DNA of 54,079 nt from a virus (lineage: Duplodnaviria > Caudoviricetes). A program made the position numbers and the translations under genes. The notes under the pieces are model-generated. The model ran no database searches. It saw nothing but the letters and a program-made list of their open reading frames with translations, and was not told the origin of the DNA. This document shows positions 1 to 54,079 of this stretch, one piece after another (the first letter of the stretch is position 1; every line of letters begins with the position of its first letter). The stretch is from IMG/VR virus record IMGVR_UViG_3300032254_000258, positions 1 through 54,079 of that record; one strand, 5' to 3'.

Positions 1-273
1 TCAGAACTCACCGTCGCGCAGGCGCTCAGCAAGCTCGTCACGATTACGAGGGCGGAGAGACGTGGCTTTGAGCATTCGGCGTTGAATTTCATTGGCTTTC
101 TCCGTATTTTCAATGCGTTCCGCCAGCCGTCCGGCACGCTCGCCGGAGCGGCGCAGGGACAGGAGGAAAAGCGATATTGTGAGGGCGATGGTGGCCCATT
201 TTCCGACAGCCAGCGCGAGGCGGATGCTCGCAGTGGTCGCACCACCGGTGAACCATGTGAGCAGAGCGCCCAT
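1..273 (-). CDS. Small membrane protein of the lysis module (spanin- or holin-like)
   Basis: ATG at 273 overlaps the lysin stop (TGATG); N-terminal hydrophobic helix (WATIALTISLFLLSL) followed by a charged coiled-coil tail. Confidence 0.6.
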   Translation of the reverse strand: MGALLTWFTGGATTASIRLALAVGKWATIALTISLFLLSLRRSGERAGRLAERIENTEKANEIQRRMLKATSLRPRNRDELAERLRDGEF

Positions 274-1019
274 CAACGCCGCCCCTTTCGCCAGTCGTCC
301 CAGCGGGCGTAGATGGTTACGCTGACTCCAAGCAAGGCGACAGCAATGAATAGCCAGCGGATGGTATCGAGATAGGGGATCAGCGGTTGGAGAGCGGATT
401 GGGTGTCGGTGGCGGCCTGTTGCACCACCTCGATGCCCGCTGTGCCAATGGTGGCCACACCCGCGGCACCGCCGCCTTTCATGGTGCGGCTTTCCGTCAG
501 GGTTTCTCGCAGGCGTGGCGGTTCCGGTGCAAACCGTGTGGTGCGACCATTGCGAATGGTGCGGCCATTGCGAATGGTGCGATCCTTGCGAAGGATGCGA
601 CCACCGCGGGTGGCACGGGGCGGAAATGGATCGCCCCATTGGCGCGAGCGACCGATATCGATGTGCATGAAATTCTGGCGGGGATAAAACCCGAAACCGG
701 TGAAGCCGACGGCCCGCGCAGATGCTTCAAATCTTTCCGGATCATGATTGGCCATGGAGATATCAAAGGCCGCGCCCTGCAAATGCATCGAATGTTTGGC
801 TCCACCGACCTGCTTGTTGTAGCCCGGGCTGCGATAGGCGGAATTCACGATCAGCGGCACGCCGAGCCGGTCGCGCAGGGCCTGGAGCTTGTCGAGCGCC
901 GCTTCGTTGATGCGGATCGTGCCGTCGCCACGGCAGGCGATTTCCTCCGGCGAAAAGTTTGGCCAGCGCCAGAGCTTGTCGGGCACGTCGCGCCAGTCGG
1001 CGAAATAGTGTGTGGTCAT
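273..1019 (-). CDS. Endolysin, peptidase M15 family, with C-terminal hydrophobic segments
   Basis: NF..EE.AC, SAYRSPGYNKQVGGAKHSMHLQGAAFD and FMHID motifs; GGAGG RBS before ATG 1019. Confidence 0.85.
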   Translation of the reverse strand: MTTHYFADWRDVPDKLWRWPNFSPEEIACRGDGTIRINEAALDKLQALRDRLGVPLIVNSAYRSPGYNKQVGGAKHSMHLQGAAFDISMANHDPERFEASARAVGFTGFGFYPRQNFMHIDIGRSRQWGDPFPPRATRGGRILRKDRTIRNGRTIRNGRTTRFAPEPPRLRETLTESRTMKGGGAAGVATIGTAGIEVVQQAATDTQSALQPLIPYLDTIRWLFIAVALLGVSVTIYARWDDWRKGRR

Positions 1020-1029
1020 GGTTTCCTCC

Positions 1030-1055
1030 AAAAGAAAACCCGCCGATTGGCGGGT
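1030..1055 (-). terminator. Intrinsic terminator-like hairpin directly upstream of the endolysin RBS
   Basis: ACCCGCC-N4-GGCGGGT stem followed by TTTCTTTT on the minus strand. Confidence 0.6.
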
Positions 1056-1097
1056 GTGTGGTCAGGGTGGGTTATGATCAGGATGGTTGAGGTGGTG

Positions 1098-1379
1098 TCA
1101 GCCGAACAGCTTCAGCTTCACGGCAATGCCCGCGATCAGGGCGAGCAGCAGGCCGGTGGTGATCAGGCGCACCACAGTCTGCCAAGCGGTGCGCCGCGCC
1201 ATGCGCAGGCTATCGAGCAACGTGCGCAGGTCATGGATATCGATGGCGGCTTCCGGACCATCGAGGCCAACATCGGCCAGGGCACGGCGTGCGCCTTGCT
1301 CGGCGGCGCGGGCCAGCATGGCCTCGAACTCGTCCTCGGGCATGCGAACGAAGCCCGCATCATTGAATGGCGGGGTCAT
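1098..1379 (-). CDS. DUF6127-like small membrane protein (holin candidate)
   Basis: EFEAMLARAAEQGARRALADVGL...DLRTLL motif, C-terminal TM helix, position before the lysin. Confidence 0.7.
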   Translation of the reverse strand: MTPPFNDAGFVRMPEDEFEAMLARAAEQGARRALADVGLDGPEAAIDIHDLRTLLDSLRMARRTAWQTVVRLITTGLLLALIAGIAVKLKLFG

Positions 1380-1487
1380 GGAGCTTCCTTTCTGTGAAAG
1401 CGTTCCCAGCAAAAATGAATCAGAATTCACCCCAAGTTTGGGCGAATTCTGCTCAATCTGTACTGATCTGAGTTGGAAACGCTTTGA

Positions 1488-2228
1488 TCAAGATTGCGGG
1501 GCAATCGGCAGCAGATAATGGATACTGAGGCGCACAGCGCCGCCAGTGAAATTCCCGCCCTGCGCAGTCAGGATAATCGGGGTCGCGGCGTAGAAGGCCT
1601 GCGGGCCGATCACGCCGACATTGGTGCTGCCCGTGGCAATGCCGAGGCCGCCGCCAAACTTGGAAGTCTCACCCGAAATGCCGCAGTTATAGGAGGTGGC
1701 CCCGGTGATCGCGGTGGTGGTTCGTGTGGAAACCCCCAGAACGATGGCTCGGTTCGGAATGGCGACGGTCGAGGTGACCGAAGCCCCGGACAGGCCCGAA
1801 AGCAGTTCTTCGGCCACCACTATATCCGTTGCCGACCCGGCTGCCCCTGACGCAACCCGAACCGAGGCTGCGCGGGTCAGAAGACCCATGGCCGCGTCCA
1901 GCCCGGTCCATGCGCTGCCGGTCCAGACCAGAAGCTGGCCGAGGCCTGCGTCCCAGGCCAGCCAGCCGGTTTGCGGGATCAGCCGATGCCATGCGCCGCC
2001 GGAAAACTGCGCCACGCTGGCGTCCCATCCCATCCAGGCACCGGTCGCGCCGCTTGCAACGATGTGGCGATCTCCCTCAGCGGGGTTGCCGGGTGGTGCG
2101 GTGAGCGCAGCCGAAATCACCGAAAGCTGCACCAGCCCGTCGAGGGCATCGAGCGCTTCATTCACGGTGACATGTTTCTGGGCCTGTGCGGCGGCAAGAT
2201 ATGGCAGGGCGAGGTTTGGCGTGGTCAT
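1488..2228 (-). CDS. DUF2793-domain tail fibre/spike-associated protein
   Basis: TPNLALPYLAAAQAQKHVTVNEAL..LD signature; ATGA overlap with the megatron stop. Confidence 0.85.
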   Translation of the reverse strand: MTTPNLALPYLAAAQAQKHVTVNEALDALDGLVQLSVISAALTAPPGNPAEGDRHIVASGATGAWMGWDASVAQFSGGAWHRLIPQTGWLAWDAGLGQLLVWTGSAWTGLDAAMGLLTRAASVRVASGAAGSATDIVVAEELLSGLSGASVTSTVAIPNRAIVLGVSTRTTTAITGATSYNCGISGETSKFGGGLGIATGSTNVGVIGPQAFYAATPIILTAQGGNFTGGAVRLSIHYLLPIAPQS

Positions 2229-5200
2229 GGAGTGGATTCCTTGAGAGTCAGGGTTTGGGTCACCGGCGTGCCCCGACCGAGCGCCCCGATCTGGGTGATA
2301 CGGACGGACAGGCTGCTGACCGGCCCGCCGAAATCGGCAACCTGCATGGCGGCGGTGTAGGTAAAACCCGGGCCAGTCAGGTCGGGGATGGAACGAACCA
2401 CCGCAGGCCCGTTGAGGATTTCCAGATCGTAGGCCTCGGAGGCTTCCGACATCGGCACGTCGGTCAGCACCCAACTATCGGCTGAAAGGGCGCGGTCCCG
2501 GCGCAGCCAGCGCAAGGCGAGATCGCCGTTGGCCTTGCGACGCATGCGGAGTTGTACCGGTGCGAACGGCAGCAAGCCACGTCCATTCGGAGTGAAACTC
2601 TGCGCAATCATCAGCGGATCGGACGGTGCGGCGCTGGCGGGGCCGATGCGCCAGTTCCATGGCAGCCCGAGATCACCCTCGGCAATGGACAGCGGCTGAA
2701 GCCCGGACTCCAGCAAAACCACCCGCGCACCAACCAGCGCCGGATTGCCCATGGCATCTTCGGTCCCTCGTTGGCCGCGCAACAGGCGGGTCAGGCGATA
2801 ACGACCAGTGGACACCAATTCAGCATTTCCTGCCTGAACAATCTCCCAAAACCCGGGAGCCGTTTCCACAGCCAGCACATTGGCCCCGGCGAACAATTCC
2901 AAATCGGTAACACTGGTCAGCGTGCCGGATGAAAGATCGACCAGCAGTTCACTGCCATGATCGAACCGGTTGAGCGGCCCGGCGGGCAGATCGGCGGCAA
3001 GCACCCCCATGCGCGAGGGCAGACCAAGCGTGTCGAGCAGGGCAAATCCGGAACTGGTGGCGCTGCGCCAGACGGCGGCCGTGCCATACCATGGTTTGGC
3101 AAACACCGCCGCATAGGGCCGGTGCGCCGGAACCGTATCATCCAGCTGCGGCAGGTCCATCAGCACAACATCAGCGGGACCATAAACCGTGGCCCCGGGC
3201 AGATTGGCGGGCCGGTATTGCCCGGGTGGCAGGTCATACATCGCCGCATCCGTCCGGATCGCCTCGAAGGCGCGCGCCCCGGCATCGCCGATGCGGGTGA
3301 TACGATAGTCGATCAGCCGCCCGTCATTATCCAGACTGACAACATCCCCGGGATCGAGCGCCAGACGCGAGGGTGGCAGCCTGGCGGTCAGCGTCTCGCG
3401 CCCGATCCAGCCTTCCATCAGGGCACGGCGGCAACGCCGGTCGGCCTCTTCCAGCGATACGGCCAGCGGGAAACTGTCGGAGGCGACCCGGGCGGCTTGA
3501 ACTGTGACACGGCGGGCCTCGACCGTGGCGGCATCGTATTCCTCGTCGGGGCGCACCATCTGCCATTTGAGCGCTTGCGGCAGTTCGGTTTCCTGCCCAC
3601 GGGTTAGTTCCATCACCTCTCCAGCACCGGCCACCAGGTCATCTGGATCGATTGTGGACACCGCCTGCTGTCCGCGCGGGGCAAACCGGATCACGCCACC
3701 GCTTTCCACCGCATCAAAGCCGAAATGCCGTGCCAACGTTGAGATTGAGGCGCGCGGGCTTTCCAAAGCGGAAATCACAAAACCCGGCACGGTGTCGGAA
3801 AGCGCGCTCACGTCGATCAGGGTATCATCCAGCCCTGCACGGCGACACAACTCCCGCACCAGCGCACCCAGCCCAACCGCCCCGAGTCGCCCGTTCAGCC
3901 AGTGCCCGAGCCGCCAGTTCGTGGCATCGGCCCAGACATCCTGGCGGGCCGGAAAATCCGGATAGGGCCGCGCATCCCATGTCCAGACCGCCGCTTCGCC
4001 CCTGTCGATCATCGGGGCGGCGTAAATGCTGCTGGTCGGGTTGTTGGCCGCGTAATTCCAATATCCCAGCATTGCTTCCAGATAACGCCGCTGGATGGCT
4101 TCGTCCTGCCAGCCGCGCGAAAAATACGGCAGCGCGCTCTCGGCAGACTTAGGATCATAGAACACATTCGGCTGGTTGGTGGCCCGATCGACCGCCGGAC
4201 AGCCAAGTTCGGTGAAACGGACCGGTTTGGATTGCGGCACCCAGTCCGTGGGCTGCAGCAGAGGATTGCCGCCGCGCCGGTTCTGATGGGCATTTGCCCA
4301 CCAGCTGCGGATGTCCTTGGGGCGGAACACCCAGTCCGCACTGCCGCTGATACGGGTGATTGCCTGATCATACATGTTCAATGGGTTTGGGCACGGCACC
4401 GGCCAGCCCACATTCGGCTCTCCGGTGATGTTTGTGGCCGTTGAGCCACTTGCACCATAGACGCCGCTGCCGGGCCCGGCCCAGGAGTTCAGCGCCCCGT
4501 CGGTGGCACTGGCGCTGCCCAGAAGCAGGCCATCGCACCAAAGGCGAATGGTGCCGGTGGCAAGGCTCACATCCCAGACCAGCTCGTGAACCTGGCCGTC
4601 AAACGGCATGGCGGCCACGGGAATATCGAGGATAGCGGTCTCAACGCCGGGCACGGTCACGCTGCCCTTGCCCGCGCGGTACCGGAAGGTCGTGCCACCA
4701 TCACGCAACGCCAGCAACATGCCGGTGCCGCCACCACCTCGCTCGAACAGCACACCGTCGATGGGACTGGCGGGCAGCGGCACCATGGCCGAGAACGCGG
4801 CATCGTTTTGTCGGGTCGCTGCCCCACCAAAATCCGCGTCCATGATGGTCGCGCCATTGGTCTCGGCAAAGCTGCGATCCGGATTCAGCAGCGGGAAGCG
4901 TTCGGCCCCGTCGGTGATGGGGGCTCGGATTTGCGCGGTGCGATCGGCCTCCGTCGCATAGAACCAGTCAAAACCTTCGCCGCCCTCGATGTTGCCGCGC
5001 AGATAATCGAGGTCCCTGATCGAGGCCCAGCCCGCCTGCGCATCGGCGTGATCAAAGCCGTCGCGCCAATCTGACAAAGGCAGATAATTGTCGATGCCGA
5101 TGAAATCAATGCTGGGGTCGGCCCAGAGCGGATCGAGGTGATAGAACAGGTCGCCTGAACCATCATTGGGCTGATGCCCGGAATACTCCGACCAGTCGGC

Positions 5201-6739
5201 GGCGTAGCTGATCGCGGTGCTGGCCCCGAGAATGCCCGCGACATTACTGGCCAGTTGCTTCAGCGCTGCCACCGCAGGGTAAATGGTTGCATTCTCCCGT
5301 ATTGTCGTCAGGCCCCGAAGTTCCGAGCCGATCAGGAAACTGTCCACTCCACCAGCGGCCATACAAAGATGGGCGTAATGCAGGATCATCCGCCGATATC
5401 CCCAATCGCTGGCGGGGCCAGTCCATGAGACAGTCTCTCCAGCCACCGTGAAATCAGTCACTTGCGCATTGCCTATGAAAGTATCGATCTGCGTGGCGGC
5501 ACCGGCGGTCTTGTCCACGGTGCCCACGTAGCTTGCTGCCGGAGAACAAGTGATCCGCCCGCGCCAGGGATAGGTACCTTGTCCGGTGGTCGCCGCGTTA
5601 TCGGAATATGGGTCGGGCAGCGTATTGCCCGCTGGAATATCCATCAGCAAAAACGGATAGAAGGTGACCCGCAACCCGCGCGCCTTGATCTCCTGAATGG
5701 CCTGCATGACAGCGAAATCTGCAGGTGTGCCGCCATAGGCACTGCGGCCCGAGGCATCGAGGCTGATCACATGCGCACCCGAACGCGCAACGCCATTCAC
5801 GGCCCAGCTTTTTGGGGTCGTTATTTTGGTGGTGTTTTCGACACCAGGCATGATTGCACAATTGCCAGCGCGCAGGTCGGTGCCGAACCATGAAACCACC
5901 AGCGAGATGCTCTCGATGTTCGGGGCTGCCGCCTGCAGCTGATCCAGCGCCGCGACAATGTCGGGCACGGCAGCGGTCGAGTGGACGTTTTCCGACGCGG
6001 TATTGCCGCCCGTGCCGCGCGAAATGGCTTCGGTTGCATAGACGAACTCGCCGGTGCCAGGGATGAGGGTCACGGATTTGATCAGCCCCTCGGCGGTGTC
6101 GAGTTCAACGACGGGGCGAAACACCTCAAAAGACAGCTGCGGGATGCGATTGCCGAATTGCTCCAGCGACAATTCCTCGAACATCGCATAGGCCGTGCCG
6201 CGATAGGCGGGCGCAAACCCAGCACCCATCCTGGCCTCGATGAACGGGTCTGGCATCTGGGTCTCATCGCCCTTGTAAATCCGCCATGTCACGCCACTCA
6301 GATCAAGCGGTTTACCATCCGCCCAGATGCGCCCGATACCGGAGATCGGCCCTTCGCACAGAGCCACCGCGAAAGAGGCTGAATAGAGATAGGCCGTGGT
6401 CGTGACCTTCGGCCCGCCGCCCTTGCCGCCGCCCTGGGTAGTTGTGCTGATGGTCTCGGTGAAATCCGTTGCCCAGATTATGTTACCGCCGATCCGCATT
6501 CGTCCATAAATGCGCGGGATCACCGCGCCTTCGGTCGAGGTGGTGAGGGTCAGGTTTTCCAGCCGCTGGCCCTCGATGCGCTGCCCGGGGGCTAATGAGG
6601 AGACAATCCAGCTGTCGATCATCGACCCCGCAAACGAGCCGATCGCGCCGCCGATGGTGGCTGCGGACACGCCAAGCACGGCACCACCAATGCTGCCACC
6701 GATCGCTGCACCGGCCGAGGCCAGAAGAATGGACGCCAT
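2225..6739 (-). CDS. GTA-type baseplate multidomain protein (megatron; GTA TIM-barrel plus phage tail domain)
   Basis: IPRIYGRMRIGGNIIW, PAYRGTAY, SYAADWSEY, GIDNYLPLSDWRD, WTWDARPYP and LLRGQRGTE motifs; 1504 aa. Confidence 0.92.
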   Translation of the reverse strand: MASILLASAGAAIGGSIGGAVLGVSAATIGGAIGSFAGSMIDSWIVSSLAPGQRIEGQRLENLTLTTSTEGAVIPRIYGRMRIGGNIIWATDFTETISTTTQGGGKGGGPKVTTTAYLYSASFAVALCEGPISGIGRIWADGKPLDLSGVTWRIYKGDETQMPDPFIEARMGAGFAPAYRGTAYAMFEELSLEQFGNRIPQLSFEVFRPVVELDTAEGLIKSVTLIPGTGEFVYATEAISRGTGGNTASENVHSTAAVPDIVAALDQLQAAAPNIESISLVVSWFGTDLRAGNCAIMPGVENTTKITTPKSWAVNGVARSGAHVISLDASGRSAYGGTPADFAVMQAIQEIKARGLRVTFYPFLLMDIPAGNTLPDPYSDNAATTGQGTYPWRGRITCSPAASYVGTVDKTAGAATQIDTFIGNAQVTDFTVAGETVSWTGPASDWGYRRMILHYAHLCMAAGGVDSFLIGSELRGLTTIRENATIYPAVAALKQLASNVAGILGASTAISYAADWSEYSGHQPNDGSGDLFYHLDPLWADPSIDFIGIDNYLPLSDWRDGFDHADAQAGWASIRDLDYLRGNIEGGEGFDWFYATEADRTAQIRAPITDGAERFPLLNPDRSFAETNGATIMDADFGGAATRQNDAAFSAMVPLPASPIDGVLFERGGGGTGMLLALRDGGTTFRYRAGKGSVTVPGVETAILDIPVAAMPFDGQVHELVWDVSLATGTIRLWCDGLLLGSASATDGALNSWAGPGSGVYGASGSTATNITGEPNVGWPVPCPNPLNMYDQAITRISGSADWVFRPKDIRSWWANAHQNRRGGNPLLQPTDWVPQSKPVRFTELGCPAVDRATNQPNVFYDPKSAESALPYFSRGWQDEAIQRRYLEAMLGYWNYAANNPTSSIYAAPMIDRGEAAVWTWDARPYPDFPARQDVWADATNWRLGHWLNGRLGAVGLGALVRELCRRAGLDDTLIDVSALSDTVPGFVISALESPRASISTLARHFGFDAVESGGVIRFAPRGQQAVSTIDPDDLVAGAGEVMELTRGQETELPQALKWQMVRPDEEYDAATVEARRVTVQAARVASDSFPLAVSLEEADRRCRRALMEGWIGRETLTARLPPSRLALDPGDVVSLDNDGRLIDYRITRIGDAGARAFEAIRTDAAMYDLPPGQYRPANLPGATVYGPADVVLMDLPQLDDTVPAHRPYAAVFAKPWYGTAAVWRSATSSGFALLDTLGLPSRMGVLAADLPAGPLNRFDHGSELLVDLSSGTLTSVTDLELFAGANVLAVETAPGFWEIVQAGNAELVSTGRYRLTRLLRGQRGTEDAMGNPALVGARVVLLESGLQPLSIAEGDLGLPWNWRIGPASAAPSDPLMIAQSFTPNGRGLLPFAPVQLRMRRKANGDLALRWLRRDRALSADSWVLTDVPMSEASEAYDLEILNGPAVVRSIPDLTGPGFTYTAAMQVADFGGPVSSLSVRITQIGALGRGTPVTQTLTLKESTP

Positions 6740-6740
6740 G

Positions 6741-7289
6741 TCAGGTCTTTCGCTTGACGGGGTTTGGAAGCCGGAAGGCGAAGGCCACCCTGCGCTGCCA
6801 AGCTGGGGTCAGAAATTCCTCGATTACGCCGGTGCGCTCATAGGCGTGGATGAACCGGTGGGAACGCCCACTGCGATGGGAACGCCCATTGCGGCCACGC
6901 CCTGAAAGAATGCCGCAATGCTTGGCAATTGCCCCCGTGCGCATGCGAAACAGAATGACGTCGCCGGTGCGGGCGTCGGAAACGGTAATTTCGACCATCG
7001 CCGCGCGGGCAGCTTCAGCCAGAACCTCAACTGGCCCTGACTCTCCCCAGTCGCGGGAATAGGGTGGCACGGGCATCGGTTCGGGTCCCACCACGTCGCG
7101 CCAAACACCGCGTAAAAGTCCAAGGCAGTCACAACCGACACCGCGCACCGAGGCCTGATCGTGATACGGTGTGCCGATCCAGCGGCGGGTCGCTTTGACG
7201 ATCCGCGCCGGGGCGGTTCGGGAGCGGGCTCTCGTGCATTGCGGTGCAATGCACTGCCGCCCGTCGTTTCCGCTGGAAACGACGTTCAT
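6741..7289 (-). CDS. NlpC/P60 phage tail peptidase (RcGTA g14-like)
   Basis: WIGTPYHDQAS..GVGCDCLGL, GDVILF, KHCGI and FIHAY motifs. Confidence 0.9.
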   Translation of the reverse strand: MNVVSSGNDGRQCIAPQCTRARSRTAPARIVKATRRWIGTPYHDQASVRGVGCDCLGLLRGVWRDVVGPEPMPVPPYSRDWGESGPVEVLAEAARAAMVEITVSDARTGDVILFRMRTGAIAKHCGILSGRGRNGRSHRSGRSHRFIHAYERTGVIEEFLTPAWQRRVAFAFRLPNPVKRKT

Positions 7290-8170
7290 AGCACTGATCC
7301 CGAATTGGTATCACCCCTGGCAGCGTAGCGAATTATGGTGTCCTGCCCCGGGATATGCGGAAAGCCTCTGAAATTGACCGCATTGGAAAACTTGCCCTGA
7401 CAGGTCTCGAACCGCTTGTCGCACCCGGCGAAGATATCGAAAGTGTCATTGACCGCCATCGGTCGGACCGGAGCTTCAAGCAGAGTGATCTTCACATCCG
7501 GGCCGATGTTTGCATGGCTCAGTACCTCGGCCTTGCGACCGGCATTGGCACCAGTCAGCCAAGTCACCGTGCCCACCGCGAACCAACCATCCGAGAAGCC
7601 CGCGATGCCCGAGGATGTGAACGCCCGGTCACCCGACAATGTCACCACCGCACCGGTGCCCTTGTTTGCTGGGTCATTCAGATTCACGCCACAGTGGGTA
7701 TCGCCCAGTGCCGCGTCACAGCTCGCCTGAAACGTCCGCCCGATGGTTTGCCCCAGCACATGGGCGAGGCTGCGCATCTCGGCCACGAAATGCAGCCGCC
7801 CGCGCCGAACCTGACCAATGGCGCCGCGCCGCAGCAAGGCTCTGCTGGCGGTATCGGCCCAGTTCACCCGCCAGATTTCCACCGCGGCGTTGTCCCAGCG
7901 GCCGTCGAGAATATCGGTCTCGGTGATGGTGGCCGAAGTCAGAACCCCCTCGGCTTCCTGCGCATCGACCGACAGGTCGGAGCCGGAGCGGATTTCCGAG
8001 GCGGTGAAACCGGATTCGGGCTCGAACGTGGTGCCGTCAAAGGTCAATGGTCGATCATGATCGGTAAAACCAAACACCGCCCCGTCGCTGCGGTTAAGCC
8101 GCCAGCACCAGGCCAGCATCGTGGTGCCACTGTCGAGATGGGTTTGCAGGGATTGAGGGAAGGATTTCAT
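7286..8170 (-). CDS. DUF2163/BR0599 baseplate hub protein (RcGTA g13-like)
   Basis: GFTDHDRPL, C.A.LGD..C and GCDK....C..KF.N..NFRGFPHIPG motifs. Confidence 0.9.
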   Translation of the reverse strand: MKSFPQSLQTHLDSGTTMLAWCWRLNRSDGAVFGFTDHDRPLTFDGTTFEPESGFTASEIRSGSDLSVDAQEAEGVLTSATITETDILDGRWDNAAVEIWRVNWADTASRALLRRGAIGQVRRGRLHFVAEMRSLAHVLGQTIGRTFQASCDAALGDTHCGVNLNDPANKGTGAVVTLSGDRAFTSSGIAGFSDGWFAVGTVTWLTGANAGRKAEVLSHANIGPDVKITLLEAPVRPMAVNDTFDIFAGCDKRFETCQGKFSNAVNFRGFPHIPGQDTIIRYAARGDTNSGSVL

Positions 8171-8793
8171 CGGCGGACCTCAATTAGCGGTATGGATGTA
8201 ATGGAACCGAGCCGCTCCAGATCATGCGTGACGTCGAGCTGGTCGGTGTCGAAACGCACCGGAACATCGAATTCAAAACCGGCAGTTATGGCGACACTGC
8301 TGACCGGCGCGGTGGTGAAGGTGACGAGACCGGTTGTGGTATCAACCGACCAACCGGAGGCTTGCGCGATCCCGTTCAGCGCCACCGTAACGGTTCCGGC
8401 AACCGGTTTCGTGATGGTACGGGTCCATGTTTGCGCACCGGAAGTATAGGCCTTCACCAGTTGGAAGGCCGTAGTCGCCCCGTCTCCCGCGCCAATCCCC
8501 TGATCGGTTGCGGATGGCACTCCCGAAGGCAGGCACGACTTGTAATCGCCCCAATCCTTCCAGCGGAACCCGTAGAGCCGCCCGTTGCGTGCCTCGAAAA
8601 ACGCCACCACGGCGGCCAGATCGTCAGCGCGGCGGATGCCGTAAACCGCATCATAGCGGCGGCGCGAATTGGCCCAGCTGGCATTCCTTTCCTCGTCGCC
8701 CGAGGCCAGTTCGACAATCTGGGTGCGCCGCTCCGGCCCACCGCGCGCACCGCGGCTGATATTGTCGGGAAAACGGATTTCGTGAAACGCCAT
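8167..8793 (-). CDS. DUF2460 distal tail protein (RcGTA g12-like)
   Basis: FHEIRFP, FFEAR.G.LYGFRWKDW.D and AGFEFDVPVRFDTD motifs. Confidence 0.92.
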   Translation of the reverse strand: MAFHEIRFPDNISRGARGGPERRTQIVELASGDEERNASWANSRRRYDAVYGIRRADDLAAVVAFFEARNGRLYGFRWKDWGDYKSCLPSGVPSATDQGIGAGDGATTAFQLVKAYTSGAQTWTRTITKPVAGTVTVALNGIAQASGWSVDTTTGLVTFTTAPVSSVAITAGFEFDVPVRFDTDQLDVTHDLERLGSITSIPLIEVRR

Positions 8794-10926
8794 TTACATA
8801 CCCCTCCGACCCATAGCCACGGCGCGGGCAATGTCCGCCGAGACCTGGGTGCGCGACTGGCGGAAGCTCTCGGCGTCGCGGGTCTGGATGTTGATGGTGA
8901 TGTTCTGCGAACCACCTTTGCCGTATTGCGTCGCCTCGCGCCGGTTCAGCACCCGTTCACCCTTTTGCAGAATGGCGGGAACTTCGTCTGGCCGCAGACC
9001 GGCCCAGCCACCGGAATGCATGCGCGGCGCACCGACAAAAGCCATAGCTGGCACCATGCGCTGCGGCGCAGCGCTCCCGACCATGCCGCCCGCATGCAGC
9101 ACCGGTGCAAAGATGCCACCCAGATTACCCAGCGCACCCGACAGAACATTTGCCAGCGGGCCGAGGATGAATTTCCGGGCCGAGAGTTTCGCCATTTCAG
9201 CAAGGATCGACGACACCAATGAGCTGAAATCCAGCTTGCCGGTTTTGACGAACTGGCCGATGGCAGATTCTGCGCTTGAGAATGCACCGCTCAGCGCGTC
9301 ACCGATGCCTTTACCTATATCCTTCGCCTTGGTGGCATAGTCCTTCAGCGATTCCGCAGCCGCCTCCCACGCTGATTTGGCAATCACGGCTGCTTTGCCC
9401 GACGCGCCACCCGATTTGGTGATGTTTGTCGCAAGGCGCGAAGCTGCATCACTTGCCCGGTCCAGAGCATCCTTTCCATCCCCGGCACCTGACTTCATGG
9501 CGTCGCGCAGCGCCTGCATCGATTTGAGCGGCCGGGTGATGTTGCCCGCAAGAATATCCGCCTGATCGCCGAGATTACCGGCGTAAAACCGGTATTCCTC
9601 GGCGGTGCCGCGCAACTCATCCACGGCCTGACCCGCCATGCCTGCATCGAACGCCAGTGAATTCGCCAGTCCGGTCATGCCGGGGATCTTGAAGGCAGCG
9701 CCGGAAATAGCCTTCAGGAAACGCGCCCATTTGTCCTGCATGGCCGCCAGCGCATCAAACCAGCTGGCTTTCAGGCTGTTGGAAACCGAGCGCATGCGCA
9801 GAACAATGCTCCAGGCTCCGTCCCCGATCCGCTCCCAGACCTCGACCGCCACATCTTTGAGGAGGCCCATTGCCTTGCCAAAGCCGCCCGCGCCGCCGAC
9901 CAGCCGCCCGAACCAGTAAATCAGCTCACCCGCCCCGACGATCAAAGCCCCGATACCGGTACGGATCAGCGCACCGCGCAGGGCGACAAGCGAGATCGAC
10001 ACGCCGCGGATGCCGAGCGCGGCGCTGGCCAGCGAAATTACCAGTCGTCCACCCAGCACGGCGGCGAAGGTGGCGGCAATGGTGGCGATCTCGCCTATAT
10101 GGTTGAACAAACTCTTGATGGCGCGCCCGAGTGGGCCAGTGGTCTTGCCGATGGCCGCCATGGCATTGGCCATCGCTTCCAGTGCCGGAGCTGCTGCTAC
10201 CGCCAGCTGGTTGGCGATGCCGCGCCACAGCAATCCCATGCGCGACAGTGCGTCATTGGTGCGCTGGATCTGCGCGGCGTCGCTTTCCGATACTGCCACC
10301 CCGAAATCCCGCACGTCTTGCGAGGCCTGACGCAATGTCGCGCTGTCGATGCGCGTAAAGATCAGGCCGGCGCGGGCACCGAATATCTGCGAGGCCACAG
10401 CGGCCTGCTGCGCGCTCGGGATGAACTTCGCGATCGCATCCTGAATGGCGGACATCTTCTGATCGATCGGAAGCTTGGCAAGGTCAGCCGCCGAAAGGTT
10501 CAGCTGCTGCAAGGCCTTGACCGCCGGGCCCGTTCCCTGCGCCGCCTGGCTGAGGCTCTTGGTCATCATGATCGTGGCTTGGGAAACTTCACCCTGAGAT
10601 ACACCCGCAAGATCGGCGGCGCGGGCCAGCACCTGCATGCTGGCGGTCGTGGTGCGCAGCGAGGCCGCCAGCTTGGCCTGCTCGTCGATGGTCTGCAAGC
10701 CGGATCGCACCATGGCAATGCCTGCCGCCACTGCTGCGGCTGCCATGATACCGGCGGCAATCTTGGCGCGCCGTGCAAACCGGGCCAGCTTTGCATTGGC
10801 AATCTCGGCCTCGCGCGACACTTTGCGAAACCCGCGCTGACCCGCTTTGCCAATACCCTCGAACTCGGCTTTGACCCTGTCACCGCCAACAGCCGCCAGG
10901 CGGACAGATACCCTTTTTTCAGCCAT
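8794..10926 (-). CDS. Tail tape measure protein
   Basis: Ala-rich helical 710 aa; lambda-type C-terminus (FVKTGKLDF, H.GG, DEVPAILQKGERVL). Confidence 0.9.
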   Translation of the reverse strand: MAEKRVSVRLAAVGGDRVKAEFEGIGKAGQRGFRKVSREAEIANAKLARFARRAKIAAGIMAAAAVAAGIAMVRSGLQTIDEQAKLAASLRTTTASMQVLARAADLAGVSQGEVSQATIMMTKSLSQAAQGTGPAVKALQQLNLSAADLAKLPIDQKMSAIQDAIAKFIPSAQQAAVASQIFGARAGLIFTRIDSATLRQASQDVRDFGVAVSESDAAQIQRTNDALSRMGLLWRGIANQLAVAAAPALEAMANAMAAIGKTTGPLGRAIKSLFNHIGEIATIAATFAAVLGGRLVISLASAALGIRGVSISLVALRGALIRTGIGALIVGAGELIYWFGRLVGGAGGFGKAMGLLKDVAVEVWERIGDGAWSIVLRMRSVSNSLKASWFDALAAMQDKWARFLKAISGAAFKIPGMTGLANSLAFDAGMAGQAVDELRGTAEEYRFYAGNLGDQADILAGNITRPLKSMQALRDAMKSGAGDGKDALDRASDAASRLATNITKSGGASGKAAVIAKSAWEAAAESLKDYATKAKDIGKGIGDALSGAFSSAESAIGQFVKTGKLDFSSLVSSILAEMAKLSARKFILGPLANVLSGALGNLGGIFAPVLHAGGMVGSAAPQRMVPAMAFVGAPRMHSGGWAGLRPDEVPAILQKGERVLNRREATQYGKGGSQNITINIQTRDAESFRQSRTQVSADIARAVAMGRRGM

Positions 10927-11125
10927 CGCTCATTTCTCTTTGCTCATTCAGCGCCCTGACCATCACCGCTTCGATCAAAGGCAGGATTTCCGCAACCGGC
11001 GCGGGATCGATCCCGAGGGCCGATGCCATGGCCAGCGCCGCGCCGAAGTCCCAGCCGACAATCGTGCCCGCAGCCGTGATGCGCATCTGGCCGCCAAGGC
11101 GGGTGACCAGATCCCAGATCTGCAT
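10919..11125 (-). CDS. Tail assembly chaperone C-terminal (T-like) ORF, probably expressed by -1 frameshift
   Basis: Lies between chaperone and tape measure genes; its frame stays open upstream to the slippery site at 11242-11248. Confidence 0.7.
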   Translation of the reverse strand: MQIWDLVTRLGGQMRITAAGTIVGWDFGAALAMASALGIDPAPVAEILPLIEAVMVRALNEQREMSDG

Positions 11126-11148
11126 GCCTTCATAAGTTCTTGGCCGGT

Positions 11149-11586
11149 TCAGGATTTGCGGGCAGGTTGGGCAGATGCCTTCACAGGCATCGCAATATCC
11201 ACCGCCCCCGCCGAAGGACCACTCGGCAAGGGCGATGAGACGTTTTTTTCCTGATCCAGCAGCAGACCGCCCGCGACGTAGTCTGTCTGGAAGGCCTCGA
11301 AGAGCGGCCAGACATCCAGCAGCGCGTCGATGCCCTCCGGGGTGACAGTGACCGGCTTGCTATCCGCATCACCCACACCTTCCCAATCCGTGATGGCGAT
11401 GCGGGCCAGCGCTTTGGCAAACACCAGCGCGCTTTCCTCATCACCCACGTCCTCCGGCAGGTCGGCAATCGCCGGATCACTCCTTGCCGCCACCATTAGC
11501 GCGGTGGTCAGCGGCAGCAGGCAAATGCGCACGTCATGGCCAAGATCCAGCCAAGCGGGTTCGTTTTTAAGATCGAGACGTATCAT
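11149..11586 (-). CDS. Tail assembly chaperone (G-like)
   Basis: Between tail tube and tape measure genes; I.DWEGVGD motif; GAGG RBS before ATG 11586. Confidence 0.75.
   Translation of the reverse strand: MIRLDLKNEPAWLDLGHDVRICLLPLTTALMVAARSDPAIADLPEDVGDEESALVFAKALARIAITDWEGVGDADSKPVTVTPEGIDALLDVWPLFEAFQTDYVAGGLLLDQEKNVSSPLPSGPSAGAVDIAMPVKASAQPARKS
11242..11248 (-). other. Programmed -1 ribosomal frameshift site A AAA AAC
   Basis: GAA AAA AAC in frame 0; the -1 frame is stop-free into ORF 10919..11125. Confidence 0.75.
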
Positions 11587-11594
11587 GTTGTTCC

Positions 11595-12533
11595 TCAATA
11601 GGTTGCGATGTCGTTGACAAGGGTGATGGTGCACATCTGCCCGGCGGTGGCATCAAAGGCCGCCTGCCAGTCAAAACTGGCCTGCACGCCCTGGGGTCCC
11701 TGGATTTCGATGCGCGGACGGGGCAGATAAACGGCGTGGGCGGTGAAGGTGAGGCTTTCGCCGCTGCCGAGACTGTAAGCAAACTCCAACTCGGCGGGCG
11801 TGCCGTTCATCGCCTGGGTCATCAAAACCTGATCGGCAAAGCGCACATCCATCTTGCCGGTCAGCGCGGCAATGGACGGGTCGGCCCCGTCGATGCGCCC
11901 GTCCGAGCGGATGGTTTCGATCCGGTCGAGATTGTTGGCGTACTGGATGTCGGCGGAAACGATATTGCCGAGGCTGTTGCCATTGCGCCTGATCGAGCCG
12001 TTGAAATGTCCGAACCGTTGCAGGTTCCAGCCGGTGGTTGTTCCGGCGGCGGACGATGTCGCAATTGCCTCGCCTTGCGCGATCAGCTTGGCGGTGGCGG
12101 TTAGAAGTCCCGAGCGCTGCATTTGCCATGAAAGCTGATCGAGCACACATCCGGTATACATCGCAAAGCGCGGCACTTCGGGCATTGCCACTTCAATCGC
12201 CATGCTCGGCAATGTGTAACTGCCCGATTTATATGTATGCGTTTTGGGCGTGGTGCCGGTGGTGGTGGGCGCACCAAAAGCCGCCTTCAGCCAAAAGCCC
12301 AGAGCCTCGGCATCCATCGGGATCACGACATCCCCGTCTACGGTAGTTACATCCTTTACGGGTGCCAACGGATCGCGGCCATATCCAAGCAGCTCCGAAC
12401 TAAGCAGAGGTTGCGCTGCGCCGAGCGAGGTGCTGGCAAAGGGCATTTTTGAAAAGCCGCTTGCGGGGGCTGTTCCATAGGTCGATTCAAACACAGCCGC
12501 GAGTTGCGACCGCGCGCCTTGAGCACGTGCCAT
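11595..12533 (-). CDS. Phage tail tube (major tail) protein
   Basis: MARAQGARSQL...ESTYGTAP, LLGYGRDP and GPQGVQASFDWQA motifs; position. Confidence 0.85.
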   Translation of the reverse strand: MARAQGARSQLAAVFESTYGTAPASGFSKMPFASTSLGAAQPLLSSELLGYGRDPLAPVKDVTTVDGDVVIPMDAEALGFWLKAAFGAPTTTGTTPKTHTYKSGSYTLPSMAIEVAMPEVPRFAMYTGCVLDQLSWQMQRSGLLTATAKLIAQGEAIATSSAAGTTTGWNLQRFGHFNGSIRRNGNSLGNIVSADIQYANNLDRIETIRSDGRIDGADPSIAALTGKMDVRFADQVLMTQAMNGTPAELEFAYSLGSGESLTFTAHAVYLPRPRIEIQGPQGVQASFDWQAAFDATAGQMCTITLVNDIATY

Positions 12534-12572
12534 AGTGTTTTCCTTTGTTAGGTGGAGGTCATTCCACGGGGG

Positions 12573-13004
12573 TCATCCCAGCGGGTCGGCCGTGGTGAAA
12601 GTCAAAATCACGGGAACGATGGCGGCCTTCAGTGCCTCCGCCCCTTCAACCGGCAGATCGACCGGCTGCGGGGCTTCAGACTCGACCCAGTCACATAGCC
12701 CGCCAAGGGTGCGGGCGGTTGTGATTGCTGTGGCCAATTCCGCCAGCAGTCCATCAAACGCGGCGTCGCGGGCGGCGGGTGTTTTGCCCTGCACGATCAC
12801 TTCTACCTCGGCGCGATGCTCAAAGTGGTATTGCAACGGTGACAGCGTTACCTCCGGCGTGCCGGGGTCACCGTCGCGCAGGATCAGCAGCCCGACAGTC
12901 GGGATGCGCTCGGGCAAGATTGCACCACGCAGCACGGCTGGACCGGACACGCTTTGCAGCGCCGCAAGCAGGGCTTGCAGGATGGTTTCTCGGGGTGTGG
13001 GCAT
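12573..13004 (-). CDS. Tail terminator/completion protein
   Basis: MPTPRETIL, LPERIP..GLLILRDGDPG.PEVTLSP and TLGGLCDW motifs; directly before the tail tube gene. Confidence 0.7.
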   Translation of the reverse strand: MPTPRETILQALLAALQSVSGPAVLRGAILPERIPTVGLLILRDGDPGTPEVTLSPLQYHFEHRAEVEVIVQGKTPAARDAAFDGLLAELATAITTARTLGGLCDWVESEAPQPVDLPVEGAEALKAAIVPVILTFTTADPLG

Positions 13005-13103
13005 GGGTTTATTTGCCTAAATACTCACTAAGTCGTCACCAGGAAGATCAGGTGCATGACCTTTATTTCAAAAAAAGGAATATGTATTCCGTTATGGAAA
13101 CAA

Positions 13104-14060
13104 TCACTTAACCTTCAGTAACAAACCGGAAACCGGAGATAATTCTGTAAACAGTTTCTCGGCTTTATCCATATCCATTATGAAAAATTCTCGACCCAGA
13201 GATCTTGCCCCAAATTTTTCAATGGCCAGTTTCTTGAAAAGGGTTTCTTTTTCGCCAGCGGAATCGCGATTAGGAAATTCAGCTGTTCTGATAAGACCCC
13301 AGTTGATGCTTGCCGTCTCCGGAAAACTTAAGTTCAAAGCTTTCAAACGGTTCTTGAGATCACCGCTGATCCCTATTTTGACAAGCCCTTGCCCGCGCTC
13401 CAAGTGCACGCCAGCTAGGAGCTCAGGTGATTTCTTGAATTGGGCAAGATAAAGGTGATGTGGCCTGTCATGAACTTGAAAGTTTCGATTGTCAAAACCA
13501 CCCCAAACGCCCGCTGACGGCTTCAGGAACTTTTCTATTGATTGCTCAGAATTAGCATCGACCGTGGTAGATGGTTCACCAAACACGTTTGTCTGGGTGA
13601 ACGGCACATTTTCTAAGAGCCATTGGGCTTCATCTGGAACAAGCCAAGTCCCAAATCGTGCTATGTACCGGCCATTTGAGGGATCATAACTCCGAGGAAA
13701 AACTTGTTTTACGTCCAGATGGCGTGTTGTGCGCCATGCACGTCGCACAGGCATTGCAAATCGCCATTTCTCGTGTCGACCCAGATCAATATTACGCTGT
13801 TTGGCGGTACCCGACATCTTATCCCAGGAGTCTATGGGCGTTCGTTCTATTTCAAGGACGCCAAGTAGGTGGTGTACGAGCTTTTTGTCGGTTTCGGGAC
13901 TTGCTGCACCGTATATGCAAACAAGTTGTCGTTCGCCAATTTGCCCAATTAGACGTTCTCGGTCCCGCTTGTCGGTAAACCCCAGAATGCCTTCCTCTTC
14001 GGGGGAAAATCCCCAAAACCCTGTAAGCCAAACTGGCGATTTTGAATCGATAATCTTCAT
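13104..14060 (-). CDS. GIY-YIG (T5orf172-like) nuclease-domain protein; low-GC moron
   Basis: C-terminal HLYL...VKIGISGDLKNRL..LN...E...GREFF; AT-rich sequence and flanks. Confidence 0.7.
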   Translation of the reverse strand: MKIIDSKSPVWLTGFWGFSPEEEGILGFTDKRDRERLIGQIGERQLVCIYGAASPETDKKLVHHLLGVLEIERTPIDSWDKMSGTAKQRNIDLGRHEKWRFAMPVRRAWRTTRHLDVKQVFPRSYDPSNGRYIARFGTWLVPDEAQWLLENVPFTQTNVFGEPSTTVDANSEQSIEKFLKPSAGVWGGFDNRNFQVHDRPHHLYLAQFKKSPELLAGVHLERGQGLVKIGISGDLKNRLKALNLSFPETASINWGLIRTAEFPNRDSAGEKETLFKKLAIEKFGARSLGREFFIMDMDKAEKLFTELSPVSGLLLKVK

Positions 14061-14105
14061 ATCAAAGGAATTCTCGCAATTTTTTCAATGAGTGAAATGG
14101 CGTAA

Positions 14106-14438
14106 TCATTGTTCGTTCCTGCGCATTCTCACCAACTTTGTCGGCAGATCACTCCTGCCGTGAAGAAAATCCACGATAATCACGCTGGCCTCGTCCTCGA
14201 CAAACACGATGAAATGCTGACCCGAACGGGAAAAGCGCAGATCCTCCTTCATATCAGGGTCAATGATCGCCCGGCAGCTCTGCGAGGGCACACTGCCCGA
14301 TGCAATTCCGGAACAGCGCGAGATCAGATCCTCCTCATAGGCCTGTGCCTGACGCGGCCCGAAAGTTTCGATCGTCCACAGGGCGATATCAATTAGAGTC
14401 GCCTCGGCCTGACGGGTCAGACGCCAGGGTTTGGGCAT
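14106..14438 (-). CDS. parE: ParE/RelE family toxin
   Basis: WRLTRQAEATLIDIALWTIETFG..QA..Y and IIVDFLHGRSDL motifs. Confidence 0.88.
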   Translation of the reverse strand: MPKPWRLTRQAEATLIDIALWTIETFGPRQAQAYEEDLISRCSGIASGSVPSQSCRAIIDPDMKEDLRFSRSGQHFIVFVEDEASVIIVDFLHGRSDLPTKLVRMRRNEQ

Positions 14439-14695
14439 CAGGCCTTGCCACGCGCCGCAGCAAAGGCGCGGCGGATGGCATCCTCGCCTCTCCCCTCGGC
14501 CAGATCACCAGCCTTGGCCTGCGCCAATCCGGCCGAGAGCTGGTTGCGCAGGGCATTGATTTCATTTTCCTCGCGCTCCAGAAGGCGTAAACCGGCGCGC
14601 ATGGCTTCACTGGCATTCTGGTAGCGGCCAGTCTCGACCAAGCGGTCGACCAGGCTGGATTGCGTGTCTGTTAGAACGACGTTTCGTGTGGCCAT
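14438..14695 (-). CDS. parD: ParD family antitoxin (RHH)
   Basis: LVETGRYQNASEAMRAGLRLLE motif; TGATG-coupled to the toxin. Confidence 0.9.
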   Translation of the reverse strand: MATRNVVLTDTQSSLVDRLVETGRYQNASEAMRAGLRLLEREENEINALRNQLSAGLAQAKAGDLAEGRGEDAIRRAFAAARGKA

Positions 14696-14710
14696 AAGGT
14701 ATCCTTTCGT

Positions 14711-14735
14711 GTCATTGGCAATATATGCCAATGAC
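14711..14735. promoter_or_regulatory. Putative parDE operator
   Basis: Perfect inverted repeat GTCATTGGCA-N5-TGCCAATGAC just upstream of the parD start. Confidence 0.65.
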
Positions 14736-14774
14736 GGGCGGATGTCCATACTGCCGAAATTTCCCGAGTGTGGT

Positions 14775-15404
14775 TCACGCTTGATCCACCCAATTCGCCA
14801 CAATCAACCCTGGTACGGATCCTGCCACCTTCTCCGCATCCCGCGCTAAATCCAGCCGTTTGCGCAGTTTGACCTGCGGCACCAGCAGGAAGATCGGCGC
14901 ACTGACCTGTCCGCGTCCGGTTTTGGAGCGTGAGGCCATCGCTGTCCCCCGCGTATTGATCCGCGCCTTTTCGGCAACCAACAAACTCGGCCCGCCTCTC
15001 CGATAAATGAACCGCAACCGCATGCCGCGACGCTGCTCCCATTCCCCCGGTGTCAGGCGTGCGCCGCCACGACCCTTACCGGCGGCTTCCGTGGGGATGG
15101 CCAGATAGAAGCCGTTCTTTGAGCGGATCAGCACGCCCTTGTCATGGGCGTGGATGATCTTCGGGGCCTTCGACCAGATGAAGGCAGCCGCATCCAGACT
15201 TTCACCCCGTTCAGGATATGTCTTGTTGCGGATGCTGCGGGCCAGCCGTTGCCCGAGACCGGCGCCGGTAATTTGGCCGCGCCAGTCGGCCTTCAGATCG
15301 CTGCCTGCCTGGCGCATGGCGGCCGTGACCGCCTTTTCACCTGCCAGAGCTTCCGCCTGCAACATCGCAGCGATGTCGGGGTTGATGTCGAGTTTCAACC
15401 TCAT
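14775..15404 (-). CDS. DUF6441-like neck/tail completion protein
   Basis: LK..WRGQI..AGLG.RLA.SIR and PIFLLVPQVKL.KRLD motifs; position after the head-tail joining gene. Confidence 0.7.
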   Translation of the reverse strand: MRLKLDINPDIAAMLQAEALAGEKAVTAAMRQAGSDLKADWRGQITGAGLGQRLARSIRNKTYPERGESLDAAAFIWSKAPKIIHAHDKGVLIRSKNGFYLAIPTEAAGKGRGGARLTPGEWEQRRGMRLRFIYRRGGPSLLVAEKARINTRGTAMASRSKTGRGQVSAPIFLLVPQVKLRKRLDLARDAEKVAGSVPGLIVANWVDQA

Positions 15405-15712
15405 ACCGGATGTACATCAATGGTCCAGATCAATCGTTCCGCATCGCGCATGGGCTCACCCTGAATAAGTAATGCCTCATCATTGATTTCCAGCCGGTCG
15501 CCGGGACGCGGGGTGGCCACCTCGCTCACCCGCAAATCGAACCGCTGAGTTTCCGACCAGAGTTTTGCCTCGCCAAAGCCGGTAATGCTGTCGGCACGGC
15601 GCGCCACCACGCGAACGAGGACGGGCGAACCGCCCTCGGCCGTGTAGATGCCGTCCATGGCGATATTATCGTCGGCAAACAACGCGTCCGTGCCAATGAC
15701 GAAGGCGTTCAT
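15401..15712 (-). CDS. Head-tail joining protein (lambda FII-like)
   Basis: ATG overlaps the capsid stop; DLRVSEV..PRPGD motif. Confidence 0.7.
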   Translation of the reverse strand: MNAFVIGTDALFADDNIAMDGIYTAEGGSPVLVRVVARRADSITGFGEAKLWSETQRFDLRVSEVATPRPGDRLEINDEALLIQGEPMRDAERLIWTIDVHPV

Positions 15713-16725
15713 CAGGTCCGCCGTCCCGAGCGCAGAACCTGCGGGCGGGTGCAGATCGGCAGCGGGTTGCTTTCGATCTCGAGGCGTACCCATTCATCGC
15801 GATCGCGGTCAGGGATGGAACGCGCGTAGAGCGGAAGGCCCAGCGTGTTGACGGTCTCGAAGGTGTCTGCTGGGGCGTAGTAGATCTCGAACAGACCCTC
15901 GACACCTTCGGGATAGAAGAACGCCTTGTCGACCGGCACCCCGAAGGCGGCATTGCCGCGATAACGGCGGAAGTTGATGCCGCCAAAGCTGACCTCATCC
16001 GATACCCGGCTGCGCAGATCGGCGGCCGCGGCGGTGTTGAGGTAGGTCTCGCGCACCTCTTTGTGGGCCACCAGATCGGCAAAGAAGGCCGAGCCACATT
16101 CGGCACGCAGCTGCACGGCACCGGTGGATAGCCCACCAAGGGTGTCCTCGACGCTTTCGATCAGCGCCTGGCAGCGTTTGCGCAGCGCACCGGAGCCGGG
16201 AGAGTTGTTATCGAGATCAAAATCCACCTCGCTCGCCGGAGTGATGGCGAATTCGGTAAAGTAATCGATCACCGTGACCCCATCCTTGGGGTCCAGCACC
16301 TTGCCTTGGATGCCGTTCAGCAGGTGGTATTCGAACGTGGCCTCGGCGTCGGTGCGCAGGCGGCGCAGACGGCGGGCAACCTCGGCCTGAATTTGCTGGG
16401 TCTCAGAGTCGGTGCCAAATGCGCGGATGCCCTGAATCTCGGACGCCCAGAGCACGTCCTGCTTCTTGAACTGACGGCACACAAACGCCCGAACGTCGCG
16501 CCGCTCGGGCACCTGTTGATCGTAAGCCGAGCCGCGTTCGGAGAACGGGATCAGCGACAGAGTGCCGTCGCGGCTCTCGATAACGACGGTTCGAGAGCGC
16601 ACCCCGCGATCGGAGAACAGGCCGGAGCCCGAGAGGGTGGCGGGCTTGAAGGGGATGTTTTCCAGCGCGCGGGTGAGTTCGATGACCGAAAAGGCATCGG
16701 TCTCGAAGATATCCATGGTGGCCAT
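15712..16725 (-). CDS. Major capsid protein (lambda gpE family)
   Basis: DAFSVIELT.A, GTLSLIP...RG and C-terminal ESNPLPICTRP motifs. Confidence 0.9.
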   Translation of the reverse strand: MATMDIFETDAFSVIELTRALENIPFKPATLSGSGLFSDRGVRSRTVVIESRDGTLSLIPFSERGSAYDQQVPERRDVRAFVCRQFKKQDVLWASEIQGIRAFGTDSETQQIQAEVARRLRRLRTDAEATFEYHLLNGIQGKVLDPKDGVTVIDYFTEFAITPASEVDFDLDNNSPGSGALRKRCQALIESVEDTLGGLSTGAVQLRAECGSAFFADLVAHKEVRETYLNTAAAADLRSRVSDEVSFGGINFRRYRGNAAFGVPVDKAFFYPEGVEGLFEIYYAPADTFETVNTLGLPLYARSIPDRDRDEWVRLEIESNPLPICTRPQVLRSGRRT

Positions 16726-16748
16726 TGCGACCTCCTTTCATATTGGAA

Positions 16749-17126
16749 TTAGCGGGTGAGGATGCCAACAGCGGCGAGCGCCGTATGGGCGGCGGTGATT
16801 TCCGGTGCCGTGGGCGTGCCGGTGAATACCAGATCGTTGCTGTTGACGATGGCGGGGCCACGCAGCAGCACAACCGCATCCACATCTGCAGCGGTGGCAT
16901 CCGCCTTGCCCCAGAGCACGGCGACGGCGGTCTCGGTGCCATCGAGAGCCGCAGGATCATGAGCGGCGTATTTACCCGATGCGGTGATCTTGCCCAGCAC
17001 GGTGCCGGGTTCCAGAACCGGATTGGCGCCGCCGGTGGCGATGGTGACGACCTCGCGGCAATATTCGCGAAAAGCCTCCCAAACTAAAAAACCGCCTGCG
17101 TGGCGGGTTTCGGTCAATGTGGTCAT
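16749..17126 (-). CDS. Head decoration protein
   Basis: GTVLGKITASGKY...DP.A.DG.E.A.AVL motif; between protease and capsid genes. Confidence 0.88.
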   Translation of the reverse strand: MTTLTETRHAGGFLVWEAFREYCREVVTIATGGANPVLEPGTVLGKITASGKYAAHDPAALDGTETAVAVLWGKADATAADVDAVVLLRGPAIVNSNDLVFTGTPTAPEITAAHTALAAVGILTR

Positions 17127-17132
17127 GGTTGA

Positions 17133-18065
17133 TTATCCTTTGCGTTTGAAGGTGCGGGCGATCACATCGCCCCAGGGTTTGGCCTGCGGCGCGGGTCCCG
17201 GTTGCGGGTGGGTGGAGGAGATGTCGGGGTCATCGGCGGCGCGGGCGTCGATCAAGGCCTTGCGGATATCCTCGAGACTGGCTTCAGCGGTGAGGAACGA
17301 GGCCGCCATTTGCGGCTGACCCGCCAAGCGGCAGAGATCGACAACGGTTTTGGCATAGGTCATGGCCTCGCTGCGGATTGCGGCGGACTCAGGATCGGTG
17401 TTAGCTTTGGCCGCAGGTGCAGATTTCGGCTTGGGTTCAATCTCCACCTCGGCAGGATCATCCTTTGCCTTCACTGCCTCGATGATTTCCGGCGGTGTGT
17501 TTTGGAACCGGCTCACATCAAAGCTGGCGGCCATTTTCACCGGCGCGGCCATGGTATCGGCAAACCCCATATCAACTGCCTCGGCGGCGTCAAACCAGGT
17601 TTCCGCTGCCATCAGTTTCGCGATGTCCTTTTCTGCCTTGCCGGATTTTGCCGCATAGCCGCGCAGCAGGCTGGCACCGATCTTGTCGAGCGCCTCGGCC
17701 ATGGACCGCATGTCCGCCGCCGTGCCCATCACCATGCCGGAGGGGTCATGGATCATCAGGAAGGCGTTTTCGGGCATGATGATTTCATCCCCCGCCATGG
17801 CAATGTAGGAGGCGGCCGACGCTGCAATGCCATCGATGGAAACGGTGACCGTGCCCGCGTGGCGTTGCAGGGCATTGTAGATCGCCACTGCATCGAACAC
17901 CGAACCGCCCGGGCTGTTGAGCCGCAGGGTCAGCGGGGCCTTGTCGGGCAGCTTGCCAAGGTAGGCGAGAAACGCCTTGGCTGAGACGCCATAGGCACCG
18001 ATTTCGTCATAGATCGAGATCTCTGCGCCCTCGTTCAGGGCGCAGATCGAATACCAGTTTTTCAT
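17133..18065 (-). CDS. ClpP-like head maturation protease with C-terminal scaffold region
   Basis: IYDEIG, LNSPGGSVF, DGIAASAAS, MIHDP and ETWF.A.EA motifs. Confidence 0.92.
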   Translation of the reverse strand: MKNWYSICALNEGAEISIYDEIGAYGVSAKAFLAYLGKLPDKAPLTLRLNSPGGSVFDAVAIYNALQRHAGTVTVSIDGIAASAASYIAMAGDEIIMPENAFLMIHDPSGMVMGTAADMRSMAEALDKIGASLLRGYAAKSGKAEKDIAKLMAAETWFDAAEAVDMGFADTMAAPVKMAASFDVSRFQNTPPEIIEAVKAKDDPAEVEIEPKPKSAPAAKANTDPESAAIRSEAMTYAKTVVDLCRLAGQPQMAASFLTAEASLEDIRKALIDARAADDPDISSTHPQPGPAPQAKPWGDVIARTFKRKG

Positions 18066-18082
18066 GGTGGTTCCTTTTTCTG

Positions 18083-19552
18083 TTAAGGCTGTTCTTCGGG
18101 GTCCGCCGGTTTCACGGGCGTCGCCCGCTCACCCTGGACCTCGCCGGGGCCGGAGCTGTAATTCAGGCCCAGAGCAGCAGCGCGCTTTGCATCCGCCGCA
18201 TTCTCGCGGTCGATTTCCTCGATGTCATAACCGGTGGCTTCGACCGCTTTGCGCCGCGATACCAGTCCAGCATTGATACCCAGCAATTGTGCCTGAATGT
18301 CCTTCAGCGGATCGACCCAATCCCAACGTGGCGGGATCCAGTGGACCGGTTTGGCCCTGGCCATGTCCGGCAGATCAAGTGCGCCCGACAGCGCCACCGC
18401 CTCCAGCCAGCGTTGCCATACCGGCCGACAGAACTGGTGCGCCATGACGCCATGCTGAAGCTGGCCGATGCGGCGGCGGAACTCGACCAACTCGGCCCGC
18501 AGGCTGGAGTAATTGGCCTGGCGCACGTCTCCGGTGACCAGGTGATAGGGCAGTCCAAGGGATGCCGAGATCGCCAGCAAGGTGCGATACTGAAACGCCT
18601 CATAACCGCCGCCCACATCGGCAGGGCTCGAGAACTTGATGTCCTCGCCGGGCAGCAGAACCTGCAAGGTGCCGGGCTCCAGACTGGCAATGCCGATGCC
18701 CCCGCCGGTATCTTCCACTTCCCCCATCAAGGCTTCTTCGGGCGCATTCTTGGTGATGAAGCCTGCAAACATCGCAGCGGTTTTCTTGCGATCGAGCTCG
18801 GCGTCGTCGTATTGATCCAGCAGAAACAGCCGCACCATGGCCGGAGCCACATGCGGCAGGCCGCGTATTTGCCCCGCATCAATGGGGCGGTAGATGTGCA
18901 GCACGTCCTCGGCAGGCACCCGCGTTGTGTCCGGAATAACGTCCCGCCTGTCCGTGCTGTCGCCGGGATGGCGGCGGCGGAAGTGATAGGCGACGCGCCG
19001 CCCGATCAGATCGAATTCGATACCACAGCGGATGCGATTGCCGTTTACCGCGGTTTCGGTTTTCTCGAAGGGGAGCATTTCCGATTGCAGCAATTGCAAC
19101 TGCATCGGCACCAGCAACCCGTCCTCGGCGCGGCGCGGCCTGATGCGCACGAAGCATTCGCCAGCCACGAACATCTCCCGCGCAATCATTGCCTGCAGCC
19201 CGTAAAAATCCGTCAGCCCGTCGGCGTCCGCCTGATCGGTCCAGGCCAGCCACAGGCGTTGAACCCGGTCCCGCAACTCCCCGTCCTCGATCAGCGACGA
19301 GGGTTTGATGCCGTCGCCGACCAGATTGGCGGCGTAAGCCTCGCAGGCATTGGCGGCATAGCCGTTGGTCACTACCAACTCGCGCGAGCGCGCCAGAAGT
19401 CTTGGCCCGCCCGAGGCCACCAGCGAGTTGATGTTTTCGAGCGGTGGCTGCCAGCCCCGCAGGCGACGGCGAGACATGGCCCCTTCGAGACGGGCGCGCA
19501 CGCTTGTGGGGCCGCCGGTTTCCCGGCGGTGAAAAGCATCAAACAGACCCAT
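18083..19552 (-). CDS. Portal protein, lambda family
   Basis: GIEFD..GR..AY, GQIRGLP, TGD....NYSS.R and W.WVDPLKD motifs. Confidence 0.93.
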   Translation of the reverse strand: MGLFDAFHRRETGGPTSVRARLEGAMSRRRLRGWQPPLENINSLVASGGPRLLARSRELVVTNGYAANACEAYAANLVGDGIKPSSLIEDGELRDRVQRLWLAWTDQADADGLTDFYGLQAMIAREMFVAGECFVRIRPRRAEDGLLVPMQLQLLQSEMLPFEKTETAVNGNRIRCGIEFDLIGRRVAYHFRRRHPGDSTDRRDVIPDTTRVPAEDVLHIYRPIDAGQIRGLPHVAPAMVRLFLLDQYDDAELDRKKTAAMFAGFITKNAPEEALMGEVEDTGGGIGIASLEPGTLQVLLPGEDIKFSSPADVGGGYEAFQYRTLLAISASLGLPYHLVTGDVRQANYSSLRAELVEFRRRIGQLQHGVMAHQFCRPVWQRWLEAVALSGALDLPDMARAKPVHWIPPRWDWVDPLKDIQAQLLGINAGLVSRRKAVEATGYDIEEIDRENAADAKRAAALGLNYSSGPGEVQGERATPVKPADPEEQP

Positions 19553-19773
19553 TACAATCCCTTGCTTGTGGACACGCGCACCTGCCGGATCACCCTGCGA
19601 CCTTCCAAAGCGGCGATTTCACGGTCCAACACATCGATGGCGCGGTCGATTTCCGCGAGGCTGCGGTATTCCACCGTCTTGCCATCATAGCTGACCCGGG
19701 CCACCCCGCTGGAGCGCGACGCCGCCAGCGCCTCGCGGCGGGTTTGCAGTTCTGCCAATGTGGCCACATTCAC
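19552..19773 (-). CDS. gpW-like head completion protein
   Basis: GVARVSYDGKTVEYRSLAEI motif; between terminase and portal genes. Confidence 0.85.
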   Translation of the reverse strand: MNVATLAELQTRREALAASRSSGVARVSYDGKTVEYRSLAEIDRAIDVLDREIAALEGRRVIRQVRVSTSKGL

Positions 19774-21752
19774 CTCATGTAATTCGAGCGCACGGAACGG
19801 CGCTGGTTTGCGGGACGGATGGTGCGACCACTGCGGGTGTGCCGCGCGGCTTTCACCGTGCCTGTGCCGACCTCGGTACCGGGAGCCGCCACCTGACGTT
19901 CCAGTTCATCCCATTGTTTTTCGGACCAACGATCGGCTCCAAGGATCCACGCGGCCGCACGGGCATAAACCCGGCAATCGAGCGCCTCGTTGCGTTCGCG
20001 CAGTTTCTGCCATTCGAGCCGGGCGAAACCGCGCTTGTTCCTCACCGTCACCAATTGCTCGGCGACCAGCTGCTTCAGCCATTCGCTGTCGATCCAGCCC
20101 GGCAGGTGCAGGGTTCCGGTCGGATAATCCATTCCGGCCATCAGTTCCTCCGGCGTTGGCCGTTCCAGGCGCAAAAACCGGTAGGTCTCGGATTTGAAGG
20201 TCGACACCGCGACCGTCCAGAGCCGCGCGCCGCGGCGCAGGCGTTTACCTGCGATCGTCGCGTCCACGAATGTTGGCCCAGACACTGGACTTGCCCGGTT
20301 GAAGCCTTCAACACCCTTGACCGGGGCCACCTGGCCAAAGCCGACTTTGCGGGCCCATCCGTAAACCGCGGGAGTTTCATAACCGGTGTCAATTGCGAGG
20401 CGCGCGATGGTCATCTGGCTGCCATTGGCATGTTGCCAGGTCCTACCCAGCAATTCCGTCAGCCCGTTCCAGCAAGCTTCCGAGCCCGGGCCGCCCTCGA
20501 TAACAATGTGGTCGATCAACCAGCTTTCCAACCCGCGACCCCAGGCCCAGACATCGACCTCGATGCGGTCTTTCTGCACATCGGCGCCGGCGGTCAGGAA
20601 CAGGGCATTCGCGGGCACAGTGCCTGCAGCCCAGTCTTCCTTGCGGTCCAGAAGCCGTTGCCAATCCGGCGCTTCGCCGCTCTCCACCCAGGTTTCGCCA
20701 AGCGAAGTGTTGATGAATGTTTTCATCGTGTCGTCACCCCCGGCACGGGCCGACAGGAATGCTTTTGCCATTGCCTCGAGCCGGATCCACGGTGAATAAA
20801 TCTCATTCAGATGGAAGCCCGCAATACCGGTAAACTGTTCTTTCGCCTGCCAGTGGCCTTTGCTGATTGCCGCCCAACGGGTCTCGTCTGTCCATGCTGC
20901 ATTACAGTGGACACAATGATACTTCGCCGTTTCGGGCTGATGCGCACCTCCCGCCGCCTTGTCCCACTTGACCTGCGGCCAGGTCAGCACCTGCTCCGTG
21001 CCACATTCCAGGCACGGCACCCAATATTGCCTCTGGTCGCTTTCCTCATAAGCCGCCTCAATGCGGCTGGCGCCCTTGTTGGTCGGCGTTGACACCAGCA
21101 CGATTTTGCGGTTCCAGAACGTCACTGTGCGTTTTTTCGCCAGATTGACCGGGTCCCCCTCGGCCCCGGCGCTGAACGGATAGCGATCGACCTCGTCGCA
21201 CATCAGCAGCCGGATCGGGCGACTGGCCAGCCCCGAGGGCGCGTTTGCCCCGACGATGGTCAGGTGCCCGCCCGGAAAGCGCTTGTGCAGGATCTTGTTG
21301 TTACCATCGCGCGATTTTGGATCGGCGATCTTGCCGGTCAAACATGGGGTGTCGCGCGCCATTGGTGAAAACCGGTCTTTCGACCAAGTTTCCGCATCCC
21401 GCTCGGTCGGCATTACCACCATGATCGGAGCCGGATCCTGATCAATGTGGTAGGCGACGGAATTGTTCAACATCTCGGTCTTGCCCACCTGACTGGAGGA
21501 CATGATGACCACGCTCTCCACACCCGCATCGGAAATCGTCTCCATGATCCCGCGCTGGTATTCCGCCCGACTGGTGCGCCACTGGCCGGGCTCAGAGCTG
21601 GCCTCCGAACTCAGCCGCCGGTTTTGATCCGCCCAGTCACTGATCGTCAGTTCCGGTGGCGGACGCAGCACTTCCAGCGCCCGTTTCACTGTCCGGCTCA
21701 GGATCAATGAGCCCGATATCCTCAGGGGCGGCGTTTCTTTCCGGTTGCACAT
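19770..21752 (-). CDS. Terminase large subunit, lambda GpA family (start codon uncertain)
   Basis: SSQVGKTE Walker A, DEVDRY, STPT, GADVQ.DR, IDTG and NEALDC motifs. Confidence 0.93.
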   Translation of the reverse strand: MCNRKETPPLRISGSLILSRTVKRALEVLRPPPELTISDWADQNRRLSSEASSEPGQWRTSRAEYQRGIMETISDAGVESVVIMSSSQVGKTEMLNNSVAYHIDQDPAPIMVVMPTERDAETWSKDRFSPMARDTPCLTGKIADPKSRDGNNKILHKRFPGGHLTIVGANAPSGLASRPIRLLMCDEVDRYPFSAGAEGDPVNLAKKRTVTFWNRKIVLVSTPTNKGASRIEAAYEESDQRQYWVPCLECGTEQVLTWPQVKWDKAAGGAHQPETAKYHCVHCNAAWTDETRWAAISKGHWQAKEQFTGIAGFHLNEIYSPWIRLEAMAKAFLSARAGGDDTMKTFINTSLGETWVESGEAPDWQRLLDRKEDWAAGTVPANALFLTAGADVQKDRIEVDVWAWGRGLESWLIDHIVIEGGPGSEACWNGLTELLGRTWQHANGSQMTIARLAIDTGYETPAVYGWARKVGFGQVAPVKGVEGFNRASPVSGPTFVDATIAGKRLRRGARLWTVAVSTFKSETYRFLRLERPTPEELMAGMDYPTGTLHLPGWIDSEWLKQLVAEQLVTVRNKRGFARLEWQKLRERNEALDCRVYARAAAWILGADRWSEKQWDELERQVAAPGTEVGTGTVKAARHTRSGRTIRPANQRRSVRSNYMR

Positions 21753-22206
21753 CGCTGTTGGCTAAATCCTCAAGGGCCGCGCGCAAGCTTTTGCCGAGAA
21801 GGTTGCGGGTATCGGCCAGGCTGCCTGCGGCATAAACCTCCGGAGCCAGACGGTCCGGCACGGCCAGAACCCGCGTGCGCAACAGCGCCAGCACCTTGAT
21901 CCAGGCCGCCTCGATATCTTCCACCGCGATCAATGCGCCACGTCGCTGCGCGGCCTCCATTTCCACCAGATCGGCGCGGGCCCGAATGTAACGCGCCCGC
22001 TCGGCGGCATAATCGGGTGCACCTGCCTGCGCGCTCACGGCCTGATCGCGCAAATACTGCACATAGCCGCGCACCGAACCGATCAGGTCATATTGCCCGC
22101 GCGTTGCCTTGGGAATGATGCCTTCGCGGCTCAGTTGCTGCACCCGCCGCTCGGACAGGTCCAGAAGCTTTGCGATCACGGCCAAAGGCTGTGTGGCAGC
22201 GGCCAT
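21637..22206 (-). CDS. Terminase small subunit, Nu1-like
   Basis: N-terminal HTH IAKLLDLSERRVQQL..EG and G.YDL...V..YV.YLR motifs. Confidence 0.88.
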   Translation of the reverse strand: MAAATQPLAVIAKLLDLSERRVQQLSREGIIPKATRGQYDLIGSVRGYVQYLRDQAVSAQAGAPDYAAERARYIRARADLVEMEAAQRRGALIAVEDIEAAWIKVLALLRTRVLAVPDRLAPEVYAAGSLADTRNLLGKSLRAALEDLANSDVQPERNAAPEDIGLIDPEPDSETGAGSAASATGTDDQ

Positions 22207-22308
22207 TTACAATCCCCACCTTCCGATCAACGCAATGATATTGCGGCTATTTTACTGGATAATCATTCCGAAAAGAGCGATTCTGATTACACCAAAAGGA
22301 GCCAGACC

Positions 22309-22503
22309 ATGACAAGCAAAACCAACCAAACCGCCCCCGCCGACCTGATGGCCGGGATTGCCAAAGAACACCTCTTCATCGAGACGCTGGAAGAGCGCAA
22401 AAGCGACAGCCTCGACTTCCACGAGGTTTCGGTCCGGGGCGTCCAAGCCGCTCTCGAAGCCGCCTACGCCGCAGGGCTGGCCGCCGCACGGGAGGCAAAA
22501 TGA
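22309..22503 (+). CDS. DUF6900-like small protein
   Basis: IA..HL.IETLE.R.SDSLDFHEVSV..V..ALEAAY motif; AGGAG RBS. Confidence 0.75.
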   Translation: MTSKTNQTAPADLMAGIAKEHLFIETLEERKSDSLDFHEVSVRGVQAALEAAYAAGLAAAREAK

Positions 22504-22727
22504 TGACCTGCAACACCCGCAGCAATGACAAAGCCCTTGCCGCCTTCATGGCCCGCAAGGCCGAAATCGACACCATGCTCGCCCGCCTGCAGGCGCTGAG
22601 CGACGAGCATTTTGAAGCCAGCCCCGACGACATCCACTGGGGGCATGTGGGCGATCTGGCCGATATTTCAAAGAACCTGCGCGAGATCTGCGACCGCGCC
22701 TTCCAAGAGGGCGAATACGCCGAATAG
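22500..22727 (+). CDS. Small hypothetical phage protein
   Basis: ATGA overlap with upstream gene; AL.AF..KAEIDTML.RLQALS.EHF..PD.I.WGHVG. Confidence 0.7.
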   Translation: MMTCNTRSNDKALAAFMARKAEIDTMLARLQALSDEHFEASPDDIHWGHVGDLADISKNLREICDRAFQEGEYAE

Positions 22728-22819
22728 TCAAAACCTTTCCTGCCCGCCCCGCCATGCGCGGGGCTTGGGGTAGTAGAAGGGGCTCGATAATCGCGCCTCA
22801 AACCACGGAGACGAAAGCG

Positions 22820-23035
22820 ATGTTTCTGATCTTTGATGCCGATAATTCCACGACCCAGATCTGGGCCAACCGCGAGAGTTACGGCTGGGATTTCTTCGTC
22901 TACGGCCTCACTGAATCCGGTGATCCTCGCGTCTGCCCTTCGCTTGCCATGGCCTGCGAACTGGTGGGCATCGACCCTCGCCCAATCCTGAACATCGCGC
23001 CGTTTCTGTCCCCATCCAAGGAAACCATCCAATGA
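22820..23035 (+). CDS. Small hypothetical protein
   Basis: GGAG RBS; stop overlaps the next ATG. Confidence 0.5.
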   Translation: MFLIFDADNSTTQIWANRESYGWDFFVYGLTESGDPRVCPSLAMACELVGIDPRPILNIAPFLSPSKETIQ

Positions 23036-23538
23036 CCAAACTCAGCGCAACCCAAACCCTTATTCTGTCGCGCGCCTCCCAGCAGGAGGACCGCATTGCC
23101 CTGCCACTCCCCGACCGTCTGCGCGGCGGGGCCGCCAACAAGGTGATCGTGCCGCTGATCAAACGCGGCCTGTTGGACGAGGTCGAGGCCGATATCCGAA
23201 AAGGCGAACCCACATGGCGCAAGACCGGCGACGGCCATGGCACCACGTTGGTCATCACCGATGCTGGGCTCGAAGCCATCGGCGTCGAGATTGAGGCGTC
23301 GCTCCCCGATCGAGGATCAATCAAGCCGAAACCCCGCACGGGCACAAAACAGGCCATGCTGATCGGGATGCTCGAAGCCCCCGACGGGGCAACGATTGCC
23401 GAGATCGTGACGGCTACAAATTGGCTGCCACACACAATTCGTGGAGCCATATCGGGCGCGCTGAAAAGGCGGCTGGGCCTGACCATCACCTCCGCGAAAG
23501 TCGAGGGGCGCGGGCGAACTTACAAAATCGCCTCCTGA
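23032..23538 (+). CDS. DUF3489 domain (winged-helix) protein
   Basis: GTKQA.LI.ML..PDGATI.EI..AT.W.PHTIRGAISGALK..LGL motif. Confidence 0.85.
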   Translation: MTKLSATQTLILSRASQQEDRIALPLPDRLRGGAANKVIVPLIKRGLLDEVEADIRKGEPTWRKTGDGHGTTLVITDAGLEAIGVEIEASLPDRGSIKPKPRTGTKQAMLIGMLEAPDGATIAEIVTATNWLPHTIRGAISGALKRRLGLTITSAKVEGRGRTYKIAS

Positions 23539-23557
23539 GCTATATTACTCATTGCCG

Positions 23558-23586
23558 CCGCCGCTCCATTGGGCGCGGCGGTTTCT
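23558..23586 (+). terminator. Possible intrinsic terminator after the DUF3489 gene
   Basis: CCGCCGC-N10-GCGGCGG followed by TTTCT. Confidence 0.45.
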
Positions 23587-23693
23587 CATTGGAAGGTTAG
23601 AAATCAGGAAGACCCCATTACGCTCATAGGTGACAAGCCTCGGCCATGTGGCTAACGTGGCGTTCAATTTTGAGCGAATTTTACAGGTGGCCT

Positions 23694-24194
23694 ATGGAAG
23701 AAATTGATTGGTCTGATCGAGCCTTTTACGACGATGGTGAGTGGATCACTTGGTCAGAAATTGACGAACAGCTTCGTTACAAAGAATGGGGGGCGAAGTA
23801 TCCCAACGCGATCCGTTCGATGATCCCGTACTTTGAAGATCTAATTTCATTAGCAGAAAGTTACCATTTTGAAACCGGTTTGCACCTGAATGTTTATGGG
23901 GACATCGGAGAATTGTTTGGCGCTATCACATATGGCATCAGGCTGAACAAGACATATGCGCAGGGTGCGGATGGTAGGCTGGGCGATGACCATGTCGAGA
24001 TCAAGACCATTACGCCTTTCAAGAACCGGGACGAAGTGCATGTGAAGCTTTCTGGAAACTGGTCCAAGCTGCTTGTAGTAAAAATAAATGCGGAATTTCA
24101 GGTGTCTGGGCGAATGATTGGTCGACGACAGCTTCCGAAAAGAAATGGGAAACTCTTGCGAGTCAAATGGCACGATTTATCTCCCGAGCAGTGA
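23694..24194 (+). CDS. Putative PD-(D/E)XK nuclease-fold protein (DUF6998-like); low-GC moron
   Basis: GDIGE....G.D.....VEIKT motif. Confidence 0.6.
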   Translation: MEEIDWSDRAFYDDGEWITWSEIDEQLRYKEWGAKYPNAIRSMIPYFEDLISLAESYHFETGLHLNVYGDIGELFGAITYGIRLNKTYAQGADGRLGDDHVEIKTITPFKNRDEVHVKLSGNWSKLLVVKINAEFQVSGRMIGRRQLPKRNGKLLRVKWHDLSPEQ

Positions 24195-24255
24195 CCGCTC
24201 TGCCCCACACAGCGGACGGCCGATAGTTTCAGGATTGCCTGGAACTTCAGCCGAA

Positions 24256-24471
24256 TTACCTCACGCGGATCGCCTCGAAAACCCGCCGCAGCGTGAACGA
24301 TCTGGCTATACTCACCACTGTGAAGATCAAGCCAAGTTTCAGGTTCTGGGCCAGCGTCGTTTGCAAGCCGAACAGCGGAAACACCAGCATCTGGGTGACC
24401 ACGGCAGCGCCGTAACCCACCACGACATTGGCGATGGCTTCCACCAGAGACATGATGCGCGATTGTTTCAT
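24256..24471 (-). CDS. Small two-TM phage protein
   Basis: MKQSR.MSLVEAIANV.VGY...FT.VSIARS..LRR.FE; two hydrophobic helices. Confidence 0.7.
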   Translation of the reverse strand: MKQSRIMSLVEAIANVVVGYGAAVVTQMLVFPLFGLQTTLAQNLKLGLIFTVVSIARSFTLRRVFEAIRVR

Positions 24472-25031
24472 TGCACCGACTCGTCAGCGATCATCACTGA
24501 ACCGAGCCACAAGAATTCGGAACGCATGCGCTGCAACCAGGGGAACCACACCGTTGCCGCAAAGTCGAAGCCGGTCCACGCGACCGGCCAGCCCATCAGC
24601 GCCTCGACAAAGGCTGGGTTCAAGCTGCGGCGCTGATCGCAGATATTCTCGCCAGCCTGCGAGATCGTCCGGGCCTGGCGGGAATACACGGCAAAGTTTG
24701 CCAGTTGATCCATGTGATTGCGGGCCGGTGGTTTCTGTTTCACATGCTCGGGACTGTTGGTGCCCTTCCAGTCCCGCGCCAGTGGCGTCGGCCACATCCC
24801 CGCCACATGGGTCAGGTCGGCCGATCTTCGGGTGCCCCCGCTCGGCTTGCAGCCGTCGCTTGCCATCGGTGTCGGCCAGTCCCGCGCCATACGATCCAGA
24901 CCCTTTTCGTTCCTGCGCGCTCCGCCCCGCGTGCGGAAACTGTCGATCTGGGGTGTTGGCCACATCGCCGCCTTGGTCGCAAGGTTCATTCCGTGTTTTC
25001 CAGCCAATTGTGACGGCGTCGGTTTTGTTTG
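24468..25031 (-). pseudogene. 3' remnant of a dual-frame C5 DNA methyltransferase (motif X in one frame; WPTP repeats and motif IX-like in the other)
   Basis: Frame ending at 24484 has RLRLCGNGVVPLVAA; frame ending at 24468 has 3x WPTP and RRSLNPAFVEALMGWP. Confidence 0.7.
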
Positions 25032-25104
25032 CAACGCAACTGCATATTTTGTAGGTTCCACATATCTATCTAGTGGAAAATTATTAGTCTGAAGAGGTAA
25101 CGAA

Positions 25105-25470
25105 ATGATACTGTATAAAAAAATGATATTTGCATGGGCTTCGCTTCTCTTCTCAATTGTCGGCGTTGCAGCAAATGCTCAGTCACTATCATGTAGCACC
25201 GATAGTTTCGGGAATACTTATTGTAACGACGGCACGACTTACAGCACTGACTCCTTCGGGAATACGTATGACAATCAAGGGAACAGTTGGAGCACGGATA
25301 GCTTTGGCAATACTTACGGGAGCGACGGTACGACCTATAGCACTGACTCCTTCGGTAACACATACGATAATAGCGGAAACAGTTGGAGCACGGATAGCTT
25401 CGGCAATACTTACGGGAGCGACGGCAGCGTCTGCTCGCAGGATAGTTTTGGAAATATCTACTGCAACTGA
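25105..25470 (+). CDS. Putative secreted protein with six 16-aa S(T/Q)DSFGN(T/I)Y repeats
   Basis: Signal peptide ending ANA-Q; tandem repeats visible in protein and DNA; low GC. Confidence 0.75.
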   Translation: MILYKKMIFAWASLLFSIVGVAANAQSLSCSTDSFGNTYCNDGTTYSTDSFGNTYDNQGNSWSTDSFGNTYGSDGTTYSTDSFGNTYDNSGNSWSTDSFGNTYGSDGSVCSQDSFGNIYCN

Positions 25471-25506
25471 TTTCTGTTTTATTTCAGTTCCTCGTGTAGT
25501 GAAAAC

Positions 25507-25665
25507 GTAACTTTCCCGCCCGACGTAACACACAGTGCAATACCCGGGGCATGCGATGGTGAGGCCGAGGTCGATCCCGCCTGCTCCGGCGCAGAGCGAG
25601 AGGCCGAAGAGCGGGTCTGCTGTTCCGAAAGCGTTTCCGGAGGGATGTAAAGCCAACTCATTCAC
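25507..25665 (-). pseudogene. 5' remnant of the C5 DNA methyltransferase (motif I)
   Basis: LSLCAGAGGIDLG SAM-binding motif I, then reads into the AT-rich insert; no PC or ENV motifs follow. Confidence 0.7.
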
Positions 25666-25670
25666 GGGTC

Positions 25671-26894
25671 TCAGCGCGGGTATTCCGCTAGGTCGGCGAA
25701 GGACTGGTCGGTGCCGTCCAGCGTTGCTTGTTTACCAGTGAATTGCTGCCAGCGCTCCACCGCCACATCGACGTAAGCGGGATTAAGCTCGATCCCGAGG
25801 CAAACGCGGCCCGTGGTTTCCGCTGCGATCAGCGTGGTGCCGGACCCCATGAACGGCTCGTAAATCGCCTGACCGGGGCTGGAATTATTAAGGATCGGGC
25901 GGCGCATGCACTCGACCGGTTTTTGCGTGCCGTGCACCGTGTCCGCATCCTGATCCTTGTTTGCAATCTGCCACAGCGTGGTTTGCTTGCGATCCCCGGC
26001 CCAATGGCCCTTGCCGGTCTTTTTCACAGCATACCAGCAAGGTTCATGCTGCCAGTGGTAATCACCCCGGCTCAGCACCAGCCGGTCCTTGGCCCAGATG
26101 ATCTGTGAGCGGACATTGAAGCCTGCCGCCTCGAGACTTTCGGCCACGGTCGTTGCGTGCAATGCGCCGTGCCACACATAGGCCACGTCACCCGGGAACA
26201 AATCCCAGGCCTCGCGCCAATCCGCCCGGTCGTCATTCAGCACCTTGCCGGTGCGTTTGGTGGCTGATGCGCCGGATTGGTTGCGCCAGCTTGGGTCGTA
26301 TTCCACACCGTAAGGAGGATCGCTGACAAGCAGCAGTGGTTTAACACCATCGAGCACCCGCTCGACATCCGTGGCCACCGTCGCATCCCCGCAGAGCAGC
26401 CGGTGGTTGCCCAGCACCCAAAGATCGCCCGGTCGGCTGACTGGGTCCACGGGCGGCTCGGGAATGTCGTTTTCGCCTTCGGTGTCGGTTTCGTCATCGA
26501 GACCGGACAGCAGACTATTCAACTCCTCGCCGGTAAAACCGGTCAGTTCCAGATCGTAATCCGCGTCCAGCAGATCGCTCAATTCAAGGCCCAGCAGATC
26601 TTCCATCCAATCGGCATTTTCGGCCGAGCGGTTGTCCATGATCCGGAACGCCTGTGCCTGGGTCCCGGTCAGCCCCTTGGCGACATGCACCGGTGCGGAT
26701 TTCAGGCCCAGCTGCTGTGCGGCCGCAAGCCGGGTGTGACCGGCCAGAATAACCATGTTCTCGTCAACCACGATCGGCTGCCGCCAGCCGAATTCGGCAA
26801 TCGAGGCCGCGACCGTGGCGATGGCTTTCTCGTTCTGGCGCGGATTGCGCGCATAGGGAATGATCTGCCCGAGAGGCAGTTCGATCACGTCCAT
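25671..26894 (-). CDS. ParB-N domain plus N6A/N4C DNA methyltransferase
   Basis: PYARNPR, FGWRQPIVVD and GHTRL (ParB); DPPY, HGTQKPV and EPFMGSGTT (beta-class order). Confidence 0.92.
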   Translation of the reverse strand: MDVIELPLGQIIPYARNPRQNEKAIATVAASIAEFGWRQPIVVDENMVILAGHTRLAAAQQLGLKSAPVHVAKGLTGTQAQAFRIMDNRSAENADWMEDLLGLELSDLLDADYDLELTGFTGEELNSLLSGLDDETDTEGENDIPEPPVDPVSRPGDLWVLGNHRLLCGDATVATDVERVLDGVKPLLLVSDPPYGVEYDPSWRNQSGASATKRTGKVLNDDRADWREAWDLFPGDVAYVWHGALHATTVAESLEAAGFNVRSQIIWAKDRLVLSRGDYHWQHEPCWYAVKKTGKGHWAGDRKQTTLWQIANKDQDADTVHGTQKPVECMRRPILNNSSPGQAIYEPFMGSGTTLIAAETTGRVCLGIELNPAYVDVAVERWQQFTGKQATLDGTDQSFADLAEYPR

Positions 26895-26917
26895 GATTTT
26901 TCCTTGGGTTGGTGGGC

Positions 26918-27115
26918 CGAAACGAAACGTATCAGCGTACGAAACGAAATGCCCCCGGGAGGCCGTTTCGTTTCAGGCGGGGTTTTTGGACCATCAGGCC
27001 CTTGTTTTTTGGGGTTTTAGGAGAAACGAAATGAAACGGGTGTTTTTCCAAACGTCACTGGGAAACTTGCGCGCCTAGCCCCCCCGTATACGTTTTGCAC
27101 AGGAAGGGACCCGTA
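26918..27115 (-). other. Candidate cos packaging site (cosQ/cosN-like plus GAAAC repeats)
   Basis: Minus strand ACGGGTCCCTTCC...TACGGGGGGGCTAGGCGCGCAAGTTT resembles lambda cosQ-cosN; four GAAACGAAA-type repeats downstream. Confidence 0.6.
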
Positions 27116-27249
27116 CAAATCATTGGGGTGCTCATAGCGGGCTTGATTGACCCAATCGGTCATCCACCCAAGTCTCTCGCGATTATGCCCAATTTGTAGC
27201 GCCCTAAAGCGGATGTGTCACGCGTTTCGGTGTCTCACCGAAAATTGTC

Positions 27250-27696
27250 TCACAATACGATTTTTCTTGACAGGTGGTTTGCGTTCTCAATCACGAAACG
27301 TTGCGAACGCTTGGCGGGTGGGACTCTCCCGTTCAGCCGCCAGACAATCACGGCCAACCCGTACTGCCAGCGCCGCGCGGCCGCTGCCCGCGACATGCCA
27401 AACTCCCAGCAAATCGGTTTCCATGCCTTGCCATTGGCACGCACCCAGACCAGCTTGGCATCGTCAACCTCCAGCCAGCGCAGCCACAGCATGGCCTCAT
27501 CAGCCTCGGTGATCATACGCGGGCTTGGCCGAGGCTTTCGTATTTTCGGCTCTTGGCCAACCTGATCGGCAAAGCTGTATTGGTAGTCAGGCCAGGCGTT
27601 GAAATGCCCCTGCGGCTTCACGCCCGGCATCTGCCGCATGACCTCGGCCGCCAGTTCCAGCCGGTCCTGCACACGAGCAATTGTCCAGCGGGTCAT
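27250..27696 (-). CDS. DUF6362-like protein (putative late transcription regulator, C-terminal HTH)
   Basis: W....V.DRL..AA, EA..WL.WL...DAKLVW.RA.G..WK.IC...G.SR..A.RRW; last gene before the cos candidate. Confidence 0.7.
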   Translation of the reverse strand: MTRWTIARVQDRLELAAEVMRQMPGVKPQGHFNAWPDYQYSFADQVGQEPKIRKPRPSPRMITEADEAMLWLRWLEVDDAKLVWVRANGKAWKPICWEFGMSRAAAARRWQYGLAVIVWRLNGRVPPAKRSQRFVIENANHLSRKIVL

Positions 27697-27899
27697 CGTG
27701 ATACCTCGCTGTTTTCAGGTCGTTTGCCATAAAGTTTCTCGCCCAGCTGGCGCACCAATTCCCGTTCCGGCCAGGTCAGCCGGTCATCATCGAGCGCCAC
27801 GGCCAACAGCCCCTGTTCCTTCCAGCCGTCCCGCTTGACCTGATCGGGGTTGCGTCGGGTGCCGCCGTAACCACGCGGGGCAAACCTCATGCCGTTCAT
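27693..27899 (-). CDS. Small hypothetical phage protein
   Basis: ATGA overlaps on both sides; VKRDGW.EQG.LAV..DD.RLTWPERELV. Confidence 0.7.
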   Translation of the reverse strand: MNGMRFAPRGYGGTRRNPDQVKRDGWKEQGLLAVALDDDRLTWPERELVRQLGEKLYGKRPENSEVSR

Positions 27900-28426
27900 G
27901 CCATGCCTCCCTTCGTTTCCAGCGCCCAGTGCAGGATGGCGATAGCGTCGGCCTCGTTGTCATCCGCAGGGCGGTAGCCTTTGGCCCGAGCAGCTTCGAT
28001 CATCATGGCTTTGCTGGCATTGCCCTTGCCGGTGGCGTGTTTCTTGATCGTGCCAACCGGGGTTCCGCCGTATGCAATGTCGTGATGCTCTGCCCAAGCA
28101 GTCAGCGTGGCCAGCAGCCCGCCATAGACATGGGCGGCGTCGGTGCCCGCGTGGCGGCGAACCTCCTCGAACCAGATGGTTGCGATCGACCCCGCAAGAC
28201 GGTTCATCTCGTCCAGCCAGTTCTGGAAGCGCAGATACCGCATCCCACCGCCATCAAAGCGCCTCGGGCGAAAGCTGACCGTGCCGCTGGTGATCAGCCC
28301 GTCATGCCCGCGCATGGCCCAGCCCGTGGTGGTGCCAAGGTCAAGGGCAAGGGTGGCCCCGATGGTCGGGGCTGGAGTGGTTAGCGCCGGGTCGGGCTTG
28401 CAAAGGTTCGGATCGATGGTGTTCAT
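27896..28426 (-). CDS. RuvC-like Holliday junction resolvase
   Basis: LALDLGTTTGWA, FEEV, IKKHATGKGNA.K and DDNEADA motifs; AGGAG RBS before ATG 28426. Confidence 0.8.
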   Translation of the reverse strand: MNTIDPNLCKPDPALTTPAPTIGATLALDLGTTTGWAMRGHDGLITSGTVSFRPRRFDGGGMRYLRFQNWLDEMNRLAGSIATIWFEEVRRHAGTDAAHVYGGLLATLTAWAEHHDIAYGGTPVGTIKKHATGKGNASKAMMIEAARAKGYRPADDNEADAIAILHWALETKGGMA

Positions 28427-28553
28427 GAGGTGGTCTCCTGTCGTTTGAACTGCTCGGGGTGAAAGGTTGGGGCTGACAAGCCTGCCCCGGGGTAGGTGGT
28501 GTCTCTCCCGCCTTGAGCGGGGAGAACACCTACCCCTTAGGGTAAGAAAATCT

Positions 28554-28750
28554 GTGTTTTGTGTTTTGGCGTAACCCTTTGAATTAAAAGGTGGAAATTC
28601 AAAACACGGATTGGTTTTTCCCGAGGTGCGATTTGTGTTTTGTGTTTTGACGCAAGTCATTGATCTCAAAGGCGTAATTCCAAAACACAAAACACGGATG
28701 TTCAAAACACAACCTGTGTTTTGGCCAAAACACGGACAATCCGTGTTTTG
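28554..28750. repeat. Eleven direct and inverted CAAAACAC repeats; candidate replication origin
   Basis: Copies start at 28554, 28561, 28600, 28635, 28642, 28681, 28688, 28703, 28716, 28726 and 28743, in an AT-rich gap after the primase-helicase gene. Confidence 0.75.
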
Positions 28751-28776
28751 AAAATAGGGGAATCCGGGGGTGGTTT

Positions 28777-31167
28777 TCATGAGGTTTCCTCCCCGTGCTC
28801 GACCCACGTTTCTGGATCTTCGACAGGTGTCAGGGAGCCGGTTTCCTCGCACATGAAATCGCTTGGCAGCACCCTGATAAAACCGGGGGACACTTCGCCT
28901 GTTTCGGGATCAACCACGTCTTGGCCAGTGTTCAGGAGCATGTCCCTGACGCAGAGATAGCCGAATTTGGACTGGTTTTTCTTGAGGTCGATTTCGGTGG
29001 CTTTCTTGCCCCGCAAGAATTTAACGTGGCCTTTGGTCGCCAAAACCCGCAGCCGTTCCCGAATGCTGGTCTGGCCGCCGAGACTGCCTCTGTTCTCGAA
29101 CTTCGCGGCAAACTGGGTTGGCGTGAACATCTTTCCGCGCGCGGCCTGCTCGGCTATCATCTGCAGGATCACATCGCCTTTTCGCACTCGCTCGGCGTCG
29201 TGTTTTGCGCCCACGTCCTTGCGCACAAGGCGCTCGTTCATCGGGTTCAACTCGACCCACTGGCCCTTGACCTTGTCGATCAGCTTTGATGGCAGCGCGG
29301 GGCCATTGCGCAGCTCGATTTCCAGTTTGCGCTCGCTGGCTTCCTCGTCGGGGCGGTGCATGATGATGCCCGAGGTGTAAAACCCGCGCAGGGAACTAGC
29401 CCCGGACAGGGCCAGAAACGGGTCCTCTTTCACCTGATGCTTGCCGAGTTTCTTGGTGTGATGAACGAGGATGATGCCACAATCGGGATTCACGGCTTCG
29501 CGCAACACCTCGACGCGGTCACGCAGGAAGAACATCATCGCGCCGTTGTCGTTTTCACCGCCACCATCCGGGCCACCGTCAAAGACATTGCGGATCGGGT
29601 CGATGCAGAGAATGTCGACGGGATCGTCGGGAAACGCCTGTTTGACGGCAGCGGCGGCCATGGCGCTGCCGTGCTCGTCCAGCAGCAGTTTCAGCTTGGG
29701 CGTGGCCACAAACGTCTCGCGGGCGGCGGCAATCACCTCGGGCGGCAGGACGATCTGCTTCAGGCGTTCGCGCAGATAGTGATACTGGATTTCGGCCTGC
29801 AGATAGAACACCCGCAAGGGGCGTGGCGGTGTGAAGCCGTCGCACCGTTCGCAACGGAGGAACGGCACACCCGCGGCCATGTGCACCAGCCAGGAGATCA
29901 GGAAATCGCTCTTGCCGACCTTGGGCGCACCGCCCAGCACCAGCAGCCCACCCGGTGTCAGAACGCGGGGCGCGATGATGTCATCGGGCATCGGGCGCAA
30001 GTCATCCAGCAATTCCCCCAGCGTGAAGGCGGCCATGGTGATTGGGGCTGGCGCCCCGGTATCGAGCCGCAGCAGCGGCGGACCGTTCTTTTCCACATGG
30101 CGTACCCAGAGACGTTCAGACTCCCGCTGCAGGCGCTCGACCGGCCACTGCGGCCGCAACATGGCGGCGTTGTAACCGCAGATGCCTTCCCAGCCCGCGT
30201 CCTTCGAGAGGCGGCCCTCATGTACCATGCGGATGAAGTGACCGATGGCGGCCGAGGCGCCTTCAAAGCGGGACCAATCGTCCTGCGCACCCTCGCGCAC
30301 CGGTGTTGTCAGAACATCCGAGGCTTTCGGTTTGTCCTCACGCACAAAGCCTGGCTCAAGTGATATTCCCGGCGCCGGTGGCATGTCCTGAACCGCTTCG
30401 GCGAATTCATCGAGGTCCCTCTCCATGGCGGGATTGATCTCGAGGATCTGCACAAGAGTCTTGAGGTTGTTCTTGTAATAAACGCTACCGGCAACGCGGA
30501 TCGGCTGATGCGCCGAACGGAAATGCATGTCGCCGCCGACCTTGGCCGCAATGTCGCCGCGCAGGCGGCAGGCGCGGATCACGTCGCTGCCCTCGACGGG
30601 TTCGGTCAGCTTCCACCAGACATGGCATTTCTGCTGCCCGTCGGGGGTAATGCCGCCACTTTGCACCACCAGGGTCGGGGAGCCGAGATGGGTCTCCAGA
30701 TGGGCGCGTTTGGCGGCAATGTCGCCGGTGTCGAGGTCCACGACCAGCGCCTGCATTTGCAACACATCCGCCGCCTTGGCCTGTCCAGCCTCGGTCACAG
30801 TGCCGGGGATCACATAGACGGCAGCCCCTTCGCGCGAGGCCCAGTTGGCAAAGGTTGCCATCTTGCCGGGTGTCTCATCGTTCGCCTCGAGCCAGATGTT
30901 GTGCGGCCGTCCATCGATCCCCTGTCCCTTGTCGATGAAACTGCGGACCGGGATCAGGCCTTCGCAATAGCCGAAAACGACCTGCATGAATTGCGCGATC
31001 TGCACGGGATCCGGTTCATCGCCAAACACGTCCACCTGCGGCGCCGCGTCGTTGAAATCGCACCATGGGTTGAAATGTAGAATTTCAGCATCGGAGTTTT
31101 TTGTTTCCTCGTCCGGCACAGGGCCGTTTTTCGGATCCTCGGGGGAGTCATCAGACTTGTCAGTCAT
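28777..31167 (-). CDS. Primase-helicase (RepB-like primase plus AAA_25/RepA helicase)
   Basis: VVDLD, PTLVVQSGG..H.WW and R.AGS (primase); GAPKVGKS, IDP and VHHT.K (helicase). Confidence 0.85.
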   Translation of the reverse strand: MTDKSDDSPEDPKNGPVPDEETKNSDAEILHFNPWCDFNDAAPQVDVFGDEPDPVQIAQFMQVVFGYCEGLIPVRSFIDKGQGIDGRPHNIWLEANDETPGKMATFANWASREGAAVYVIPGTVTEAGQAKAADVLQMQALVVDLDTGDIAAKRAHLETHLGSPTLVVQSGGITPDGQQKCHVWWKLTEPVEGSDVIRACRLRGDIAAKVGGDMHFRSAHQPIRVAGSVYYKNNLKTLVQILEINPAMERDLDEFAEAVQDMPPAPGISLEPGFVREDKPKASDVLTTPVREGAQDDWSRFEGASAAIGHFIRMVHEGRLSKDAGWEGICGYNAAMLRPQWPVERLQRESERLWVRHVEKNGPPLLRLDTGAPAPITMAAFTLGELLDDLRPMPDDIIAPRVLTPGGLLVLGGAPKVGKSDFLISWLVHMAAGVPFLRCERCDGFTPPRPLRVFYLQAEIQYHYLRERLKQIVLPPEVIAAARETFVATPKLKLLLDEHGSAMAAAAVKQAFPDDPVDILCIDPIRNVFDGGPDGGGENDNGAMMFFLRDRVEVLREAVNPDCGIILVHHTKKLGKHQVKEDPFLALSGASSLRGFYTSGIIMHRPDEEASERKLEIELRNGPALPSKLIDKVKGQWVELNPMNERLVRKDVGAKHDAERVRKGDVILQMIAEQAARGKMFTPTQFAAKFENRGSLGGQTSIRERLRVLATKGHVKFLRGKKATEIDLKKNQSKFGYLCVRDMLLNTGQDVVDPETGEVSPGFIRVLPSDFMCEETGSLTPVEDPETWVEHGEETS

Positions 31168-31925
31168 TGGTCCTGCCTCCAGCAGCGGTCGGCGTATGAG
31201 CAGAAGCGGCATTCAAAAAAGTCTCGTTTTTTTGCGATGCGGGGCAACAGCTCGCCCGCATCCGTCGCCTGCAGAATCCGCACCGCGCGGTCCGACATGC
31301 GTTGCGCCAGCGCGGCATCGAACGAGACCATCTCGTGATAAATTTCGGCCGTGTCCTTGTTGATGGCGGTGAATAGCGCCGGGGCGTTGCTGATGCCCGG
31401 CACGCTGGGTTCCATATAGGCCTGATAAATCGCGATCTGGGCCGCATAGACCGCCTTGGATATAGCAACCCCGTCCTTGGCGCAGGCGCGCCAGTTCTTG
31501 GCGTTCATGGTCTTGCATTCCCAGAGTGCGGGCGTGCGAAAACCAAGGGCAGCGGGAGCACCCATAATGATGCCATCGACGTGGCCACGAATTCGGCCGC
31601 CCGCGACCGAGAAGCCGAACTGGCCGCCATCGGTTTTTTGCGTGACGAGATTAATACCGGTGGCGCGCAACCAGCGAATGGTCAGATCCTCTAGCATGTG
31701 GCCAATGGCGAAGATCCGCAGAACCTGACCGCTGAAATCGCTGCCCTGGTCTTTCGGTGCTTGCACGAATTCGAATTGTAGTGCCCGTTCGCAGGCTATG
31801 CCGAGACGCGATGCCCCAAGGTAGGTGCGGGGAATTTCTGCATCCCGCTCGTTGATCAGCGCCGCATCGACCAGATCATTGATGCGCTCAGCCATGGACG
31901 GCCTGTGGTTGAAGTCCAGTGTCAA
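31164..31925 (-). CDS. PD-(D/E)XK exonuclease, Cas4/RecB-like
   Basis: YLGASRLG..CER, GHVDG, WECKT, Q...Y and CRFC.....C motifs. Confidence 0.8.
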   Translation of the reverse strand: MTLDFNHRPSMAERINDLVDAALINERDAEIPRTYLGASRLGIACERALQFEFVQAPKDQGSDFSGQVLRIFAIGHMLEDLTIRWLRATGINLVTQKTDGGQFGFSVAGGRIRGHVDGIIMGAPAALGFRTPALWECKTMNAKNWRACAKDGVAISKAVYAAQIAIYQAYMEPSVPGISNAPALFTAINKDTAEIYHEMVSFDAALAQRMSDRAVRILQATDAGELLPRIAKKRDFFECRFCSYADRCWRQDQ

Positions 31926-32338
31926 AATGGAATCTCCTGCGATTGGGACTTGGCAATGTCGGCCATGGCCTCGCGGAAACCCTCGACGGCTTCCTCGATC
32001 AGGGCGCGGACCTGTGGCTCGGTCAGATCGGCCAGCTTTGTCTGCCAGCCGATTTCCTCCATCAGCAAGGCCACGCGCCGCATGGTGGCGGTGATGGCAG
32101 CGCGTTCTTCTTCAGTGAGATCAACCATGCCCGCATACCACCCTGAATAAGCCTGGGCTCGCGCCGCCCAGAAGGCCTGACAGGCTATCGAGCAGAACCA
32201 GAAATAAGAGCGGGAGTGTTTCCGCTGATGGGGATCTCGCCAACCAAAACCACGGGTGGGTTGCCGGCAGACCGCACAGAGCGAGCCACGCGGATGCCAT
32301 AAACGTTGCCGGTCTGTTATTGTTGGGAAGTTGGTCAT
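31922..32338 (-). CDS. DUF6511-like Zn-finger protein
   Basis: CAVC...FCS..CQ motif and EIPF end; ATGA overlap with the next gene (internal ATG at MVDLT also possible). Confidence 0.6.
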   Translation of the reverse strand: MTNFPTITDRQRLWHPRGSLCAVCRQPTRGFGWRDPHQRKHSRSYFWFCSIACQAFWAARAQAYSGWYAGMVDLTEEERAAITATMRRVALLMEEIGWQTKLADLTEPQVRALIEEAVEGFREAMADIAKSQSQEIPF

Positions 32339-32341
32339 GTC

Positions 32342-35053
32342 TCATGCCACCCTCCCGATTTCATTGGCCGAATTATCGGCACCAAACACCAACGCGCGGA
32401 TGGCGTTGCGGTTGAAGCGGAAGGACAGCAGCGCCGAGGCCTGATACCGCGTTAGCCCGAAATCCTGCCGGTGCTCGGCAGGCAGATATTGCAGCTGCTT
32501 TTGCGTCGGCGGCTGGGTCAGCCAGCGCCGGGTCTTGTGGGCGCTCTCGTCGGACTCGTAGGTGTTCAACCAGTCATCGGCAGCAGCGAGGCAAACCGTG
32601 CGTTCCCCCACGGCCAGCAATTTGGGCAGCTCCTTTTGCCGCCCGCCAATCCCGTGCCAGCGGCCATTGAGAAAGAACACCCCGCCCCAGGCGACAAACC
32701 CGTTGGCAATCAAGGCCGCGTCATCACCGAACAGATCGCACCAGCGGAAACTGGACCGTTTCAGCAGGTCGATCTCGGACATGACGAATTCAGACAGCTC
32801 TGATGCGCCGTCAGCCTCGTCACGTTCCCAGAGATGGCCGCAAAGCGAGCATTCCATCACCGCCAGCGGAACAGTGGCCTCGCAGTCGGGGCATTCCTTG
32901 GTCGGGGCCTCTCCGGTCCCCTCGTGCCCGTCGAGATCGACATCCGCCTCTAACGAGCCGTGCAGCAAGGTCGAGGTGCCAAAATCCAGCACGATGCAGT
33001 CTGTTTTCAGGACACCTGGATGCTCCGTCGGATTGACAATGCGCAACCCGCGCCCGACCATCTGCATCATGGTGGATTTGTAGGACGAGGGCCGCAGCAG
33101 CACGACGCAGGAAGTTGGCGGATGGTCCCAGCCTTCCGTGAGGACGGCGACGTTGACCACCACCCTCAGCCTGCCCGCACCATATTCTGCCAGAACCGCC
33201 TTGCGTTCGGCTTCGCCCATGTCTCCATAAATGAGCCCGGTTGTTACCCCCGCAGCGCTGAACGCCTCGGCGACATTGCGGGCATGATCGACGGTCGAGC
33301 AGAAGACGACGGTTTGCCGATCCCCTGCCTTCTCGCGCCAATGTTCAATTACAGCATCGGTGACGGGGGCTCGGTTCATGATGGCGTCGACCTCGCCCAT
33401 GTCGAAATCCGCCACCGTTTTGCGCACGCGGCCCAGATCGTCCTGCACGCCAACATCGACAACGAAGGTGCGCGGCGACACCAGATGACCAGCGGCGATC
33501 AGCTCGCCAATGCGGATCTGGTCAGAAACATTGGAGAAGACTGGCCGCAGCCCCTTCTTGTCGCCCCGGTTCGGCGTGGCCGTGACCCCGAATATCCGGC
33601 AGTCGGGATTGCGATCCAAGGCACGATCGATGATACGCCGGTAGCTGTCGGCTGCCGCGTGATGGGCCTCGTCGATTACCAGCAGGTCAAGCGCGGGCAG
33701 CGCGTCGAGATTTGCTGCGCGGGTCAGCGTCGGCACCATGGCGAATGTCACCTGACCGGCCCAGGATTTCTGCCGCGCATCGACCACCGAGGTGGACAGG
33801 CCAGGATTGACGCGGGCGAACTTGCCACGGTTCTGCTCGGTCAATTCATCCCGATGCGCCAGCACACAGGCCTTGGCATCGCTGTCGCCGACCATGTTTC
33901 CGGCTACCGCCGAAAGCATGATCGTCTTGCCGGAATTATGCGTGAGGGTGAAATCCCCCATCAAATAGCGGTGGTCGCCATCGACGGTAAAGCCGAAATA
34001 TTCACCCTCATCGACCGGATGGGCGGTGAAGCCGCAACGCAGCACGTTCTTTTTCTGCTTGCGCGGCGGGGCTTGCTTACGCAGCACCCTCGTGGGAATT
34101 TCATCGAGATCGCCGGAAATGTGGACCCGGAGGTAAATCCGCCCCTTCACTTCCTTTTCCCGCAAGGTTGCCAGAAACCCGAGGCTGCGGGCAACGAACA
34201 CCACATCCTCCGCCAGGCGGCGCGACTTGCTGACAAACTCGAAACAACGCCCGTTCATCAGATGCCCGTCCGTATCCAGCAATCCGGCCAGAATGGCGAA
34301 ACGAACCGCGCGGGAGCCAAGGCGGTATTCCTCGGGTATGAATTTCTGCCCCGAGGATTTGCCAAACAGGCCAAGCCCGCGAAGCTGGTCGATCAAGGCA
34401 TTATGGTGATCACGGTCATCGACGAAGAAATAGCTGTTGGCCTCGTTATGGGGCAGCTGCTCGCATCTGAGCCTGAGGCCGAGATGTGCCGCATACCGGT
34501 AGAGATCATCGACGATTTCCACATCCGGCGTGGTCACCGATACATTGCGAATAATACTGCCATCGCCCAGGATCAGGCCGAGGAAATACGGGTCCAGTTC
34601 CGGTGCTTCCCGCTCCGCAAAATCCACCGGCATGCGCAGCAACTTGTGCAAATGGCGAAAGCTGTTCGAGGCGGCAAGCCAGTCGGCCACGCTGATATCC
34701 ACCAACTCGCCGTCCCTGTTGCGGCAACGGGCCGGCATGCCGTCATTGGTGCGCACCAGGGTCAGAATATGGCCGAGGTTGACGATGAACGCCTCGCCCT
34801 TGATGGGACGGATTTCGATCATCCGGTCATGGCCACGGTGCAATTCCAGTACGCGACGCGGCGCACTGCCGGGGCCCATGAGAATATCCCCGACGGCGAT
34901 ATCCTCCACCGGTTTGAGGGAGCCGTCATGCATGAGGATCGGCGTGCCCAGAGCGTGGCAGCCGGTCGGCGCGACACCGAGCGCATTGCCATGTTCATCG
35001 AGCGCGCGAAGGCTGCGCTCGACAAAGAGTTTCTGGCGGGGGCGGAGCAACAT
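32342..35053 (-). CDS. SF2 DEAD/DEAH-box helicase containing an intein
   Basis: APTG|SGKT Walker A split by the intein; DEAHH, TATP.R.D, LTEGWD.P, QMVGRGLR and CPDC Zn ribbon. Confidence 0.92.
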   Translation of the reverse strand: MLLRPRQKLFVERSLRALDEHGNALGVAPTGCHALGTPILMHDGSLKPVEDIAVGDILMGPGSAPRRVLELHRGHDRMIEIRPIKGEAFIVNLGHILTLVRTNDGMPARCRNRDGELVDISVADWLAASNSFRHLHKLLRMPVDFAEREAPELDPYFLGLILGDGSIIRNVSVTTPDVEIVDDLYRYAAHLGLRLRCEQLPHNEANSYFFVDDRDHHNALIDQLRGLGLFGKSSGQKFIPEEYRLGSRAVRFAILAGLLDTDGHLMNGRCFEFVSKSRRLAEDVVFVARSLGFLATLREKEVKGRIYLRVHISGDLDEIPTRVLRKQAPPRKQKKNVLRCGFTAHPVDEGEYFGFTVDGDHRYLMGDFTLTHNSGKTIMLSAVAGNMVGDSDAKACVLAHRDELTEQNRGKFARVNPGLSTSVVDARQKSWAGQVTFAMVPTLTRAANLDALPALDLLVIDEAHHAAADSYRRIIDRALDRNPDCRIFGVTATPNRGDKKGLRPVFSNVSDQIRIGELIAAGHLVSPRTFVVDVGVQDDLGRVRKTVADFDMGEVDAIMNRAPVTDAVIEHWREKAGDRQTVVFCSTVDHARNVAEAFSAAGVTTGLIYGDMGEAERKAVLAEYGAGRLRVVVNVAVLTEGWDHPPTSCVVLLRPSSYKSTMMQMVGRGLRIVNPTEHPGVLKTDCIVLDFGTSTLLHGSLEADVDLDGHEGTGEAPTKECPDCEATVPLAVMECSLCGHLWERDEADGASELSEFVMSEIDLLKRSSFRWCDLFGDDAALIANGFVAWGGVFFLNGRWHGIGGRQKELPKLLAVGERTVCLAAADDWLNTYESDESAHKTRRWLTQPPTQKQLQYLPAEHRQDFGLTRYQASALLSFRFNRNAIRALVFGADNSANEIGRVA
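33935..34960 (-). mobile_element. Intein (342 aa) with LAGLIDADG homing endonuclease
   Basis: Starts CHALGTPILMHDG, ends YFGFTVDGDHRYLMGDFTLTHN followed by Ser; LGLILGDG and LAGLLDTDG motifs. Confidence 0.93.
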
Positions 35054-35065
35054 GGCCGGACCCTC

Positions 35066-35689
35066 CTATTGCGCCCAGGACGGACGGCCGGTGGCCGACG
35101 GTGCCTGAGAAGTCTGCGGGGGTTGCGAACCTTGGGATTGCTGGCCCTGTGAAAGCGGGGGCTGCGCCGGTGGCACGGTGCCCTGCGAGGGCTGCGAGCC
35201 CATGATTTGCGCGTAATCCTTGTGATCCGGCGTCACCGCTGAGCGGACCTCATTCTTGTCATCCCCGTTTGCATCGGTGCCCACATCGATACGGGCGACG
35301 AATTCGATCCCGTCGAGATCGGCAAAACCGCCAATCCGCCGCACCGCCTGGGCCTCGGGCGACATGTCCTTGTCGGAAATTCCGCGCGCCGAGTTGAGCA
35401 TGCCGCGCACAAAGCTGCGCCCCATATTGGTCCAGTCCGGACCTTTGGGGCTGTAAAGCCCGATCAGGGTGAATATCTTGCGCCGCGCGTATTCGCCCTC
35501 GGTCACGGTGAATTCACCATTGAGATAGACCGCGCCGGTGGAGCCGCGTGTGGCATAGCCGCCGGTCCAGCCTTGTGATGGGTCATCAAACCCGCCGGGG
35601 CGGATGGTCAGGCGCACCTTGACCAGCGTGCCCTTGGGGATCAGGTTGATGTTGGTCTTTGCGTCGTTGAAATCATTCCAGGAACCCAT
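35066..35689 (-). CDS. Putative single-stranded DNA-binding protein
   Basis: IPKGT, YLNGEFTV..G.YA.RK and low-complexity tail ending RPSWAQ; follows the AAA ATPase. Confidence 0.65.
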   Translation of the reverse strand: MGSWNDFNDAKTNINLIPKGTLVKVRLTIRPGGFDDPSQGWTGGYATRGSTGAVYLNGEFTVTEGEYARRKIFTLIGLYSPKGPDWTNMGRSFVRGMLNSARGISDKDMSPEAQAVRRIGGFADLDGIEFVARIDVGTDANGDDKNEVRSAVTPDHKDYAQIMGSQPSQGTVPPAQPPLSQGQQSQGSQPPQTSQAPSATGRPSWAQ

Positions 35690-35709
35690 GTCGGGACCCT
35701 CCTTTTCGT

Positions 35710-36603
35710 TCAGTTAGGGGATGTGGTTTGATCAGCCACAGCGGCCGGTTCAGGGGATTTGGTGTAGGTCAGCCGGTCAATCGCGGGCACGCCGGGGGTT
35801 CTGATCTTGTCCATCAGACGGCCGAGATGCGGCTCCTCGACCTGCGCGAGGCGGCCCGAGCGATCCTTGGCCGGAAAGCCCCACGGGTTGATCGTCTGAC
35901 AAACGAAGGCGCGATAGGGCAGCGTGCCCTGCGAGGGCTCACCGTCATCGCCCGCGAGTTCGGCCATGGTAATGACCTCGTCCACAATGCCCGGCAGCTC
36001 GAGGCCAGTCTTGGAACCGTCGATCTGGGCCGAGAACACCTTGCGATTGAAATCGTCCAGCTTCTCGTCGAGGATGCCGACAAACCAGACGTTCTTTGCC
36101 CGTGTATGCTGAAGATGCGTGAGCCAACCGATCATCTCGCGGCCATGCAACCCGTAAGCCCCGCGCACATCCGGCTTGCCGGTTTTTTCCGAGAATGCCT
36201 CAGGCTGGCCCTTGCACCACCCGAAACACAGCCGTCCGGCCACAGTGATCGAGTCGATGAAGATGGTCTCGTAGCGATCCAGTGCCGCCGGATCGCCGAA
36301 CTGCTCGCAGACGGCCGCATAATGCGCCGGACCATAGGGTTGGTCATCACGCAACGCGGGGTTCGGCCCACCGATGAACACCGCGAAATCCCGACACTCG
36401 GCCCAGGTGCGCGGCCGGATCGTGTCTCCCTGCCAACCCTCGATGGCGAGATCACCGGCCTCGAGATCCATGAACAGGGTTGTGGCGGGGTCGAGTGTCC
36501 AGAGCAGGCTGGTTTTCCCAATTCCGGATTTCCCGAAGATGCAGCCCTTGATGCCGCGCTGTTCCGCCAAACGCTGGTCGGCGCTGATGATGGGAAGGCT
36601 CAT
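35710..36603 (-). CDS. AAA_24 (Sak4-like) ATPase
   Basis: GKSGIGKT, DLEAG, FIDSIT and AKDRSG motifs. Confidence 0.8.
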   Translation of the reverse strand: MSLPIISADQRLAEQRGIKGCIFGKSGIGKTSLLWTLDPATTLFMDLEAGDLAIEGWQGDTIRPRTWAECRDFAVFIGGPNPALRDDQPYGPAHYAAVCEQFGDPAALDRYETIFIDSITVAGRLCFGWCKGQPEAFSEKTGKPDVRGAYGLHGREMIGWLTHLQHTRAKNVWFVGILDEKLDDFNRKVFSAQIDGSKTGLELPGIVDEVITMAELAGDDGEPSQGTLPYRAFVCQTINPWGFPAKDRSGRLAQVEEPHLGRLMDKIRTPGVPAIDRLTYTKSPEPAAVADQTTSPN

Positions 36604-37088
36604 TGATCCGCCTCCTGACTGACAAGCGCGATCTTGAGGCTGCCGGGGCGCACGGTGCGGGCGGGCTCGAACCCCTTGCGGATGCCTTCGGGCCAGGCGC
36701 TGTATTTGCGCTCGGGAACCTTGAAGGAAATGTCGACATATTCCGCCGGATCGTCGCCCGCCGCACGGATACGCTCGACCATTTCGGCCAGCTTGCCTTG
36801 ATCCCAGACAACCCGCTTGGGCTGGTCGGCCACAACGGTGAAATCCCCGTCGTCAAAGCGGACAGTGCCGGTATCCTTGCCGCCCGCCTGCCGGATTTCA
36901 TCGGCGCGGGTCGCATAGCGAATGGTCAGCGCGCCATCGAGGCGGGTCTTGGCGGTTTTGTTCCGCTTGGCGGCCTCGTCGATTTCACGCTGGAGGATGG
37001 CCAGCATTTCAACCGGCAGGGCGGCGATGTCCTGTGGCGGCATTGATGTCAGATCATCAACGCGGGGGGCGTTTTCGGGGAAGGGCAT
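36600..37088 (-). CDS. Conserved hypothetical phage protein of the replication module
   Basis: GGAG RBS; GKDTGTVR, KRV.WDQ..L and F..ART motifs; ATGA overlap. Confidence 0.7.
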   Translation of the reverse strand: MPFPENAPRVDDLTSMPPQDIAALPVEMLAILQREIDEAAKRNKTAKTRLDGALTIRYATRADEIRQAGGKDTGTVRFDDGDFTVVADQPKRVVWDQGKLAEMVERIRAAGDDPAEYVDISFKVPERKYSAWPEGIRKGFEPARTVRPGSLKIALVSQEADQ

Positions 37089-37132
37089 GAAAGGGTCTCC
37101 ATCATGGGTGAAAAGGGATTGGAAAGCGGGCA

Positions 37133-37477
37133 TCAGGCGGCCTCATCTTCAAGAAGAAGGGCCGACAGCGAGACCGGTGCGGATTTGGGTTTGGGACGGG
37201 CAACGGCGATATAGGCAAAGCAATCCGGCCCGACGCGCTCCTGCACCAGATGCACGAGGCCTTGCTCGGCCGCGTGGAATGTGCGGTTTGCCAGCTTGCG
37301 CAGCGCGTCGCGTTCCTTGTCGTCAAGGCGGGAGAACAGCGGGAAGGTATCGAGCACCAGAAAGCCGCGATGGTATTCCAGCCGATCGCCAGGCAAGGCC
37401 TGCGCCACCCAGGCGCAAAACTCTATTTCGGTGAGAGGCCGGTTCGGCTGGGCGGCATGTATCGGGGTGTGTTTCAT
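37133..37477 (-). CDS. Hypothetical phage protein (first gene of the replication operon)
   Basis: AGGAG RBS; FCAW..QA.PGD.LEYHRGFL and GLVHLVQ.R motifs. Confidence 0.7.
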   Translation of the reverse strand: MKHTPIHAAQPNRPLTEIEFCAWVAQALPGDRLEYHRGFLVLDTFPLFSRLDDKERDALRKLANRTFHAAEQGLVHLVQERVGPDCFAYIAVARPKPKSAPVSLSALLLEDEAA

Positions 37478-37499
37478 GAAATTGTCTCCTCTAATGCTC

Positions 37500-37527
37500 C
37501 TACTCACGCGCGGCCGGTTTCGTCCCA
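37500..37527 (-). promoter_or_regulatory. Putative ECF-type promoter TGGGAC-N16-GAGTAG (replication operon)
   Basis: Identical bipartite motif also at 41413-41440; ends 22 nt upstream of ATG 37477. Confidence 0.6.
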
Positions 37528-38100
37528 AGTCGGGCCCAGGCCGTGCAAGGCGAGCGCAAAACGGAGATCGGAAATCCGGCGGTAAAGGGCGGAGCGACTG
37601 CCAAACCCGCGCCGAGCAAGCGTCGCCACGGAGCTGTGGGCCAGACCGGCGCAGATGGCGCGATCCTTGGGCGACAAGCGGCCAAGGACACGCCCTGTGT
37701 CGATGGAGTGTTCTGTCACAAGGCGGGCATCAACGCACTGACCCTGCCAGGCCCCAAGCCCTTCCTGATTGGACAAAACCTCGCTCATTGGGCGGGGGTC
37801 GGCTTGTGAAAGCGGCGCATCCAGCGATAGCATGGTGCCACCGTGCGCGCGGCGCTCCTTCATAGTCCGCATCGCGATGCGCGAGGCCTGGTTGCGCAGA
37901 ATGAGTCCGGAAAAGGCCCCAAGACTGCCGCGCTCCGGATTGTAGGCCGGTAGACGGCGCAGAAGATCAATCAGCAGATCCTGACACAGATCGTCCTGTC
38001 CGGGGCTGGCCGGGCCAAGCCGCCGGTGCAAGCGTTTGGCGGCGGCCTGCGCCTCGGAAAGGATGGTCTGGATATGGTGGGGGGAGAGTTTGATCTGCAT
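37504..38100 (-). CDS. Sigma-70/ECF-like protein
   Basis: DDLCQDLLIDLLRRLPAYNPERGSLGAF (region 2-like), SLDAP and C-terminal HTH (SRSALYRRISDLR). Confidence 0.65.
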   Translation of the reverse strand: MQIKLSPHHIQTILSEAQAAAKRLHRRLGPASPGQDDLCQDLLIDLLRRLPAYNPERGSLGAFSGLILRNQASRIAMRTMKERRAHGGTMLSLDAPLSQADPRPMSEVLSNQEGLGAWQGQCVDARLVTEHSIDTGRVLGRLSPKDRAICAGLAHSSVATLARRGFGSRSALYRRISDLRFALALHGLGPTWDETGRA

Positions 38101-38163
38101 CGCGTTGGTCCTTGGTCATCGATTGTTGATGACCGCAGCATCGCGAATTGCAGCGCCTTGCAG

Positions 38164-38201
38164 GTGGGATTGTGGTGGGAAGTTTGTGGGGGTTTAGTGG
38201 G
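38164..38201. repeat. Four GTGGG direct repeats at exact 11-bp spacing
   Basis: GTGGG at 38164, 38175, 38186 and 38197, upstream of the sigma-like gene. Confidence 0.7.
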
Positions 38202-38263
38202 CAAAACGGCCTGATATTCGCTGTCTCCAGCCTCAAACAGGCGCCGGAACCAGAAAGTAGCCG

Positions 38264-39097
38264 CTAATGAAAGCTCGCCTGGAAGCTTGTCGGCGTCAGG
38301 GTGACATGCGCGTCAAGCGGCGGGCGAATCTCGAAAGCCTTGGGGTCGCGGGCGAAATTCCAGACCCGCAGCAGGCACCAGTCGGCGCGCTCCGCTTCCG
38401 CAACGGCAAGTTCGTTTCTGGAAATATGGAACGGCGTGCGCTCCCAGCCGTTTGTGGTTTTCACCTCGATCAGGCGATTTTGACCTTCGGGTGAAAAACT
38501 CGCAATATCGTATCCCGCCCCGTCACCGTCCTCCTCGGAAACCCAGCGAACGCGCTCCGCCAGATCCGGTCGTCCTGACGTGATCAGACTGGAACGCTCA
38601 TGGGCCAGCACGCGTTCTTCGCCGGCGCGGCCAAGGATGCGGTTCCGCTCATCGCGCGCGGCCACATCGAATTTTCGGGCAATCCCCAGCATTTGGTCCA
38701 GTTCTTCGGGTGGCGGCGCATTGCGCATGGTGGGCGGAGGACCAACCCATAGCGCGGCGGCTTCCCTGAGATGGCCGGTTTCCGTAGCCCGGGGTGCTCT
38801 TGAAACCCACGCCGCATTGTTTGCCAGCCACCGTGCAACGGCATCCACCAGGGGTGTCTGGAAGTTGAAGGCCGGTTTGTAGCCGGTGATCCATGTCTCG
38901 CCCAGCCCGATCAGGATCGCGCTGATGTTCTGGTGTTTCCACTCTATCGAGCCACGGCTGCGCCCGATAGCAGCTTGCAGGTCGCGATTGTGCTGCGCTT
39001 TATTGTAAGGTTTTCCGGCAAGATCATCGGCAAGCATCGCGAAATAGTCCGCAATGATCGTGTCGTTTTCTGCGTCTGTCCAAGTTTCACCTGCCAT
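38264..39097 (-). CDS. DUF3883 (PD-(D/E)XK) domain protein
   Basis: G.AGE..V..E, DGDGAGYDI.S, LIEVKTT and F.IS.NE motifs; N-terminal RS.GSIE.K.QNISA. Confidence 0.8.
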   Translation of the reverse strand: MAGETWTDAENDTIIADYFAMLADDLAGKPYNKAQHNRDLQAAIGRSRGSIEWKHQNISAILIGLGETWITGYKPAFNFQTPLVDAVARWLANNAAWVSRAPRATETGHLREAAALWVGPPPTMRNAPPPEELDQMLGIARKFDVAARDERNRILGRAGEERVLAHERSSLITSGRPDLAERVRWVSEEDGDGAGYDIASFSPEGQNRLIEVKTTNGWERTPFHISRNELAVAEAERADWCLLRVWNFARDPKAFEIRPPLDAHVTLTPTSFQASFH

Positions 39098-39182
39098 GCG
39101 GGCCAGGCTACCCGGCGCGGATGGATTTGTCATCTATTGGTTGGGGTGCGTATTATGCCCACTGATAGTATCAAGCGCGACC

Positions 39183-40124
39183 TCAGCCGATCACCGAAAT
39201 GTTTTCCGCATCAACCCCCAGAAAATATCCACGGTTTCTGGCCGTTTTGATCAGTGATTTGCTTTGGGCATCCGAAAATCCCGCCGTTTTCATCTGGTCC
39301 CGAAGCTCCCTGATCAGGTCTTTTGCCTCGCGCCCCGAGGTATCCTCCAGAAACGGACCGGAAGCGATAGCATCGCGGGAGCCGGCTTTTTCCAGAAGTC
39401 TCTGGAACACCGGAAATATCTGGTGCGAAAATGTGGCTGAGCGGCCTTGCCATTCAATTTGCGCGGCTTTGGTCCGGACAACCAGTTCCGGAGTTCCAGT
39501 TGCGGCGTCAAGCGCGTGATGATCAAATACAAAACCCGGCCGGTTTTCAGCGGGTTTAAAAACATCCTCGGCTTTTACATGATCAATACCGGCCTCTTGC
39601 AGCCACTGCTTTGCTGCTGGCGAGGCATTCTGCGTAATTATGGTCGCTCGTCCGGTCTTGTTTGACTGGCAAATGATGGCAATCAGGCTGCTGCGATCAA
39701 GCGATGCAAGGTTCAGGCCGTAATAAATGCCGCGCGCGGATAGCGTATCGCCCAAATACCACACGCCCTTGATGATTTCGACCGGAGGCTGATCAAAGCC
39801 CGCAGCCTTGGCGATCTCCTCCATCAGAACTGCAACGCCGATTTCAAAACCTCGCAGATCGTCCTGTTCAACAATAACATCCCGCCTGGCGTCCAGCGGG
39901 CAGGCGGCCCGAAACCTGTCCCCCTCCGATCGGACCGGACGGGCAAGCAGGCCACATTCGCACCCGTTGCATAGGTCCCATTCCTCCAGCGGGGCCTGCT
40001 CCACAAGAATGCGTGCTTTCAGCAGGCGATCGAATACCGTCCCGAAATACGGGCGGGCGACAGAGCCGGACAGCACCGCGGCGTCACCGGAGTCATTCAG
40101 CAGCTTCAATAACGTCGTAATCAT
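39183..40124 (-). CDS. Hypothetical protein with Cys motif and C-terminal OmpR-like winged helix
   Basis: C..C.C...CP near the N-terminus; C-terminal I.ELR.....LIKT.R.RGY.L. Confidence 0.6.
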   Translation of the reverse strand: MITTLLKLLNDSGDAAVLSGSVARPYFGTVFDRLLKARILVEQAPLEEWDLCNGCECGLLARPVRSEGDRFRAACPLDARRDVIVEQDDLRGFEIGVAVLMEEIAKAAGFDQPPVEIIKGVWYLGDTLSARGIYYGLNLASLDRSSLIAIICQSNKTGRATIITQNASPAAKQWLQEAGIDHVKAEDVFKPAENRPGFVFDHHALDAATGTPELVVRTKAAQIEWQGRSATFSHQIFPVFQRLLEKAGSRDAIASGPFLEDTSGREAKDLIRELRDQMKTAGFSDAQSKSLIKTARNRGYFLGVDAENISVIG

Positions 40125-41334
40125 CGCGGTCCTGTGTCATGCCGTTTCGTTCAATCAGCTCCATTACCCGGGCTTCGTGTTGCGTTCGCCGGAACTGCAC
40201 CACGCTTGGCGGGCGGATTTTCACCGTGACCTGCGGCTTGCGCGTGCCTTCTCCCTTGAAAAACACCCGCATCACCATCTCGCCCAGCACCCAGGAGCCG
40301 CCAAAGCCGACCGGCGTTTCGCTGAAATGCGCCAGCGCCTTGCCTGTGAGATCGCGCGAGCGCAGGGTGCGGGCCACTTTTGGATACCCGTCCTTGCCCG
40401 GCACCATCAGGTCAGCCGCCGCTTCGATGATCAGCACCTTTTCAATGGCCGGATCATATTGGTGGTCAATCGCAAAACCGGCACCGGCCGTTTCCACCAC
40501 CTCAAGCGAATAAAGCTCCTGCGCATCATCGCTGGCGAACATGCCCGGTTCATCCAGCACAATGTCGGCAAATGCTTCGGCGATGTCCTTTTGATGCCCC
40601 ACCTTTATTCGGGCTAATCTCAGAATGCCGGTGTTTTCGGAATAGCGCAGAATGGCCTGAGTTACACCGCGCAGGCTGATGACCTTTTCCTGCTGTCCCT
40701 CCACAACCGGTATGGTCGACACCATCGTGCCGTGGCTGACGACGAAATTCGTCTCGTCCCCGTCCACATAATCGCCAATGCGGCAGAAATCGCCCAAAAA
40801 GGATTCCTTGAATAATTCGGCCACCCGCGTCCGGAGCGCCTTCACCTTTTCAGCGGTCATATCAACGGGAATACCACGCTTACGACCGGCGAATTCCGAC
40901 AGGCGATCGGCCGTCATCATCGCCAGATAATCGGCGGCTACATCAAACAGGTCTGGATGCTCCAGAAACACACGTAGCGCCAGATGTTTTGGGTCATGGC
41001 GTCTGTCGGGCGCACCATCATCGCCGGTTTTGGTGTCAGGGAACAGGTTGAGGCCCTGCCGGTCTGCCTGGGTCTGAATAATTTCCAGCCCCTTTGCATT
41101 GCCCAGTTCGGCGATCCGGTGCAGATCACTGCGCAGACCTTCCGGATATTTTGTTTCAGACCCGGCCAAAAGATCGGAGATCGCCTGGCGGGTTTCTTCC
41201 TCGTCCTGTTCAAAAACATCCAGTGAAAACCCGATAAACTGGCCTTCGTGTCGCGCCATCAACCGCCGCATATACTCCAAATCAATCGTCTTGATAAAAC
41301 GCGGATTTACAAACTTTTTCAAATTGCCTGCCAT
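40093..41334 (-). CDS. Hypothetical protein (413 aa), divergent from the recombinase cassette
   Basis: Long ORF with AAGGA RBS, overlapping the next gene; no family recognised. Confidence 0.75.
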   Translation of the reverse strand: MAGNLKKFVNPRFIKTIDLEYMRRLMARHEGQFIGFSLDVFEQDEEETRQAISDLLAGSETKYPEGLRSDLHRIAELGNAKGLEIIQTQADRQGLNLFPDTKTGDDGAPDRRHDPKHLALRVFLEHPDLFDVAADYLAMMTADRLSEFAGRKRGIPVDMTAEKVKALRTRVAELFKESFLGDFCRIGDYVDGDETNFVVSHGTMVSTIPVVEGQQEKVISLRGVTQAILRYSENTGILRLARIKVGHQKDIAEAFADIVLDEPGMFASDDAQELYSLEVVETAGAGFAIDHQYDPAIEKVLIIEAAADLMVPGKDGYPKVARTLRSRDLTGKALAHFSETPVGFGGSWVLGEMVMRVFFKGEGTRKPQVTVKIRPPSVVQFRRTQHEARVMELIERNGMTQDRDDYDVIEAAE

Positions 41335-41412
41335 TATGATTCCTTTGTTATGAATTCTCCACGTTCTTCATATGTTCCGGTGATGATTCGATCAACCGTT
41401 GCGAGTAGCAAG

Positions 41413-41440
41413 TGGGACAAAAAACAAAACGGGAGAGTAG
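41413..41440 (+). promoter_or_regulatory. Putative ECF-type promoter TGGGAC-N16-GAGTAG (recombinase operon)
   Basis: Same motif and spacing as 37500-37527; upstream of ATG 41475. Confidence 0.6.
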
Positions 41441-41474
41441 AGGCTTAAGAGACACAGTTTTTCAAGGCCTCCGC

Positions 41475-41678
41475 ATGAAACGCCCCAACACCCAGTCACC
41501 CTACCAGATGTCGCCAACTGAACGGCGCGCCGAACTTTGCGCATTGTTGGCACGGGGCCTCATTCGGCTGCGAATGCGGGAGAATGGCGAACTATCTGGC
41601 AATACTGGAGAATTTCGACTTCACAACTCACCCGAGCAGAGCGGTACTGCGGAAACCTTGAGACGGAGACCCACATGA
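41475..41678 (+). CDS. Small hypothetical protein
   Basis: MSP.ERRAELC.LLA.GL.RL motif; stop overlaps the DUF2924 ATG. Confidence 0.55.
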   Translation: MKRPNTQSPYQMSPTERRAELCALLARGLIRLRMRENGELSGNTGEFRLHNSPEQSGTAETLRRRPT

Positions 41679-42127
41679 CAAAACCCGACCCCATCCCCGC
41701 ACGCCTTGCCGCGCTCAAATCCACGCCGACGCCGAAACTGAAGGCGCAATGGCGTGAATTGTTCGAAACGGAGCCGCCCGCGTTCAACCGGCGGTATCTG
41801 GAAAGCCGTCTGGCCTACCGCATTCAGGAACTCGCCTATGGCGGGTTGAAACCGGAGACCGTGAAGCGGCTGGAAAACCTTGGTGAGCAGCTCGATGGCG
41901 GCAACATTACGCTCCGCCGTATTCGCGCCGATCTGAAGCCGATCACGGGCACCAAGCTGATCCGCGAATGGCAGGGGGTGGAACATGTGGTGACGGTTCT
42001 GGCCGACGGCTACGAATGGCAGGGGCAACCCTACCGTTCGCTCTCGGCCGTAGCGCGGGCCATTACCGGCACCCGCTGGAACGGCTGGATCTTCTTTGGC
42101 CTGAAATCACGGCGGGGGACAGCATGA
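41675..42127 (+). CDS. DUF2924 domain protein
   Basis: LAYRIQELAYGGL, GT.L.REWQG and SLSAVARAITGTRWNGW.FFGL motifs. Confidence 0.9.
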   Translation: MTKPDPIPARLAALKSTPTPKLKAQWRELFETEPPAFNRRYLESRLAYRIQELAYGGLKPETVKRLENLGEQLDGGNITLRRIRADLKPITGTKLIREWQGVEHVVTVLADGYEWQGQPYRSLSAVARAITGTRWNGWIFFGLKSRRGTA

Positions 42128-43422
42128 GCAAGGACATCAAGCGCAAGCTGCGCTGCGCGGTTTACACCCGAAAATCATCCGAGGAAGGGCTGGAGCAGGA
42201 GTTCAACTCGCTCCACGCCCAGCGGGAGGCCTGCGAGGCCTATATCGCCAGCCAGCGCTCCGAGGGCTGGGCCCTGATCCGCGAGCATTACGATGACGGC
42301 GGGGTATCGGGCGGCACACTGGAGCGGCCCGGCCTGAAACTGCTGCTCGCCGATATCGAGGAAGGGTTGATCGACGTGGTGGTGGTCTACAAAATCGATC
42401 GACTGTCACGCTCGCTGATGGATTTTTCCAAGCTGGTCGAGGTGTTTGACCGGAACAACGTGACTTTCGTGTCCGTGACGCAATCGTTCAACACCACCAC
42501 ATCGATGGGCCGGCTGACCCTGAACATTCTGCTATCCTTCGCCCAGTTCGAGCGCGAGGTCACCGGCGAGCGCATCCGCGACAAGATCGCCGCCTCTCGC
42601 AAAAAGGGCATGTGGATGGGCGGCACTGTGCCCTTGGGCTACGATGTGAATGACCGCAAGCTGGAGATCAACAACGCCGAGGCCAAAACCGTGCGGCTGG
42701 TGTTTGAACGCTTTGCCGAAATCGGTTCGGCCACGGTGCTGGCGCGGGAATTGCGGACGGGCGGCGTCACCACCAAACAGGGCAGGCCGGTCACCAAGAA
42801 TTATATCTACCGCCTGTTGAACAACCGCGTTTATATCGGCGAGGCGGTCCACAAGGGCCAGTCCTACCCCGGCCAGCACAAGGGGATCATTACGCGCAAA
42901 CTCTGGGACAAGGTGCATGCCATTCTGCAGGAAAGCCCCCGCAAACGCGCCAGCCACACCCGCGCGCAAACACCGGCCTTGCTAGGGGGCTTGCTGTTCG
43001 GGCCGGACGGGGCGGCGTTTTCCCCCAGCCACACCCGCAAGAAGGACCGGCTTTACCGCTACTACGTCAGCCAAACCGTGCTGAAACATGGCGCAGGAAC
43101 CTGTCCGGTGGGTCGCGTGCCCGCAGGTGAAATCGAGGCGGCGGTGATTGACCAGCTGCGGGCGGTGTTTCGCCAACCGGAGATCATCATCGGCACATGG
43201 AAGGCCGCAAAACCTCATAACGCCGACATAACCGAGGCCAAAGCCCGTGAGGCGTTGATGCATTTTGATCCGCTCTGGGACGAACTTTTCCCCGCCGAGC
43301 AGGCCCGTATCGTGCAGTTACTGGTGGAGCGGGTTGATATTGGCACGAGCGGGCTTGATGTCCGTCTGCGCATAGACGGTCTTTCGGGGCTGGTGCGGGA
43401 AATGCAGGAGGCTGCGGCATGA
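42124..43422 (+). CDS. Large serine recombinase (resolvase plus recombinase domains)
   Basis: CAVYTRKS, DDGG.SG....RP.L, YKIDRLSRS, FAQFERE and GG.VPLGY motifs. Confidence 0.95.
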   Translation: MSKDIKRKLRCAVYTRKSSEEGLEQEFNSLHAQREACEAYIASQRSEGWALIREHYDDGGVSGGTLERPGLKLLLADIEEGLIDVVVVYKIDRLSRSLMDFSKLVEVFDRNNVTFVSVTQSFNTTTSMGRLTLNILLSFAQFEREVTGERIRDKIAASRKKGMWMGGTVPLGYDVNDRKLEINNAEAKTVRLVFERFAEIGSATVLARELRTGGVTTKQGRPVTKNYIYRLLNNRVYIGEAVHKGQSYPGQHKGIITRKLWDKVHAILQESPRKRASHTRAQTPALLGGLLFGPDGAAFSPSHTRKKDRLYRYYVSQTVLKHGAGTCPVGRVPAGEIEAAVIDQLRAVFRQPEIIIGTWKAAKPHNADITEAKAREALMHFDPLWDELFPAEQARIVQLLVERVDIGTSGLDVRLRIDGLSGLVREMQEAAA

Positions 43423-43794
43423 GTAAAACTGCCGACACTGTCACGGTGCATGTCCCCTTCAGTATCCGCAAATACGGCGGCCGGAAACAGATCATTACAC
43501 CGACTGGCACCCCAGCGGCCATCGAGAAGCTTCGTGTCGACAGCACCCTCGTCAAGGCGCTCGCCCGCGCCTTCCGCTGGAAGAAAATGCTCGAAAGTGG
43601 CCAGTTCACCACCATCACCGAGCTGGCCAAACACGAAAACCTCGCGCTGACCTACATGACCCGCGTCCTGCGGCTAACATTGTTGGCGCCAGAGATTGTC
43701 GAGATGATTCTTGCGGGACGACAGCCGCCGGAGATGACTCTGGCAACCCTGCTGGAACCTTTTCCGGTGGCGTGGGACGGGCAAAAAAGCCACT

Positions 43795-46914
<3,120 letters not shown>

Positions 46915-46981
46915 GCCATCCCCCATTTCCAAAACAGGTTCAAAATCACAGATGGTCGCTTTTCTTTGTGGCCATAATCAC

Positions 46982-47836
46982 TCATTCTCTATTACTCACC
47001 TCAGTCGCCATGATAAAACTAGGGCGAAATCCGACTTCATCGCCTCTTGTCTCTTCAATCACATCGGCGTTCAAAAACTCTTGTTCCAAGCCGTCCGTTG
47101 ATTCATCGTCACCACTCAACCATGAACTGGTGGCCCGTGACATTTCCGTTAATTCTTGGGAATCTGCAAACCTCTCAAAATAACTCAAAAGCAACATAAA
47201 ATTTCCGACAAACTGCTTTAGCGAATTAGAATTATTAGGCATTTTCAACAATCCGCAATTGCAGGTTGGTAACCACCATGGAATGGCATGCTCCAGCATT
47301 TTGCGGGCATTTTTCCCGTCTTTTCCTAAGGCATTAACCAGTTTTGCGTGAACCAGACTAACCCCGTAATCTCTAGCATGGTCCAACCCTCTAATCGATC
47401 TCATCCAGTTAGGCCTTTGTGGCGGGTAAATTGACCGCCGCACTTTCGGATAATTGTATAGGGCGTACACCGGAACAGCATTCACAGTTTGGGCGTACCT
47501 TAACATCTTATCAGGTTGCCCAATTTTGAAAGCGTCATATCTACCGGATGGGTATAGCCTTTTTGCCTGCACGATCACCCGAAATTCGAGCCGTTTGGTT
47601 CTGTCATAAAACAACCAAATCCAGTCAGAACCATTCAATGTTTCCTGATGTTTTTTGAACATGTGCACCTTTGTTTGGCTCGCATGCTGCCTGTTTAATT
47701 CAAGTGACAGGTTTTGCGTTATCGTTTCCTCATACATCGGAGAGTTATATTGCTCTGCATCCTGCAAATCATTCCACGTTTTAATAGAAAGATTTTGCAG
47801 GGTCCTGCATAGACAATGTCCGTTTGGGCAAAACAT
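46982..47836 (-). CDS. Putative PD-(D/E)XK-variant nuclease (DUF6615-like); low GC
   Basis: EETIT, E...G.DW.W, VQAKRL and P.Y..YN motifs. Confidence 0.6.
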   Translation of the reverse strand: MFCPNGHCLCRTLQNLSIKTWNDLQDAEQYNSPMYEETITQNLSLELNRQHASQTKVHMFKKHQETLNGSDWIWLFYDRTKRLEFRVIVQAKRLYPSGRYDAFKIGQPDKMLRYAQTVNAVPVYALYNYPKVRRSIYPPQRPNWMRSIRGLDHARDYGVSLVHAKLVNALGKDGKNARKMLEHAIPWWLPTCNCGLLKMPNNSNSLKQFVGNFMLLLSYFERFADSQELTEMSRATSSWLSGDDESTDGLEQEFLNADVIEETRGDEVGFRPSFIMATEVSNRE

Positions 47837-47973
47837 TAGTTTAATTCCTCCACAATCGCTTCGGCTTCGCTCCCATTGTGGCCAATTACACTGTCCGGCT
47901 GGTTGGCATAGCCAAGCGTGCCGAACTGCTCCAGCAGAATTTTCTCGAAACCGTTTTCTGAAAGGAAACTCAT
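47836..47973 (-). pseudogene. Duplicated hsdR 5' fragment (45 codons)
   Basis: [31 protein letters not shown] versus Hsd[32 protein letters not shown]. Confidence 0.8.
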
Positions 47974-48082
47974 GATCTTACCCAAGTAGAAATTAATTCC
48001 GGTAACAATATGCGACACCTTGCCCGCGCTTTGCTGGCTGCATTAACTTGACATTCACATTTTTTGTGTACATATTCATCAC

Positions 48083-48147
48083 AGCTCATCTGCCATGTGT
48101 AGAAAGAGTTTTCGAGGTCGCTCTGGTAATTCAGCGCGGCCTTAGCT
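48083..48147 (-). ncRNA. Candidate structured RNA downstream of the DUF3800 gene pair
   Basis: AGCU...AGCU closing stem around hairpin AGGCCGCGCUG/CAGAGCGACCU and a weaker second hairpin. Confidence 0.35.
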
Positions 48148-48150
48148 TTT

Positions 48151-48627
48151 TTAACGACGGGTGGCATAATATGCATCCCTCTCTTTTCTGAACTTGCGGA
48201 CGCGGTGATCACGATCTGTGCAGAAAGCCGTTTTCAGCAGGTAATAGCCGGAACGCTGGGCAAGCACGACAAGATAATACTCTTCATACCACAGCACCCG
48301 GTTCTTCTCCCGTTCTCGGGTCTGCTCCCATATATCAATGGCGTCAGCCGCATCCGCATTCTCGATGATCCAGCGCACCTGCGATAGCCGTTCGCATCTG
48401 CGCATGTCGGGCAAGCGGTCGTCTTCAACATGGCCTTCCGAAATCATATGCCAAAAGCAGGCCCACTTCCGTTCATGCTCCGGCTTTCGGCGCGCATTTA
48501 CCGGAACATCACGGAACTTGAGATCGTGCCGTATGATGTCGCGCTCGAAAACCTCGTAAAGCGCGGTTTCATATTCTTCCCAGACGTTTCCGTGATCGTT
48601 CAATGTTATAAGGCGCGGCGGCGTCAT
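48151..48627 (-). CDS. Hypothetical protein, possible BECR/RelE-like RNase fold
   Basis: FWH.IS...R.ERL..V.WII...YLVVL..R.G..LL.TAF; ATGA overlap with the DUF3800 gene. Confidence 0.6.
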   Translation of the reverse strand: MTPPRLITLNDHGNVWEEYETALYEVFERDIIRHDLKFRDVPVNARRKPEHERKWACFWHMISEGHVEDDRLPDMRRCERLSQVRWIIENADAADAIDIWEQTREREKNRVLWYEEYYLVVLAQRSGYYLLKTAFCTDRDHRVRKFRKERDAYYATRR

Positions 48628-49337
48628 GGGCGCACCTCGTTGGCCTGCCAGCGCAACAGGTTGCATTTCCGGTTCTGGAACGCGGATGTCTGCGACAAAG
48701 CATTTTGCCCGAGGGACGCCTTCAGATCGGCAATCAGTGCCAGCTTGGCCTTGCTGCCTTCCAGCCCGCGGTTTTCATAGGCAATGGCCCCGATCAGCAG
48801 GTCCGCAAGTTGAAGCAGCGCGCTTTCATGCGAGCGCACCTGCTGCACCCGCACCACCGTTTCGTGGTCGAAATCATGCAGGCTGTTTGCCAGCACCTCG
48901 TGCAAATTCCGCGTTTTATGCCCGCCGCGCGTATCCTTGATGTCAAGATAAACCCGATAGCGGTTCGGGGCGGTGAACACATAGCGCAGCAGGGTATAAT
49001 ACATTTTGTAATACCATTGGTCGTGGTTCTGGCCAAACCGCCCGTGGTTCAGCGCGCCCTTGTCAGGGATCAGCACGCCGCGAAAACGCAGGGCCTCGTC
49101 TTGTAAAAACAGGTCCAGCACGGCGCGGTAAAAGTCTATTTTCCCGCCGGAAATCTTGGTCCATTTCACCTCGAAATCCGGCGCAAGCCCGTGCTCGGCC
49201 TTGAGGCCCCGTAGCGCCCGCGCAATGCGCCGCACCTCGCCCGCGCGGCAATAGACACCGCCCAGAACCATAACGGGGATATTGTCATTTTCCAGATGGC
49301 AGCTTTCGTCGCAATAGATGTTGTAGGTGTTTTCCAT
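48624..49337 (-). CDS. DUF3800 domain protein (RNase H-like)
   Basis: IYCDES, EVKW and S.....LQLADLL.GA motifs. Confidence 0.85.
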   Translation of the reverse strand: MENTYNIYCDESCHLENDNIPVMVLGGVYCRAGEVRRIARALRGLKAEHGLAPDFEVKWTKISGGKIDFYRAVLDLFLQDEALRFRGVLIPDKGALNHGRFGQNHDQWYYKMYYTLLRYVFTAPNRYRVYLDIKDTRGGHKTRNLHEVLANSLHDFDHETVVRVQQVRSHESALLQLADLLIGAIAYENRGLEGSKAKLALIADLKASLGQNALSQTSAFQNRKCNLLRWQANEVRP

Positions 49338-50661
49338 CACAATACCCCCGCCACGATTTTTTCCGCCGCGCCCACCCGCAGCGCGCCGGACATGAGTTTT
49401 GGCAGCAGCAGGTCGCGGGTTTGGGCGAGGGTGCGGGATTCGAGTTCGTTTTTCTCTATGCGTTCATACAGCGGCAACACCATTTTATTGAAAGCATCCA
49501 TTATGCCCTCCGACGGCACAACAACCGGCAATGGGCGGAAATTCTTCTTGCTGATTTCCTGAAAGGTCGAGCCGTTGGCGTTGCCCTTGATCGCTTCCAT
49601 GTTTTCATGCAGCCAAAGCCAGACGTAAACATTGGACAGCCGCCCCTCACAGCGCAAGGCAATATAGCCTTGGTTCACCGCAACAGGAACTGCCGCAATT
49701 GCGATATAACCAATGGGCGCGCGCGACGACAAAAGCACCGTTCGGACAGGCAATAAGCCCGAACTGATCCTCTCCAACCCCGCCTCGGTGATCGTGCGGT
49801 TGGTTTCAAACAGAACCGGAGATTTCAGGGCCGACAAATCCTTGGGCGTGGTCCAGTGAATACCACCACCCCAAAAGCGCGGTTCCTTGGTGCTTGGCGT
49901 TGATCCGCCAACGACCTTTGCTTCCTTGCCAATCTCGGAAACCTCCCACCCATCGGGCACGCCCTTGTCATCCGGCCGGTCGGGGAAGAGGGGCCGGATT
50001 TCGGGGGGGAGGTAGGGTTTGGTGCCGCTGGCTTTGGCGCGGGTGGGGCCGAAATCGACGAACCAGTCCTTGAACAAGGCCCGCGCCAGCCCCTCCAGCG
50101 TTTCATTCATCCGCCGGTTCAGCGCGATCTTGTCATCCAGCGCCCCGAGGGTGGCAGCAATGGCGCGTTGTTCGGGGAGGGTTGGATACTCAACAGGCAC
50201 CGCTAGAATTTGGCTTGGAGACAGATTTGCCTGTCCGCCAGAACTGGTTGCAACAGCAATGAAGTGCTCTTGAAACGACCAAGAGGAAAGCAAGTATCCA
50301 AAGTATCTGGTGCTCAAAGCAGCGTGGGGCTTGGGACGCAACGCTCCGACGCGCTGGTTTATCAAGAAGGTTCCAACATGGTTGAAGGGTGCAACTTTAC
50401 CAACCCATGTTTCAGGCGATCCATCATGACGGTTGCCCGACATTGAAATCAACAAGTCGCCGCGCCTTGCAACTTTGTTGGGTCTTTTTTTTGTGAAGCG
50501 AGATGAAACGAACGAATGTTCGCCTTCTGCGAAGTGGTTCGCCTTGATGTTCTTTATCTTGATGACGGGGACACCAGCGGCTTGAAAGTCGGCGCTCTTG
50601 AACGCAAAGCCATTTTCGATCTCAAACAGATCGCCAAGGGAACACCTGCTTCGCCCCTCAC

Positions 50662-50665
<4 letters not shown>
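49337..50665 (-). CDS. hsdS: Type I RM specificity subunit S
   Basis: Two TRDs; [16 protein letters not shown] and L...[11 protein letters not shown] conserved regions. Confidence 0.95.
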
Positions 50666-52190
<1,525 letters not shown>

Positions 52191-52191
<1 letters not shown>

Positions 52192-52373
52192 CAATCTTTA
52201 TCCTCAAATTGCGACGGGGTGATACGCTCGCCCGTCATTTTCTCAAATTCTTCAACCGCCATGACAACCACCACCGGGCGGCCGTGTTTTTCAACCACCA
52301 GGGGCTGCGAGCGGGCGAGGTCAATCATCCGGCCAAAGTTATACTTGGCCTCTCGTGCCGAAAGCGCTTTCAT
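52191..52373 (-). CDS. Phd/YefM family antitoxin-like protein (no adjacent toxin)
   Basis: SAREAK.NFG..ID.A...P.VV.KHGRP..V motif; GGAGG RBS; TGATG overlap with hsdM. Confidence 0.8.
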
Positions 52374-52756
52374 GAGCATTCCTCCCAGTGCAAAGTATTG
52401 GCTGAAATGGCCAGAATAATCAATCGGAAATTGAACACCTTGATCGCTGGAGCAGAGCATCGTTTCCGGAGTTTGGGAGTAAGGGATTGGAAAAGTTCGC
52501 TCCCAGCCCCGCCTGCACAGTGCGCGGAAGTTCGAACCAGCAAAAGCGAAAGCTCTTAATTTACGTTGTTTTACAGTGGCTTACAAAACTGAACCAAAAC
52601 CCCTTTAGGCAACAGCCTTGGAGAATATCGGGGGTAAGAGAACCAATTTCAGCCAAACCGCCAGAAGGCACTCAACAGCCCATCGGCTATAACCTTTGAA
52701 AACAACAAGAAAATTTAGGATCGGCCACAAGTGGAGAACGGGTTCTCGGGGGATAG

Positions 52757-52776
52757 TGGCGGAGGAGGTGTCCGCC
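52757..52776. other. Candidate attachment junction (tRNA 3'-end-like inverted repeat)
   Basis: TGGCGGA-N7-TCCGCC; minus strand reads CCTCCTCCGCCA, resembling a tRNA 3' end. Confidence 0.45.
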
Positions 52777-52879
52777 TGATAATTTTTTCATATTGCCCCA
52801 TGCTATTTGATTTAGCCTTACAAACAAAGCCTGTTTTGACTATTTTTGTCTCAAAGCATTGCATTCCATTCGACTGCAT

Positions 52880-52909
52880 CCCATACTTAAGTATGGGTAA
52901 ACGTATGGG
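52880..52909. promoter_or_regulatory. Perfect 18-bp palindrome plus extra GTATGGG; candidate integrase arm-type sites
   Basis: CCCATACTTAAGTATGGG at 52880-52897 and GTATGGG at 52903-52909, just before the integrase ATG. Confidence 0.5.
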
Positions 52910-52918
52910 ACAAGTTGA

Positions 52919-54079
52919 ATGGGAAAGCTGAATGCACTCACCGTCAAAGGCAAACTATCTACCGGAATGCACAATGACGGAGACGGACTTTATCTTCGTG
53001 TGGCCAAAACCGGAAGCCGTTCATGGATCCTTCGAACCCGCGTGCATGGGAAGAAGAGGGATATTGGCTTGGGAGGCCTTGCTACGCGCACATTAGCCGA
53101 GGCAAGAACCGAAGCTACAGAGATGCGCAAACTGGCGCGCTTGGGGGGCGATCCACTTGCTCTGCGCCACCGTGCAATACCAACTTTTGAAGAAGCCGCG
53201 CTGCAGGTCTGGAATGAGCAGATTGTACCAACCGCAAAAAATGAAAAACACAAAGCGCAATGGATCAACACGCTGAGGCAATATGCTTTTCCAAAGCTCG
53301 GCGCCAAAACCGTTGATGTAATCAAATCGAATGACGTACTGGCTGCACTTCTTCCCATTTGGCTTGAGAAGCCTGAAACAGCTAGGAGAGTGCGCCAGAG
53401 GCTGCGCACCGTGTTTGACTGGTGCATCGTTAAAGAATACCGCGAAACTGCCAATCCACTTAGCGGAATTGAAAAGGCACTTCCCAAACAACGAGACAAA
53501 GTTAAGCATCACAAATCGCTGCCTTATGGCGAGCTTCCAGCCCTGATGGATCGGCTTGAGGAGGTGAAAGGAGTTGGCGCTAAGGCATTACGGTTCACCA
53601 TTCTAACTGCAGCGCGCTCTGGAGAGGTCAGGGGAGCCCGCTGGCAGGAGATTGACGGAAATTCGTGGATAGTGCCCGCTGGGCGCATGAAAGGCGGTGT
53701 GGAGCACCGCGTACCGTTGAGTGGCGAGGCTCTGGAAATTCTCGAAGACTTAAAGGGATATGACGATGAACTAATATTTCCCGGATCGCAGCGCGGCAAA
53801 CCTCTTTCCGACATGTCTCTGTCTGCCGTTCTAAAGAGGATGAATGTCCCTGTAACTGTCCATGGCTTCCGATCTACATTCCGTGATTGGGTTAGTGAGT
53901 GCACGAGTACTCCGAGAGAAATTGCTGAAATGTCTTTAGCCCATACCGTTGGAAACGCAGTGGAGAAAGCTTATGCTCGATCTGATCTATTCGAAAAGCG
54001 GAAGGCGCTAATGGATCGCTGGGCTGCGCATTGTCTTTCGGTGCCGGCCAAAGTTGTTCAATTGAGCTCAACGCGATGA
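52919..54079 (+). CDS. P4-like tyrosine integrase
   Basis: DGDGLYL arm-binding domain; TAARSGE, MK...H.VPL, HGFRSTF, LAH and AY catalytic motifs. Confidence 0.95.
   Translation: MGKLNALTVKGKLSTGMHNDGDGLYLRVAKTGSRSWILRTRVHGKKRDIGLGGLATRTLAEARTEATEMRKLARLGGDPLALRHRAIPTFEEAALQVWNEQIVPTAKNEKHKAQWINTLRQYAFPKLGAKTVDVIKSNDVLAALLPIWLEKPETARRVRQRLRTVFDWCIVKEYRETANPLSGIEKALPKQRDKVKHHKSLPYGELPALMDRLEEVKGVGAKALRFTILTAARSGEVRGARWQEIDGNSWIVPAGRMKGGVEHRVPLSGEALEILEDLKGYDDELIFPGSQRGKPLSDMSLSAVLKRMNVPVTVHGFRSTFRDWVSECTSTPREIAEMSLAHTVGNAVEKAYARSDLFEKRKALMDRWAAHCLSVPAKVVQLSSTR

Follow-up and report, generated by a model that had tools for sequence, protein, structure and literature searches.

Positions 24468–25665 (minus strand) of the window, that is to say, the whole 54,079-nt stretch of viral DNA analyzed here, are, judged from their sequence, an inactivated vestige of a phage gene for a C5 DNA methyltransferase, from which no active enzyme could be made. 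The intact relatives of this gene, found across hundreds of phages and prophages, retain two long frames that overlap. These intact genes probably encode a two-subunit enzyme similar to M.EcoHK31I, in which the recognition module also lies in the second frame.

The earlier note had described two starts 4 nt apart and, at the 3′ end, two overlapping open frames, one ending in motif X (RLRLCGNGVVP) without motif IX and the other with three WPTP repeats, a motif IX-like sequence (RRSLNPAFVEALMGWPVAWT), and an ATGA overlap with the next gene. All of these features are present at the positions given, on the minus strand; the interruption of the gene is not mentioned in that note. Frame 1 starts at GTG 25665 and reads MNELALHPSGNAFGTADPLFGLSLCAGAGGIDLGL; frame 2 starts 4 nt downstream at ATG 25661 and reads MSWLYIPPE. 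The features of the region are as follows.

25671–26894, minus strand: upstream gene, a fusion of a ParB-N domain with an N6/N4 DNA methylase domain (PF01555, E = 1.1e-20; PF02195, E = 1.8e-6); its stop lies 5 nt ahead of the frame-1 GTG
25513–25665, minus strand: 5′ stub of the dual-frame gene, gene nt −4 to 149, with motif I at about 25611–25561
25033–25512, no strand: foreign low-GC segment of 480 nt in place of gene nt 150–587, delimited by blastn breakpoints and the GC shift
25105–25470, plus strand: 121-aa ORF inside the low-GC insert, on the strand opposite to the methylase gene
24468–25061, minus strand: 3′ remnant of frame 2, 197 aa, with three WPTP repeats, motif IX, and a tail; homologous to intact genes from 25032
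24962–24951, 24878–24867, and 24794–24783, minus strand: WPTP repeats, frame 2
24632–24573, minus strand: motif IX, RRSLNPAFVEALMGWPVAWT, frame 2
24484–24963, minus strand: 3′ remnant of frame 1, 159 aa, a junk-like linker followed by FPPGPDD..GADGLAGRVDRLRLCGNGVVPLVAAHAF and motif X (24573–24541)
24256–24471, minus strand: downstream gene of the DUF7220 family, 71 aa (PF23858, E = 1.6e-33), whose ATG overlaps the frame-2 stop as ATGA

The closest intact homologs of the window gene (L072 and L002, 85–89% nucleotide identity by blastn) match the window in two separate blocks, 25900–25513 corresponding to gene nt −238 to 149 and 25032–24268 to gene nt 588–1352. Therefore, gene nt 150–587, which encode motifs II–VIII, have been replaced by window 25033–25512. 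The GC content of the replacement is 34–51%, compared with 58–71% in the flanks (100-nt windows). The 121-aa ORF inside it has 37 unnamed homologs (E ≤ 1e-3), matches no Pfam family, and resembles a signal peptide with STDSFGNTY-type repeats after it. The window copy lacks catalytic motifs IV (PCQ), VI (ENV), and VIII (RxR), and motifs I, IX, and X alone remain. Because the 480 nt of low-GC DNA took the place of motifs II–VIII and destroyed both frames, we regard this copy as dead. It might be argued that it still functions in a reduced form, for example through the 197-aa frame-2 ORF alone, since both 3′ frames are stop-free over 765 nt. However, the deletion includes the catalytic PCQ and ENV, the four fragment ORFs match no Pfam family (PF00145 included) at E ≤ 0.1, and a search of the 54-kb record for a second copy gave only one match; we consider such residual function highly improbable. 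The window itself is an ordinary case of a prophage methylase gene knocked out by a small inserted gene.

In intact copies, two ORFs of approximately 380–400 codons overlap over almost their full length, and their starts are separated by 4 nt (RTGNATG). The frame-1 translations of 67 of 69 distinct genes are 363–407 aa long and lie beside frame-2 ORFs of 342–403 codons. Among 73 distinct loci chosen by their frame-1 catalytic domain alone, the start pair ATGNATG and a frame 2 of at least 263 codons were found in every locus, and both frames reach at least 360 codons in 68. The exceptions are L056 and L070, with one stop each in the middle of frame 1, and L108, whose frame 2 stops at codon 263. 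The second codon of frame 1 varies (CAT, AAT, GAT, or TAT), and the T required by the frame-2 ATG is always kept; GAGG is present 5–6 nt upstream of this ATG in 42 of 116 genes. Among 260 distinct complete genes of four viral subfamilies, 241 have a +1 ORF that extends from motif IV as far as a motif IX-like site, a count biased toward loci with an intact frame 2 because three of the four sets were retrieved with frame-2 queries; the other 19 reach no motif IX-like site according to the regular expression used. Conversely, when 269 ORFs carrying both motif IX and xPTP repeats were examined, 268 overlay a −1 frame that is open for at least 100 codons. The dual-frame layout exists in cultured phages of Synechococcus, Burkholderia, Acidovorax, Rhodobacter, Komagataeibacter, and Bacteroides, and in genomes of Acinetobacter, Firmicutes, Spirochaetes, and Nanoarchaeota. 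Stops in the second frame of intact homologs would have spoken against the earlier note, and frame 2 proved uninterrupted; the overprinting suggested there along the whole gene holds over nearly its full length, and motif IX is located in the second frame, as it is in M.EcoHK31I. Our literature search, which covered few subscription journals and did not extend to REBASE notes, found no description of this layout.

Public annotation of these genes varies. Database records are inconsistent, with frame 1 annotated in some and frame 2 in others; an E. coli copy is called a pseudogene by NCBI's pipeline; and chimeric database proteins have been created by indel errors. Six proteins that join frame-1 and frame-2 segments (P0025, P0030, P0031, P0033, P0041, and P0039) were considered as natural fusions and rejected as not viable. 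Because their frames switch at differing places, some of them inside motifs V–VI, we read them as indel errors or decayed copies. Of the candidates for split, non-overlapping gene pairs, L383 turned out on reading to be a two-switch gene of the usual kind, internal frame changes were seen in L418, and L386 contains an insertion as well as a stop. Among the candidates read, a free-standing gene similar to the frame-2 product is present only in L404 (2314–3060, 41% GC); this gene has no overlapping frame and adjoins a dual-coded gene.

The methyltransferase motifs are divided between the two frames. Frame 1 of intact genes comprises C5-methyltransferase motifs I–VIII, a junk-like linker, and motif X, and frame 2 comprises a junk-like N-terminal half, the W-P-T-P repeats, and motif IX. 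The match of L072 frame 1 to PF00145 (E = 1.2e-34) spans only positions 4–169 of the 324-position model. Motifs I, IV, VI, VIII, and X identify the frame-1 product as a C5 methyltransferase; residues P96, C97, Q98, E134, V136, R174, R176, G356, and N357 are invariant in 104 sequences. The variable (recognition) region and motif IX are absent from this chain, the middle of which is unconstrained and predicted to be disordered. Motif IX is read in frame 2 alone, and its residues L333, P335, M342, and P345 do not vary among 99 frame-2 sequences. Between motifs VIII and IX, nothing is conserved apart from the frame-2 WPTP region; this repeat region, located in the second frame together with motif IX, is the only candidate recognition module. 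The length of frame 2 ranges from 292 to 504 codons within one subfamily, and the idea that the WPTP repeats are modular specificity elements fits this large variation of the region. Frame-2 proteins belong to no Pfam family, and a profile of them matched no solved chain at E ≤ 1, leaving the WPTP repeat region without a sequence match.

A few relatives have other layouts. L371 (198–2366, 723 aa), from an Actinomycetota genome, encodes motifs I–VIII, several xPTP/WPTP repeats, and motifs IX and X all in one frame; it carries LNPDWVEWLMGWPVGWT and ends in ..RLKACGNGQVP. It matches M.HhaI residues 8–179 (E = 2.6e-13) and is colinear with L072 through frame 1 (q13–175), frame 2 (q618–634), and again frame 1 (q661–700). 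This single-frame layout, which accounts for only 3 of 80 genome loci by our tally, is probably ancestral. In 8 of the 80 loci by the same tally (for example, L358 and L360), there is one switch, and frame 1 ends soon after motif VIII. In L358, the frame-1 stop is 8 codons past RIWIFAY, the start region ATGAATG is common to both frames, and the second ORF overlaps all of the first.

The dual frames of the intact homologs are not due to chance, because stop codons are avoided in both. In the N-terminal half of the window family, frame 2 has no stops in 68 of 68 loci (synonymous shuffles, mean 1.45), and in the middle, frame 1 has none in 64 of 66 (shuffles, 2.89; P0 = 0.04), compared with a mean of 5.14 in the third frame. 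The same pattern is seen in the Bacteroides-phage type at 46–50% GC. There, frame 2 is stop-free over the N-terminal part in 53 of 53 loci (shuffles, 2.54; P0 = 0.028; third frame as control, 8.06 stops), and frame 1 is stop-free over the middle in 53 of 53 (shuffles, 9.46; P0 = 0.0003; third frame, 12.7 stops). A stop-free +1 frame was found in only 5 of 204 control ORFs. In addition, codon-position diversity switches from frame 1 to frame 2 and back to frame 1 in two subfamilies: variability is highest at position 3 of frame 1 across motifs I–VIII, at position 3 of frame 2 across the WPTP region and motif IX, and once more at position 3 of frame 1 across motif X. The ratio of position 3 to the mean of positions 1 and 2 is approximately 3.1 in the overlap and 2.6–2.7 outside. 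When head, overlap, and tail were compared, frame-1 synonymous diversity in the overlap was not below the level predicted by nonsynonymous diversity, which suggests that frame 2 is maintained there as an ORF and not for its amino acids. An extra amino-acid constraint on the N-terminal half of frame 2 was accordingly discarded, there being no clear additional loss of synonymous diversity. Codon choice at stop-prone sites was also set aside as evidence: the zero counts arise by construction because the genes were selected for open frames, and the control frequencies alone carry information (2059 of 3057 Leu/Val codons before A ending in a purine).

According to the two-chain model that we favor, frame 1 would give an α chain composed of the catalytic large domain (motifs I–VIII), a linker, and a C-terminal segment with motif X; the linker, approximately 125 residues and disordered, would be a mere shadow of the other frame. 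Frame 2 would give a β chain with an N-terminal passenger, itself the shadow of motifs I–VIII, followed by the W-P-T-P region and motif IX, which would correspond to the small (DNA-recognition) domain. The α and β chains would assemble into one enzyme. From frame conservation and structure prediction, we infer that the two polypeptides are made and bind each other; together they would methylate DNA. The two sites at which the constraint switches frame coincide with the two crossings that the chain of a monomeric C5 methyltransferase makes from one of its domains, large or small, to the other.

In the predicted structure of the α chain alone, residues 15–186 and 355–375 are confident, and residues 187–312 have a pLDDT of approximately 31. 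The β chain alone (AF2) has a mean pLDDT of 49.6, with values below 50 in the WPTP region. The two-chain prediction proposed in the earlier note was run with α and β residues 178–382 and gave predicted binding, with an ipSAE of 0.89 and 0.00 for the best of 3 controls. Of 80 solved complexes, 58 attain this ipSAE mark, as do 2 of 110 mismatched pairs; the calibration is only rough because our own alignments were used. Partner pLDDT is 56–58, at least 41% of contacts are common to the runs, and the predicted contacts join β residues 329–376 to α residues 28–38, 165–174, and 310–370. The prediction may nevertheless score well because the model has learned monomeric methyltransferase structures.

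In the two-chain model, a passenger of 125–185 residues on β and a similar junk linker on α would be wasteful and unusual. A broader version, which we hold as possible but doubtful, is that these genes form an ancient, large dual-coded clade in bacteria and archaea. A single initiation region with starts 4 nt apart would then feed ribosomes into two frames of approximately 390 codons, the start pair would set the ratio of catalytic to recognition chains, and the N-terminal passenger half would have gained its own role, for instance in docking onto the catalytic chain or in binding DNA unspecifically.

Other explanations of the intact genes have to be weighed against the two-chain enzyme. The second frame might be an unselected by-product that arises from a high G+C content and from the choice of long ORFs by gene callers. 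Indeed, the window family has 62–70% GC, its third frame is also open over nt 4–709 in many loci, and within-gene synonymous shuffles keep frame 2 open with P of approximately 0.19 per locus. However, the layout persists at 42–50% GC, as in all 53 loci of the Bacteroides-phage type with its 8–13 third-frame stops, and in Nanoarchaeota L413 and Acinetobacter L364; together with the codon-position diversity, which marks frame 2 as constrained in the middle, and the rarity of stop-free +1 frames among control ORFs, these data already contradict a GC by-product, which we regard as extremely unlikely. Alternatively, frame 1 alone might be a working methyltransferase and frame 2 might serve elsewhere, for example as a regulator or a DNA-binding accessory outside the enzyme; every catalytic motif and motif X are in frame 1, and the frame-2 profile resembles neither a solved structure nor a Pfam family. 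This reading leaves frame 1 without motif IX or a recognition domain and with an unconstrained, disordered middle, it does not fit the invariant motif IX residues of frame 2, and in L371 a single methyltransferase chain contains both the WPTP repeats and motif IX. We therefore consider it unlikely.

We give similarly little credence to a single polypeptide made by two programmed frameshifts, the first (+1) following motif VIII and the second (−1) following motif IX, with the long ORFs not translated as such. The order of the constrained segments (frame 1, 2, 1) is that of the motifs in single-frame L371, and the frame-1 stop shortly past motif VIII in one-switch relatives resembles +1 sites that use a frame-0 stop. 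However, no heptamer, slippery site, stop context, or homopolymer is conserved at either junction: the junction sequences vary, no motif is common to the subfamilies, and runs of at least 6 bases occur 3 times in 116 genes. Frameshifting also leaves unexplained why frame 2 is open for 125–185 codons upstream of the switch and begins with a conserved ATG, and why the middle of frame 1 is open in all 53 Bacteroides-phage loci against 9.46 expected stops; it is inapplicable to the free-standing β-like gene of L404.

Translation of both frames would mean that half of the enzyme is missing from the annotation of thousands of methyltransferase genes in phages and prophages, and that target prediction for these enzymes would have to read the second frame. 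Same-strand overlaps of 300–500 codons at 42–50% GC would also provide a strong natural test for gene finders and overprinting models. Natural split methyltransferases have served as platforms for targeting methylation, according to passages of PMC2836561, and the family would add many more such platforms. Should the genes form an ancient dual-coded clade, few same-strand overlapping gene pairs known from prokaryotic viruses would be as long, and the clade would reveal a systematic annotation blind spot.

M.EcoHK31I and M.AquI are two-chain C5 methyltransferases, as described in portions of PMC2836561 and PMC3404938. In M.EcoHK31I, as the same portions describe, one chain is encoded in an alternative frame within the other chain's gene; motif IX belongs to the small chain, the large one has motifs I–VIII as well as X, and both are required for activity. 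By layout and motifs, the intact homologs resemble M.EcoHK31I in encoding the second chain in another frame within the gene of the first, and in dividing motif IX from motifs I–VIII and X. By contrast, the second frame of M.EcoHK31I is short and its recognition domain is in the large chain, whereas the second frame here has approximately 380 codons, covers nearly the whole gene, and carries the WPTP region with motif IX, and the two starts are 4 nt apart. The M.EcoHK31I-like architecture proposed in the earlier note therefore holds for the frames of the intact homologs and fails for the window copy, which is broken, and for the placement of the recognition domain, which differs. M.AquI is split in the variable region, with motifs I–VIII in the large chain and IX–X in the small chain (portions of PMC3404938). 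The one-switch relatives L358 and L360 divide the motifs identically, but the ORF of their second chain overlaps the entire first ORF and shares its start region; in the window family, unlike M.AquI, motif X is back in frame 1. As in the monomeric C5 methyltransferases M.HhaI and M.HaeIII (PF00145), the order across the frames is motifs I–VIII, variable region, IX, and X; here, however, a different frame holds the variable region and motif IX.

The window is a 54,079-base provirus record. Its copy of the methyltransferase gene (24468–25665, − strand) retains the landmarks described in the earlier note: the two starts and, at the 3′ end, two overlapping frames with three WPTP repeats, a motif X end, and ATGA coupling are all present. 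Its features, together with an inserted open reading frame (ORF), are as follows.

Features of the methyltransferase gene copy in the window
GTG 25665, − strand: frame-1 start, reading MNELAL...LFGLSLCAGAGGIDLGL (motif I)
ATG 25661, − strand: frame-2 (+1) start, reading MSWLYIPPE
24468–25061, − strand: frame-2 3′ ORF of 197 aa with three WPTP repeats and RRSLNPAFVEALMGWPVAWT; its stop overlaps the ATG of the next gene in ATGA
24484–24963, − strand: frame-1 3′ ORF, C-terminal end GADGLAGRVDRLRLCGNGVVPLVAAHAF
25105–25470, + strand: insert ORF of 121 aa within a low-GC segment

Comparison with the closest intact homologs, the relative loci L072 and L002 (85–89% nucleotide identity), revealed that window positions 25900–25513 correspond to gene nt −238 to 149 and positions 25032–24268 to gene nt 588 to 1352. 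The intervening 438 nt for motifs II–VIII are swapped for 480 nt (25033–25512) with a GC content of 34–51%, versus 58–71% in the surroundings, and none of the four methyltransferase fragments in the window matches a Pfam family. The window copy is a dead remnant. The insert ORF has 37 homologs, all without a name (top identity 64%), and matches no Pfam family; an apparent signal peptide is followed by about five STDSFGNTY-like repeats, and the ORF has the appearance of a gene for a small secreted protein, one that disrupted the methylase gene. A further low-GC island (41–54% GC; 23646–24194, + strand) lies directly downstream of the remnant, and its 182-aa ORF has a below-threshold match to DUF6998 (25.7 bits; cut-off 27). 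The gene upstream of the remnant (25671–26894, − strand) encodes a fusion of a ParB-N domain and an N6/N4 DNA methylase; thus, the prophage once had two tandem methylase genes.

When the 197-aa ORF was used as a protein query, the full-length proteins retrieved (355–396 aa) followed frame 2 throughout (MSWLYIP...WPTP...LNPAFVEALMGWP) and contained no Pfam domain. Eighty viral loci were fetched with one of these proteins, and a script yielded the frame-2 ORF in 77, leaving out L013 (disrupted) and L020 and L076 (5′ end missing). The start region is [AG]TG-N-ATG in all 77. Translated in frame 1, the 69 distinct full-length genes give a complete C5 methyltransferase, in which motif I, VERE, GYPCQPFS, FLENV, and KRxRLFILA are followed by a D/E/R/G-rich stretch and then by WPPGP..GW..YLR.AP.LEP..RRGADGLAHRVDRLRLCGNGVVPLVAAHA; its length is 363–407 aa in 67 genes, the exceptions being L056 and L070, with one mid-frame stop each. 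In the WPTP region of one viral locus, L043, a frame-2 run of MAMAMAMAMAMA is read as GDGDGDGDGD in frame 1, a hexanucleotide repeat expansion tolerated by both frames. Since this sample had been chosen by a frame-2 query, a second was queried with the frame-1 catalytic domain only. At least 599 stretches were matched, and the best 80 gave 73 distinct loci with enough sequence; among these, ATGNATG was found in 73/73, frame 2 continued without a stop for 263 codons or more in 73/73, and both frames reached 360 codons in 68 (the five shorter being L102 and L146, in which the two frames are shorter yet open, and L108, L135, and L163). The second frame, whose continuity in intact homologs the earlier note had proposed to check, is thus uninterrupted.

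Nucleotide diversity per alignment column, split by codon position across the 69 genes, revealed which frame is constrained where: (i) at nt 30–530 (motifs I–VIII), it is position 3 of frame 1 that varies; (ii) at nt 540–1190 (the WPTP region), variation moves to position 3 of frame 2, positions 1 and 2 being quiet; (iii) around LNPxFVEALMGWP, all three codon positions are quiet; and (iv) at nt 1290–1400 (motif X), frame-1 position 3 is variable once more. The relatives of a Bacteroides phage gene display the identical switch from frame 1 to frame 2 and back. Thus, the genuine coding frame is frame 2 in the middle and frame 1 at the two ends. The other two stretches, the N half of frame 2 and the middle of frame 1, drift freely in amino-acid sequence and remain open.

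Observed stops were compared with those in synonymous shuffles, with the observed mean for the third frame as a comparison.

Stops in the less constrained frame
Window family (62–70% GC), N half, frame 2: no stops in 68/68; shuffle mean 1.45, P0 0.19; third frame 1.34
Window family, middle, frame 1: no stops in 64/66; shuffle mean 2.89, P0 0.04; third frame 5.14
Bacteroides-phage type, N part, frame 2: no stops in 53/53; shuffle mean 2.54, P0 0.028; third frame 8.06
Bacteroides-phage type, middle, frame 1: no stops in 53/53; shuffle mean 9.46, P0 0.0003; third frame 12.7

Control ORFs from the same loci had 2.5 +1-frame stops per 100 codons, and 5 of 204 were stop-free. The window family itself provides moderate evidence for selected open frames. 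The gene of Bacteroides phage BS-TP4 has the same layout at 49% GC; 80 loci related to it were fetched, 57 of them distinct (46–50% GC) and 53 used in the stop test, with 360–542 codons in frame 1 and 292–504 in frame 2 except in L211, L221, and L232 (shorter or partial). For five cultured-phage genes, the shuffle P for a +1 ORF of the observed length was 0.017, 0/2000, 0.018, 0.0005, and 0.001. The open frames are a product of selection rather than of G+C, the low-GC relatives being the strong test.

The layout is widespread. Besides BS-TP4, it is found in Synechococcus phage Yong-M2-251, Rhodobacter phage RcMaeve, Komagataeibacter phage phiKX1, Burkholderia phage phi1026b (starts GTGAATG), Acidovorax phage Alfacinha1 (starts ATGTG), and an uncultured podovirus (MW202483). 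The overlap is 295–538 codons in the phi1026b type (24 loci analysed of 28 fetched) and 173–466 codons in the RcMaeve type, in which the third frame is open for 3–158 codons (66 distinct loci). The four viral sets together comprise 260 distinct complete methyltransferase ORFs, and in 241 of these a +1 ORF extends from motif IV to a motif IX-like site. All fetched sequence contained 269 distinct ORFs combining motif IX with two or more xPTP repeats; 268 of them overlie an open −1 frame of at least 100 codons. When a single genome was scanned per species, 80 loci were obtained, from taxa including Geobacter, Spirochaetes, Acinetobacter, Akkermansia, Firmicutes, Planctomycetes, and Nanoarchaeota. 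By regular expressions, 47 are two-switch genes, 8 are one-switch genes (motifs I–VIII and a stop in frame 1, IX and X in frame 2), 3 are single-frame, 11 have no motif IX match, and 11 are unclear. On full reading, Acinetobacter L364 (49% GC) and Nanoarchaeota L413 (42% GC) are clean two-switch genes, and Spirochaete L358 (ATGAATG) and L360 (TTGAATG), at 46–47% GC, are one-switch genes. The methyltransferase frame of an Oscillospiraceae locus, L386, has an in-frame stop within GGFP*PCQ and, inserted before motif IV, an additional domain of some 130 residues that is Cys/His-rich and HNH-like by eye.

One single-frame relative, L371 from an Actinomycetota genome, carries motifs I–VIII, six xPTP repeats, LNPDWVEWLMGWPVGWT, and ..RLKACGNGQVP in one 723-aa chain, the N part of which matches M.HhaI residues 8–179 (E 2.6e-13). 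In tblastn, it aligned with L072 in frame 1 (query 13–175), frame 2 (618–634), and frame 1 again (661–700), and with the window remnant in frame 2 (601–634) and frame 1 (661–700). Thus, the two frames jointly spell a canonical methyltransferase, and the two switches coincide with the two places where the monomeric C5 chain crosses between large and small domains.

The two frames could be expressed as an alpha chain (frame 1) and a beta chain (frame 2), or as a single product via ribosomal frameshifting at both switches. Frameshifting needs neither an open frame-2 N half and frame-1 middle nor a conserved frame-2 ATG, and neither switch has a conserved slippery sequence, stop context, or long homopolymer. 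The start regions point the same way, towards two chains. The second frame-1 codon varies (CAT, AAT, GAT, TAT), and the T completing the frame-2 ATG is always kept. In 42 of 116 genes, GAGG lies 5–6 nt 5′ of the frame-2 ATG and only 1–2 nt 5′ of the frame-1 start; of the remaining 74, one has GGAG and 73 have no Shine–Dalgarno-like motif, and by a tally of listed contexts the TGA of the upstream gene, inside GTGAC, immediately precedes ATGNATG in 62. A stand-alone beta-like gene in a Bacteroidia genome (L404 2314–3060; 249 codons, 41% GC, xPTP repeats and LNPDWVEWLMGYP) has no overlapping frame and immediately follows a short dual-coded methylase gene; it may encode a second recognition chain and would fit with action in trans. 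We consider a two-chain mechanism reasonably probable for the gene family. Across lineages (90 loci), frame 2 starts at RTGNATG in 30, within 13 nt of another frame-1 start in 24, and internally or later in 36, and in Firmicutes-type genes it starts 15 codons before PCQ. Because the frame-2 start differs between lineages, the N-terminal part of beta is suggested to be largely a passenger.

Structure prediction (AF2, 104-row alignment for alpha) was confident for alpha alone at residues 15–186 and 355–375; residues 187–312 had a pLDDT of about 31 and no secondary structure. Beta alone had a mean pLDDT of 49.6, with any confidence confined to the motif IX helix, the C-terminal helix, and two N-half helices. 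The two-chain prediction proposed in the earlier note scored 0.89 for alpha with beta residues 178–382, versus 0.00 for the best of three controls, which supports binding as a model. Of the solved complexes, 58 of 80 scored this high, as did 2 of 110 mismatched pairs; our own alignments went into the prediction, so these counts apply only approximately. Partner pLDDT was at least 56, at least 41% of contacts were common to the runs, and beta 329–376 (motif IX and tail helix) is predicted to contact alpha 28–38, 165–174, and 310–370. The score may stem from resemblance to solved monomeric methyltransferase structures.

Frame-2 products already sit in databases, unrecognised. They are matched by PHROG families phrog_1008 and phrog_31772 ("DNA methyltransferase") and phrog_27243 (unknown). 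The annotated frame is frame 2 in Alfacinha1 (L084 1504–2637, "cytosine-specific methyltransferase") and frame 1 in phi1026b and Yong-M2-251; in Synechococcus phage Ssp-JY39, the feature beneath the match is named "hypothetical protein". An E. coli prophage copy (L437 1197–1958), labelled by NCBI's pipeline as a pseudogene ("DNA cytosine methyltransferase, internal stop"), retains the double start GTGAATG, and one short mutated stretch stops both frames. Six database proteins (P0025, P0030, P0031, P0033, P0039, and P0041) change frame at arbitrary places, most likely through indel errors, which escape notice because every frame is open.

Our literature search, outside which most subscription journals lay, found no description of this two-frame layout. 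M.EcoHK31I has motif IX on a beta chain encoded in a different frame within the alpha gene, and its alpha chain carries motifs I–VIII, X, and the recognition domain (PMC2836561). M.AquI is split into I–VIII and IX–X, and the two are called the exceptions among characterised C5 enzymes (PMC3404938). The M.EcoHK31I-like architecture and whole-gene overprinting proposed earlier for the window gene are supported in their core by its intact homologs; the window copy is dead, and the two-chain mechanism is one that we infer. The window family shares with M.EcoHK31I the principle of a second chain in another frame, but differs from it in that the overlap extends over the entire gene and it is the second frame that contains the recognition-like region.
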